Shown here in pieces: positions 1 through 64,000 of a DNA stretch of 64,000 bases. The position numbers and the translations under genes were made by a program. The DNA comes from Octopus vulgaris. Taxonomy: Eukaryota. Numbering within the stretch: the first letter of the stretch is position 1; the number at the start of each line of letters is the position of its first letter. The notes beneath the pieces are model-generated. The model saw only the letters and a list, made by a program, of their open reading frames with translations, did not search any database and was not told the origin of the DNA. The stretch lies in NCBI GenBank assembly GCA_951406725.2, contig OX597814.1, positions 3,100,001 through 3,164,000 of the forward strand, in the 5' to 3' direction.

Positions 1-142
1 CATTTCCACACGTCCTCACACTTCTACTCTCCTCCACCTTCCATTTGATATATTATATTGTATTATATTATAGTATATTAAATATGTGTGAGTGTATATA
101 TACACATACACACACGCACTCACGCACACATATACGTATGCA

Positions 143-321
143 TACATACAAAATTTAGAGGAGTGATCACTAAAATACTGGACAGTCTATATGCTAGATA
201 TAGACGTCAAAATCGCCATTTTCCACGAAACACATTCTTCGTGGAAAACGGCGATTTTGACGTCTATATCTAGCATATAGACTGTCCAGTATTTTAGTGG
301 TCTCTCTAAATTTTGTATGTA
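143..321. repeat. Near-perfect long inverted repeat (about 85-bp arms, 8-nt loop) between microsatellites
   Basis: 143-229 (tacatacaaaatttagag...ttccacgaa) is the reverse complement of 238-321 with few mismatches. The loop is acacattc. Confidence 0.9.
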
Positions 322-426
322 AAAAAATTTTTAACCTTCGGATTTTTTTAAAATATGCTAGGCCACTGGTTTTAATTGTTTAATATCAATTTCTACCCCT
401 ATTTAATTTTAAATAATGTATGCATA

Positions 427-494
<68 letters not shown>

Positions 495-970
495 TATGCG
501 TGCGTATGTGTGTGTGTGTCCGTTACATGCAACAGACTTATATTAAAGTAGATATCTGTTCATCATACTTAAAGAAAATGATCCGTGTAAAGCAAATTTA
601 CTGCTGTATTCGTCCAGAGTTTAATGACTTTTATGGACATGCTGTATATATGGACAGATATATAAACAAGGGAGCCAAAATTTTCTGGTCAGAATGCTAG
701 ATGCATTTCTGACTCATTGGAAGTTGACCGTATCATATGCTGACGGCCAACCACAAGCCAACACAAAATCCGTCACCACTGACATCAGCCACATTAAGTA
801 TGATACACAGATGGCTTTATATATGGCAATAGGCCGATCCATTTTATGAATGGCCTATTGACTTTGAGAAATTATTCATACTCGAAATAATGTCCCCTTC
901 TCAAGTGGGGCCATTCTCAATTGCTTTGTGGTAATTATGGTGCATCTGTTGATGGTGAACATACTTTTCA

Positions 971-1205
971 AGGCGGCGAGCTGGCAGAAACGTTAGCGCG
1001 CCGGGCGAAATGCTGTAGCGGTATTTCGTCTGTCGTTACGTACTAAGTTCAAATTCCGCCGAAGTCGACTTTGCCTTTCATCCTTTCGGGGTCGATTAAA
1101 ATAAGTACCAGTTACGCACTGGGGTCGATATAATCGACTTAATCCGTTTGGCTGTCCTTTTTTTGTCCTCTCTGTGTTTAGCCCTTTGTGGGTAGTAAAG
1201 AAATA
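971..1205 (+). mobile_element. tRNA-derived SINE family A, full length with TSD
   Basis: Head with A-box-like TGGCAGAAACGTT and B-box GTTCAAATTCC, body gcctttcatcctttcggggtcgat, tail aaagaaata. Flanked by ggtgaacatacttttca (954-970) and ggtgaacaaaattttca (1206-1222). Confidence 0.9.
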
Positions 1206-1359
1206 GGTGAACAAAATTTTCATGAATTAAGAATCTATGTTGTATGGTATTTGATATGCCTGTATTGTCTATGTTGTGTGTGTGCGCGTGTGTATGTGCT
1301 GAATTCATCATTAACATTGGTTTGATCGAAGTGGCGTAGAGGACTATTTTCAAATGCAG

Positions 1360-1585
1360 TATTCTATATGCAATAAATGTTTTTGCTAAACTGGGTAAAA
1401 ACGTTACAAAAACTTATGAGATAGTCCAGACCACTTATGGATTAACCTGTATGCATCAATCATCTGTTTTCCTTTGCTAGTACAAGAGGCCAGGCAGACT
1501 AAGTCCACCAGGAAGCACACGATAATCTCTTTTTTCGACAGCAGAAACATTATCTGCGTCCACTGGGTCAATGGTCAACAAAGGT
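1360..1585 (+). mobile_element. Internally deleted mariner transposase remnant
   Basis: Translates to an HTH-like segment (AKLGKNVTKTYEIVQTTYG) joined to ARQTKSTRKHTIISFFDSRNIICVHW, which resembles the mariner catalytic-domain segment K..MLIVFFD..G. Confidence 0.6.
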
Positions 1586-1601
1586 ACATTATTGGTGCTT
1601 T

Positions 1602-1781
1602 ATTCGTCTGTCGATACGTTCTGAGTTCAAATTCCGCCGAGGTCCACTTTGCCTTTCATCCTTTCGTGGTCGATAAATAAAGTACCGGTTACGCACTGGG
1701 GTCGATGTAATCGTCTTAATCCGTTTGTCTGTCCTTGTTTCTCCCCTCTATGTTTAGCTCCTTGTGGGCAATACAGAAATA
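1602..1781 (+). mobile_element. SINE family A, 5'-truncated
   Basis: Matches the family A body and tail from ttcgtctg onward. Confidence 0.85.
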
Positions 1782-2640
1782 TATATTTTTATAAATAAAA
1801 GAAGTGTCACAACGACCGTTTCGACCATTTGGTCATTATCATGTGTCCTTCACGATGACCTGAATCACGAAACGATCCTAATCTCATATTAGAAATATCA
1901 AAACAAAAAAAAACAATTTAAGTATCCCTCTCTTCGCTTTAAACTTCATTCGTATATTTTCAGTTACAACAAGTATGAATATCTTATGATTAATTACACA
2001 CGTATTTCTAATCAGAGGGGTCTAACTTGTGACTGTTTTAGGAAACGTGGAGATTATCCACTTATAATTAGGGTTAATTAGCATTAAATTTAAATTTTAT
2101 CATTATTATTGTTATTATTGTTGTTATTATTATTATTGAATTATCGATCTCTGTAACACTGGCTATGTCTAATTAAATTCATAGTAATTAGGGCTAATAT
2201 ATCTTCAAGATTCTCTTATTACTAATCAGTTATACGTCTCATTAAGGAAATATCTTAATAGTTCTCTTTAATATGAGATGTAATCCATTTAATTAAAAAC
2301 AATTCATCATTAGGACGTAGAGGGAGCTTATCGGGGCAATAATTAAGGATACAATGGCAGCAGGAATTGCTATTCTACATCACTAGAACATGATTCAACA
2401 TTACCTGAAGACATTTTATTCCAATGTCGCAAAATTGGTATTTTTCGGAATAATGTGATTCCTGTTGAGCAACACATCCATTCACCATCACCAAGCACAA
2501 CAGTGCCTGTGCATCGTCACTCGACATCCAAGAAATAGCAGCCGAATTTCTGCCATTCATACCTTGAGTATTGAATGATCTTAAAGGATGACGGAACGAT
2601 CATGGCTGGAACGGCTTATATTTGACTTGACGGTCTAAAA

Positions 2641-2843
2641 CAGTGGCTATCAACCTTTTTAATATCCGGGTCAGATACAAAACCTAGATTTTCTTGGAGG
2701 TGGCCGGCGGGTGGGGGGGGGAGAACAAAAAAAGTCAAACAGAAGTCAATTAAAGAAAACTAATAATATTTATAGACGGAAGACCGTCGAAAGGATGCTT
2801 GAGGGCCGCGCGCGGCCTTCGGAGCCATGGCTGAGAACCATTG
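2641..2843. mobile_element. Degenerate hAT (Charlie-like) MITE
   Basis: Imperfect TIRs CAGTGGCTATCAAC ... GCTGAGAACCATTG with a GC-rich subterminal gggccgcgcgcggcc. TSD not clear. Confidence 0.45.
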
Positions 2844-3002
2844 ATCAAAGGTGTGTTGCTGTTACTAGTAAAGCCAGCAACAACAATACATTGGAATGAC
2901 AAAAACAACAAAAATGCCAACGCAAACACACAGACATGCACTCACATATACACACACATGCATATATGCACACATACATGTACACATACGTATATATACA
3001 TA

Positions 3003-3780
3003 TAGGTGAACTGGCAGAACCGTTAGCACGCCGGGCGAAGTGCGTAGCCGTATTTCGTCTGTCGTTACGTTCTGAGTTCAAATTCCGTCAAGGTCGACTT
3101 TGCTTATCATCTTTTCGGGGTCGATAAATTAAGTACCAGTTACGCACTGGGGTCGATGCAATCGACTTAATCCGTTTGTCTGTCCTTGTTTGTCCCCTCT
3201 CTGTTTAGTCCTTTGTGGGTAATAAAGAAATAGGTATTTCGTTTGCCGCTACGTTCTGAGTTCAAATTCCACCCAGGTCGACTTTGCCTGTCATCCTTTC
3301 GGGGTCGATAAATTAAGTACCAGTTACGCACTGGGGTCGATATAATCGACTTAATCCGTTTGTCTGTCCTTGTTTGTCCCCTCTCTGTTTAGTCCTTTGT
3401 GGGTAGTAAAGAAATAGGTATTTCGTCTGCCGCTACGTTCTGAGTTCAAATTCCGCCCAGGTCGACTTTCTGTCATCCTTTCGGGGTCTATAAATTAAGT
3501 ACCAGTTACGCACTGGGGTCGATGCAATCGACTTAATCCATTTGTCTGTCCTTGTTTATCCCCTCTATGTTTAGCCCCTTTGTGGGTAGTTAAGAAATAG
3601 GTATTTCGTTTGCCGCTACGTTCTGAGTTCAAATTCCGCCCAGGTCGACTTTGCCTGTCATCCTTTCGGGGTCTATAAATTAAGTACCAGTTACGCACTG
3701 GGGTCGATGCAATCGACTTAATCCGTTTGTCTGTCCTTGTTTATCCCCTCTATGTATGTTTAGCCCCTTGTGGGTTGTAA

Positions 3781-3783
<3 letters not shown>
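3003..3783 (+). mobile_element. SINE family A tandem tetramer (one head-bearing unit plus three units of about 180 bp)
   Basis: Units restart near 3234, 3417 and 3600 at the junction aagaaata|ggtatttcgt. Confidence 0.92.
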
Positions 3784-3849
<66 letters not shown>

Positions 3850-4004
3850 TAGACGCCATTGAACAAACCAGAAATACTTGTAACAAACACTTAATAATAC
3901 TGAATAATGATACAACCTTCCCTACCGTCTTCTCTCTTTCGCCCATCCTTCCATGTTCTCTACATGTGTATGCAATTGTGTAATTTTCCTTTTATTTTAT
4001 TTTA

Positions 4005-4221
4005 CTATTTTACTTGTTTCAGCCATTAGACTGCGGCCATGCTGGAGCACTGCCTTTCGTCGAGCAAATCGGCCCCAGGACTTATTCTTTGTGAGCCTAG
4101 TACTTATTCTATCGAACTCTTTCGCCGAGCCGCTGACTTGCAGAGACGTAAACACACCAGCATCGGTTGTCAAGCGATGTTAAGGAGACAAACACACACA
4201 CACACACACAAACACACACGC

Positions 4222-4306
<85 letters not shown>

Positions 4307-5130
4307 AGCTTAGAGAAGAAGAAACCAAACCAAACCAAACGAATCGAATCGAATCGACGCGAGGGCGCTCAGTCATACAATAGTGTAATAAATAAAATAT
4401 ATGCATACATACAAACATATATGTACGTACCTACATCTACATGTATATATACATGCATATATAAATATATTTACGTGTGTACAGGACACCACAAATAGAC
4501 GTAGAACTCAACGAGAAACGAAAACGTAAAAACAGCATGGAACGGAACATTTTTTTTACAACGAAAAAACAGAGTACAAGACAACTACACAAGGAAAAAT
4601 CCCCTTCATCAGCTGTCCCTAGTTCAACTCCAGCGTGTTTCGAAGGTGAATATATATATATTTCTACACATATCCTCCTCCTCCTTTTTCTTCTTCTTCT
4701 TCCAAACCAAGAATTCACAACGACCTCGAACCCACAAGTGTAAACAAGAGAGACAGAGAAAGGCAGAAACAAGGAAAATGCCACTTATATTTGAACATTA
4801 TATAAATGGTCTTTTTAAAAAATTTTCTTTTCATTTTTCTAAATTTAATTATTTAATTGTTACATTTGAAAAATTCTCAATGGCTGAAACCAGTCCTGAA
4901 ATGCTTTTTATGAAATTATTTTAGCATATTTTATCTTGACTTTTTTCCATATATATTTTTTTTTTTATACGACGGGCTTCTTTCAGTTTCCGTCAGCCAG
5001 ATCCACTCACAAGGCATTGGTCGGTCCGAGGCTATAGTAGACGATACTTGCCCAAGGTGCACGCAGTGAAACTGAACCCGGAACCATGTGGTTGGTAAGC
5101 AAGCTACTTAATACACATCAACTCATGCGC
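4005..5130 (-). mobile_element. SINE family B split by about 770 bp of insertions in its internal microsatellite
   Basis: The 5' tRNA-like half lies at about 4968-5130 and the 3' half at about 4005-4195, both on the minus strand and in the correct order. Confidence 0.75.
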
Positions 5131-5309
5131 CACATATATACATAATTATATGCGTGTATGTAAGTGTATGTGTGTGTGTGTTTCTATGTATGTGTGTGAG
5201 TGTGTGTGTAGACTTTTTGTTTTTTGTTTTATTGATTTCAGCCAGAAACAGAGGCCATACTGGGGCACCGCCTTTCAGAGAGTTTGTTTCTTTTCTATAC
5301 TGTTTCTGG

Positions 5310-5985
5310 TGAAGCAGTGAGTTGGACGGAACTGCTCTCCATTGTGCTTTCCGTCGGGTTCATCTGATGTCTCAGATAAAAATGTGTCCATATGCTCGTT
5401 GAAGAACTTCACATCTACAGCTTGTAGATCTCTGAAGTTGTTTGGTAGAACGTTGAATAGTTATGGACCTTTGCAACCCAAGCTGTTACGGTATTGGCTT
5501 CTTATGGAGAAGATCTTTGGTAGTTCGCAGTATCGTCCAGTTGCGGTGGTTGGTACAACATTCAACGCTAAAGTTGGGAGCTAGACCTTCTAGAATCTTC
5601 CATATGTATATCAATGCATATCTTTCACCCATTTTCTCTAGAGAGTCCAGCTTCAATTCCTTTAGCCTTTTTTTTCCAGTAGGTCTTCTCTTCCACCGAG
5701 TCAATGTTCTCTGTGTAGTGGAACCAGGTTGTCCCAAGTTCAGCAGTTCTGACGCCGTGCAGTGACCACAGTCGGGAGTAGTAATCCATTCAACTGAGAA
5801 TGGAAGTTCTCTATAAGAGTAGCATGGTATCCGTTCTCCTGCTTCCCAAAGATCTCAGAATCACTCCAGCTACTCACCGCATCCAACTCTTGATGCAACA
5901 AACTGGCATGTTTAGGGTTCTGTATTACTTGTGGGATTTTTGTATCACCTGCATATCTTATGAGAGTGGTTGTCTGTGGGGCTGA
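5310..5985 (-). mobile_element. Decayed LINE (CR1/L2-group-like) RT and C-terminal fragment
   Basis: Minus-strand frames give [19 protein letters not shown] (degenerate YADD), ERYALIYIWKILEGLAPNF and LFNVLP..DTFLSETSDEP, with frameshifts and stops. Confidence 0.75.
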
Positions 5986-6093
5986 GGGCATATCTGAAAG
6001 GGCTTATTTCTTGCCAATAGAAAAAGAACCGGTTTCTAACCTAGACCCAAGGCTCTTTCATTGGAATTTCAATTTCAACAACAGGTTATTTTT

Positions 6094-6458
6094 GTATGTA
6101 TGCATGTACGTACGTATGTATGTATGTATGTATGTATGTATGTATGTATGTATGGATGGATGGATGGATGGATGGATGGATGGATGGATGGATGGATGGA
6201 TGTATGTATGTATGGATGGATGGATGTATGTATGTATGTATGTATGTATGTATGTATGTATGTATGGATGGATGGATGGATGGATGGATGGATGGATTTA
6301 TGGATGTATGTATGTATGTATGGATGGATGGATGGACGGACGGACGGACGGACGGACGGACAGACGGACGGATGGGTTGGATGTATGTATGTATGTACGT
6401 ATGTATGTATGGATGGATGGATGGATGGATGGATGGATGGATGGATGGATGGATGGAT
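6094..6458. repeat. Compound (ATGT)n/(ATGG)n/(GACG)n microsatellite
   Basis: Direct reading. Confidence 0.95.
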
Positions 6459-6946
6459 TGCCATCTCTAGCGAAGCAGGTTACTCCAGCAAGAACAACAG
6501 TAATATTGCATGAAATCCGATGCAAAAAAGGCAAAGACAAAATTATGATGTCAGCGTGAAATCGGAAAAAAAAACTTACTCTGCAAGAATCTAACTATAC
6601 ATTCTTAGATAGAGTTCCATTAGATTCTTCAAACCAGATTCTATAACGTCCATGCAAGAATGACTCAAGGTAAATCCCGACGTTTGTTAAGTGAAGCAAC
6701 ATGAAAGTGGAGGTGCGACCGCCAGTCAGACAAAACAAACTTCTTTCCTACTTTAATTCTCATAAAGACACGTTGTCTAATTACAATACGACGTAACATA
6801 TTGTATAGATTTAGCTTGTTAACTGTATACATACATGTGCGCTTGCCATGCGTAGACAATTATACATACGTGCATTAAACACTCACACGCATACGTAGAT
6901 GTCTGTATCCGTCTCTCTCCCTCTTTCACTCTCTCTCTCTCTCTCT

Positions 6947-7034
<88 letters not shown>

Positions 7035-7291
7035 TTGCGTATGAAGATGTCAGGGGAAGGCGGGTGGATGGAGGGTGGCTGTAATATAGAAATGTTATTT
7101 TGGCCTGATGTGTGCACAGTGTAATGAGGGAGAAGATGATTCGGCAGGCAGACACCTTTAGCTTGTTAACTCTTCTGAATAACAAAACATTTTCAACAAA
7201 CGGAAATACATTTTAGTTATGTTCATATGCTATCAATTACTAAACACAACAATATGGGGTTCTATGTCTAGTATTTCAGCTTATATTATAT

Positions 7292-7343
<52 letters not shown>

Positions 7344-7538
7344 ATGTATGTGTATTTTTTCAATGTTTACAAATAATACGGAAACAAAATAAATAAATAG
7401 CTACCAGAGTAGCAAAGATTCACAAAAGTACCAGTCTACTTATAAAGGTAAAAATTCCATGTTTTGGTGAAATGCTTTTGAATAACATAGATAGATAAAT
7501 ACATGGAGTTAAAGGCAGTTGTTATTCAAATCTTTATA

Positions 7539-7710
7539 CTTCCGACATATGTTTCGAAGAAAACGTTGGTATTAATCCGGAAGGAATAAAATGATGTAAA
7601 ACAATGCAACCTTCTCGTTGTTATTTATCCAGGAGGAATGCAATCTTCTCTTTGTTTCTCTTTTTCTTTCTGATGAGAAGATTGCATTCCTCTTTGATTA
7701 ATAACAACGG
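7539..7710. ncRNA. Split hammerhead-like motif in an inverted repeat
   Basis: Minus strand 7559-7539 reads CTTC-GAAA-CATATG-TC-GGAAG. Plus strand 7670-7680 reads CTGATGA-GAAG. The IR arms are 7615-7650 and 7675-7710. Confidence 0.55.
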
Positions 7711-7734
7711 AAGCGTTAAAATGCATCACTTTCA

Positions 7735-7897
7735 AAGAGTTCCAGCACTACTTCGAACAGTGGAAAATGCGCCTGGACCGATGCACTGCTTCAAAGGGCG
7801 GATATTTTGAAGGCGATAAAAGTGTAAACATGTGAAACTGGTAAGACTAATAATACAGCAAGATTCCGGTTTTTTTCTGGGGTAACCCCACCTCGTA
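7735..7897 (+). mobile_element. mariner 3' end (transposase C-terminus and TIR)
   Basis: EFQHYFEQWKMRLDRCTASKGGYFEGDK is a typical mariner C-terminus. It is followed by the TIR-like ...ccccacctcg-TA. Confidence 0.75.
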
Positions 7898-8059
7898 TAT
7901 ATATGAAAGATACACTTGATAAAGAGAATGATTGACAGGCAGACACAGAGACGCACAGACAGACCGGCAAACGAATAGACAGATAAAGATATGTCTGTGT
8001 TTATGTGTATATATATATTTTATGCATATATATGTACACACACAGATATATGATACATA

Positions 8060-8740
8060 CAGAGTGCGATGAGTAAATTGTTGCTATTTCATATTTTTAA
8101 TTTCGCGCATGCACAATAATTTCTTTTGATTTTGTTGACTACACAGTATAGTAGGGTCAGTTGGGCATCGTCTGTGAGAAAAACAGCACCACAACGCAAT
8201 TCACTCTGCCACAAATTTGGAAACGACATGCTGTACTGTTTGGCATTCGCACCGTAAGCTCCAATACGAACATTTCAGAGTGTTTGGATGTCAGTCTGAG
8301 GACAGTGCAACCTGAGGAGATGTACCGAGAGTGATAAATGTCAAGCATGCAGTCAGCATCATGGTGTTTGGAGTGATCACTTGTGATGGCGACGTTATGC
8401 TACCATTCATCTTCCCACATAGTCTCAGTTTCAACACGGAGACCTACATCAAGTGTCTGGAGGAAGTAGTGCCGCCCTGGGTGAAGAGGGTGGCTGCTAG
8501 AAGACCCTGTGTCTGTCAACAGGACTCTGCACCATGCCACACAAGCAGGAGAACCGAGTCATGGCTGTCAGACAATTTCTGCGACCACATAACCCCTCAA
8601 ATCTAGCCGCCTAACTCCCCAGACCGCAACACCCTTGATTATTATATGTGGGGTGCAGTTGAGTGAGAAACCAACAAAATTCCTTGTAACACCAAAGATG
8701 AACTGAGGGCAAAGATTTTGGTAGCATTGACCAATTTAAA
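8060..8740 (+). mobile_element. Tc1/mariner DD37D (maT-type) transposon remnant
   Basis: Begins TA-CAGAGTG. Translates to MVFGVIT..QQDSAPCHT..*PPNSPDRNTLDYYMWG, with 37 residues between the second and third Asp. Internal deletion and stops. Confidence 0.85.
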
Positions 8741-9838
8741 CAATCCGTGTCTCCAAGTCCTCCAGTGTTCGAGGTTTTGTCTTGTACACCTCCTCTTTGT
8801 GTAACTCCACAGGTAAAAATCACGTAGAGGGAGATCTGCACTTCTCGGAGGCCATTCAGGAGGTCAGCGTCGTCCCATCCAACATCCTGGAAAATGTTAG
8901 TCTAACCACGCACGCATGGTAAGAGCAAAATGGGGTATCGCACTATCCTGCATGAATATCAGGTCACCAATGTTACCCCAGCCAGACACCGTGGGCCACA
9001 CGCAGTTTTCGAGCATCTGAAGAGAGCGATCCGTATTCATGGTGTCACGCAGAAGATATGGGCTCATGACTTTTTGTTGATGTCATTCTGCACCAGACGG
9101 TCACTTTTGGTCGAGCTTGCATCCTCTCAACCGTCAGGTTTGGATCCTCATCACACGACGCCCAGTAAAGGCAGTGGTGACGATTGATGAAACCACCAGC
9201 ATGGAATACAGCCTCGTCACTCCAGACGATGTTTACAAACAATTCAGGCCAATCTTCATGCCAACTTAGCATTAACTCCCCATATTCCATTCTACGGTCA
9301 CAGCCTTCGGGTTTTAGCTCCTTCACGTAATGGGGTTACCACGAACGAAAGTTCAATTGTTTATGCAACACCGTACGTGTATTGTGTGTCTTGTTGGTCC
9401 ACTTCCACGAGCTGCTTGACCTGTTGACTTTTGTGGGCTGCGATTAAACATTTCCGGCACTGTTGCCGCGTTCTCCACTGAACGGGATGTTGCGGGACGG
9501 CCACTTCTTCTTGCATCATTCACAGAGTCCGTGGTCATCAGCTTTGCATGACAACTTTTTAATTTCTCCGGACATAGTGTTGCATGCTTACCTTTCCCTG
9601 CACGCCACCATCTCTGAACCAAAACAATGGAATTCCACACTTCATAGTCTGCTGCTATCTTAGCTCACTCCTGAACAATCAAAGTACCGGCCATCTGGAG
9701 AATAAGAAATAAGACCATAAGGAAATAAGAAATCGCCATTAGTGTTGTCTGTTCAAAAACTGTTTTCGTCATGACTTCCGTGATACTAAAAGTTCAATAA
9801 GTTATTCCTAATGTCTAGTTTACTTTCCACCCACTCTG
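8741..9838 (-). mobile_element. Tc1/mariner DD41D (rosa-type) transposon remnant
   Basis: TIR CAGAGTGGGTGGAAAGT next to TA (9839-40). Frames give RSGRP, IVWSDEAVFH and MQDSAIPHFA...WPPRSADLPLRDFYLW (41-residue spacing). Frameshifted. Confidence 0.85.
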
Positions 9839-9860
9839 TATGTGTGTGTGTGTATATATG

Positions 9861-9900
<40 letters not shown>

Positions 9901-10194
9901 TGTATATATATATATATGTGTGTGTGTGTGTTTATATTTATTTATATATATATGTGTGTGTGTGTGTTTATATTTATTTATATATATATATATTTACACA
10001 CGCACACACATATATATATGTACATTTAAATTAGGCAGCCGTTTTGCCATTAGATATTACAGAGGGTGTTAGAATACCTACAATGCTAGAAATAAGAGCT
10101 AAAGTTCTCTGATACTGCATGTATGTCTATATGTATGTATGTATATATGTGTGTATATATGTATGTATGTATAAATGATAGATACTTTTGCTAT

Positions 10195-10507
<313 letters not shown>

Positions 10508-10574
10508 ATATGAAACCAAGATTGGAATCGTTTGTATATGTTAGAATGGAAAAGTCCATATAAAAGCCCACACA

Positions 10575-10612
<38 letters not shown>

Positions 10613-10926
10613 GCTAACAACATATAATGGTGTGTTGTTAGTGTGTGTAATTATATTCCCGTGTTCTTCAAACAATTAGAAAGTCCATTAACAGCCTTCT
10701 GCTACCATCAGATCAACTTCCGTCACCATCACCATCATCATCCTCATCAACATCATCCTCAGTACCACCGTCGCCACCGTCACCGCTGCCGTTAGATAAT
10801 TATCGCTTCCATATGACAGTTTGATAGACTGTGGCCGCTGCAACATAATGGCTTCCATTTGTCTGCTCTTTAAATCATACTTATCTATCACACCTGTACT
10901 AGAACAGAGGTAGGTAGAAGTAGTAA

Positions 10927-10977
<51 letters not shown>

Positions 10978-11158
10978 CAGTTGTTGGACACCGAAATAAT
11001 TGTTTACCTTTGTTTGAAGTTGTTGCCATCATGTTGTTATTCTTGTCCCTCTCTCGTTTTCAAGTTTGCACACACGCACCACACACGCACCACACACGCA
11101 GCACACACGCATACACACACATATTTATGTAACTGGATACATAGATTGATAGATAGAC

Positions 11159-11201
<43 letters not shown>

Positions 11202-11420
11202 CAATATAAGGGTAGCAAAAAATTCGATAGAAATTTTTTTCGCCACCAGCGGTCCAGTGAGAAAGAGAAAATAGTCACAGACTATATATATATAATTTCA
11301 ACAATATTAAAGAATGGCCCTAATAGGCCATTCGACTCACCAGAAAGAGCAGCCAAACTCAAACCGCTAAATAGTAGTAATTCAGAAATCAAGGAAAATC
11401 AAAAACATTTACCCTAATCA

Positions 11421-11528
11421 TCCTTGGACAATGCATTGTTTCGACGTACTTTTTGGGAAACCAGCCTAATTAAATTAAATTTAATTTAATCAAGTCAATC
11501 TACCAATGGCTCGTCTCATCGGCAAGGA
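11421..11528 (-). ncRNA. Type I hammerhead ribozyme-like motif (U4C core, extended stem II)
   Basis: TCCTTG-CCGATGA-GACG-[about 65 nt]-CGTC-GAAA-CAATGCATTG-TC-CAAGGA. Stem I is 6 bp, stem II 4 bp or more, stem III palindromic, with a GUC cleavage triplet. Confidence 0.8.
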
Positions 11529-11791
11529 AGCCAGGAGGAGTAAATATTCCAGGAGGCAGCCGCATCGATGCTTCGGGAACATATACTTTCTCACTGGACC
11601 GCTTTCTATTGAATTTTTTGCTACCCTTATATTGATTAATTAATGATTTTTTGACTAATTCTGAAATTAAATCAGCAGTTTATATTTGCTGCTGATAAGT
11701 TGTCGCGATTACGGTGGATTTTGAAAATTTAGAGTATAAATTCCCGAGGCATCGATGCGGCTGCCTCGTGGAATATTTATTCCTCCTGGCT

Positions 11792-11898
11792 TCCTGCCGA
11801 TGAGACGAGCCAGTGGTAGATTGACTTGATTAAATTTAATTTAATTTAATTAGGCTGGTTTGCCAAAAAGTACGTCGAAACAATGCATTGTCCAAGGA
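11792..11898 (+). ncRNA. Second copy of the type I hammerhead-like motif (one nt missing from stem I)
   Basis: TCCTG-CCGATGA(11797-803)-GACG...CGTC(11873-76)-GAAA-CAATGCATTG-TC(11891-92)-CAAGGA. Confidence 0.75.
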
Positions 11899-12042
11899 TG
11901 ATTAGGGTAAATGTTTTTGATTTTCCTTTGATTTCTGAATTACTACTATTTAGCGGTTTGAGTTTGACTGCTCTTTCTGGTGAGTCGAATGGCCTATCAG
12001 GGCCATTCCTTAATATTGTTGAAAATATACATATATAGATAA

Positions 12043-12112
<70 letters not shown>

Positions 12113-12152
12113 TTTTGTGATATTTCTGCTGCTTTTTAATAAAGTATTTATA

Positions 12153-13117
12153 TCTCATCTCACTCTATATAAACGGCAGTTTGTCTGTCTGTGTGTCTGT
12201 GTGTCTATCAGGTTGTACCCTCACCCTGACTACGGCTTTCAACCGATTCTGATGAAACTTGACACACACATAGCCCAATGTCATAATTCAAAACTAACGC
12301 AGCGAAAATTTTGAAAAGTTCCCCAGTTCTGAAAAAAAAACGATAAATTCGACATGGGGTCGAGAATCAGAAACACAAACCACAGACTGTCTAGGGGACG
12401 CAACTCGACCTTTTTAACTTTCAACTCCATCAATATCCAGCTACTTGAAGCTATTCCTGGTGATGTCCACGTCAACAAATCTATTGATAGGACAGCAGAC
12501 CCCGCCGAGCTTGCCGATTATCCTGTTGAATTCCTGAATTCACTTGAACCGCCAGGCCTGCCGCCACACATCCTGAAGTTAAAAGTCAGTGCGCCCATTA
12601 TGCTCATCAGGAATTTGGTTCCAGCTAAACAGTGCAACGGCACACGTCTGGTTGTGAAACATTTGCCACCACATTTAATAACGGCCACAATACTTACCAG
12701 TTGTGGGAAGAGAAAGGACGTCTTCATTCCACGCATGCACCTTCAACCGTCGGGCGCTGACCTACCAATCCACTTTAGGCGTTCTCAGTTTCCTGTTAAA
12801 CTCTGCTTCGCAATGTCCATCAATAAATCCCAAGGCCAAATGCTACAAGTCGCTGGGTTACATTTGGGCGAACAGTGCTTCGCCCACGGTCAACTCTACG
12901 TGGGCTGTTCACGCGTTGCGAGGCGCAATGATGTTTTCATGTTTTCGCCCAAAGGGACAGCTAGGAACATCGTATACACAGAAGTATTCGAGTGAAGAGA
13001 AGACATTGCAACCTACACATGCGCCTGCGTTCCCTAGAGGGAATGGACTAGATTGGGATTAGTCGTTGCCTACTAGGGGCTCTTACATACCCGGGCAATG
13101 CCGGGCTATGCTGCTAG
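12153..13117 (+). mobile_element. Non-autonomous Helitron retaining the C-terminal part of the RepHel PIF1-like helicase
   Basis: 5' TC after an A (exact start approximate). 3' GC hairpin cccgggcaatgccggg and CTAG (13114-17) followed by T. Confidence 0.9.
12354..12995 (+). pseudogene. Helitron PIF1-like helicase C-terminal ORF fragment (213 aa)
   Basis: Contains YPVEFLNSLEPPGLPPHILKLK, CNGTRL, RRSQFPVKLCFAMSINKSQGQ and HGQLYVGCSRV. Rep domain and helicase motif I are absent. Confidence 0.9.
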
Positions 13118-13489
13118 TATATATATAATAGTAAGCTAACGGTAGACACGAAAATTGCATTCTAGAGAGCTTAACTTCTCAGCACACTGCTTTATGACAG
13201 TGAAACTGAATACATCCACTCCGCATAAGAGCAGTATCTCAATGCCTTCGGTTTATACGGCATGGAACGAGACAAAGGCTGAAAAGAAGTAGACGCTTGC
13301 TGGTGAACGAAAGAAAATTCAATGAAAAATAGTACCCAGACACACTGCAGCCTGGATACCACTCGCATGTGGACATAAAATGTCACGGCAGATGATGCTC
13401 TGCAAAAAGATCAAAACAAGATTTTGTGACAGATACCTCCAGTAAATAACTCTAGAGCCTATAATGTCAAATGTTACTGTTTATAAATA

Positions 13490-13879
13490 AGGAGTGGCTG
13501 TGAGGTAAGTTCCGGGTTCAGTCCCACTGCGTGGAATCTTGGGCAAGTGTCTTCTGCTATAGCCCCGGGCCGACCAATGCCTTGTGAGTGGATTTGGTAG
13601 ACGGAAACCTAAAGAAGCCCGTCGTATATATGTATATATATATATGTGTGTGCGTGTGTTTGTGTGTCTGTGTTTGTTCCCCTAGCATTGCTTGACAACC
13701 GATACTGGCGTGTTTATGTCCCCGTCACTTAGCGGTTCGGCAAAAGAGACCGATAGAATAAGTACTGGGCTTACAAAGAATAAGTCCCGGGGTCTAGTTG
13801 CTCAACTAAAGGCGGTGCTCCAGCGTGGCCGCAGTCAAATGACTGAAACAAGTAAAAGAGAAAAAAAAAGAGTAAAGAG
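13490..13879 (+). mobile_element. SINE family B
   Basis: Head ggagtggctgtg..ggttcagtccc, body cttgggcaagtgtcttc, internal (TA/TG)n, tail gactgaaacaagtaaaagag. Confidence 0.9.
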
Positions 13880-14618
13880 TATCTGCAAAATACTTTGTAT
13901 TAATTAGTATTAATTGTCCTATCGCCATTACAAAATGATATCTAATCATACAGATTTCTTGAAATTTTTTTTTTTCAGGATAAATGAGCTTAAAGTGCGG
14001 CCTTCATCGAGCTCTTGCTCTGGCGAAACTTTGGCAGTACACGTCCTATTTGAACATATTTCAATTTGATGTTGAACAGATAGGAAATTTCAGGCATTTG
14101 AAGTTATTTAGGAAAAGATTTTGGAAAATGGTTTTGGGCGAGATGTGGGATGGGCGTAGGAATACAATAGCCGTGCAAAATCCTGAGGGCATGTCATTTA
14201 AATGTGCATGTATGTATGCAGTGTACAACAAAGTAGTTCTGAGAAGCAGCGACCAGTGTAAAGGAAGGTGACAGAGAGGGGACACAGCACAGCCCTTACC
14301 AGAAGCCAGAGATCGAAAGGTTTTGCAGAGTCAATCTTTTCTAGTCAGACGGGTCTGCTTCGTTTTCGATGTGGTCTTCAATTTTCGGTGCGAGTAGCGT
14401 CGGCCTTGTTTCAGAATATGTAAGATGTTATTGTTTAGGCCAAGGTAAAGTCTGACCTATGATCAATGACATTCCATACATGACAGTCCAACCTTATTAC
14501 GAACATTTAAAAAAATGAGTTTATTTCATGAGTTTTTCCATTATTTAAAGATGTGACCTGAGGAAGATTTGGCTGGTATTTCGAGCAGATTGAGAAACAC
14601 GTAGACACGCACACTAAT

Positions 14619-14831
14619 CTTTTACTTGTTTCAGTCATTAGAGTGCGGCCAGGCTGGGGCACTGCCTTCAAAATATTTAGTCGAACGAATTGACCCCAGT
14701 ACTTACTTTCTTAAAGTTTGGTACTTATTCTATTGGTCACTTTCACCGAACCGCTAAGTTACGGGAATGTAAGCAAACCAACACCGGTTGTCAGACGGTG
14801 GCGGGGGTCATACACAGACGCAAACATACAT

Positions 14832-14899
<68 letters not shown>

Positions 14900-15026
14900 G
14901 GCTTGTTTCAGTTTCCTTCAAACAAATCTTTTCACAAGGCTTTAGTCGGCCGAGAATTTAAAAGAAGACAACCGCCTTGGATGCCATGCATGGGACTGAA
15001 CCCGAAACCACAGCCACGCCTCTGCC
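14619..15026 (-). mobile_element. SINE family B (diverged)
   Basis: Reverse complement of the family B pattern. Confidence 0.8.
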
Positions 15027-15179
15027 TTTTCTTTAACGATGGCTGATAATCAGTGCTACAGGATGTAAAGTAAGTAGTCCATATTTTTTATCGGTTAATC
15101 TTTAACCGTTATCACTCAGATAAGTCAAGTTAAAATTCTTTTGCAATGTTATAAATTAAAAAGGCGAGCTTTTTAAAAA

Positions 15180-15660
15180 GGGTCGATAAATTAAGTACCA
15201 GTTACATACTGAGGTCGATCTAATCGACTGGCCCCTCCCCCAAAAATTTCGGCCCTTTTACCTAGAATAGAAAAGAATATTATGAAATAAAAAGGCGGTG
15301 AGCTGGCAGAATCGTTAGCAAGCCGAGCGAAATGCTTAACGGTATTTCGTCTTCAGTTACGTTCTGAGTTCGAATTCCACCGAGGTCGACTTTGCCTTTC
15401 ATCCTTTCGGGGACGATAAATAAAGTACCAGTTTCGCACTGGGGTCGATGTAATCGACTTAATCGTTTGTCTGTCCTTGTTTGTCCTCTCTGTGTTTAGC
15501 CCTTTGTAGGTAGTAAAGAAATAGGTATTTCGTCTGTCTTTACGTTCTGAGTTCAAATTCCGCCGAGGTAGACTTTGCCTTTCATCCTTTCGGGGGTCGA
15601 TAAATTAAGTATCAGTTGCGTATTGGGGCCGATGTAATCGACTGCCCCCTCCCCAAAATA
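15180..15660 (+). mobile_element. SINE family A cluster (fragment, full unit 15292-15522, and a second unit with a variant tail)
   Basis: Junction aaagaaata|ggtatttcgtc near 15523. Confidence 0.85.
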
Positions 15661-15898
15661 TTACCAGAAAATATTCTGAATTAAAAAGTACTAAAATACA
15701 ATCCACAGACATTCAACTGTTTATTCCGCCATCTGGTGTCGAGTTTTGAAAAAGGCGGAAATTGTGAAGAAAGAACCCCTGCTGTATAAAGTACTTAAGG
15801 GACTTCAGTTGGGGAGATGGCCCTTCTCTATAATTGGCTATATGTTTGTTTAATTAGGTCTGAAATATGTCAACTATCAGTGTGTTGGTATGTGAGCA

Positions 15899-15933
<35 letters not shown>

Positions 15934-16473
15934 CAGTCATATATGTATACGTATGTTAGTATGTATGCATATTTATATACGTATATATGTACGTGTACGA
16001 CGATAAGTATTTGCTGCATTTCTTTGACGGCAGCTCGTGTATCTTTCTACATAGAGTGTTAAATGCATATTTAATATTTTCTTCCATGTGTAACACATAA
16101 ACACACACGTTTATACATACAAACAATATAAACATCCACGTACGTGTATAATACGTAGAAAATATATAGACAATGTCATAGGAAACACGCAAACCATTTG
16201 AAGAATATATTTGCGTGACTGTGTAAACATATGGCAGACATACTTATACGTGTGTGTGTGTGTGTGTGTGTATTTATTACATTTTATATACACATGTAAG
16301 CGTGTGCGAGGGGGTTCTGTATATGTATGTGTATATGCAAGCCGGTATGTATATGTATATATGTGTATGACATGTGCATGACATGTGTATACATATACAC
16401 ATATATGAATTTATATATGTACGCATGTATCTATGTATGTACGCATGTATACATATGTTTGTATTTATGCATT

Positions 16474-16553
<80 letters not shown>

Positions 16554-16568
16554 TATATATATATATGC

Positions 16569-16603
<35 letters not shown>

Positions 16604-16863
16604 GAAAGAGAGAGACATAGAGACATATATATATGTATATATATATATACACACATGTATGTATACATGTATGCATGTATATATGCGGCAATAAAAACAT
16701 TTAATAGACATCATGCCGCTGGTATGTATCGTCATTAGTTGGCAAATAATGGGATGTAAACATTGTCATATGTGTCTGCACCACCTCACCCTCCCCTCAC
16801 TCATACATACATTATACATACATACATGCATGCGTGTTTGTGTGTTCCTATGTGTGTACGTAA

Positions 16864-16909
<46 letters not shown>

Positions 16910-16946
16910 CTAAATACATGTTTATGTATGTATATATATATATAGT

Positions 16947-17345
16947 CTTTTATTGTCATTCTTTCATTTGTTTCAGTCATTCGACTGCGGCCATGCTGGA
17001 GGCCCGCCTTTAGTCGAAAAATATCGACCCCAGGACTTATTCTATCGGATCCTTTGGCCGAACCGCTAAGTCACGGTAACGTAAACACACCAACATCGGT
17101 TGTCAAGCGATGGTGGTGGTGGGGGTGGGCGACGAATACAGACACACAAATATATACATACATATATATAAATATATATGTGACGGGCTTCTTTTTAATT
17201 TCCGCCGATCAAATCCGCTCAGAAGGCCTTGGCTGGCCTGAGGCTATAGTGGAAGACACTTGGCCAAGGTGCCACGCAGTGGGACAGAACCCGGAACTAT
17301 GTTGTTGGTAAACAAGGTACTTACCACACATCCACTCCTGTGCCC
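16947..17345 (-). mobile_element. SINE family B
   Basis: Reverse complement match to family B. Confidence 0.85.
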
Positions 17346-17350
17346 TTGTA

Positions 17351-17441
<91 letters not shown>

Positions 17442-17445
<4 letters not shown>

Positions 17446-18855
17446 TTGCTTGGCATCATTTCTGTCTCGGGAGACAATGGAGTTGCGCATAAAGTAGTCT
17501 AGTCCGGCTTTTATATTTCATGTCCTGATACATTTCCTGCTGTGGCTGTGTAGTCCTATCCTGGACAAACACTCCCTCTGGCAGGTACCGCAAATGTAGC
17601 GAAGACTGTTCCTGGCTGGTTGTAATGCCATAGTCTCTTGTTGACGTCTCTTCTTTTCTTTCCATTTCTCCTCTCTCTCTCTGTCACTCCTTTGTATTCC
17701 CTCTTTTACGGTACGTCGCCATACTCCACGGTTGCCGGCAACTGCCTCCCAACCGCTAATATTGATGTTGCAGACCTTCATGTCCCTTTTGCAAACATCC
17801 TTGTAACGTAAGATCGGTCTACCCACAGACCTAGTACCCCTAGCAAGCTCTCCGTAGAGTATGTCCTTGGGGATTCTGCCATCTTTCATACGGCTAACAT
17901 GCCCAAGCCATCTCATGCGTCTTTGTGTGAGGAGTGCAAACATGCTTGGTATTCCTGCTTGCCTGAGGACATCTTTGTTGGGGATATGATTCTGCCATTT
18001 GATGCGGAGGATTTTTCGGAGGCAGCGCAGGTGAAAGATGTTTAGGCGACGCTCTTGGCGTGTGTATAGCGTCCAGGTCTCACTTCCATAGAGTAGAGTG
18101 CTGAGTACACATGCCTGGTAGATCTTCACTTTCGTGGTCTTGGTCAGCTTATTGTTGTTCCAAGCCCGTTTGGAGAGTTGGGCCATCGCAGCAGCTGCCT
18201 TGCCAATGCGTATATTGAGCTCAGCGTCAAGGGATAGGTTGTAGGTGACGGTAGAGCCCAGATAGGTAAACTTCTCCACCTCTTGTAATCTGTGGTCTCC
18301 AATATGTATGTTTGGGATGTCCGATGTAGCCTGGCCCATGATGTTGGTCTTCTTAAGGCTGATAGCTAAGCCAAAGTCGTTACATGCTTGCTCAAAACAG
18401 TTAATGAGCCTTTGGAGGGCTTCTTCTGTGTGTGTTACCAGAGCGGCATCATCAGCAAATAACATCTCCTTGATCAGGACGTTTCTGATTTTGGTCTTGG
18501 CATGCAGGCGCGAGAGATTGAAGAGTTTCCCGTCACTTCTACTGTGCAGAAACACTCCATCATCTGATGTCTGAAAGGCATGTGAAAGTAAGAGCGAGAA
18601 GAAGATGCCAAACAATGTAGGAGCGAGGACACAACCTTGCTTTACCCCGTTTTTTATTTGGAAGGCGGCTGATGTTGAACCGTTGTGCTGTATGGTGCCT
18701 TGCATGTCATCATGGAAAGACTTGATGATCCTCAGCAGCTTTGGTAGACATCCGATTTTTTGGAGCAGGATGAAGAGGCCTGTTCTGCTTACCGAGTCAA
18801 AAGCCTTTGTTAGATCAATGAAGGCCATATATAATGGCATTTTCTGCTCTCTGGA
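17442..18855 (-). mobile_element. 5'-truncated RTE-clade (BovB-like) LINE with a stop-free RT/C-terminal frame of about 445 aa
   Basis: [48 protein letters not shown] and a C-terminal CxxC...H..KC motif. Short 3' UTR. Inserted in (TA)n. The N-terminus of ORF 17518-18969 is microsatellite. Confidence 0.95.
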
Positions 18856-18857
18856 CA

Positions 18858-18926
<69 letters not shown>

Positions 18927-19115
18927 ATATGTGTGTGTGTGATGTGTGTGTGTTTATGTATATATACATTTTTATTTATGTATATATATATATATATATA
19001 CATTGTTGTATTTGGGGATGGTCAAGTTGCCAGTTTAGCCAATAAAACACACGCACAATATATTTGGTGTTAATTTGCTTCAGCATTATTCTATTTTTTA
19101 CATTAATCGTATTTC

Positions 19116-19159
19116 GACCAGAGTTCTTTCGTCACACTTCTGTGACCGCATCAGTGGTC
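19116..19159 (-). ncRNA. Minimal type I hammerhead-like motif (variant core CUGAUGCG)
   Basis: GACCA-CTGATGCG-GTCAC-agaagt-GTGAC-GAAA-GAAC-TC-TGGTC. Stems I and II pair perfectly. Confidence 0.6.
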
Positions 19160-19322
19160 CTTTGCTTTCTCCTTTCTTATTTGTGTGTCTTTCCTTACTA
19201 CCGATCAGCCATTTTGTATTTTGTATTGTAATAAAAATATAAAATACACAATAAAATATAAAATACAAAATGGTTGATCAGTAGTAAGGAGAGACACACA
19301 AATAAGAAAGAAGAAAGCAAAA

Positions 19323-19366
19323 GACCACTGATGCGGTCACAGAAGTGTGACGAAAGAACTCTGGCC
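19323..19366 (+). ncRNA. Minimal hammerhead-like motif, inverted partner copy
   Basis: GACCA-CTGATGCG-GTCAC-agaagt-GTGAC-GAAA-GAAC-TC-TGGCC. Confidence 0.55.
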
Positions 19367-19517
19367 GAAATACGATTAATGTAAAAAATACAATAAACCA
19401 AATATGCAGTGTGTGTGTTTTATTGACTAAACTGGCAAGATGAACATCCCTAAATACAACAATATCTGTTTTCAACACACGATTTCACATCAAGAATCTT
19501 GCAAAACGAATATATAA

Positions 19518-19563
<46 letters not shown>

Positions 19564-19901
19564 GTAAAATTATGTATATATTATATATGTAGGGTTTTAC
19601 AGCTTAGATATATAGAAAATTGTGACGTATTTAAACTTCGATATGCAGCTATAAATACACGCACACTTGCGTATATACACACATACATATGTGTTTGTGT
19701 GTTTATATATGTATGTGTGTATATACACAAGTGTGTGTGTGTGTTTATAGATTTGTGTCTAAGTTTAAATACTTCATAAATTTTCTATGTATGTATGTAT
19801 ACGTATATATGCTGTCCGACGATGTCTTAGCTGGCCGAAAACTTCGAACTCACCGTCAAAATTGTTTTTTTGTAAGAAAAATTTTCTCTACAAAAGTAGA
19901 A

Positions 19902-20078
19902 AGGCGCAGGAGTGGCTGTAGTAAGTAGCTTGCTTACCAACCACATGGTTCCGGGTTCAGTCCCACTATCTTCTATTATAGCCTCGGACCGACTAAATCC
20001 TAGTCAGTAGATTTGGTAGAAGGAAATTGATAGAAGCCTGTCGTATATATACTCTTTTACTCTCTTTACTCTTTTACT

Positions 20079-20134
<56 letters not shown>

Positions 20135-20325
20135 ATATGTATATTTCTGTGTGCCTGTGTTTGTCCCCCCAACATCGCTTGACAACCGATGCTAGTGTGT
20201 TTATGTCCCCGTAACTTAGCGATTCGGCAATAGGGACGATATAGTAAGTACTAGGCTTACAAAGAATACGGTGCTCCAGCATGGCCGCAGTCAAATGACT
20301 GAAACGAATGAAAGAATTAAAGAAA
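19902..20325 (+). mobile_element. SINE family B (internally deleted)
   Basis: Family B head, internal microsatellite and tail. Confidence 0.85.
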
Positions 20326-20974
20326 AGAACAACCCCTTAGATTGATGCAAAATTGTTTTTAATAAAACTGAACAAAAAGAAAAAAAACCACGCTTTAAAA
20401 CACATTTCTATCTATTTGTACGTATGAATGTGCGATCACGTGCTTGGAGTGCGTATACAAGCGTTGTCATATGTTTCGGTTGCAAGTCGTATGGCAGACG
20501 CAGCTATTAGCAGGGCGCACCACCCTCCGCATGCTTCCGGTGCCCTCCTTTTCCATCTCACACCTCACCCCACACTCCACTTTTACGCTTGTAGTCAACA
20601 TTGTCCCCTCATAGCACAAACAATGTAACATACAACACAATAATGCTTGAAATACTTTCAAATTCACTGCTAGACGCCCATACTGTAGCAGCATTCTGGA
20701 AGGTATTTTTCGGTTTTACTTAATAAGCCATCTTTGAGGTCGCAGTATTTACCTATATTTCTTTTTATCGATTACGCTGGAAGTGGGTAATATAGTTTGA
20801 GTAAACCAGCCCTGAATGTTATGGGTCAATGAAGCGGAACAAAGTGCGATGCGGTTCGTTCGGTTGTAGCTTTGGTATGCTGAGTTCCCTGGTGCATACG
20901 AGCACGCACACACATAGAGATACACATGCATATATTTACGGGATGAACGATTGCACAAGTCGTAAATCACTCTG

Positions 20975-22424
20975 TTTGGATTCTCTGCTCTATGAATTCT
21001 ATGTATTCATGCCAGATTTGTTCTGTGACCTCTTGGCAGACGTCTACCATAACTGGTAACAGAAGGGGGAGAATTCCTACTGCTGTTAGCCGGGTTGTGG
21101 TGACAATGCTGAAGAAGGACGCCGACAATGGGAATGCAGTAAGGAAGTTTTGGCCCGTAACTCTACTAAGCACAGAGTTTAAGATTTTCGCTATAGGCGC
21201 AGGAGTGGCTGTGTGGTATGTAGCTTGTTTACCAACCACATGGTTCCGGGTTCAGTCCCACTGCGTGGCACCTTGGGCAAGTGTCTTCTACTATAGCCTC
21301 GGGCCGACCAAAACTTTGTGAGTGGATTTGGTAGACGGAAACTGAAAAGAAGCCCGTCGTATATATGTGTATATAAATATGCGTGTCTGTGTTTGTGTGT
21401 CTGTGTTTCTCCCCCTAGCATTGCTTGACAACCGATGCTGGTGTGTTTATGTCCTCGTTACTTAGCGGTTCGGCAAAAGATACCGATAGAATAAGTACTG
21501 GGCTTACAAAAGAATAAGTCCCGGGGTCGAGTTGCTCGATTAAAGGCAGTGCTCCAGCATGGCTGCAGTCAAATGACTGAAACAAGTAAAAGAGAAAAGA
21601 GAGAGAGTGTGTGAGCGGAAACATTGGCGCTTGTCGTCGGTAGCCTGGTCGGGGAAACGCGAATGTGTACAATCCCGAACAGGTCTATCCACGACAACCT
21701 CCATCTAACACGATATTTCGTAAAGAGGGCTGGGACCAAAGTTAGGATTCGGGGTGCTCTGATCAATTTGGATCAATTGGAAACGTTCGATAGGGTCGAC
21801 CATCGCTACTTGGAAACCGTCCTGAAAGCAGGCGGTTCCGGGCCACGTTTTCAGAGGCTGGATTGCTGCAATGCCAGCAGCACCTGCTCAGTGGTCAAAG
21901 TAAACGGTCACCTATCGGAACCGTTTAGCTTCGCTCGCTCGGTCCATTACGTCACCTATTCTGTACGTATTGGCACTCGGGCCACTGCTACGAAAGTTGG
22001 AACAGTTAAGGGGCATCCTTAACTGGAACATTGAAGGGCAGTGCCAGCGTACACGGACGATGTCACCGTTATGGTATCGGACACCTTCGAAGTGGAGACG
22101 GTCAGCACAGTCCTAAAGGAATATGAGTCGGTTGCAAGGGCTAAAATCCACGCTAACATCTGTGAATTTGCGGTTGAGTTCCTGGAGAGGAGAGGTCGAT
22201 GCAACCGGACAGCGTTGTCGGACGCTGGATTGACGGACCAGTTAAACTGCTCAGAAACTAGTCTGGTCTCCACCTCCAGGTGAATAAGAACAGGGACGAG
22301 GTGACGAACAAGGGTGGGGGGCTAGTTTTACCCAGAAATGGGATTGATAGGAAGTTGTCCCTGAATGTTCGGTGGTGAATGCCTACATCGCCTCTATTAT
22401 AATTTATCGACTGACCTTCACGCC

Positions 22425-22425
<1 letters not shown>
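20975..22425 (+). mobile_element. Decayed L1/Tx1-clade LINE RT region, interrupted by a SINE
   Basis: YEFY.., FWPVTLLSTEFKIFA, RSIHDNL, LINLDQLETFDRVDHRYL and AYTDDVTV, with frameshifts. Confidence 0.85.
21195..21603 (+). mobile_element. SINE family B, full length, nested in the Tx1 LINE
   Basis: Near-consensus family B sequence. Confidence 0.92.
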
Positions 22426-22460
<35 letters not shown>

Positions 22461-22461
22461 C

Positions 22462-22561
<100 letters not shown>

Positions 22562-22969
22562 ACATCAGTCGGTATGACTTACTACTACTACTTTCATTGT
22601 CAATGTTACAGCACTAATCGTTGTTGTTGTTGTTGTTGTTGCTATGACTCCTTTAGTCTCCCCATAAACTCTTGCCGTTGGCCATGTTTTTCTCATTAAC
22701 AACAACAACAGCAACAACAACACTCTTGTCATGTTATTGTTCTCATATCTTACAGGGATAGTCTTTATTCTCTTCCTCGTTTTCCACCTCTCCCTTCTCT
22801 CCTTCTTTCCCCTTATTTCTATAAATAAATTGGTGGTGGTGAAGGTGATGATGGTGGTGTTGGTGGTGGCGGTGGTGGTGGTGATGCTGCTGCTCCCACG
22901 GCCGCTGCTGCTACTTCCCATATTAACTATTTTCGTTGCTCCAATAACTTCATGGCGCATAATTTCAAC

Positions 22970-23190
22970 TTTTACTTGTTTCAGCCGTTAGACTGCGGCC
23001 CATGCTGGGGCACCGCCTTCAAGAATTTTAGTCGAATGAATCGACTCCAGCACTTATTCTTTTCAAGCCTGGTACGTGCTTTGTCGGTTTCCTCTGCCGA
23101 ACCGCTAGGCTACGGGACGTAAACACAGCCATGCTGGTTTTCAACGGACAGTGAGGACATGCAGACACACACACACACACACACACACAT

Positions 23191-23233
<43 letters not shown>

Positions 23234-23238
23234 ATACA

Positions 23239-23326
<88 letters not shown>

Positions 23327-23693
23327 ATATATGCCTATATATTCTTTTATTTGTTTCAGTCGTTTGCTTGCGACCATGCTGGAGCAAAGCCTTTAGTCGA
23401 ACAAATCGACCCCATGACTTATGTTTTGTTAGCCTTGTTCTATCGGTGTCTTTTGTTCAACCTCTAAGTCACGGGGACGTAAACACACTAGCATCCGATG
23501 GTTGGGGGACAAACACACATGCAAAAACATATATATATATACAACGGGCTTCTTTCAGTTTCCGTCTACCAAATCCACTCACAAGACTTTGGTCGGCCCG
23601 AGGCTATAGCAAGAGGTGCTAGGCAGTGGGACTGAACCTGGAACCATGTGGTTGGTAAGCAAGCTATTTACCAACACAGCCACTCCTGTGCCT
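22970..23693 (-). mobile_element. Two SINE family B pieces (3' half 22970-23170; near-full copy 23345-23693)
   Basis: Reverse complement matches. Confidence 0.8.
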
Positions 23694-23877
23694 ATTTATG
23701 TGCGCGCGCTTATGGGTGTGTGTGTGTGTGTGTGTGTTTGAAGTGGTGTACATATATTGTATAGTGAGTTTATCGAACTCGTCAAGCCAGATGTCAATTT
23801 TGTCTCGGCAAGTTGGATAAACGAACGAAAGCGCTAATGAAGAATTATCTAAAATTCTAACTGCCTCCTTTTTCTCT

Positions 23878-23953
<76 letters not shown>

Positions 23954-24314
23954 ATTATAAACCTCGCTAAGATAAATATTTCAATTAACCTGAAGATTGA
24001 CTGTAACCATAACTCGAATTATTACGAATTGTACAGCCAATAAACGATCGTAGTGTTTTACTCTTTATCTTTTATTAAACTTTTAATACTTTTGATATAT
24101 ATTTAAAATAATATAAATTAATTAATTTTATGTATTGGCTTATGTTTTTCATTGTTTGATTTGCCTAATAGTGGTTTTATTTCTAATTTAATATAATATA
24201 ATATATTTTACTATAAAATTGGATTTAATCCTAAATATGATTTTTCCCTGTAAGTTTGGATTTATTCCCTAATATTTTATTATATATATATATATTTACA
24301 TATATACATATAGA

Positions 24315-24472
24315 TGACGGGCTTCTTTTAGGTTCCGTCTACCAAATCCACTCACAAGGCTTTGGTCGTCCCGAGGATATAATAGAAGTCACTTGACCAA
24401 GTTTCCACGCAGAGGGATTGAACCCGGAACCACGTGGTTGGGAAGCGAGCTACTTACTACACCCCTGTGCCT
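24315..24472 (-). mobile_element. SINE family B 5' half
   Basis: Reverse complement of the head and body. Confidence 0.8.
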
Positions 24473-24709
24473 ACGTCTATCACGTGCACCGCCGACGCTA
24501 TCACGATCACCTTCTTTATCCTCACCATCTCTATCCTCATCTAACATCGCCATCGGCAACAGCACCACCACCACCACTGACACCGTTAGCTTCGACATCT
24601 TCATCATTCGAACAATCTTCGCCTCCACCGCCTTAATCTCCACATCATCTCCACCACCGTCAGGATCCTAACCTCATCATCTTGTCATTACATTGCCATC
24701 AATATCGAT

Positions 24710-24793
24710 ATCATCATCATCTTCATCATCGCCATCATCATCATCATGATCATCTTCATCATCATCATGATCATCATCATCATCATCATCTTC

Positions 24794-24853
<60 letters not shown>

Positions 24854-24892
24854 TTCATCATGATCATGATCATGATCATCATCATCATCTTC

Positions 24893-24949
<57 letters not shown>

Positions 24950-24952
24950 TTC

Positions 24953-25009
<57 letters not shown>

Positions 25010-25051
25010 GTCATCATCATCGTCATCATACTCGTCATCATCATCATCATC

Positions 25052-25112
<61 letters not shown>

Positions 25113-25123
25113 CCATCACCATC

Positions 25124-25157
<34 letters not shown>

Positions 25158-25175
25158 CCATCACCATCTTCATCG

Positions 25176-25206
<31 letters not shown>

Positions 25207-25272
25207 AATCATCATCATCATCATCATCGTCATCATCATCGTCATCATCCTCGTCATCATCATCATCATCAC
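24710..25272. repeat. Long interrupted (CAT)n microsatellite
   Basis: Direct reading, with recurring cttcatcatcgc interruptions. Confidence 0.95.
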
Positions 25273-25490
25273 AACCACCACCACCTCATATTAGCTGTGC
25301 CACACCCAGTTGTCCGTCCGAGCACGAGAGTGTGTATGTGTGTGTATCTGCGTCTATGTATACTTGTCAATATGTATATCTGTGTCCACAATTGTGTCAA
25401 TATGTGTCTATAAATATATATACATGTACATATATATATAGAGAGAGAGAGAGACATATGCATATGTATTTATATGCAAATATATATATG

Positions 25491-25672
25491 TATATGCATA
25501 TATGGGTACATGACGTCACCAAGGATAAACCGACAACTGATGAAGGGTCGTTCTTTATGTTACTTGTCCTGCTCTCCATTTGTTTCTCTCGTTGTTTGCG
25601 TATTGAACTCATTTGTTTTCGTATTTCATGTTTTTTACTGCCGGTGACATCCTGTACCCATACATGCATATA
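25491..25672. mobile_element. Short element with 30-bp inverted termini in (TA)n, related to 4475-4650
   Basis: tatatgcatatatgggtacatgacgtcacc pairs with ggtgacatcctgtacccatacatgcatata. The internal gacaactgatgaaggg is shared with the minus strand near 4600-4617. Confidence 0.6.
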
Positions 25673-25683
25673 TATATATGTAA

Positions 25684-25774
<91 letters not shown>

Positions 25775-25789
25775 GCATACACATTTATT

Positions 25790-25836
<47 letters not shown>

Positions 25837-26230
25837 TCTCACAAGTGTTTCCATAATCTATAAGTCATAGATGTACTTCTCGATACTTTTAACCATTGTT
25901 TCTCCATCAGTAAATATCATTGACATTTCTCATGCATCATCGCATTGATCGACCAGCACTTTGTTTTCTACCATATGGTTGGGAAGAGGCTTCTTACCAC
26001 ACAGCCGCACCTGCACCAATGTATGGTGCAAGAGACACCCTTGCACCTAGAATGTTACCCTCTGAGGCACAAGTCCGGGCAAGGTTGTTTTGTTGAAGGC
26101 CAGCAGAGGCCCATGCATACCAGCCTCCTTTCTCCACACCACTGATGTTATCCAAGGGAAAGGCAAAGGGGCCGATACAGCTTGGCACCAGTGACGTCGC
26201 AACTCATTTCTACAGCTGAGTGAACCAATG

Positions 26231-26316
<86 letters not shown>

Positions 26317-27913
26317 CGTGTGTGTGTAAAACTTACTGTTAATGAAAGCCGGGGAGCGTCGCGTTCCGTTACTTAACAAATGAAAAAAATGCATAGTATA
26401 TAAACAATGAGACAATAAAAAAACGTACGAATGTATGCTGAGTGTAGAACCGGACGGGAGACAGATACAGAAGGTCGCTAATTCTTCATCGGTTATCAAC
26501 CAGATGGTATTACTTTCCATATCGGTGGTGGGTGCCCGCGAAAGTTGCAGGGGATATAGGGCCAAGAGCAAACAAAGGGGACATACGAAAGTGAATAAAT
26601 GTAATTTAAGACGATGGATAAAGACGAAATAAATAAGAAATGAGGAAAATATTAGCGTCAGGGCCAAAAAGACAAGAATGGTGGGTAACGCTTGTTAGAA
26701 AATAAATAGCAACTCAGTGGGACAGAGAGAATTTAGGACCAATCAGCAACACAACCGGTGTGGAAAAAAAGGAGAGTAAGAAAGGAAAGCCGACCACTGG
26801 TCACGTGTCAGCAGCAAGCAGAGGAGAAAGTGGACAAGAGAGAGGGAGAGAGAGAGCGACAGAGATAAAACAAGGGAAGGGATGAAGGGGGAAAAGGGGC
26901 GAAACAGGAGAAAAGAGGAGAAAGGCTAGGAATAGAAGAGCACGAAAGAGAGAGAAAAGAAGGAGAAAGAGTGAAGGCTGATGTCTGTCCCCGAGTGACC
27001 AAGGAGGGTCATCACTGACTGTTAAGAACATTGTGCATTCAGACAAATTTATTCTTTACACTTGTGGCTCCGCTGGCGACAAATGAGCCCCCAGCTTTTG
27101 ATTAACATACAGGTCCACAGATATTACCAACTAAACATATGTTTATTACACTGTCGGTGCGGTTTCGAGCAGTTCATCAAATTCTGTAAGAAAATTGAGT
27201 ATTTGTTAGAAAACACACATTCTTTCTTTTATTTGTTTCATGACAGGCATTGCTTTCCAAATTGACCTCCCATATTGCATACGCTTTCAACGAGGACTTT
27301 ACGAACAGCTTGGAACCACTAAAGATGTGGCCAGGTTTCTATAGAGAAAAGAGAACCATTTAGAGTATAATTATCAATGAAATTTTCCTTAATTATCATG
27401 GCTCTACTTTTCTCCGTAGAGCACTCTTCAACTACAAATATATTCTCAACCAAATTTTACCAATGAAACCCTTTGATTACTGTCTTGTTCTAGTGGACCC
27501 AGACAACCCAGATAACCATTTGATGTTTAAAAACTAGTACTATAGATACGTCTTTCAAAATCCCGTTTTTGTTTTTCACCCATTCGTTTGTGTGGGTTCG
27601 CAATAACGCTCCCTGTGAGAACATTGTCCAGTGGCCAGAAATATGTTGAACTATGTAAAACATTCGAGACAGAAACCTGTTTCATTGCAATAAATGAACA
27701 CAAAGTAAAATTTTGCCATGACTCTTAAAAATACTTCCATGGATCACCAATTTACTATTCTGGTTTAGTGAAGCCCACCAAAATCTTATATGCACCCACA
27801 GAACAAGAGGTATAGACTATAATAGTTCAAATAAATACACTGACATACAAGTATACCATGTCTGCCTACATTTTCTCCTATTAAAGTTAGCAAGACAGTG
27901 TTTATTAATAATA

Positions 27914-27958
27914 ATTACACCCGAAGAAACATTTTATGTCGAAACACTGAGTAGTAAT
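27914..27958 (+). ncRNA. Degenerate hammerhead-like motif
   Basis: attac(ac)-CCGAAGA-AACAT-ttt-ATGTC-GAAA-CACTGAG-TA-gtaat, just upstream of (TA)n. Confidence 0.4.
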
Positions 27959-27977
27959 ATCTGTAAATAATAGCCGG

Positions 27978-28048
<71 letters not shown>

Positions 28049-28904
28049 CAATCTTTAATCAAGCTATGAGTTCTCTTTCGCCTAATAGTGCTTTTATTCG
28101 TATTTAATACATACATACATACAAACATAATGTGTGTGTATGTTTAATCTAATAATACTCTTAATTCCATTAAGTTTATCTTCAAGTTAAGAGACTTGGA
28201 AATGTTTATATTATCATTATTGCAGTCCTTAATTAAAAAGTCAAAGAAATAAGACAGATAATGGGTTATAAAATATACATGAACTGATAGACGAGAGGGC
28301 GTTTGGTGAATATAATATAAGAGACTGCGTCTGTGCATATATATATATATATATATACATATGTCACGCATACACACACAGACACACAGATATATATATA
28401 CATATGTATATATTTATAAGCATGTATCTTCATGGTTGTATACATACATGCATTGGTATATACATACGTACATAAAAATGTGGATATGTGTGGGGAGGAG
28501 AGAGGGGAGATTTTGTATGTTTACCTAATTATGCAATGTTATGTTTAGAGAACAATGGGAAATTGACATTGTCGTATCCTATTGTCTGTTTAATGACAGC
28601 CATCAAGGGAGCGTCTGCGTCGCTACTCGACACGCAAGAATTAGCAGCCAAGTCTCTCGCTGATCACAGAAATAAATGACAAAGATATATGTTTGATAAT
28701 GTGGTGGAGTTCAGCGTGACGAGACCGCCACGGCTGCAACGCCTGCTGAATGCAGTCTGCCCTACCACTGTACAACTCCAACCACCAGGTCCTCTTTTCA
28801 GTCATTTTATGATCATGCCAGAGAGTGATACTGGTGGGGAGGGGTTGGGGTAAAAGTTCATTAGAATAATTGGTCTCTTAATTATATAATGGACAGTTGC
28901 CTTT

Positions 28905-29089
28905 TGCTTGTTTCAGGCACCGCCTTGAAAAAATTGGCAATCGGACGAATGGACTTTTATTTTGCAACATACATTACTCTTTCGGTACAATTTGCCGGAC
29001 CACTAAGTGATAGGGACGTAAAAATACCCACAGCGGTAGTGCGGAATAAACACAGACGCACGTGCACACACACACACACACACACACAC

Positions 29090-29124
<35 letters not shown>

Positions 29125-29355
29125 ATTTATTTATAAATATATATAGATAGATAGATAGATAGATAGAGTGTTCTCTAAACACACACATATGTGACGGGCT
29201 TCTTTCAGTTTTCGTCTAACAAATCCACTCACAAGACTTTGGTAGGTCCGGGACACTCGGTAAGAGACGCTCGCCCAGAGTGCCACGCAGTGGGACTGAA
29301 CCCAGAACCATTTGGTTGGGTAGCAAACTACATACCACGCAGCCACACCTGCGTC
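28905..29355 (-). mobile_element. SINE family B (diverged)
   Basis: Reverse complement match with the internal microsatellite. Confidence 0.75.
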
Positions 29356-29897
29356 TAGATTAAAAGAATGATACTCTGGGATTTTAAACAACAGACAAGA
29401 GAAAATATTGTAATCGTTGTTTTTTTTTCTGCTTTTGTTGTTGTTAGTGGCGGTGGCGGCGGCGGCGGTGGTGGTGGTGGTGGTGGTGGTGGGTGGTGGT
29501 GGTGGTGGGTGGTGGTGGTGGTGTTGGTGTTGATTTTCCTGTTGTTGTTAGTGTAGGTGGCGGCGGCGGCGGCGACGGTGGTGGTGGTGGTGGTGATGGT
29601 GGTGGTGGTGGTGGTGGTGGTTGTAACGTTATTTTTGACGGTGGAGGTGTTGGTGGTGGTGGTGCGGAGGGTGTACTATTAATCGTGGTGGTGGAGGTGT
29701 TGGTGTTGATTTTCCTGCTGCTGTTGGTGCTGTTGAGTATGACTTTAAAGTGCATCCGACCGTGGTTCTCTTGCTCGGGTTTCCAGGTTTTTGAGCAATG
29801 TAGAATCACTTCTTAGTAGCAATTCTTTACTCATTGTCTGCCAACAAGCCTAGTATGTGCATTCACTCTGTACCTCTTATACTAACTCATTTTTTTT

Positions 29898-29949
<52 letters not shown>

Positions 29950-30819
29950 TTCAACCTCACACTATACGATGTAAAACATGATTGGCGAATTCAACTACCC
30001 ACCCAACCAACCAACCAACCAACCAACCAACCACCCAACCAACCAACCAACCAACCGGCTATCATTATCAAATAGCGATTATTACATTCTACAATAACAG
30101 AAATCATTATTTCTATAAGAAAGGATCATTAAAAATAGATATTTAGAAATATATTTAAAACTTTCCATCGGCATTTGTTGTATTTCCGTTCCCAGTACGG
30201 CATGGGTGGAGTCGACGTTATCAAACCCTCACTGCCAGGATTTTATATACCACAGGAGACGTATAAAGGAACAGCAACCTAGGGGAGGGGGCAACAGACA
30301 TAATGGAACAATCTTTTTTTTTTTTCGGTAATTATATTTTCTTTGGCAGTTTTAGCCATCTGGTTCTACTAAATATGTGTTAAATCGCTGCTATTACACA
30401 CATTTCTACACCGAATCGTTTGTAATGCATCGCACACGTTACTCAGATATCGGTTCAAGCCCTACACAGGACCTGTACTTATCCGCAGAGAACACTGCAC
30501 TGTTCCAGTGTTTGGTTGATATGATGTGGAATTGGTCGGGGATTCTTATGTAATGACCTTTTGAAAGGCCAAGTGAACTTGAAACGCTGTATATCTTGTA
30601 AGACGGAAATAAAAGAATTATTTAATTGCCCCGATAAAACAAAATACCAGTCAACTAATCAATGGTCTCGACTATTCCTCCTCTCCTCAAACATCTGGGT
30701 TCTGTGAATGAACCCGAAAACATCCTTTCGGGATCAGTGAAATAAGTACAATCATCTATCTTATTTACTTGTCCACACCTTAAATCCTTAAATCCTTAAA
30801 AATAAGGATAAAATGTTTC

Positions 30820-31065
30820 AACCCGAAACCACCTCTGATATGTGGCACTTGGTCAACACGGGAGTTCGACGCCGCTGCCCGCATCTGTGTTTCCTGCCGA
30901 GAGGTAGGTTCATCTGGAACCCCTGACAAGAAGAGATCCAGTTTAGTTTTAAAGAAACCCACATCCACACCATGCAGGTTTCTCAGGCATTTAGGAAGGA
31001 TATTGAAGAGCTGTGGTCCCCTGAAACCCAAGCTGTTGCAGTGTCTGGTCCTGTATTTTGATGGT
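30820..31065 (-). mobile_element. LINE 3' fragment, same group as 5310-5985
   Basis: GFRGPQLFNILPKCLRNLHGVDVGFFKTKLDLFLSGVPDEP. Confidence 0.8.
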
Positions 31066-31460
31066 GATGTTAACTAAGAAGGGAAATGTTTTAACATTTT
31101 CAATTGTCATATGTCATATGACATATTCAATGGAGAAAAGCCTTTATGTTACCTTCTCGCACGACTGTCACGTGAGTTTAATACATTAACGTTAACCAAT
31201 CAAATTTCAACAGATAGCGTTCTGCTCCACATTCCCGCTTTAAAAACAAACTACATTTTTATAACAGCCTCCAGAATAATAGACATACTTCGCAACACAA
31301 CTCCATACACCGTACACTTTTGAAAATCTAATGTGAAACCGATTTAATTTATTCCTATATTTTGAAATATGATTAAATTTTTATAAATTCCAATCTATAT
31401 TTTTAACTTTCTTTCTTCTTTTCTTCTACTTGTTTGTATTAATAATGTATTAATAACAAT

Positions 31461-31852
31461 GCACAGGAGTGGCTGTGTGGTAAGTAGGTTGCTTACCAAC
31501 CACATGGTTCCGGGTTCAGTCCCACTGCGTGGCACCTTGGCCAAGTGTCTTCTACTATAGCCTCGGGCCGACCAAAACCTTGTAAGTGGATTTGGTAGAC
31601 GGAAACTGAAAGAATCCCGTCGTATATATGTATATATATGTATATGTGTGTGTGTTTCTCCCCCCAACATCTCTTGACAACCGATACTGGTGTCTTTGCG
31701 TCCCAGTAACTTAGCGGTTCGGTAAAAGAGACCGATGGAATAAGTACTAGGCTTACAAAGAATAAGTTCTAGGGTCGATTTGCTCGACTAAAGGCGGTGC
31801 TCCAGCATGGCCGCAGTCAAATAACTGAAACAAGTAAAAGAGAGTAAAAGAG
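31461..31852 (+). mobile_element. SINE family B
   Basis: Near-consensus sequence. Confidence 0.9.
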
Positions 31853-32243
31853 ACATACACACACACACATATATATTCTCACCTCCCCACCTCCCAACAC
31901 CATCACACCACACCACACACCACTACACCATATACCACCATACCACACAACACCACATCCCATCACACCACCACGCACACACTAGCACTGACCACTTCCC
32001 AGCCCCACATCCACACACCTACACATACACCCACGCACACGTCAAGGTCACCAGCCCTCTTCCACACGCACATACATACTCTCTTATGCACATGCACGCG
32101 CACCCTCGTTTTAAGATCACTGCTACTTTATTATCTCCCCTTCTTCCTAGCTCTCCTGTGTGACCCCTCTGTCCGGCATTCGCCATGATGGCTCGCTAGG
32201 CACTACACATTCTTTATTTTCTCCCTTGTTTGTTTCTGTGTTC

Positions 32244-32279
32244 CTTTCTGTGGAAGAGCGTAGGCTCGAAACGTTAAAA
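32244..32279 (+). ncRNA. Minimal hammerhead-like motif (same family as 35153-35190)
   Basis: TTT-CTGTGGAA-GAGC-gtag-GCTC-GAAA-CG-TT-AAA. The downstream ~95 nt match the 35060-35152 minus-strand flank. Confidence 0.55.
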
Positions 32280-32381
32280 ACATTCTCACTTCCCGAGCGG
32301 TAAACTAATATGTTTTTGTTTTCTACACCACCTGTCTTCATCTTTTTTTTTTTTTTTTTTGTGAATTCTCCTTATATTCAC

Positions 32382-32423
32382 AACTGTCCGACGAACGGGA
32401 ACGTGAAACCCTAAATAACAGTT
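32382..32423 (+). ncRNA. Hammerhead-like motif (U4C core), same family as 61088-61129
   Basis: AACTGT-CCGACGA-ACG-ggaa-CGT-GAAA-CCCTAAA-TA-ACAGTT, with AATAAA about 20 nt downstream. Confidence 0.55.
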
Positions 32424-32703
32424 CTGTGTTAATTTTGCAGCTTTAATAAAAGGTATGTGTGTGTATGTGTGCGTGTGTGTCTATGTGTGTATACGTACTA
32501 ATGTAGATCTGCATATGTGTATGTGTGTATGTGTGTATTTGTGTGGGTGTGATTGCTTTTGTGTGTAAAAAAGGGGAGTATATGTGTGTGTATATATATA
32601 TGCGTGTGTGTGTATAAATAAGTGTAGGTGTATCTGGTTGTGTGTGTGTCTGTAAGTATCATTGTGTGTGTGTGTGTGCGTGTGTGTGTGTGCATGTGTG
32701 TGT

Positions 32704-32760
<57 letters not shown>

Positions 32761-33414
32761 GAGGATTTTAATTGTAGAATACAGTTAGGAGTGTGTAGGA
32801 TTGGCAGAATGTTGTTGACTGCAACGTGGATTGTTGTTGCTGTTGTTGTTGTTGTTGTTGCTTTTGCTGTTGTTGTTGAAATTGTTATTTGGCTCTGTTC
32901 CGGCAGAGCTATAACCAAAAGACTCTTCACTCGTGACCATCTCGCCTTTAAGCATCTTGCACTTTACACTACATTTCCCAATCTAGACTTGACTTATTTC
33001 AAATAGGAAGGAGATTTAGTTGTTCCTTCTAGCAGGTCAATCAACGACGACATACAGACTCTTTCTTTGGCCGCAGCTGTTGTTGAGTCCCAGATAAACA
33101 ATAATTGACTCGTCATGCAATAAAGAGCTTTCTAACCACGACTTCCACGTCTTTGTAGGGGGGGTGCTACCGAATTATCTCCTCTATGCTTTCGGGGTCT
33201 GCAGTGCATCCTTTCTCTATTTAACAGTTATATCTGAGAGAGATTTTGGCTGTTGTTTCCAGCAAATTACACGACTTGTAAAAATTTCTCTCACTACTTC
33301 TTGCGATGGAGCAATTATCTGAGAGGTTCGACTACGCCACGGGGGACGAGTAGAAGTGGGTGTGTACTCACCACATCTCTCCTTACATACTACTTTCTCA
33401 TTCTCCCTCTCCCC

Positions 33415-33475
<61 letters not shown>

Positions 33476-33588
33476 TGTGTGTGTGTGTGTGTTTATAAAT
33501 AAGGATAAGATCGTTAATTTAAAAATAAAATAATGATTTTATCAAGTGGTCGGCATGGAAAAAAATAACCTTCAAAGGTAATAATTAT

Positions 33589-33710
33589 TAAAATTATAAA
33601 TTAGGGTATCTACAAGATACCAGCATGCTGAAAATAGCAGCCATGATCTGACTTTAACACCACCTAAATTGTCCATATATCAACGGTGGTATCTCGTAGA
33701 TGACCTAATT

Positions 33711-33720
<10 letters not shown>
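33589..33720. repeat. Inverted repeat (33-bp arms) abutting (TA)n
   Basis: taaaattataaattagggtatctacaagatacc pairs with ggtatctcgtagatgacctaatttataatttta. Confidence 0.75.
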
Positions 33721-33800
<80 letters not shown>

Positions 33801-33902
33801 TTAATATATTAATCTTAATTATATTTAATTTATATAAAAAAATTTATGTATTGGATTAAGTCTTTGTTTGATTTGCATAATAGTGGTTTTGTCTCTAATT
33901 AG

Positions 33903-33964
<62 letters not shown>

Positions 33965-34006
33965 ATATGTATGTATGCATGCATATATGTATGTATGTAT
34001 GTTATG

Positions 34007-34040
<34 letters not shown>

Positions 34041-34055
34041 TGTATGTATGTATGT

Positions 34056-34295
34056 ATATCGTTGCTATTATGCAAAAGTGTCGTAAGTCCAAAACGTTGC
34101 TTTTTCAGGAAGCAAAAAATGTAGTTTTACCATTCCATGGCAAAACCGTTGACAATTTCTTACACCTTGGCATCTGAAGCAAATAGAGATACGATAGTTT
34201 GACCAAAAGAACCGGCTGTTACAAGCAAAACTAAATACTGAAAAATGAGGGCATTTGGCCAAATTTGGACATACGACAGTTTAACATAATAGCAA

Positions 34296-34301
<6 letters not shown>
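34056..34301. mobile_element. MITE-like element with TIRs, in a TA context
   Basis: atatcgttgctattatg..gtcgtaagtccaaa pairs with tttggacatacgac..cataatagcaacgatat. Confidence 0.7.
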
Positions 34302-34373
<72 letters not shown>

Positions 34374-34509
34374 GTTTGGTGAAATAGAAAGATGAATAAT
34401 CTTGTGCAGATTAATCAAAAGTTTAACCGATACCTTGGTAGCAAAAATCACAGCAGAAGAAGGCACGGTTGGTGGTACAACCATATGGTGTTGCAACCGT
34501 GCGTTCACT

Positions 34510-34574
<65 letters not shown>

Positions 34575-34675
34575 TTAATCCAAACAAGAAAACAAAAACA
34601 AAAAAACACAACAACGCAAGGACGTGGAACAAATAAAGTATTATTGGACGCTCAGAAAAGAAGGGAAGAAGGAGG

Positions 34676-34710
34676 GTTTGACGTTTCGAGCGGAGCTCTT
34701 CGTCGGAAAC
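34676..34710 (-). ncRNA. Minimal type I hammerhead-like motif (CCGACGA core)
   Basis: GTTT-CCGACGA-A-GAGC-tcc-GCTC-GAAA-CG-TC-AAAC, with a palindromic ACGU stem III and a GUC triplet. Confidence 0.7.
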
Positions 34711-34947
34711 GTAGGAGAAGGAAAGATCCCGAGATGGGAAGACAGAGGGAAAAAATCGCTAGTGTGTATATATATGTGTGTATATATGTGTATGTATATA
34801 AATATATATATATATATACATATATAAGTATGTATGTTTTATGTATATATATACATATATATATACATACACACACAAGTATGTGTGTATTTCTCTTTCT
34901 GCACTCTATCTCCGCCCTCCTCTCTCACCCTCCCCAAGTGGTGTGTG

Positions 34948-34990
<43 letters not shown>

Positions 34991-35013
34991 TAATGTGTAT
35001 GTGTGTTTCTCAT

Positions 35014-35055
<42 letters not shown>

Positions 35056-35152
35056 TATATAAAGGGAAGGTTTACGAAAATAAACAAAAGACGAAGGCAG
35101 GTGGAGTACAAACAAACAAATGTATTAGTATAGCGCTGAGGAATAGAAAAAG

Positions 35153-35190
35153 TCTTTTACGTTTCGAGCCTACGCTCTTCGACAGAAAGA
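35153..35190 (-). ncRNA. Minimal type I hammerhead-like motif (CUGUCGA core)
   Basis: TCTTT-CTGTCGA-A-GAGC-gtag-GCTC-GAAA-CG-TA-AAAGA. Confidence 0.65.
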
Positions 35191-35254
35191 TACACCGAAA
35201 AAAACAAGGAGAGAAAAAAAATGTGTGTAGGATATATATGCATGTATATATATA

Positions 35255-35370
<116 letters not shown>

Positions 35371-35704
35371 TACATACATACACACACATTTATATATATA
35401 TCTACACCACCATCGCCCCATCCCTCAATCACACTCGCATCCACTGCTCCAGTTTTCCCATCGCAGCCACTTCAATATGATCTCAACGTACTTGGTCAGT
35501 AGGTGTATATGGATATATTTACATCTATGTATAAATGGGCGCATATTAATCAGTATGTGCGTGCGTGTGTGTGAGTGTGAGTGAGTGAGAGTGAGTGAGA
35601 GTGTGTGTGTGTGTCAGTGTCTGTGTGTGTTCATATATTGTTCTATGTGCGGTATGAATAAGTGGTTTTGTATTGGCATGCATGTACGTTTGTGTATATG
35701 GATT

Positions 35705-35714
<10 letters not shown>

Positions 35715-35746
<32 letters not shown>

Positions 35747-35806
35747 CATGTATATAAATACATATATATATATATATACATACATATATAAGTATGTATA
35801 TATATG

Positions 35807-35868
<62 letters not shown>

Positions 35869-35940
35869 AGTATGTGTGTATTTCTCTTTCTGCACTCTAT
35901 CTCCGCCCTCCTCTCTCACTCTCCCCAAGTGGTCTGTCTA

Positions 35941-35974
<34 letters not shown>

Positions 35975-36032
35975 TGTATATAAATACATATATATATATA
36001 TATACATACATATATAAGTATGTATATATATG

Positions 36033-36096
<64 letters not shown>

Positions 36097-36175
36097 AGTA
36101 TGTGTGTATTTCTCTTTCTGCACTCTATCTCCGCCCTCCTCTCTCACTCTCCCCAAGTGGTCTGTCTATGTATAT
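35715..36175. repeat. Tandem duplication of a microsatellite-rich unit of about 226 bp; third copy near 34770-34945
   Basis: The unique core cacaagtatgtgtgtatttctctttctgcactctatctccgccctcc occurs near 34873, 35865 and 36093. Confidence 0.85.
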
Positions 36176-36185
36176 GTGCGTGTGA

Positions 36186-36224
<39 letters not shown>

Positions 36225-36314
36225 TGTGTTTCTCTTTGAATGTTTGTTCCTCTCTTTTTCTCTGCTGTGTACGTGCATCCGTATGCCTCACTCTCTGTAG
36301 TGTCTTGTGTATGT

Positions 36315-36361
<47 letters not shown>

Positions 36362-37791
36362 CGTGCAGGTGTGTGTGTGAGAGAGAGAGAGAGAGACTTT
36401 AGAGCTATGTGTATGGATGTATACACACATACACATATATACATATATATTGATATTTGTGTGTGCGCGTGTGTGTGCGTTTAGTGAGTGAAAGTGTGTG
36501 TATGTGTGTGTGATGTGTATGCCTGTATATATGTATATGCATATGTGTGTCTGTGATTATAGGCCTCTCTTTATGTGTGTTAATATAGTAATATGTGCAT
36601 GTATGAATATATATAATTTTATATATATGAATATGTATATATATATATATGTATATGTGTATGTATGTATGTATATGTATATATATATATATGTATGTAT
36701 GTATGCGTAACTAATGAAATTGGACGTATGTCGTGCGTGTGTGTGCGTGAGTGCGTGCGTGTGTGTGTGCATGTGTGCATGTGTGTGTGTGTGCGTGTGT
36801 GTGTGTGTGTGTGTATCAGTGCTAGACATTAAACCAACGTAACCAACCGGTGGAGACAGTCAGACTGTTTAGACCCAGTGACGTCCGGCCGAAACACACG
36901 CTATTTGCTCATTAAGCCATCGATCGCAGCGCCATCTGATCAGTAATTGTACCAGTTCTCATCATTATTACCGACATATTCCTATCCGCCCGCCCGCCTC
37001 TCCTCCTCCTCCTCCAAACCGTTTCATTCCTCCTTCTTCTCTTTCTTTCCTTCTTTCTTTCCTCCTTTTTTTCATTCCTCCATCTTTTTTGTTAGCTTTT
37101 CTCTTTATTTTCTTCTTCTTACTTTTCCTTCAATCTTTACACTCTTTCCTCTTCTCTTTCCTCTTCTCCGTCTGTCTCTTTCATTCTCTTTTCATTTTCC
37201 TTCATTTATTCTCTCTGTGTATTTCCTCTTTCTCTATCTTCCACACTTTCTTCTTACCTCTTCTCCTTTGCTTCTTACTTTCCCTTCTCTTTCCTTCTTC
37301 CTTCTTCCTTCTCCGTTTTCCTTCTCTCTTATTCTATTAGCTTAGTAGCGTGTTAGAGAGAGAGACAGACAGACAGAGAAGGCTGCAACCAGTCGAATCA
37401 GTTATATTTCATGTTTTTTTGTTTTTGTTTTTTCCTTTTGCTCTCTTCTCTGCCCCGCGTTACGCAGCGAAAGACTTCTGCCGTACAAATATTTCGTACT
37501 TGAGAAGTCTGTGTGACTGTTTGCTACTGATGTTACAGGGGGTGCCGGGGGCAGTGTTGGTGGTCACAGTAGTCACAGGTGGTGATAATGGTGGTGGTGA
37601 TGGAGGTGGTTGTTTAGTTTTCCAGTAATGGCGGTGGTGGTGGTGGTGGTGGTGGTGGTGGTGACGTTGGCATGTCCGAATCACATTACCCAATGTCGTT
37701 TTTTTGCAGATGGTAGGGAGTGGTGGTTTAAGGGAAGGGTCGCTGTTATTTCTAGAAGGTCGAATGAACATATAAGGGAACCCACGAGAGC

Positions 37792-38055
37792 TGGTGGTGG
37801 TGGTGGTGGTGGTGGTGGTGGTGGTGGTGGTGGTGGTGGTGGTGGTGGTGGTGGTGGTGGTGGTGGTGGTGGTGGTGGTGGTGGTGGTGGTGGTGGTGGT
37901 GGTGGTGGTGGTGGTGGTGGTGGTGGTGGTGGTGGTGGTGGTGGTGGTGGTGGTGGTGGTGGTGGTGGTGGTGGTGGTGGTGGTGGTGGTGGTGGTGGTG
38001 GTGGTGGTGGTGGTGGTGGTGGTGGTGGTGGTGGTGGTGGTGGTGGTGGTGGTGG
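37792..38055. repeat. Perfect (GGT)n microsatellite of about 88 units
   Basis: Direct reading. Confidence 0.95.
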
Positions 38056-38749
38056 GTTGCTGACGGTGAAATGATGGTGTTCGTAGCTACCGTTCGAGAT
38101 GGATGGTCATCGTAGCTCTGGTCAAGGATGTGATGGAGTAATAATGTTAATGATTGTATTAGTGGCGATAGGGGGGTTGAAGACGGTGGTGGTGGTGGTG
38201 GTGGTTGTGGTGCTGGTGGTGGTGGTCATTGTCGAGACCCTTTTAATAGACTGACCAATCATAATGTGAGATCCTAGACAGAGGTGGAGGCGGAGAGAGT
38301 GGTTAAAACCTATTAATAGGTTGACCAATCACAACGTGTAATCTAAGAGAATATTAGCGACGGCGGCGGCGGCTTCGGCAGCGGCGGCGGTGGTGTTGGT
38401 GTTGGTGTTTGTGGCGGTGTTCCTGGTGCAGTTGGCGGCGGCGGCGGCGACGGTGACAAAACAATATTCCTTGCAGCTGTCCTTTGATGTCGCTCTATGA
38501 TCATGTAGAGATAACTGCTAGTCATTGGTCAGTAAACGAGAGCCATTCTGGTCAATGAAGTTGAAATCACTGTTAACAAGAGACTCTACTCTCTTTCCCA
38601 TTTTCTCTCTCTCTCTATCTATTTATCTATATCTATCTATGTATCTGTATATCAATCTATGCATCTCTCTATCTCTCTCCTTCTCTATATATCTATTTAT
38701 CTATCTCTCTATATAGTTATCAATCTATCAATATGTCTGTCTAGCTAAA

Positions 38750-38983
38750 AGACGGCGAGCTGGCAGAATCTTTAACAGGCCGAGCGAAATACTTAGCGGT
38801 ATTTCGTCTGCCACTACGTTCTGAGTTCAAACTCCGCCGACGTCGACTTTGCCTTTCATCCCTTCGGGGTCGATTAAGTATGTACCAGTTACGCATTGGG
38901 GTCGATGTAATCGACTTAAACCCTTTGTCTGTTCTTGTTTGTCCCCTCTATGTTTAGACCCCTTGTGGGCAATAAAGAAATAA
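38750..38983 (+). mobile_element. SINE family A, full length
   Basis: Head, body and tail present. Confidence 0.9.
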
Positions 38984-39020
38984 ATGTATTCATGCATCAA
39001 TCTATCTATCTACCTACCTA

Positions 39021-39099
<79 letters not shown>

Positions 39100-39375
39100 G
39101 ACACACACATATGCACACATGCACAAAACATATATTTGTTATTAATGGGAAGAAGCAGTGTCTGTGAGGACACTGCTTGGATTTCCCGAAGGAAGGAATC
39201 CGATTTCGCTCCCAGTATTCGTATTTCTTGCCTCCCCAGACAAGTCACGGATTATTCCCTGTTTCAGTCGATTGAGAATCGGGTGGAAATCGAATGATCT
39301 GTTGTTGAGTGTTGAGGTCTAGTAATGATTTATAATCCTGAGATGGAATCTCCTATGTTGAAGAATACAAGTATA

Positions 39376-39903
39376 CGAGGTTTGATCAAAGAGTATCAGG
39401 ACTGGTGCTATAAAAACGAAACTACAACACACATCATTTCGGCATTTAATTTCCTTCGAAATAGTCCTCTTCTGAAGCCACTCACTTTATACAGTATTGT
39501 TTTCGTTGATGGACGCATTCATGGAATTCCTTGTTAGGAGAATAACGCATTCCTTTCGAGTGGGGTTTGATTCTTGGAATTAGGAAAAAGTTCATAAGGG
39601 GCGACATCTGGAGAATGTTGTGCTTGACCGAAAACCGCTGCACAAGATGCAGTGGGTTGGCAGGTGCATCGTTACAGTGCAGTTACCACTCACGAGACGC
39701 ATGCAATTCTGTCCGACAGCCAAAGTCTACGCACTTTGCTTCCAAACACTGCTTTACACAACGGAAGTGAACCAGGAGGACGATTATAACTTAGTGGGCA
39801 TGCGCGACAAAGTTAAAGTTCAATCTGTGCCAATCAGCTTCACTCTACATACTTTTGCTAAGTAATCACAGCAACAGCCTCGATACTTTTTGATCAGATC
39901 TCG
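39376..39903. mobile_element. mariner-derived non-autonomous element with TIRs and TA TSD
   Basis: TA-CGAGGTTTGATCAAAGAGTATCAGGACTG ... CAGCCTCGATACTTTTTGATCAGATCTCG-TA. Confidence 0.8.
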
Positions 39904-40922
39904 TAAATATTACGATAGAAAGGCAACATAGATCGAGTGACACAAATGTGGTAATGTAGTGGTATTTATTGTTGTATAGTAACGGATGTAGTAGTGTGGT
40001 GTTAGCTGTACAGTGTGGTAGGGGTAACAGAGATGCATTTGTTCCTATAGACATGCCATGTGACAATAGAGTTTTGTGGTTGTGTCCCTACAGATGTAGT
40101 AGTTTTGTCGCAGTGTTGTAGCTTCTGGAGTTGTGTGCTTGTGTCTGAATCTAGGCAGCAGTGTGTGTAGCTGTATGATAATGTCTGTGGGTTAATTCGC
40201 CCTTCATCCCTCCGTGATCAATAAAATAAAGTACCTGTAAAATGCTGGGGTCAATTTAATCAATTAGCCCTCTCTCTCACCCGCAAATTTCCAGCTTGGT
40301 ACCTACGTTAACAGCTATATATAGTGTTGCGGTTGTAGTACCTGCTGTGGTTGCCTGTAGTGGTTACTGTTGTTGTTGTTGTTGTCTTGTGGTAGATATA
40401 ATGTTACAAGCCTTGCTAACTGCTGCGGTAGGGCGGAGTCTACAGTATTACGGAAGTGATTATAACAATATAAGGAAACTATAATGATGCGTGGTTGGTT
40501 TTGATGATGCTGTGGTGATGATGTTTAAGACCTAACAGACTTATGGGCCAAGCTAATCTAACCATGACCATTCCCACTTTAAATTTTTCAACCTTATCCT
40601 CTTTAGGACTACAATATACAATATGTACTTCGTTTTCTTGTTATTTCTAGTAAATCGAACGTCCATATAAAAGCACGCTTTTGGGATTATATTGTGTATG
40701 GTATGGTGGTGAGGTGGTTCATTTAAGATCAAATCGAGGGAGTGTAGAGAGATAAAGGGGTAGAGAAGGGGGATACTTTTAGTGTTCACATAAAGGGGGA
40801 GGGGCAATGTTTTGACATTTGACAAATCCCCCAAGACTTGTGAGAAAGAAGAAAGGGAACTTGAAACTGAAAACCTGACCCGATAATTTGCAACAAAGTG
40901 TAAATCCACAAAAGACATCAAA

Positions 40923-41525
40923 CGAGGGGTGTTCATTAAAGATTTTCCCTGACCCATTTTCGGTGATTACTGGAAACGGAATTTGCACAGGTGTAATCAT
41001 ACATGTCTCTACATGTCACATTGTAAATTTCAGCTTTCCACTAGTATTCGTTTGTCTTCTACGACTGCTGAAGTGGACCAAGGTGTTAGAATGGAGGCAG
41101 TTGAACGCAGATCAGGGATCGGGTTTTTATACACGAAAGGTTGTACACCAAAAGAGACTTTCGATTTGATGAAATGAGTTTATGGTAATGATGCCCCATC
41201 ATACGACATAGTCAAGCACCGGCATCGCCAGTACAAATGTGGTCGGACATCGGTGGAGACTGCTCCTATTCCGGGACGACCACATTCCGCCATCCATAAA
41301 TTGGAAGCCGCCATTTCGGAGGATCGCTGCATAACTATTTGGCAACTAGCCCAAGAAGTGAAAATAAGCGTAGGATCCATGGAAAAAATCATTCACAACC
41401 ATTTGTACATGTGGAAATTGTCTACACGATGGATTTCCCGGATGCTCACACCTTTTTAGAAGCAGGAACGAGTCAACTGCTTCCGGTCTCTTTTGGCAAT
41501 GTGCCAAGAAAACGTGGAGGACTTT
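40923..41525 (+). mobile_element. mariner 5' portion (TIR and transposase HTH region, with stops)
   Basis: CGAGGGGTGTTCATTAAAG end. Translates to MEAVERRSGIGFLYTKG..VYGNDAPSY..GRTSVETAPIPGRP..KLSTRWISRMLT. Confidence 0.8.
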
Positions 41526-42361
41526 TTTTTACGTAAAGTGTCAAATGAAGATGTGACGGATTACATTAGCCACCCATGAAGGCGACTGCGACGGGATTTG
41601 AACTCAGAAAGCAGAGAACCAAAACAAATACCACAAGGCACCTCATTTACCAGTTACCCGCCCTTGGCTGCAACTTCACTCTATCAAAGCCCCAAAAGAT
41701 GGGAGTTGGTGTTAATGGGGTCAGAATTTGAACTGGGGAAGCGAGAAGCTTTCTCTGTTCAATGGCAACCGTAGCGGTGTAATGATGTTTATCTGGGTGA
41801 GTGATATTTAGGGTGGTGGAGGCAGATTATGGTGGATTTCTGTCTTTCACGTGAGTATTCACTTGTTCGGTCATCTGAATTACATGCCCCTGAATCAGCG
41901 TGTAAGTGGTTGAGTGTTCCAGAGAAACAGATACCTTAAAAGCATAGTCAGCATAACACAATGTGTGGTGAAGCTGTTCTCTTCAAATTCCGGGTACAAT
42001 CAAGCCGACGGACTCCTTCACACTTCGCGTCCGTCTACCCAATTTCATTCTTCGTGAGGTTTGGGCTGACTGGAGATTATGGCATTTGCCCTAGGTGCCA
42101 CGCTGAGGGATTGAGCGCAGAACATCGTGGTTGTGTAGCGAACTCCTTAAACCATTCAGCCATACTACGCTTAGAGAGAGAGAGAATTGTTATAATGTGA
42201 TAACGGATACAGTGTGTGGGAGGAGAGGGTATAGTGATATGGCTGTGTTGTTGTTGGTGAGCAGTAAATACAAGGAGGTATTTAGTTCGACGCACTGATG
42301 ACTCTGCCACCTGGCCACCTAGATAATGAGAGAGCGAGGTGGTGAGTGGGAGAGAGAAGTG

Positions 42362-42430
<69 letters not shown>

Positions 42431-42440
42431 GAGGTAGATT

Positions 42441-42530
<90 letters not shown>

Positions 42531-42944
42531 AGGACAGACAGACAGACAGATAGAGAGAGAGAGGGGGAGAGATATAAAAGGAGTGGGGAAATGGCAAAAA
42601 TGAAAGCAAGGAGCAAAATGAGGAAAAAACGAAAGAGCTGATAGCGGTGAGAGTAAAAAATACGAAATAAAGTGAAAAAAAAAAAACAAACAAAAAAAGC
42701 ACCCACAAAAAAACAAAAGACTTTTAGGATTCTGAATATTATTTAATGAAGAGGGATCTACAAGTATAAGGAGGTCAGAGCTAACCTTGGAATGGTAACT
42801 AAAACCGATTCCAACTCCGATAGATTATCTGATTGTATACTGATCCTAGCAAGATTATCTGACGTTGTTATACTGTTGATCTTCAAACAGCTCCACTTAC
42901 CATAGATTATAATCAGAAAAACGAATTATTACTCTGTTTTTAAC

Positions 42945-43073
42945 AATACAACAACAACAACAACAACAACAATAATAATAATAGTAATAATAAAAATAAT
43001 AATAATAGTTATAATAATAATAATAATAATAACAATAATAATAATAATAATAATAATAACAACAACAACAATG

Positions 43074-43135
<62 letters not shown>

Positions 43136-43149
43136 CAATGATGATGATG

Positions 43150-43201
<52 letters not shown>

Positions 43202-43233
43202 TAATAATAATAATAATAACAATGATGATGATG

Positions 43234-43284
<51 letters not shown>

Positions 43285-43285
43285 T
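42945..43285. repeat. (AAC)n/(AAT)n/(GAT)n compound microsatellite
   Basis: Direct reading. Confidence 0.95.
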
Positions 43286-43587
43286 TTCTGCATTTTCTTT
43301 CATATTGTTGTTAATGTTGTAAACTAAAACATCTCTTGAAATTATTGGAAATTCCTTCCAGGGAAACCAGTTGAGCAATATTAACGATGTAAGGCCATGA
43401 GTTACCGAAATCGTTACAGCGCTGAGCAAAATCTTTAAGCGTTGAGTCTAAATTCTGCTGAGGTCGATTTTTGCCATTCACCCTTTCGGGGTCGATAAAA
43501 TAAGTAAGTACCAGTTGGATCGGGTCATATTGTCTTAATGGCTTATTATCTAACACACTCACCGGTTCGATTTCTATTTATTTTTTA

Positions 43588-43987
43588 CTAGCAGTATCGC
43601 CCGGCGTTGCTCGGGTTTGTAAGGGAAATAACTATATAAGCATTTTTAGAGATGTAAAGTATAATAACCATCTCAACATGGCTAACCACAAAGGGGGGGG
43701 GGTTACTGTAGCTTTTTACGTTCTGAGATTTAATAATAAATTTTTAGAGAGTTACTTCCCTTATATATGCCAAAAATGCATTAAAAATGGAAAAAAATTA
43801 TGGTAATTTTTTTTTTTAAATCGTAGACTCATCGTAGACGCGCGCTAATACCCAGAAGGGCTTGATATGAATCACGACTATAAGTTACCCGATTTTGGTT
43901 AAACTGCACCGCAAAATGTGGGAGTAGTTAGGAATCTAAATCGTAGGAGACAGACACCACACAACCTCTGTTTTATATATATAAAGA
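43588..43987 (-). mobile_element. Non-autonomous Helitron (400 bp)
   Basis: The minus strand starts TCTTTATATAT and ends with the hairpin ccgagcaacgccgggcg followed by CTAG. It sits between A and T with no TSD. An empty paralogous site lies near 45915. Confidence 0.9.
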
Positions 43988-45038
43988 TTTGTATTTTTTT
44001 TTTTCCAAAATCTTCGTTGCTTTTGCAGTTTTGTCAACGGTGGTTGACTCTGTCCGTTATTGGAGCTGCGTTCTTTGTTTGTCTGTTTGTGCGCATGCGT
44101 GTGCGTCAGCATGCAATTGTGCTTATGTATGCACATATATATATGTATTCTGTATATTCATGTGTTTGTATGTATGTGTATGTATTTGTGTGTGTACATC
44201 TATGTGTATTTGTGTGCGTACCACGCAGTTTTCATTCGTGCATTTGGTATTTTCGAAGAGCTACGTCCGACAGACTGCGATCTGACGGAGCTCCCTGGCT
44301 TTTCAACGATCTTAATGTTGAGTTTGGTCTCCTTCAGAGCATTCCTTGGAAAATATTAACCTTAGCATTAACTATACAACTATAAATATAGTTTTACGAA
44401 GATGTACTTGCATAGCAAGTGACCTGATCTGAGATCGTGTGCTGGAACGAAAATGATTGCAGCGTGGAAGGTGTTTGTAAGCCATTTAAGAAACACACAA
44501 AAACCGTTAGATTCATACAGCATAAAGTATATAGTGTGTACTTGTAAAGACAAGGCCACGGCATCACTTGGAGAAACATCTGGAAATATTGCAGATAGAT
44601 TAAATAAACACTTGAAGTAATATAATGACAAACAACAGCCTTCAATACTCCACCAAAATAGAGGCACGCTGGGCCGACTTGACATAGGCATTTTATCAGA
44701 GCACCCGAAAGAGCCATCAGTCAGACAAATGCAGGAGAACGTCCGAATAAATGAAACGTCCTCCGTACTAAATAGGAAATATGCGTAGAAGGTAGTGATG
44801 CCCTAATGCCCACAGAATATACATACATAAGTACAGTTGCTAGCAGGCTGTTATGTAGGCATATATATATAAAGGATAAATATATTTATATAAAGAATAA
44901 AAAGTTTTGAATGGTACGACAATGCACTATGATACGAACAATGGGCTATATACCCGTTGTAATTTAGTCACCCATAGTCTGATAATATTTCGGAATAAAA
45001 TTCCTTCTTCAGATATTCTCAGATGGAGTCTAAGACGC

Positions 45039-45075
<37 letters not shown>

Positions 45076-45174
45076 TTCATACATATACAAACACACAAAA
45101 TCACACACACAAGCACACATCCACGCACATATATAAGGTATATATATATATATATAATTATATATATATATATT

Positions 45175-45322
45175 AGCGGTTCGGTAAAAGAGACCGATAG
45201 AACAAGTACTGGGCTTACAAAAGAATAAGTCCCGGGGTCGAGTTGTTCGATTAAAGGCGGTGCTCCAGCATGGCCGCAGTCAAATGACTGAAACAAGTAA
45301 AAGAGTAAAAGAGAGTAAAGAG
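45175..45322 (+). mobile_element. SINE family B 3' portion
   Basis: Near-consensus tail. Confidence 0.85.
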
Positions 45323-45326
45323 TATA

Positions 45327-45359
<33 letters not shown>

Positions 45360-45396
45360 ATATATATACATATGAACAACACCTGTGTTTAACTCC

Positions 45397-45467
<71 letters not shown>

Positions 45468-45534
45468 CATACACACCTGCAAGCTTCCGGTATGCGGAGA
45501 TTTCGACTAGTAGTACTTGCATATGCAAGATGTT

Positions 45535-45572
<38 letters not shown>

Positions 45573-46054
45573 CAGAGAGAGAGAGAGAGAGAGAGAGGTT
45601 GCTAAATGGGTAAGTAGATAGATAGGTACTTATGTAGTACGGGCAGACAAGCACATACACACACAAGTAGACAGAGATACACATACATACATACATACAT
45701 ACATACATACATACATACATACATACATACATACATACATACATACATACATACATACATACATACATACATACATACATACATACATACATACATACAT
45801 ACATACATACATACACAAGCACATACGCACAAACGGACGAAAAAGAACGCAGTTCCAATAACGGACACAGTCAACATTGCAAAAGCAACGAAAATTTTGG
45901 AAGAAAAAATATAGATAATAAATGAGTGGAAATCGAACCAGTGAGTGTGTTAGGTAATAAGCCTTTAAGACGATATCACTCTCCCCAGATGCCACATAAT
46001 TTGCTTTTGCAAACCAGATACAAAAATGAAATATATGTATATTGTGTATATATA

Positions 46055-46175
46055 TTTCTTTACTACCCACAAGGAGCTAAACACAGAGAGGACAAACAAG
46101 AACAGACAAACGGATTAAGTGATTACATTGACCCCAGTGAGTAACTGGTACTTAATTTATTGACCCCGAAAGGAT
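46055..46175 (-). mobile_element. SINE family A 3' portion
   Basis: Reverse complement of the body and tail. Confidence 0.85.
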
Positions 46176-46179
46176 GAAG

Positions 46180-46460
46180 AAGGTGCATAGCTTAGTGGTT
46201 ATCGTGTTGTACTCACGATTGTGAGATCGTCGGTTCGATTCCTAGACCGAGCGTTGCATTGTGTTCTTGAGCAAAGCACTTCATTTCACGTTGCTCTGCA
46301 ATCATTTCGACACTTGACGTGTGGCACCCAGTTGCACCTGTACAGGTAATGTCGATCTGATGGAGAGAGTGTCTACACAAAACATTTGATCACTATAAAC
46401 AAATCATCTGTGTGGTTGTTCAGCAAGAAATTGCAGAACACTCATGCTTTGTCTAATGAC
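46180..46460 (+). mobile_element. tRNA-derived SINE family C
   Basis: A box TAGCTTAGTGG, B box GGTTCGATTCC, body gtgttcttgagcaaagcact. Related copies near 50050, 62514 and 48920-49082 (minus). Confidence 0.75.
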
Positions 46461-46495
46461 GGGTGAGTCCGTTATTATTGTCGTTGTTGTTGTTG

Positions 46496-46559
<64 letters not shown>

Positions 46560-46903
46560 CATTATTATTATCATTATTACTACTACTATTATTATTATTA
46601 TTATATACAAATGCACACACACACACATATATATACACACATATATATATAGCTGTTTTACAAACAGCTTGCACATGCAAGTGCTACTAGTCGAAACCTC
46701 CGCATACCGGAAGCCAGCAGTGTGTGTGTGTGTATATATATATATAAACTGAGTTAAACGGAGGTGTTTTTTTATATATGTTTATGTTTACGTTTTCCAG
46801 TTTCAGCTCTTGAGCTGTGGCCATGCTGGGGCACCGCCATTTAAATATATATATTTATATATATAAATGGAGTTAAACGCAGGTGTTATTCAAATATATA
46901 TAT

Positions 46904-46940
<37 letters not shown>

Positions 46941-47021
46941 TGTGTGTGTGCTGTGTCTGTGTGTCTGTGTGTGCGTGGGTGTGTCCCTGTGTGTGATTTT
47001 GTATTTGTATAGGTACGTATG

Positions 47022-47074
<53 letters not shown>

Positions 47075-47568
47075 GCGTATTTGCATATATATGTATGTTT
47101 GCGCCTGCATATGTATGTGTCTGACCATGTTTTTTTTATATCTTTGTATGTGTATAAGCATATTTGTGTATATATGTCTGCATTTATGAATGTGTGCATG
47201 TGTATGTTTGTGTGCTTGTACGTCTGTGTGTGTATAGGTGTATATATGTACATTTAGGCTTCTGTATATGTGTTTCTATATATATATATATGCTTGCCTG
47301 TGTAATTAAAGGAGTGCGTGTATGTGTGTGTGTGTCTGTGTTTGTATCCTATTTGTGTTTTAAAGTTTTGTATCTTTGACACAGTGTCGCCGATCAAAAC
47401 AAAAACGATGTTGCGTAAACATCATAACTTAGCCGATCGATAAAACATGATCGATAGAGTAATTGCTGGACTCAAGCAAAAACTTGGCTTCTTCTGACTG
47501 AGTCCAATCATAGGAAGCTGCACCCCAACACAGACGCACTCCAAAACTTTAAAAAGATGCAAAAACAA

Positions 47569-47657
<89 letters not shown>

Positions 47658-47671
47658 TGTATGTATATATA

Positions 47672-47892
47672 CTCTTTTCCTCTCTTTTACTTCTATCAGT
47701 CATTTGACTGCGGCCATGCTGGAGCACCGCCTTTAATCGAGCAACTCGACCCCGGGACTTACTCTTTTGTAAGCCCAGCACTTATTCTATCGGTCTCTTT
47801 TGCCGAACCGCTAAGTAACAGGGACATAAACACACCAGCATCGGTTGTCAAGCAATGCTAGGGGGACAAACACAGACACACAAACACATACA

Positions 47893-47940
<48 letters not shown>

Positions 47941-48103
47941 AATACGACGGGCTTCTTTCAGTTTCCGTCTACCAAATCCACTCAGAAGGCTTTGGTCGCC
48001 CGAGGCTTATAGTAGAAGACACTTACCCAAGTTGCCACGCAGTGGGACTGAACCCGGAACCATGTGGTTGGTAAACAAGCTACTTACCACACAGCCACTC
48101 CTG
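47672..48103 (-). mobile_element. SINE family B, full length
   Basis: Near-consensus reverse complement. Confidence 0.92.
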
Positions 48104-48161
48104 TATATATACAATATATATATATATATATATATATACCTGCATACATACATATATATAC

Positions 48162-48230
<69 letters not shown>

Positions 48231-48653
48231 AATGAACGATATTTTATCTAAAAATAATATAGTACCCTAGTATGTATAAATATATTTATATATCGTATAT
48301 ATAATCATTGATTTGCTTATATGGCTACATGTGTGTGTGTACTTCTAATATAAGGATGATTTTTTAAAAATCTTATCAGTGGCCTGCATATTAAAATACC
48401 GAATAAATAAATTGAGAAGAATTTATCAACAAAGTTATCCTTCATCATTTCGTCTTAACTGCTACTTCTAGCAGCTCCAGTGACCACACAGAAAAAGCCC
48501 CGCGATCATGTTTTTTTTTTTTTTTTTTTTTTTTAATTTGATAAGATTTCTTATTGTTCGTTGGGTGGCGTCAATATTAGTTTATATTTCATTTTCTGAA
48601 ATTCATCAGCTTTCCTAAATTTTCGCTTCATATTTGTAAATTTGAGCAACGTT

Positions 48654-48732
48654 CAGGGTGGGCCAAAAAATCAAACTACCATTTAATATATTGTTATATG
48701 CTAAATGGTCGGGCGATTCTTGACCCACCCTC
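48654..48732. mobile_element. Tiny Tc1-type MITE remnant
   Basis: CAGGGTGGGCCAAAAAATC ... GATTCTTGACCCACCCTC-TA. Confidence 0.5.
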
Positions 48733-49322
48733 TAATTACTGAGGTTGTTTTTTTTTTCTTTTCTACTGATACTGTTTCATTGTTATAATCCGGGCCTCAT
48801 GTAATATTACTACGTGAGATTTAATATAGCTTTTTTCCTTTGGTGAAAAATATCCTATGTCTATACTTCTCCTGGTGTTCATATTTCCAATAACACCAAG
48901 CTTCTCCAACACAGATGTTGCCTCAAAGATGTGAAACTTTAGGAAATGACGTCTTCCCTATTGCTCAGTTGGCGCTCATTTTCAACTGAAAAGACTGGAA
49001 TCACTGCCTGATCCAAGATTTGAAACCACGACGTTACGATTGTGGGCTGAACATTCTAACCACAAGAACACCCGTCTTCACCAAATAGGCGATCTCAATT
49101 CCATGCAGTACAACTCGAAACATTCACTTCATTTTCTTTCATCACCTCAATAATATCTTCACCAAACTGATCATCAATCAATCAATCAATCAATGATTAT
49201 CAATCGTTTCAGTCTTGTGTGTCTTGGAGGACCTACAAAACCAGTAGAAACCAAACCAGCTGACCTAAAGCAAAATGAACAGCAGGGGCAGCATTGTATA
49301 AATGACGAATGTGTTGTTATTT

Positions 49323-49913
49323 AGGCGGCGAGCTGGCAGAAACGTTAGCCCGCCGGGCGAAATGCGTAGCCGTATTTCGTCTGCCATTACGTTCTGAGTT
49401 CAAATTCCACCGAGGTCGACTTTGCCTTTCATCCTTTCGGGGTCGATAAATTAAGTACCAGTTACGCACTGGGGTCGATATAATCGATTTAATCCGTTTA
49501 CCTGTCCTTGTTTGTCCCCTCTGTGTTTACCCCTTGGGTTGTAAAGAAATACGTATTTCGTCTGCCGCTACGTTCTGAGTTCAAATTCCGCCGAGGTCGA
49601 CTTTGTCATCCTTTCGGGGTCGATAAATTAAGTACCAGTTTTGCACTGGTGTCGATATAATCGACTTGATCCATTTGTCTGTCCTTGTTTGTCCCCTCTG
49701 TGTTTAGCCCCTTGGGTAGTAAAGAAATAGGTATTTCGTCTGCCGCTACGTTCTGAGTTCAAATTCCGCCGAGGTCGACTTTGCCTTTCATCCTTTCGGG
49801 GTCGATAAATTAAGTACCAGTTACGCACTGGGATCGATATAATCGACTTAATCTGTTTGTCTATCCTTGTTTGTCCTCTCTGTGTTTAGCCCCTTGTGGG
49901 TAGTAAAGAAATA
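49323..49913 (+). mobile_element. SINE family A tandem trimer inside a single 16-bp TSD
   Basis: Units restart near 49552 and 49730. TSD gaatgtgttgttattt at 49307-49322 and 49914-49929. Confidence 0.93.
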
Positions 49914-50661
49914 GAATGTGTTGTTATTTCTCACGCACACCACTTGAACATTGGTCGGGGGTCATGAGTCAAACCCCGACTCATGAAAGATCCATTCTCA
50001 AAGCTGCATCATTTCCATTTACATCTTATCATCAACTTTCGAACTGAAGGTTCGTGGCCTACTCATTAGGCTGTAGTGCTCACGAGCGGTCACGGTTTCG
50101 ATTTCCTAACCGGTCAGTGCATTGTATTCTTGAGCAAAACACTTCTTTTCACGTTGCCGCAGTCGGCTCAGCTGTAAATTGGCCATGGAGAGTCATCCCA
50201 TTCAGGGACACTGTCGTGATGTCGCTCACTTAGACGCCATGGAAGTCTGATGACTCTGGCGCTATTTACTTCTTGCTCTTATCGACTTTCGAAAACAAAG
50301 AGGAAACGAAACCCTAACTTGTGTCATAGCTGTCTGCGTACATATCTTGGTACTATACGGTCGTAACGATGCTGTTGAAGGTCATATTATGTATTATCAA
50401 TAAACTAGTCTTACGCATCATATGACGGGTATCTTTGGACGTATATATTTGCCACCCTGGGTAATATCAGAAAATATGGGTATACATTCGATAAGTATAA
50501 TTTAGCATTTATTAAACTGTTTGGTGCTAAGACAAAATGATGAAATGAATATTAATTTTCAAGCGAAAAACATTTATTACCTTAAAATGAAATTAGATAA
50601 AACAATTTGCTCTTTTTTGTATATTTGCAATAAATAAATGCCAATTTATTTTATATATTTT

Positions 50662-50801
50662 ACCAGCTTACCAACCACATGGTTCCGGGTTCAGTCCCAC
50701 TGTGTGGAACCTTGGGCAAGTGTCTTCTACTATAGCCACGGGTCGACCAAAGCCTTGTGAGTGGATTTGGTAGCCGGGAACTGAAAGAAACCCGTCGTAT
50801 G

Positions 50802-50838
<37 letters not shown>

Positions 50839-51040
50839 CTTTACTACCCACAAGGGGCTAACCACAGAGGGGACAAACAAGGACAGACAAACGGATTAAG
50901 TCGATTATATCGACCCCGAAAGGATGAAAGGCAAAGTTGACCTCGGCGAAATTTGAACGCAGAACGTCACGGCAGACGAAATACGGCTACGCATTTCACC
51001 CGGCGTGCTAACGTTTCTGCCAGCACACACACACACACAC

Positions 51041-51092
<52 letters not shown>

Positions 51093-51300
51093 TTGTGTGT
51101 CTGTGTTTGTCCCCCAACATCGCTTGTCAACCAATGCTGGTGTGTTTACGTCCTCGTAACTTAACCGTTCGGCAAAAGAGCCCGATAGAATAAATTCTAG
51201 GCTACAAAGAATAAGTCCTGGGGTTGATTTGCTCGACTAAAGGCGGTGCTCCAGCATGGCCGCAGTCAAATGGCTGAAACAAGTAAGAGAGTAAAAGAGA
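50662..51300 (+). mobile_element. SINE family B with an inverted family A copy (50835-51025) in its internal microsatellite
   Basis: B 5' half, (TA)n, family A on the minus strand, (TG)n, then B 3' half. Confidence 0.88.
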
Positions 51301-51955
51301 ATGTATGTATGTAATGTATATTATTTTATTAATTGGGAGATATAATTTTATTATACTTTTGGTAATATAAAACAGGTTTTCCTTCGCTTGTGTGTCTGAG
51401 GGTGACTGCGTATGCGTTTGTGCGCTTGTGTGTGCATTTGTGCGTCTGTCTGAGCGTTTGTATTCATCCATGCGTGTCTTTATAAGCTCGGCTGTTCATC
51501 TCTACAGATTCTCTGATTCAAAGCCTTGATGTTAATACTACCCAAATATCTTCGCACCACGTTATGTGAAACTGGCAGAAATATGTAATCCAGCCAATTC
51601 TAGAACGCTGTTCGGCAGTCAGAAGACTAATGGCTTACTAATTTATTCAGTAATTAGTCTCGGGGATTAGAATACAGACATACAGTAAAGTAGCAAATGC
51701 GTATTTACTGAAAATCTTGTTTATCACTCGTCAAATTTACAACTTCACCTCCACCACCTCTCACTAACCATTATCCCACATCTACTTCCGCTTTCCGTCT
51801 CTACAGCCCACTACAGTTACTTCCGGTTTCAGACTCCATCTTAAATCGGATGCATGCTGCATCCGTCTATAGGAGTTGCTTGTTTACAATAGCAATCAAA
51901 GGAGTGGTGTGGTATTTTTGTTTGTAAAGAAGTATACACACACACACACACACAC

Positions 51956-52018
<63 letters not shown>

Positions 52019-52325
52019 TTCTGTGTCCGCTCGTGTTTGTGTATGTATACAAAGGCGTAATCATAGCCACGCATATACACACAAGAAAACGAACACTCAT
52101 ACACGCATACACAACCTGATATAGACACACACGATATATATATATAAACATTGTTGGTTTGTAAATATTTGTATTTGTACATGTATTGATATATATACAC
52201 ATGTATATATGTATGTATGTATGTATGTGTGTATGTATGTATGTATGTATGTATGTATGTATGTGTCTATGTATCTATGTATGTATGTGTGTGTATGTAT
52301 GTATAGAAAGAGACAGACATTTAAT

Positions 52326-52619
<294 letters not shown>

Positions 52620-53865
52620 GCATGGTACATGTATTCGTAAATTGGTATTTTTGTGTGTTGCTTCTCTAGTTTTGTGCGCACACATCTGTTCCCATGTGTG
52701 TGTGAATGTCTATTTAGAGACGATGCATGTGCATAAGCCGGTATAGTCATGTGTGTACATATGTGTGTATATGTGTGCGTCACTATTTGTGTATTGTTGC
52801 TGTTGTTGCTGTATGTGAATACACGAATGCCGTTACAACTAAATTGCTAAGAGGTTCTATTCCCAGGTCCATCAAAATCTTTCAAACGATAAGGGAAATG
52901 AAAGGAAATAGTTGAAGCTCACCAGAGGCACAATACCAGTGATACAAATGTCAAAGCGTGTCAAAATAACTCGTCCTGCATGAAAAGAGCGAATATGTGA
53001 CCGTGGAATACTCAGTTAGCTGCACCGTATGAAGGTTAGTGAATATCTCACATCACCGAAAATGATGGAAAACCCTGTAGATACTGCAGGTAAGACCTAC
53101 TCCATTTGAATACAAGTGAATGTTAAATGTACATAGCTATTCCACTCATCACTATTAAGAGTGACTCTAATTAATTCCAGCTTGACAAAGCTTTGCATAC
53201 ACCAGCAAACGTAATATTTGCTTTTTAAACAGAACTACGGCAGTTCCTAATGGGCACAGATTCGGTGCCTGTAGCTGAGGAGGTGTAACGACGCAGAAAC
53301 AAATGACAAATGGTCATATTTTCTATGGGGTCTTTTCTTCTGAGACACTCACGGCAACGAAGTTCTTTCCACGTTTGAGTGTTTACGAAACAAATATAAA
53401 TGAACACAATTTTATTTGCTTTCTACTATATTCACTTGCATATATAGATGTGGTTGTATGTGCGTATGTGGCCGTAGGTTTGTGTGTGCGGATTCCGGGT
53501 GGGTGTGTCTGTGTGTGTCTGTGTATGTGTGTGCCTGCTGCATGCAGGTCCGTGTGATCCAAAACGGGATCTGCCACTTCGCACTAATCCCTAAAAAATA
53601 TTGATATATTTGTCCTAAGAAACACTGAAATAATAAAAGTCTTGCATGAAATTGGATTTAGTCAATCGCAAAGTGTGGAAAGATGTTCCGACTGTTGTTG
53701 CGCAATTTCACCCAATAACTGCATCAAACGGTCTCCCTGGTTCTGCTGGAGACACAACAATGGTCACTAAATGTTTAAGCGTATCATAGTCGGGACTATC
53801 GTATTTCATCGTGTAAGAATCGCTTTATTTTGAGTGAAACAAAAGTGGTGCCTTTTACGAGGGAC

Positions 53866-54040
53866 ATCATCATCATCATTGTTCGACCGTGGTCGAGACA
53901 ATGGAATTCACCATGCTACGCCAGACTTCACGGTCCATCATGGCATTACGGAGGTCCTGTTGCTGGATGCCTGTATTCCTGGAGATTACCTCAGGGTAGA
54001 AGAGTGTGCGCCCTCTGGTATTGCGAGTAGATGGCTTCCA
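53866..54040 (-). mobile_element. RTE-like LINE 3' end with (GAT)n tail
   Basis: Minus strand WKPSTRNTRGRTLFYPEVISRNTGIQQQDLRNAMMDREVWRSMV followed by a short tandem-repeat tail. Confidence 0.65.
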
Positions 54041-55584
54041 GAGGAGGAGAGTAGAAATTACTTGTTTTTCAGCTCAGTGCTCAAAGTATTAAGGGGAAAA
54101 TATTTTATACCAAGATTTAACACAAAATTAGGGGTACAAGTTGTATATGAGAAAATGCAGTTTTCCTGCAAATATAGATAGTATTCTGAAAGCTTAGTCA
54201 AGAATTTCTTTCATATTTTAAATTTAGCTCCCACTTTCCAAAGTGTACGACCTAATAGTTCGTACCACGCTTTTGTCCAAAAACTCAACATGCTACCCGG
54301 TTCAGAAATTGAACCGACAATCATTTTCGTAAACCCAACTACTTTACATGTGTTTAAAGCAGTTCGCGTATATAAAAAAAAAACGTTGCATTAATTCTCA
54401 TGTCCTCATATATTAGGCCGTGTTGAATACTGAGAAGTGAAAACAAACATCTTTGACTCTGGAAACTGTGATGGTTATTAAAACCATCTGAAATAAATTT
54501 TTAATTAATAGAATTTGGTTTCTTTAGGATAGGCCATAATTGGATTTAAATATAGATCCCATCAATTTACGTTACGTGTTTTGTCTTAAACAGATTTAAA
54601 CTTGTAAAGCAACAAATATTTTTAAAATTTATAAAATCAAAAAAAAAAAAAGGAGATGCAACATTAAAAAGAAAAATCTGATTTTAGGGAAGAAAGGATT
54701 TTAAAAGTAAATTTTAATCCCTTTCGAATATTGTGCCAGGTTTTAGGAGACCATTCCAAAATAAACATATTATGGGAGTTCTCTTTTCATTAATGCAGAA
54801 AGAGATTTGTGTATTAATAAATAATATACATGAATATTTTTCCTCCAATCCAAAACAAGAGTTTATGGATTAAAGATTCCATCAAGGTAAGAAAAGGAAA
54901 TATTAAAATTACAATTAAATATAAGTGTTAAATATATTAAGTGTTGAATATTATTAAATATAACCAAAATATAAGCTAAATATAATGCAAGTTAAATATC
55001 ATAAAAGCTAAATGTAATACAAGTTTAATATAACAGAAGTGTTAAATATATTATAAGATAAATATAATATTTTTTTTTGATATAACAAAAGCGTTAAATA
55101 CAGTTTAGCATAATTAAAACGCAAGTTAAATATATTAGAAGTTAACTGGAACAGAGAGGTGATTTGTTTAATTGTGTACCCAGTGACACAGCATTGAAAA
55201 GAACTTTGAGAACGTTTCCGCAATTAAATTTGGTTAAATTATCAAGAACATCTAAATATATGAAAGAAGGCAATCTGAGTTTTATTACTTTTTATCCCAA
55301 CACCAAAACATTATCCGTCTCATGATGGGTAACTTTGGAAGTATACTGGTACTTGACTGGTAATACCAAGAAATATATGTATACATACAAGAATTATTGC
55401 TCAATGTTTATCAAATTTCTTGGTGTTTATACAAAATGTTGAAATGAATATTAATTTTCAAAAAAGCGATATATTTTACCTTACAATTAAATTAAATAAA
55501 TTCTCATATGTTATTTTTTTCCCTAAGTTTTAGCAACATCATCGCAATTTACTCTAATGAAAACCTATCTCTGCAAAATTTCAT

Positions 55585-55737
55585 GTGGCTGTGTGGTAAG
55601 TAGCTTGCTTACCAACCACATGGTTCCAGGTTCAGTCCCACTGCGTGGCAACTTGGGCAAGTGTCTTCTACTATAGCCTCGGGCCGACCAAAGCCTTGTG
55701 AGTGGATTTGGTAGACGGAAACTGAAAAAAGCCCGTC

Positions 55738-55774
<37 letters not shown>

Positions 55775-55990
55775 TAGATAGATAGATAGATAGATAGATG
55801 CTTAGCGGTATTTCGTCTGCCGTTACGTTCTGAGTTCAAATTCCGTCGAGATCGACTTTGCCTTTCATTCTTTCGGGATCGATAAATAAAGTACCAGTCT
55901 CGCACTGGAGTCGATGTAATCGACTTAATCCGTTTGTCTGTCCTTGTTTGTCCCCTCTACGTTTAACCCCTTGTGGGCAATAAAGAAATA
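55585..55990 (+). mobile_element. SINE B 5' half (55585-55740), microsatellite, then 5'-truncated SINE A (55798-55990)
   Basis: Direct matches. The A copy begins at its head hairpin (atgcttagcggtatttcg). Confidence 0.88.
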
Positions 55991-56439
55991 TACATTGACT
56001 AGATTTTCTACTTTCATTTCCTTAAAAAAAAAACAAATACAAGAAAACATAGAATGATGCACAGATCAGAGGTACATTTTTTTTTACCTTTTGATGTATA
56101 ATTAAATGATATTAAACATCGTCGTCGTCGTCGTCATTGTCATCACCATCCTCATCACCATCCTCATCACCATCCTCATCACCATCCTCATCACCATCCT
56201 CATCAATACCTGAGCAATTATCACTTTTACATGTTTTACATTCTTCATTTCGTTCGCAGTCTTTCACAGGTAAATACATATTTAATTGTACATATTGTAA
56301 TTAACAATTTTATTCAATTAACTGTAGACTTTAATTATATTCATTTATTTATAATTAACCCTCGTGAAGAACATGAAAATACAAATTAAAAACAAATGTT
56401 TTTATTTTAAATTATATTTTTATGTTAAACGGAATATTT

Positions 56440-56492
<53 letters not shown>

Positions 56493-56701
56493 CAGAAAGC
56501 GAGGGAGCCTCTATTTTGTGGTTCCTTACTCGACTGGCATAAAATAGCAGCCAAGTAACCCTCGCTTATCACCGTAAGTTAAAAAGATGGATCTGATGAG
56601 GCAGTCCTAGATGTACTGTATTTGAAATGAATTAATTTGATAGGGTCATGGCTGGAGCGCCTTTGATCAGTGGTTGACAACATGATCGCACATCGTATAC
56701 A

Positions 56702-58265
<1,564 letters not shown>

Positions 58266-58413
58266 ACACACACACACACACGCACACACGCACGCACGCA
58301 CACTCACACACATATAAGAACTCAAATTAGGTAATCAACCTTTTTTACAAACGCATGGAATAACTATAGATTCCATTTTGAATATATTTGCACGTATCGA
58401 CATACAAAATATA

Positions 58414-59060
58414 TTGGGTTGCCAACTAAGTTCCCGCCGTTTTTTTTTTTAATTTTGGAATTTATTGCGTTTTTAAATTTTAGAATCTATTTTTTGTGCG
58501 AATTCTATTTTTGAATCAATTTTGCTTTGTTTTGTTTTTTGTTTTTTTTTAGTTGATTCTTGTTTATTTTCAGATCATTAAAATGGAATGTCAAAAAAAC
58601 GAGTATTTTTGACGCCTCCTTGTTTTTTGCTTTTAATCAAGGTTCTAAGGCCGCAAAAGCTGCTCGCGACATTTGTGCTGTGTATGAAGAGGGTGCCATA
58701 GCTGAAAGAACCGCTCCTAATTGGTATGCCAAGTTCAAAAATGGAAATTTTGACCTCAAAGACGCACCTCGTTCTGGCCGTCCAGTTGAGTTCGATGAAG
58801 AGCGATTAAACCAACTTTTGCACAAAAATTCTCGTCAAGCGACAAGGGAACTGGCAGAGAAAATGGAATGCTCCCACACTGCTATAGAGAAGCATCTTCA
58901 CTCGATGGGAAAGGTTCAGAAGTATGGAGCATGTTTTAAATTACAACAACAAAAATCAACGAGCTGCGACTATTCAAGAGAAAATACCTAATCGGCAGCA
59001 TTGAGTTCTTCTGCTGCACGACAACGCCCGCCCTCATATCACAGTATGACCAAGGAAGCG
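58414..59060 (+). mobile_element. mariner remnant (5' TIR, HTH and part of the catalytic domain)
   Basis: TA-TTGGGTTGCCAACTAAG end. Translates to AARDICAVYEEGAIAERTAPNWYAKFKNGNFDLKDAPRSGRP and LLHDNARPH. Confidence 0.85.
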
Positions 59061-59895
59061 TTTGCGTTTTGAGTTTAAAATCCTTCGAGTTCGATTTAGC
59101 TGTTTCTCCTTCAGGTTTCATAAAATAAGTACCAGTCACGCACTGGGGGCTCAGGTAACTGACCACAAAAAAATCGGGTCCCATGTCTCTCTGTTTTGTT
59201 ATATATCGCAGAAGCCACAAGTCCATTATCAGAAAATTCTATTCAAGTGATTGCGCGCGCGCGTGTGTTGGTATAGGGGAGAAGTCCACAAGTGTGCATG
59301 CTTATATGCATGTCTTTGGGAGCATGCACGCGCGCGTGTGTGTGTGTGTGTGCGCGCGCTTTTATTTTCTTGAGAATGCTCGTTTTACGTATCAAGATTT
59401 ACTCTACACTGCAAACCACTTCAGCCCAAAATACCGAGTGAAAAAGGAGTGACCAGCAGAGAGAGACGACGGTGGAAGTGGGAGTGTGAGATTAGAAGGA
59501 GAGGGGAACATTCAAAAGAGAGAGGGGGAGATAGAGAGGTGTAGGAGTAGTGACGAAGCTACGGTTCTGTATTTATCGCCTTTCACAGTATCTCCTTACA
59601 TCTTATTTACAAATACTTTTCATGAGTGTATATGTGAAGGAGAGAGAGAGGAGGGGCTGAGAGAGAGAATGGGGTTATGGTAGTGTGAGCTATGAAGGTT
59701 AAGTTCATCCTGGAGCACAGATTTCAAAGTTGAATGTCCTTTCTCTCAACAAGTAGATGCATGTTCCTGGCTAATATTTTGGGAGGAGTTCTACGCGCGC
59801 GCACACCCAAGACAAACACCTCTGTGTATATGTGTGTGTGTCTGTGTCTATATGTGTGCATGCATTAATGTATGTGTGCGTGTATGCATGCAGTT

Positions 59896-59961
<66 letters not shown>

Positions 59962-60054
59962 ATGTGTGTGTATGTATGTATGTATGTATGTATGTATGTA
60001 TGTATGTATGAATGTGTGTGTATGTATGTATGTAATTTATTCAAATGACTAAAG

Positions 60055-60175
60055 CAAGTTCCTGGCTCAGTCTCACTGCGTAGCACCTTCGGCAAATGTC
60101 TTCTGCTATAGCCGCGGGCCGACCAAAGCCTTGTGAGTGGATTTGGTAGACGGAAACTGAAAGAAGCCCATCATA
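60055..60175 (+). mobile_element. SINE family B 5' fragment
   Basis: Body match. Confidence 0.8.
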
Positions 60176-60189
60176 TATGTGTGTGTGTG

Positions 60190-60236
<47 letters not shown>

Positions 60237-60263
60237 GTGTATATATATATATATATATATGTG

Positions 60264-60451
<188 letters not shown>

Positions 60452-60923
60452 CATCTGTAAATGTAATATGTGACAATTATTCGGTAGCCATGATAAAACT
60501 CCGAGTTTCGGATGCCGAGGTGGAAATCCACGCCGCCGTCTCTTTTACAATAAAACCATAGCAACAAGTTTTCCAATGCAAACAACAAAAAAAGAAACCC
60601 TAGGTGAGAACAGTTAGAGTGTCATTAAAAACTTAATAATTGAAAAGCATTAATTAGAGTTTGCTCTTAATATTTATGAACTCTCTCCCTCTATATGTAT
60701 ATATGTATGTACATGTGTGTGTGTACACATGTATATATCTATGCATATAGGTAGTCATATGTATAACTGTGCATGCATTTGTGTGTATACACGCATATAG
60801 ACCTCTTTGACAAGAGGTGTATATGTCTGTGGCCATTGGAGTCTGGTAAGTTGTCTATAAGGCAAAGTGCTTTGTGGATGTGAAAATATTGGTCACTCTA
60901 TGACTGGGCATATAACTGACTTC

Positions 60924-60986
<63 letters not shown>

Positions 60987-61087
60987 TGGAGTAAGCACAT
61001 GAATGTGAAACAAGATGGGAAAAAGAGTACTCAAGAACCAGAAGTAGAGTAATATGCTTTATTTAAAAGCAGCAGAAATATCACAAA

Positions 61088-61129
61088 AACCGTTACTCAG
61101 AGTTTCACGTTCCCGATCGAAGGACAGTT
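61088..61129 (-). ncRNA. Degenerate hammerhead-like motif, paralog of 32382-32423
   Basis: AACTGT-CCTTCGA-TCG-ggaa-CGT-GAAA-CTCTGAG-TA-ACGGTT, with the same downstream flank and AATAAA. Confidence 0.5.
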
Positions 61130-61151
61130 TGCATACATGATATACAGATAT

Positions 61152-61550
61152 ATTGATATACATACATATATCGCTGTAGCACTTCGTCGGTTGCGACGAC
61201 CAGGGTCCGGTTGATTCGATCAACAGAAAAGCCTGCTCGTGAAATTAACGTGTAAGTGACTGAGCACTCCACAGACATGTGTACCCCTTAATGTAGTCCT
61301 CAGGGGAGATTCAGCGTGACACAGAGTGTGGCTAGGCTGGCCCTTTGAAATACAGGTACAACAGAAACAGTGAGAGAAAGTTGTGGTGAAAGAATATAGC
61401 AGGGCTCACAACCACCCCCTGCCGGAGCCTCGAGGAGCTTTAAGGGTTTTCGCTCAATAAACACTTACAACGCCCGATCTGGGAATCGAAACCGCGATCC
61501 TACGACCGCGAGTCCGCTGCCCTAAATACTGGGCTATTACACATCCGCAT
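61152..61550 (-). mobile_element. tRNA-derived SINE (family C-related)
   Basis: Minus-strand head with B box GTTTCGATTCCC. The 3' part is shared with 62660-62810. Confidence 0.7.
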
Positions 61551-61563
61551 ATATATATATATA

Positions 61564-61598
<35 letters not shown>

Positions 61599-61963
61599 CA
61601 AATCTAACAACAGCAACAATATTATGAAGATTATAAAAGTTAAACCCTCAACCAAAAACCGAGTTAATCTCTCTATTCTGTCACCCGTCACCCCACCCGT
61701 AATATATCCGGAAACTTTCAGTTTAGGGTGTGGTATTTAATATATAGGTCATCCATTTGACGGAGTTTTCATATTAACTGAGATATTTCTGACTTTAGTG
61801 TTGTCGTGGTTGTTGTTGTTGCTGTTGTTGTTGTTGTTGTTTGTGGAAGTGATGGTGCTGTTAATCGTGGTGGATTGTCGTTGTAAGTGGTGATGGTCGG
61901 GGTGTTCTTGGTATCAGGGTTGTTGTTTAGAAAGAGGTAAACTTGATGGTATTGTTGAAAATC

Positions 61964-62195
61964 AGCGGCGAGCTGGCAGAACCGTTAGCACGTCAGGCGA
62001 AATGCTTAGCGGTATTTCGGCTGCCGTTACGTTCTGAGTTCAAATTCCGCCGAGGTCGACTTTGCCTTTCATCCTTTCGGGGTCGATAAATTAAGTACCA
62101 GTTACGCACTGGGGTCGATGTAATCGACTTAATACCTATGTTTGTCCATGTTTGTCCTCTCTATGTTTAGCCCCCTTGTGGGTAGTAAAGAAATA
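61964..62195 (+). mobile_element. SINE family A, full length with a perfect 16-bp TSD
   Basis: ggtattgttgaaaatc at 61948-61963 and 62196-62211. Confidence 0.93.
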
Positions 62196-62513
62196 GGTAT
62201 TGTTGAAAATCGTTGATGTTGTGGTGGTGTTGCTGCTGGTGCTGGTGCTGCTGCTGTTGTTGTTGTTAAGCAACAAGACGGGTAAGGGTGATTAGGTGAT
62301 GGTCTAGGGTTTAGGGGCGGGAGACCCCAGACCTTGGAAAAAAGAAAACTTTGGTCGTCTTGTTGTAGTGGAGGGCTCTTCGTTGACGTCTGACACCACT
62401 GGGAGGTGGCCCTCGAAGTCGCTGGAAATGGAGATCTCCAGGTCCAAATTTTTGGACGACTGCTGCTGGTGCTGGTGGTGTTGGTCCCCAGTGATCTTGC
62501 TGTAGTGGTGTGA

Positions 62514-62810
62514 AGGTGCGTGGCTTAGTGGTTAGGGTGTTCGGCTCACGATCGTAAGCTCGTGAGTTCAATTCCCAGCGACGCGTTGTGTCCTTGAGCA
62601 AGACACTTTATTTCACATTTCTCCGGTCCACTCGGTTGGCAAAAATGAATAGCACGTGATAGTCAAAGGGCCGTCTTTGTTGCGTTCTGTTTCATGCTGC
62701 ATTTCCCTGAGAACTATGTTATGGGTGCACGTGTCTGCGGAGTGCTCAGCCACTTGCACGTCAGTTTCACGAAGAAACTGAAACCCTCGTTGTCGTTACC
62801 AACAGAGAGC
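62514..62810 (+). mobile_element. tRNA-derived SINE family C
   Basis: A box TGGCTTAGTGG, B box AGTTCAATTCC, body gtgtccttgagcaagacactt. Confidence 0.8.
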
Positions 62811-63150
62811 GTGCCAGTTTAGTTTTGTTGTGGTGGTCATGTAGCAGTGGGCATATACATGTTGTGGTTTGTGTTGTGTATGTGTGCTGAGTTTGTACGT
62901 GTGTGCGCGCGTACGTGTGTGTGTGTGTGTGTGTGTAGTGGAAACCTGTTATTATAAGTTGAAAATTAACTGAAAATATGGAATCGTTACGATTCTAGAT
63001 TTTCATATTTTATATAATTTATTGAATTTAAGTTCGAAATTTAGCCATCAATTGGCCTCGTCAGGGTCTGCCAATAAACAGAGGCCAACAACTAGTGAAA
63101 AATCAAAGTCAATATTTATGAGATAGATAGACAGATATGTTTCTTTATTG

Positions 63151-63430
63151 GCCACACAGGGCTGAACACAGAGGGAACAAAATACAAAGTAGAACTTTTC
63201 TTTTTGAGAAGAATAAAGGGAAAAAAAGAAAAAAGGGTGGGGTAGAATTTCAATCAAAAGGGATCATGGAAAAAAAAGGGCCGATCAATAGGTATCGTTA
63301 GCCACACAGGGCCGAAGACAGAGGGGCCAAAATGCAATGTAGAACTTTTCTTTTTGAAAAAAGAAAAAAAGGGGAAAAATATAATTTCGATCAAAAGGGA
63401 TCATGAAAAAAAAAGAGTCGATCGAGAGGG
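63151..63430. repeat. Diverged tandem duplication of about 150 bp
   Basis: gccacacagggc..gtagaacttttctttttga..tcaaaagggatcatg at 63151 and 63301. Confidence 0.75.
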
Positions 63431-63502
63431 ATCGTGTATCACAGAAAATATTATAAATATTACAAAAGGTAGAAAGATAGATAGATAGATAGACAGACAA
63501 AC

Positions 63503-63576
<74 letters not shown>

Positions 63577-63876
63577 AACGAAAGAGGAAAAACGTGAATT
63601 TTCAAATTTGACTGTGTCTATACCGGGTGGCGCATACATAACTAGACCTCGACATGGGCTGAAACTGGCCGACCCCCAAGTTATCTCAGTTGTAGCCCCG
63701 CAAATCTTAAAGACACGACAGAGAAGCAATGTAAAGTCGCGATGTAAAGTCTTCACACACAACACGTGTCTGTTTTGTTAGCAACACATCTGTATCGGTT
63801 AATCCCCATAGATTTCCAGAAATAATACAGGAGTTAAATAGACTTAATTTCCCTAAGGACATCATGTATGTATATG

Positions 63877-63907
<31 letters not shown>

Positions 63908-64000
63908 ACACACATCAATTGCGAGTATATATATATAGTGAGTGTGTCTATATATACATTCATATATATATAATATATATGAACGTGTGTGTGTATGTGT

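What the first reader, a model, noticed from the sequence alone, without database searches (positions are those of the whole stretch)
3003..3783. SINE multimers always rejoined at the same hairpin loop
Seen: three independent loci (3003 tetramer, 15292 dimer, 49323 trimer) have one complete SINE head followed by ~180-bp units. Each unit restarts at the same point, 3'-end aagaaata joined to (g/c)gtatttcgt. That point is in the loop of the head hairpin GGCGAAATGC-ttagcg-GTATTTCGTC. The 5'-truncated monomers at 1602 and 55798 also begin at or near this hairpin. Inference: a systematic mechanism. Options are RT stalling or loop cleavage with template jumping, rolling-circle reverse transcription of a circularised SINE RNA, or self-targeted insertion; two clear TSDs here also begin GGT.
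Basis: partly seen in the sequence, partly recalled or inferred. Interest (0 to 1): 0.7.

Follow-up and report, generated by a model that had tools for sequence, protein, structure and literature searches.

The report
Octopus SINE multimers with fixed junction
A common octopus jumping element (a SINE) often occurs as head-to-tail chains in which every extra unit starts at the same base, just after the loop of a hairpin in the element's head; the first join is likely made during copying from RNA, and ordinary DNA recombination likely lengthens the chains afterwards.

Summary
All 6 internal junctions in the three arrays join SINE base 231 to base 48. Base 48 is the first base of the 3' arm of a 12-bp hairpin with a 4-nt loop. 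The same joint is the best supported of 15 shown in DNA contigs of two organisms and in raw RNA reads of a third, with several kinds of downstream unit. The family occurs in Octopus bimaculoides records. Corrections: the truncated monomers start at about 53 and 40, not 48. Junctions within one array are not independent. No ribozyme was found. Rolling-circle copying is disfavoured: units of one array come from different subfamilies. Self-insertion leaves no internal target-site duplication, and the head goes with the first unit. New: the SINE's last six bases are complementary to bases 50-55, and only fragments starting at about 46-52 are predicted to dock on the 3' end. Best reading (0.45): joining at the RNA or reverse-transcription step, insertion as one unit, then unequal exchange. 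Similar tandem SINEs are known in a clam and in reptiles. The single-base junction was not found in print.

The parts
3005..3232 (+). Array A unit 1: headed SINE (consensus 4-231), head type 43G/48C
3012..3022 (+). A-box-like Pol III promoter element (only the headed unit has it)
   Evidence: read by eye; box consensus recalled
3033..3060 (+). Head hairpin, 12 bp: 5' arm 3033-3044, loop 3045-3048, 3' arm 3049-3060; base 48 = 3049
3074..3086 (+). B-box-like element (kept in every unit)
   Evidence: read by eye; box consensus recalled
3233..3416 (+). Array A unit 2 (48-231); mosaic: 5' half like A3/A4, 3' half like A1
   Evidence: 64-140 differs from A3/A4 at 2 and from A1 at 7 of 75-77; 141-231 differs from A1 at 3 and from A3/A4 at 7-8 of 91
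3417..3599 (+). Array A unit 3 (48-231)
3600..3787 (+). Array A unit 4 (48-231), runs into (AT)n
15161..15275 (+). Internally deleted SINE of the second 3'-end subfamily, directly upstream of array B
15276..15292 (+). Likely upstream TSD of dimer B (17 nt, 2 mismatches to 15670-15686; a third worn copy at 15145-15160)
   Evidence: by eye; the automatic search found 10 nt with 1 mismatch for B
15293..15523 (+). Array B unit 1: full SINE
15524..15669 (+). Array B unit 2: starts at base 48, 3' end of the second subfamily
49307..49322 (+). Upstream TSD of trimer C (16 of 16 identical to 49914-49929)
49323..49551 (+). Array C unit 1: full SINE, head type 43G/48C
49552..49729 (+). Array C unit 2: starts at base 48 with C
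49730..49913 (+). Array C unit 3: starts at base 48 with G
971..1205 (+). Full monomer with 17-nt TSD (2 mismatches) starting GGT
61964..62195 (+). Full monomer with 16-nt perfect TSD starting GGTATT; reference used for laying reads
1603..1781 (+). 5'-truncated monomer starting at about base 53
55799..55990 (+). 5'-truncated monomer starting at about base 40
38750..38982 (+). Full monomer, older tail type, no clear TSD
46053..46177 (-). 5'-truncated monomer starting at about base 105
50834..51023 (-). Monomer from about base 10, internal deletion, head type 43G/48C

Best explanation
These are multimers of a 231-nt octopus SINE in which a full unit is joined to head-less units starting at base 48, and the first join is likely made at the RNA or reverse-transcription step, likely inserted as one piece and likely lengthened later by unequal DNA exchange. 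Steps: (1) Inferred: some SINE RNAs end at base 48 because they are cut after C47, at the loop of the head hairpin. (2) Predicted by folding: loss of the 5' arm frees the 3' arm, on which the last six bases of a SINE RNA can dock, placing base 231 two bases from base 48. (3) Inferred: the LINE reverse transcriptase copies the head-less RNA, then re-primes at base 231 of a full RNA (template jump), or the two RNAs are ligated first. (4) Shown for C, likely for B: one TSD flanks the whole array. (5) Inferred: the consensus has no run of four T, so arrays can be read through and re-mobilised as units. (6) Shown as a mosaic pattern in A: misaligned exchange adds units and copies the junction.
For: Exact 231-to-48 join in 6 of 6 junctions. 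It is the top joint of 15 displayed in X1 (30 contigs) and X3 (36 contigs), and has 49 reads from 33 starts in RNA run X23, against a mean depth of about 277 at the 3' end. The join does not depend on the base at 48 (G or C; C2, and the CGC row) and occurs with several downstream types. Bases 48-63 of upstream and downstream units differ at 3 (A1/A2), 4 (B1/B2), 1 and 1 of 16. That is the range of unrelated heads (1-4), whereas true TSDs here differ at 0, 0 and 2. The linked 43G/48C head type sits with A1 while A2-A4 start with G, so the head belongs to the first unit. The reverse complement of the last 6 bases occurs once in the consensus, at 50-55; 4 of 221 start positions would qualify. In head-less units the pairing has predicted probability 0.49-0.86. 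Over 149 possible start points, end-to-end docking above 0.3 occurs only at 47-51 in 3 of 4 copies. Precedents: template jumping and head-to-tail products of R2 proteins (PMC11371274, passages); RtcB ligation before retrotransposition of U6/L1 (PMC6789731, abstract); tRNA halves and Alu in L1 chimeras (PMC11838501, passages).
Against: No cut RNA was seen: run X23 shows no place where many molecules begin or end (table 6; weak test: unstranded 150-nt reads, another organism, 6 in 100 of the run read). None of 4 truncated monomers starts at 48, though cut RNA should leave some. The exact 231 end is most simply a target-primed start, and no terminator defines an RNA end there. Dispersed TSDs resemble the junction (GGT, GGTATT, G; 4 invariant columns of 10, reached by 1555 of 200000 random triples), which favours self-targeting. 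Docking is weak (-3.6 against -11 to -15 kcal/mol for the native arm) and fails for copy B1 (0 of 149 starts above 0.3). The junction hairpin is no more stable than shuffles (z 0.36 and 0.85). The partner LINE is not identified. Only three loci could be read in full.
Confidence: 0.45

Rival explanations
1. Self-targeted insertion: the LINE endonuclease nicks an existing SINE at 47|48, a new copy is primed there, and its cDNA anneals to the homologous head upstream, leaving head + unit + unit with no visible scar.
For: Explains the exact 231 end and old or different downstream subfamilies. The three TSD sites read TGAY|G. A matrix built from them alone ranks 47|48 4th of 444 SINE positions in the best window. 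R2 cDNA with upstream homology gives over 80% precise junctions and can carry variants in (PMC3774820, passages). C1 and C2 both have C48.
Against: The rank falls to 7, 7, 23 and 35 in four other windows. C48 heads score poorly, and 1.4% of window positions score as well as site 48. No retained 48-63 duplication in A or B, and the head tracks the first unit. The 3'-most unit C3 is the least diverged (6 differences against 15 and 14). No head+TSD+full-element joint among the 15 displayed (1081 hidden).
Confidence: 0.25
2. A few ancestral dimers arose by rare accidents and spread as multimeric master genes; template switching between homologous RNAs and gene conversion swapped in other downstream units. 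No recurring cut at 48 is needed.
For: A perfect TSD flanks all of C. A1 and C1 share the 43G/48C head. 64C is in 5 of 6 head-less units against 1 of 9 others (Fisher p 0.011 by unit). Read-through RNA continuing GGUAUU past 231 would explain TSDs that begin G, GGT or GGTATT.
Against: Counted by array, the 64C signal is 2 of 3 against about 29% in contigs (p 0.20). Downstream units carry subfamily markers at 48 itself or within 10-15 bases of the junction (B2; rows), so swaps would have to end in that short stretch each time.
Confidence: 0.18
3. Rolling-circle reverse transcription of a 184-nt circular SINE RNA (48-231).
For: The head-less unit's two ends are predicted to dock, a geometry suited to ligation. 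The 49 RNA reads across the joint would also come from a circle. DNA contigs under the same species label (X15) list no such joint.
Against: A circle has no head, yet 3 of 3 arrays begin with one. B mixes subfamilies and C's units differ at shared subfamily sites. No hammerhead core on the plus strand, no HDV-like descriptor hit at a unit start, no Rfam ribozyme. No splice signals at the junction. X15 has about 200-fold less depth at the 3' end than X1, and its depth runs onto the next flank letters in the same ratio (0.37 against 0.38), so the junction is probably in its DNA too (inference).
Confidence: 0.07
4. Purely DNA-level duplication (slippage or break repair at the hairpin), or an assembly artefact.
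For: A2 is a clear recombination mosaic; SINE-derived tandem repeats in reptiles are ascribed to unequal recombination (PMC10702118, parts 1, 3 and 4 read).
Against: A DNA duplication has no reason to stop exactly at 231. The GAAAT microhomology between 3' end and 5' arm would join at 42, not 48 (sequence). Units differ from one another, and the joint recurs in independent runs and raw reads, which excludes an artefact.
Confidence: 0.05

Closest known systems
TSD-(SINE)n-TSD tandem SINEs of the blood clam S. broughtonii (Martelossi et al. 2024, PMC11481361; section 15 read)
   Same: [quoted passage not shown]
   Different: There the first and middle units are also tail-truncated; here every unit keeps its 3' end to the last base. 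The section read names no hairpin; the discussion passage cites unequal recombination.
SINE-derived satellites (sSat) of squamates (Vassetzky et al. 2023, PMC10702118; parts 1, 3, 4 of 5 read)
   Same: Tandem units shorter than the SINE, with one longer terminal unit that reaches the SINE end.
   Different: sSats have up to hundreds of units and tend to be subtelomeric, and short loci vary in unit limits. Here arrays are 2-4 units, interspersed, with one fixed junction.
U6/L1, Alu/L1 and tRNA-half/L1 chimeric retrotranscripts (PMC6789731 abstract; PMC11838501 passages)
   Same: Full-length Pol III RNA 5', truncated partner 3', same orientation (U6, Alu), one TSD; formed by ligation or template switch.
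   Different: There the 3' partner is variably truncated and is a LINE; here both partners are the same SINE family and the truncation is fixed to one base.
R1 tandem arrays and R2 homology-primed 5' junctions (PMC2718515, PMC3774820; passages)
   Same: Repeated insertion at one site makes head-to-tail arrays; upstream homology makes seamless joins.
   Different: R1 copies are separated by the 14-bp TSD; no such spacer here, and the target would be the SINE itself.
Octopus OK, OR1, OR2 SINEs (Ohshima and Okada 1994; paper not held; names seen in PMC4824008, PMC4758252 and a RepeatMasker table)
   Same: tRNA-type SINE in Octopus.
   Different: No sequence of these families was available, so identity is untested.

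Membership tests
SINE (SINEBase definition, PMC3531059 passage) | Short (<1 kb) interspersed repeat | tested here: met
   231 nt; 10 loci on both strands in 64 kb
SINE (SINEBase definition) | [quoted passage not shown] | tested here: met
   493,752 contigs of run X1 lie on one monomer; not a copy count, but far above 100 by inference
SINE (SINEBase definition) | At least 60% identity of the head to a tRNA, 7SL or 5S RNA | tested here: inconclusive
   ARAGORN found 0 genes; Rfam gave no tRNA match at E up to 10 on 2950-3800; A- and B-like boxes seen by eye; no direct tRNA alignment made
SINE (LINE-mobilised) | Target-site duplication | tested here: met
   16/16, 16/16 and 15/17 at 3 of 11 elements examined
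SINE (LINE-mobilised) | 3' end shared with a partner LINE | tested here: inconclusive
   No match to the 3' end of the RT-bearing LINE at 17518-18975; 84% over 43 nt to an unidentified element at 63140-63181
Octopus OR1/OR2/OK; CORE or Meta superfamily | Sequence identity to the family consensus or central domain | not testable with these tools
   Consensus sequences not found as text; one supplement file of PMC4824008 was not searched and those of SINEBase could not be read
Retrozyme / hammerhead satellite | Hammerhead ribozyme in each unit | tested here: not met
   No core motif on the plus strand of 4 regions, one isolated minus-strand hit in B; no Rfam match
HDV-like ribozyme-processed retroelement | HDV-like fold starting at the unit's first base | tested here: not met
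   A loose descriptor of my own gave hits only at other positions, not shared among copies
SINE-derived satellite (sSat) | At least four middle monomers | tested here: not met
   At most 2 middle units in the window; longer arrays elsewhere untested
R1-type tandem insertion | TSD spacer between successive copies | tested here: not met
   0 bases between 231 and 48 in 6 of 6 junctions
U6/L1-type chimeric retrotranscript | One TSD around the whole chimera | tested here: met
   Array C 16/16; array B likely; array A lies in TA repeats and cannot be judged
U6/L1-type chimeric retrotranscript | 2',3'-cyclic phosphate and 5'-OH ends joined by RtcB | not testable with these tools
   Needs RNA end chemistry

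The most novel reading that the evidence does not exclude
Octopus SINE RNA is cut by a host nuclease at one bond in its anticodon-position hairpin. The SINE's own 3' end then replaces the lost arm as a built-in splint, so that cut RNAs are rejoined, as multimers or 184-nt circles, before or during retrotransposition. This would be a break-and-rejoin cycle in a SINE that needs no ribozyme.
Probability: 0.2. Interest if true: 0.8.

Novelty: new variant of a known kind. Interest (0 to 1): 0.5.

Why it matters
SINEs make up about 11.6% of the O. vulgaris assembly (PMC13282606, main text read). Here 6 of 15 3' ends in the window, and roughly a fifth of 3'-end RNA reads in a related organism, run into one fixed base of the next unit. 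How complex SINEs and SINE-derived satellites start is open; the papers read leave it at recombination, ligation or template switching. A junction fixed to one base, across subfamilies and organisms, gives a directly testable case with thousands of likely loci. It also means repeat annotation will miscount this family.

Tried and rejected
No whole genome was held, so the genome-wide junction count could not be made directly. Pattern scans for more copies: viral contigs gave 85 chance matches, with no SINE among the loci laid as files, and then 0. Metagenome contigs gave 0, then 5 loci that share only a 32-39-nt central stretch. Genome contigs gave 0, then 1 bacterial match, not examined further. 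Ribozymes: none. Splicing or back-splicing: no GT/AG at the junctions. HDV P1 pairing of 48-54 with 79-85 considered and dropped, since no P3 forms and C48 breaks it. 64C as a marker of a single source: significant by unit, not by array. A word-index protein search with an antisense SINE frame found nothing. The HMMER search gave 17 proteins. Ten were looked up: 4 named O. bimaculoides, 2 unrelated chance hits, 4 unnamed. They were too few and too diverged to count junctions. The Atlas search on the LINE ORF gave RVT_1 clusters and no useful taxon. Supplements of PMC9115989 held no readable SINE sequence (four files not searched, two too large; one later read for 30 of 1691 rows); its transcript sequences could bear on junction counts. 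Earlier findings of this scan: none on this family. Literature searches that found no description of this junction: (open-access library only; Ohshima and Okada 1994 not held).

Full report
Setting. The window is microsatellite-rich animal DNA with LINE, helicase and mariner fragments. No whole genome was held. Antisense translations of the repeat match predicted proteins named Octopus bimaculoides (4 of 10 looked up), so the family occurs in Octopus; the window's species was not determined. The repeat is a 231-nt element found at 10 loci of the window. It has A- and B-like boxes by eye, no tRNA match by ARAGORN or Rfam, and 16-17-nt target-site duplications at 3 of 11 elements examined. Positions below are those of the window consensus.

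The observation. Arrays A (4 units), B (2) and C (3) each start with a headed unit. All 6 internal junctions join base 231 to base 48 with nothing between (0 matches in 100 shuffles). The head hairpin spans 32-59, with 12 pairs and a 4-nt loop at 44-47. It folds better than shuffles (z -3.07 for the C1 hairpin; -1.44 to -3.00 for five whole heads). Pair 43-48 is U-G in 4 heads and G-C in 3 of 7, though those three may share one origin. Base 48 is thus the first base of the 3' arm.

Beyond the window. Four public runs were laid on the monomer at 61964-62195. The joint from its 3' end back to base 48 was the best supported of the 15 displayed (1081 not shown): 30 contigs in X1, 36 in X3 (another organism), 0 in X15, and 49 raw RNA reads from 33 starts in X23. 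Mean depth at the 3' end in X23 was about 277, so roughly 18% of those reads cross the joint. Of 12 displayed rows with letters between the sides, 9 start at the 3' end; 7 of these resolve by my reading to base 48 with a different downstream type, including one starting with C, and 2 go elsewhere through TA-rich letters. X15 shares X23's species label and lists no joint. It has about 200-fold less depth at the 3' end, and its depth runs onto the following flank letters in the same ratio as X1 and X3, so I read this as a gap in detection. No pile-up of RNA starts or ends was reported. The tool warned that some joints were not counted in the three DNA runs.

What the units say. Array A is a mosaic: A2 matches A3/A4 in its 5' half and A1 in its 3' half, the pattern that unequal exchange in a dimer gives. 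Its three junctions are therefore one event. C's units differ by 5.1-8.0%, against a mean of 8.6% between young copies at other loci, and differ at shared subfamily sites; C2 looks weakly mosaic. B2 carries the 3' end of a second subfamily, abundant in all four runs. Copying one circular RNA cannot give these arrays, and a circle has no head. No hammerhead, HDV-like or Rfam ribozyme lies at the junction, and there are no splice signals.

Two serious origins. Self-targeted insertion explains the exact 231 end. The three clear insertion sites read TGAT|GGTGAA, TGAT|GGTATT and TGAC|GAATGT, near the head's TAGC|GGTATT. But a matrix from these sites ranks 47|48 4th of 444 in one window and 7th to 35th in four others, scores C48 heads poorly, and is matched by 1.4% of window positions. 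Such an insertion should also leave 48-63 duplicated and the old head in place. Instead 48-63 differs between neighbours as between unrelated heads (3, 4, 1, 1 of 16), and the 43G/48C head of A goes with A1, not with the G48 units behind it. Replacement of the head by the incoming cDNA could rescue the model, as in R2 (PMC3774820, passages), but it would be needed in most loci.

The last six bases of the SINE are the reverse complement of 50-55, the only such site in the consensus. In head-less units this pairing is predicted at 0.49-0.86. Among 149 trial start points, docking above 0.3 appears only at 47-51 in 3 of 4 copies and nowhere in the fourth. The duplex is weak (-3.6 kcal/mol) and can form only once the native arm is gone. 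A cut after C47 would be indifferent to G or C at 48 (inference). Template jumping by R2 proteins, RtcB ligation of U6 to L1, and tRNA halves in L1 chimeras are precedents. Against it: no cut RNA or head-less monomer was seen, and nothing shows an RNA ending at 231.

Amplification. The consensus has no run of four T (one search finds only private ones in A1 and C2), so a headed array could be read through and moved whole. RNA continuing past 231 into the next unit could also pair with nicked targets and explain TSDs that begin G, GGT or GGTATT. The number of independent joining events may thus be far below the number of arrays. This third reading gets 0.18 on its own and probably contributes under either origin.

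Comparison. It works like the head + (truncated unit)n tandem SINEs of the blood clam (PMC11481361, section 15) and like short squamate SINE-derived repeats (PMC10702118). It fails the tests for retrozyme, sSat and R1-type arrays. Membership in OR1, OR2, OK, CORE or Meta could not be tested. Eight literature searches found no description of this junction, in an open-access library that lacks the 1994 octopus SINE paper.

Verdict. Real, recurrent and more precise than first described; the mechanism is unresolved. RNA-step joining 0.45, self-insertion 0.25, few ancestral masters 0.18, rolling circle 0.07, DNA-only 0.05. New variant of a known kind; interest 0.5.

Noticed in passing
window 63140-63435 (-): Head-to-tail dimer (78% alike) of a T-rich element whose last 43 nt are 84% like the SINE's tail; a candidate 3' UTR of the partner LINE. 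Both units start at the same point.
   Followed up: partly
window 15145-15686: Three worn copies of a 16-17-nt AT-rich sequence frame a deleted second-subfamily SINE and dimer B, a TSD-(SINE-TSD)n layout that suggests reuse of one target site.
   Followed up: partly
reference 61965 to 62028/62031/62032: Opposite-strand joints between the SINE start and positions 65-69 (X1: 8, 9, 4 contigs; X3: 8, 14, 7). A minus-strand site at 86|85 resembling the head site would predict such joints with a 17-18-nt TSD, but they may only reflect where alignments of the second subfamily begin. Unexplained.
   Followed up: partly
reference 62128-62131 to 62027 and 61967: The far more abundant second subfamily also shows many go-back joints, with unknown letters between; it may form its own tandem arrays.
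   Followed up: no
window 17518-18975 (-): 5'-truncated LINE with an open reverse transcriptase frame (RVT_1, E 7.9e-22; RTE-like by recall); its 3' end does not match the SINE tail.
   Followed up: partly
window 21066-21190 and 21615-22430 (+): Decayed reverse-transcriptase-like frames (Tx1/L1-like by recall; no Pfam match), interrupted by another SINE family.
   Followed up: partly
window 12333-12995 (+) and 58557-58991 (+): Pif1 helicase 2B fragment (Helitron-like) and mariner transposase HTH fragment.
   Followed up: no
window 56702-57160 and 57789-58312: A duplicated block of about 450-520 bases flanks a LINE-like frame at 57147-57884 (-).
   Followed up: no
L086-L090: Five metagenome contigs hold other repeats that share only a 32-39-nt central stretch with this SINE, which suggests a conserved central domain.
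   Followed up: partly
P0002, P0003, P0004, P0015: Several annotated O. bimaculoides proteins contain antisense translations of this SINE and are probably gene-model errors or exonised SINE pieces.
   Followed up: no

Follow-up and report, generated by a model that had tools for sequence, protein, structure and literature searches.

Two hammerhead motifs of opposite orientation, found in a 64,000-nt stretch of the Octopus vulgaris genome (contig OX597814.1, positions 3,100,001 to 3,164,000; hereafter the window), are the two arms of a single insertion of a non-coding repeat of about 485 nt. The explanation that we consider probable is that this repeat carries a type I hammerhead and is copied in trans by a Penelope-like retrotransposon (PLE), whose mode of integration accounts for the inversion. 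The element resembles a non-LTR retrozyme carried by the PLE machinery, and is neither an autonomous PLE nor a MITE.

Layout of the insertion

The insertion occupies positions 11198..12038 of the window, with both of its 3' ends facing outward into a (TA)n microsatellite. Its left half lies on the minus strand and consists of a 5'-truncated, inverted copy of the hammerhead segment (11282..11587), closed by a 3' tail of about 84 nt (11198..11281); within this arm the left hammerhead (11421..11528) has an intact 6-bp stem I, a long stem II and a palindromic stem III, and a 3'-terminal hairpin, read from the sequence, lies at 11312..11333. The right half, on the plus strand, opens at the inversion junction with its own 5'-truncated start, a partial tail with an internal deletion (11586..11638), and continues with the 94-nt spacer segment of the unit (11639..11732), which many family copies have at 82-98% identity, and with a tail-less arm (11733..12038) that pairs with the left arm and ends at the first 3' end. 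The right hammerhead (11791..11898) has a stem I damaged by a 1-nt deletion; its 65-nt stem II insert (11808..11872) is a G-U-rich and AU-rich hairpin whose pairing is kept across subfamilies, and the right copy of the 3'-terminal hairpin (11987..12009) is common to the superfamily.

The preliminary description of this DNA had noted an inverted repeat of about 285 bp, which is present but longer, namely 307 nt with 292 identities and 2 gaps (11282-11587 versus 11733-12038); one of the 15 columns at which the arms differ breaks stem I. A second, interleaved inverted pair, giving the order A-B-A'-B', likewise exists, but it is the 3' tail of the element, complete on the left (A) and partial, with the internal deletion, in the centre (A'), the two matching over 36 nt at 97% by blastn. 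The order A-B-A'-B' can therefore be read as inverted tail and arm, followed by partial tail, spacer and arm. By analogy with the tail model of PMC11167929, the left-arm tail would mark the second start site of reverse transcription, and the end of the right arm would mark the first.

On the plus strand the motif reads UUCCUG (11791-11796), CCGAUGA (11797-11803), GACG, the 65-nt insert, CGUC, GAA, ACAAUGCAUUGU, C17 and CAAGGA, and on the minus strand UCCUUG (11528-11523) is intact, the core CCGAUGA occupies 11522-11516 and the remainder is as on the plus strand. The core, the stem II GACG/CGUC enclosing its 65-nt insert, and the palindromic stem III had all been described in advance for both arms and are found there, as are the cut positions, with C17 at 11892 (plus) and 11427 (minus) and the predicted cut following each. 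Stem I had been given as UCCUUG in both arms, which holds for the minus arm; the plus arm reads UUCCUG, since a 1-nt deletion has removed a U. The layout is that of a type I hammerhead, three stems round a core and open at stem I, with the plus-arm stem I mismatched. Against the canonical core CUGANGA...GAAA...UH, position 4 is C instead of U in both arms and all other core positions agree; sister subfamilies with U4 have the full canonical core. With so long a stem II, there is no canonical loop 2. A cmscan of positions 9000-15000 against Rfam returned no hammerhead family among 57 matches to E 10, and the RF00163 profile gave 6 matches in the genome among 73 scored candidates, none of them at the locus, in support of the proposal that this is an atypical, Penelope-linked type I hammerhead invisible to standard searches. 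The locus itself is an ordinary insertion and probably a copy in decay, as a same-strand partner is absent and one stem I is damaged.

Several other features share the window. About 300 nt from the element, a 220-aa frame (12333-12995, plus strand) contains a Pif1 2B domain (E 6e-15) and is likely a Helitron helicase fragment, and nested inverted repeats at 13568-14951 (arms 13693-13810/14676-14793 and 13809-13859/14618-14668) are probably a common short repeat present in two copies of opposite orientation. A 485-aa open frame on the minus strand (17518-18975), with an RVT_1 match (E 8e-22) and a C-terminal zinc-finger-like motif, is what we take to be a non-LTR, RTE-type LINE. A 245-aa minus-strand frame (57147-57884) has no Pfam match and presumably resembles the linker between a LINE endonuclease and reverse transcriptase.

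Unit, arrays and conservation of the family

The pattern CCGAYGAGAC-N55-85-GTCGAAAC matches the 2.8-Gb genome 164 times, against 4 matches for the reversed control, and the pattern of the 3'-terminal hairpin matches 5,082 times, some sites being counted on both strands, against none for its control. A DNA search of the genome gave 49 matches (from the best 40 of 2,019 candidates), and a spacer-based pattern gave 109, missed the youngest subfamily and added nothing. Mapping of the window segments onto the loci yields a unit order of tail (84 nt), spacer (94 nt) and hammerhead segment (306 nt), and a natural cut-to-cut monomer in locus L007 measures 486 nt with 36.6% GC. The unit is non-coding and has less than 45% GC, as in retrozymes; the longest frames in circular units span 62-68 codons and differ between the two subfamilies tested, so that a conserved ORF was rejected. 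Long copies extend upstream into another unit (tail, spacer, hammerhead) and not into an ORF.

Tandem units, each with a type I hammerhead, occur at L007 and L272-L277, and the window locus is without a same-strand pair. The youngest subfamily (L272-L277) forms arrays of up to 10 units of 490-494 nt, and several of its copies have A10.1-U11.1 and a GUA cut site in place of G-C and GUC. In nine regions fetched from the hairpin list, the array at L274 has 10 hairpins spaced 492-494 nt apart, with units that are 99.2-100% identical to one another and 68-76% alike to the window element; L272, L273 and L276 are divergent arrays, closed on one flank by the unit end and on the opposite flank by the tail, and L275 is a tandem of C4 copies.

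An alignment of 52 distinct copies has 96.2% of its cells paired, and 11 of its 33 pairs carry changes in both partners, a level reached by none of 500 shuffles, with slid controls at 27-50%; these rows were picked by a regular expression requiring most of the core, 42 of them are closely related C4 copies, and relatedness by itself can let sequences outdo shuffles. Two-sided change affects five of the six pairs of stem I (C-G/U-A and G-C/A-U swaps) and two of the six of stem III (A-U/U-A/G-C); for the youngest subfamily the alignment is off at the stem II pairs of columns 20-22. In the insert hairpin (helix 4) 97.1% of cells are paired, and 12 of its 17 pairs vary on one side only, mostly by swaps from G-U to A-U or G-C. 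Because the 52 rows were core-picked and related, 59 distinct copies chosen only by the 3' hairpin were considered as well: a count on the alignment gives 55 with the full core; all four bases occur at position 7, either C or A at position 17, and either U or C at position 4. Between them, the two alignments supply the covariation and core conservation among paralogs that had been suggested as a check on the ribozyme. On their evidence selection acts on the structure of the hammerhead, and its long stem II stays a hairpin.

Position 4 changed at least twice on a tree of 30 copies from which the core was left out, a tree that is rooted at its midpoint only and may include chimeric rows, and on which three U4 copies are nested among C4 copies with 99/98 support. 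A second C4 family (L160, L162, L167, L172, L175-L178) has a different, GC-richer and possibly branched stem II insert of ~67-72 nt, with AUCAC/GUGAU as stem I and ACAAUUGU as stem III; its blastn similarity to the unit is no more than chance, it forms an inverted pair at L172, and it has U4 relatives at L250, L252 and L255. Other U4 hammerhead families, in which stem II spans 48-77 nt, were found at L108:90-640, again an inverted pair, at L131, L132 and L135, and at L244, L245 and L267. Seen in several families, a long stem II is a common feature of this genome, and C4 is a state that recurs. Among viroids a natural U4C variant is known, and the change lowers activity in vitro according to PMC3088659; C4 would be a tolerated core state, probably slower, rather than new chemistry. 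For a possible 38-nt GT-AG intron in the stem II insert, no matching joint was among those listed for the contigs of four presumed-RNA runs.

Cleavage and the mode of insertion

In the monomer, the active fold is predicted to lie about 3 kcal/mol above an inactive fold that pairs the core with stem III, and folding of the sense monomer has z = -5.0 versus -2.1 for the antisense. Stem III is predicted not to fold as a hairpin in the monomer and to form a duplex of -15.1 kcal/mol; such duplex-only folding would suit cleavage as a dimer (PMC6765202). C4 copies lie a median of 2.7 kcal/mol from the active fold, versus 1.1 when they are swapped to U (n = 43), and U4 copies a median of 2.1 kcal/mol, versus 4.1 when they are swapped to C (n = 19). 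The notion that C4 locks the monomer is weak, since mispairing between core and stem III occurs with either base alike (34 versus 33 of 43, and 19 versus 19 of 19).

The 5' ends of genomic copies were collected from loci chosen by the hairpin only (the first 100 of 112 matches, and chromosome-1 loci from the first 100 of the 5,082-match list), giving a pooled set of 155 ends and 44 run-throughs in which units of tandem arrays are not independent. Among the copies at risk, 15 of 134 end at 0 to +9 of the predicted cut versus 1 of 119 at -10 to -1 (Fisher p = 0.0005), and with 20-nt windows on either side the counts are 31/150 versus 9/119 (p = 0.003). A scan of 351 boundaries with 20-nt windows placed the best ones at +1 and 0 of the cut, and 3.7% of 300 constant-hazard simulations, scanned more coarsely, gave any boundary equally extreme. 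This cliff is not significant in C4 copies alone (4/26 versus 0/22, p = 0.11), nor in the chromosome-1 loci from the 5,082-match list alone (4/75 versus 0/71, p = 0.12). The excess of ends runs from +1 to about +35, and stalling of the reverse transcriptase or microhomology is a possible cause of it, as this is where a hairpin is predicted in the RNA. The pile-up of ends just behind the predicted cut is likely the footprint of cleavage in vivo, and the hammerhead of the family likely cuts its RNA, as judged from genomic copies. Contigs of four presumed-RNA runs cover parts of the element; contigs cannot show strand, ends or cleavage. As for related systems, hammerhead cleavage in the Poseidon element PAc of Anolis needs protein and is dispensable for insertion in vitro, and no RNA ends were seen at its cut (PMC11167929); for Xenopus retrozyme dimers it is reported that one of nine cleaved and eight did not (bioRxiv 10.64898/2026.07.22.740005).

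The mode of insertion can be read from 61 distinct sites that match the arm over 100 nt or more with an identity of at least 88%, a sample that was chosen by similarity and is biased to long copies. Of these, 32 are inverted and 29 are not; 49 have at least one full hammerhead, five have one per arm, and one has two on the same strand. Inversion breakpoints vary among the sites. Among the 32 inverted sites, 27 have the unit end facing outward on one side and the tail end on the other, mostly in (TA)n; the two 3' ends of the family are fixed, lie in (TA)n and are separated by about 85 nt. The PLE arrangement described in PMC8557442 is the same and combines partial tandems with a 5'-truncated copy in inverted orientation and a tail on one side; the octopus family shows all of these, together with a microsatellite target. 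The behaviour reported for the PAc enzyme fits as well: both strands of the DNA are extended, and synthesis begins at a pair of sites within the RNA that mark the limits of the tail (PMC11167929). That the two motifs face opposite ways is likely a consequence of PLE-type integration.

The proposed cycle would begin with transcription of tandem loci, whereupon two hammerheads of the same strand would pair through their palindromic stem III, possibly aided by protein as in PAc, and would cut after GUC or GUA to release monomers, which may circularise. A PLE protein with reverse transcriptase and GIY-YIG domains would nick both strands at (TA)n, and cDNA synthesis would begin internally, once at the unit end and once at the tail end. 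Joining of two 5'-truncated cDNAs would produce the inverted pair, and synthesis that rolls round a circle or along a multimer would produce the arrays.

Candidates for the helper were sampled through PF01541, so that the survey covers the clades this profile detects. At least 148 GIY-YIG matches were found in the genome (150 scored of 6,136 candidates), many of them in 781-aa open frames. The 781-aa protein has a GIY-YIG domain, an RVT_1 score of 28.9 bits, just under the cut-off of 29.6, and a cysteine-rich linker that we read, against PMC8557442, as being of Neptune/Nematis type. At L136-L140 this PLE is abundant and near-identical, with an upstream frame of up to 479 aa; it ends in (TA)n, reads in sequence as having a U3-A8 minimal hammerhead about 80 nt before that end, and was likely active recently. 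It is the leading candidate helper, and its pairing with the unit is a guess, because unit and PLE loci share no sequence found. An autonomous PLE sharing the unit was found neither among 205 loci (tblastn with one PLE protein) nor among 76 PLE loci (blastn), where only nested or adjacent pieces occurred. The preliminary description had proposed to look for an adjacent RT/GIY-YIG ORF at other loci; none collinear with the unit was found at the loci tested, and the element is without the RT and GIY-YIG ORF of an autonomous PLE.

At L149 an autonomous PLE seemed to share the 3' end (81% over 75 nt), but the common piece is a stub of 57 nt from the young subfamily, which sits inside the TA tail of an older PLE whose hammerhead is of U3-A8 type, and the candidate was rejected; the PLE ORFs near L008 and L214 adjoin the unit and are not collinear with it. 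At L183-L211 lies an older PLE family with a U3-A8 hammerhead, whose stem III is the palindrome ACCGGU and whose two 3' ends are separated by about 45 nt. The reverse transcriptase frame of the window (17518-18975) gave no tblastn match to the 781-aa protein.

Competing explanations and known relatives

The same mobile element might keep the hammerhead fold as a structural or protein-binding signal that barely cleaves, with C4 as a sign of relaxed catalysis and the 5' ends as a product of reverse transcriptase stalling. This is a minority reading, to which we still give some weight: C4 is fixed in whole subfamilies and A10.1-U11.1 occurs in the youngest, the monomer is predicted to prefer an inactive fold, PAc can insert in vitro without cleavage (PMC11167929), and the hairpin predicted at +1 to +35 could stall the enzyme. 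However, variation obeys the catalytic rules of hammerheads, position 7 being free and position 17 only C or A, the core is otherwise fixed in 55 of 59 copies that were not chosen by it, and 5' ends drop most sharply at +1/0 of the cut rather than at other predicted hairpins. We think it improbable that an autonomous PLE still to be discovered left these copies as 5'-truncated pLTR remnants, in which case they would not be an independent non-autonomous family. PLEs are mostly 5'-truncated and leave solo pLTRs (PMC4209133, PMC8557442), and a small share of the 5,082 hairpin matches was inspected; against this, long copies enter another unit upstream and not an ORF, arrays reach 10 units of 492-494 nt, and the 62-68 codons of the longest circular-unit frame are not common to the subfamilies.

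The inverted pair had also been proposed to act as a built-in switch, in which an antisense arm regulates the ribozyme. The full motif is present in both arms at the window locus, and transcripts started at the centre would escape the antisense arm; yet both arms point outward, and therefore an antisense copy precedes the ribozyme on either strand, and in read-through RNAs of both strands stems I, II and III have a predicted probability of 0.0. Since such RNA is predicted to bury the ribozyme on either strand, the switch would always be off, and the pair is better seen as a by-product of insertion. With a full motif pair in only 5 of 61 sites, breakpoints that vary and arms that differ at 15 of 307 columns, including one that breaks stem I, a role as a switch is unlikely, and as a selected device it is hardly to be expected. 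Least credible of all is a MITE or foldback DNA element whose hammerhead likeness is incidental: a 307-nt inverted repeat in a TA context would suit it, but 29 of 61 sites are not inverted, arm lengths vary so that terminal inverted repeats are not fixed, 5' truncation is polar, tandems occur, and the covariation is one-strand and rich in G-U pairs; barring fixed ends of the inverted repeats, the polar truncation by itself refutes this reading. The PLE-copied repeat remains the preferred explanation.

The octopus element is best classed as a non-LTR retrozyme or a non-autonomous PLE, strict membership failing on U4 and slightly on unit size. It shares with animal non-LTR retrozymes, whose mobilisation by PLEs has been proposed (PMC7229834; bioRxiv 10.64898/2026.07.22.740005), short non-coding units of low GC content, type I hammerheads, and the occurrence of arrays and monomers; the likeness rests on genomic copies, and expression as circular RNA is a feature of the known retrozymes. 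The described retrozymes have units of 150-450 bp and a stem II of ~4 bp with a small loop, whereas the octopus family has slightly longer units of 467-493 nt, a stem II of 58-78 nt, C4 in some subfamilies, and the full PLE signature of tail, head-to-head inversion and (TA)n. Hammerheads of PLE pLTRs (PMC4209133) are likewise of type I with a palindromic stem III suited to dimers, and opposite-strand pairs 100-700 bp apart were already reported there in Schistosoma, but their helix II is 6-8 bp, their named core variant is U3-A8 rather than C4, and the 12-nt palindrome of stem III sets the octopus family apart.

PAc (PMC11167929) has a hammerhead upstream of two tail-separated 3' ends and AT-rich targets, and its extension of both strands would account for the inversion in the octopus family; PAc is, however, autonomous, with an ORF starting at stem II, whereas the octopus unit has no ORF and its 5' ends cluster behind the cut. 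PLE tails are described as 30-40 nt long, compared with ~85 nt here. Non-autonomous Chlamys elements such as MRC1 (PMC8557442) also have PLE-type units that form pLTRs and multicopy head-to-tail insertions, but most are described as having no canonical hammerheads, and they generally resemble the 3' end of an autonomous partner, of which none was found for the octopus unit. The viroid U4C hammerhead cited in PMC3088659 is a natural C4 case, less active in vitro and active enough in vivo for infectivity; it is a viroid variant, whereas C4 in the octopus is fixed across subfamilies of two unrelated repeat families. In the literature searched, neither the unit family nor C4 long-stem-II PLE hammerheads are described, although Lunse et al. 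(on PLE hammerhead variants), Repbase, Dfam or supplements may list such elements, and the parts of a cephalopod repeat annotation that were available (PMC13282606) make no mention of ribozymes.

The interest of these observations lies in the family, with its long structured stem II, toggling at position 4, 5'-end cliff and PLE signature, and not in the locus. That Rfam missed a long-stem-II locus reveals a gap in how hammerheads are searched for; in one published search on the core alone the permitted spacer was 7-17 nt, and Naiad 'half cores' are split by 35-50 nt (PMC8557442). It is conceivable, though at present more doubtful than probable, that several retrozyme families of the octopus genome replace the contact between loops I and II with a structured stem II of 50-80 nt, serving as a protein-binding or tertiary module, tolerate C4, cut themselves in vivo, and depend for insertion on a Neptune-type PLE whose priming of both DNA strands uses two start sites on the RNA. 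If this were so, the 5'-end cliff would be a genomic record of the in-vivo cleavage of PLE-type hammerheads that RNA-seq of PAc failed to show, and the tail and inversion signature would tie the spread of retrozymes directly to the PLE machinery. Whether PLE-type hammerheads cut in vivo becomes testable with the 5' ends of genomic copies as a read-out, and near-identical U4 and C4 subfamilies are natural controls for this question. What moves animal retrozymes becomes testable as well, since the retrozyme-like arrays of this genome bear the tail and inversion signature of PLEs.
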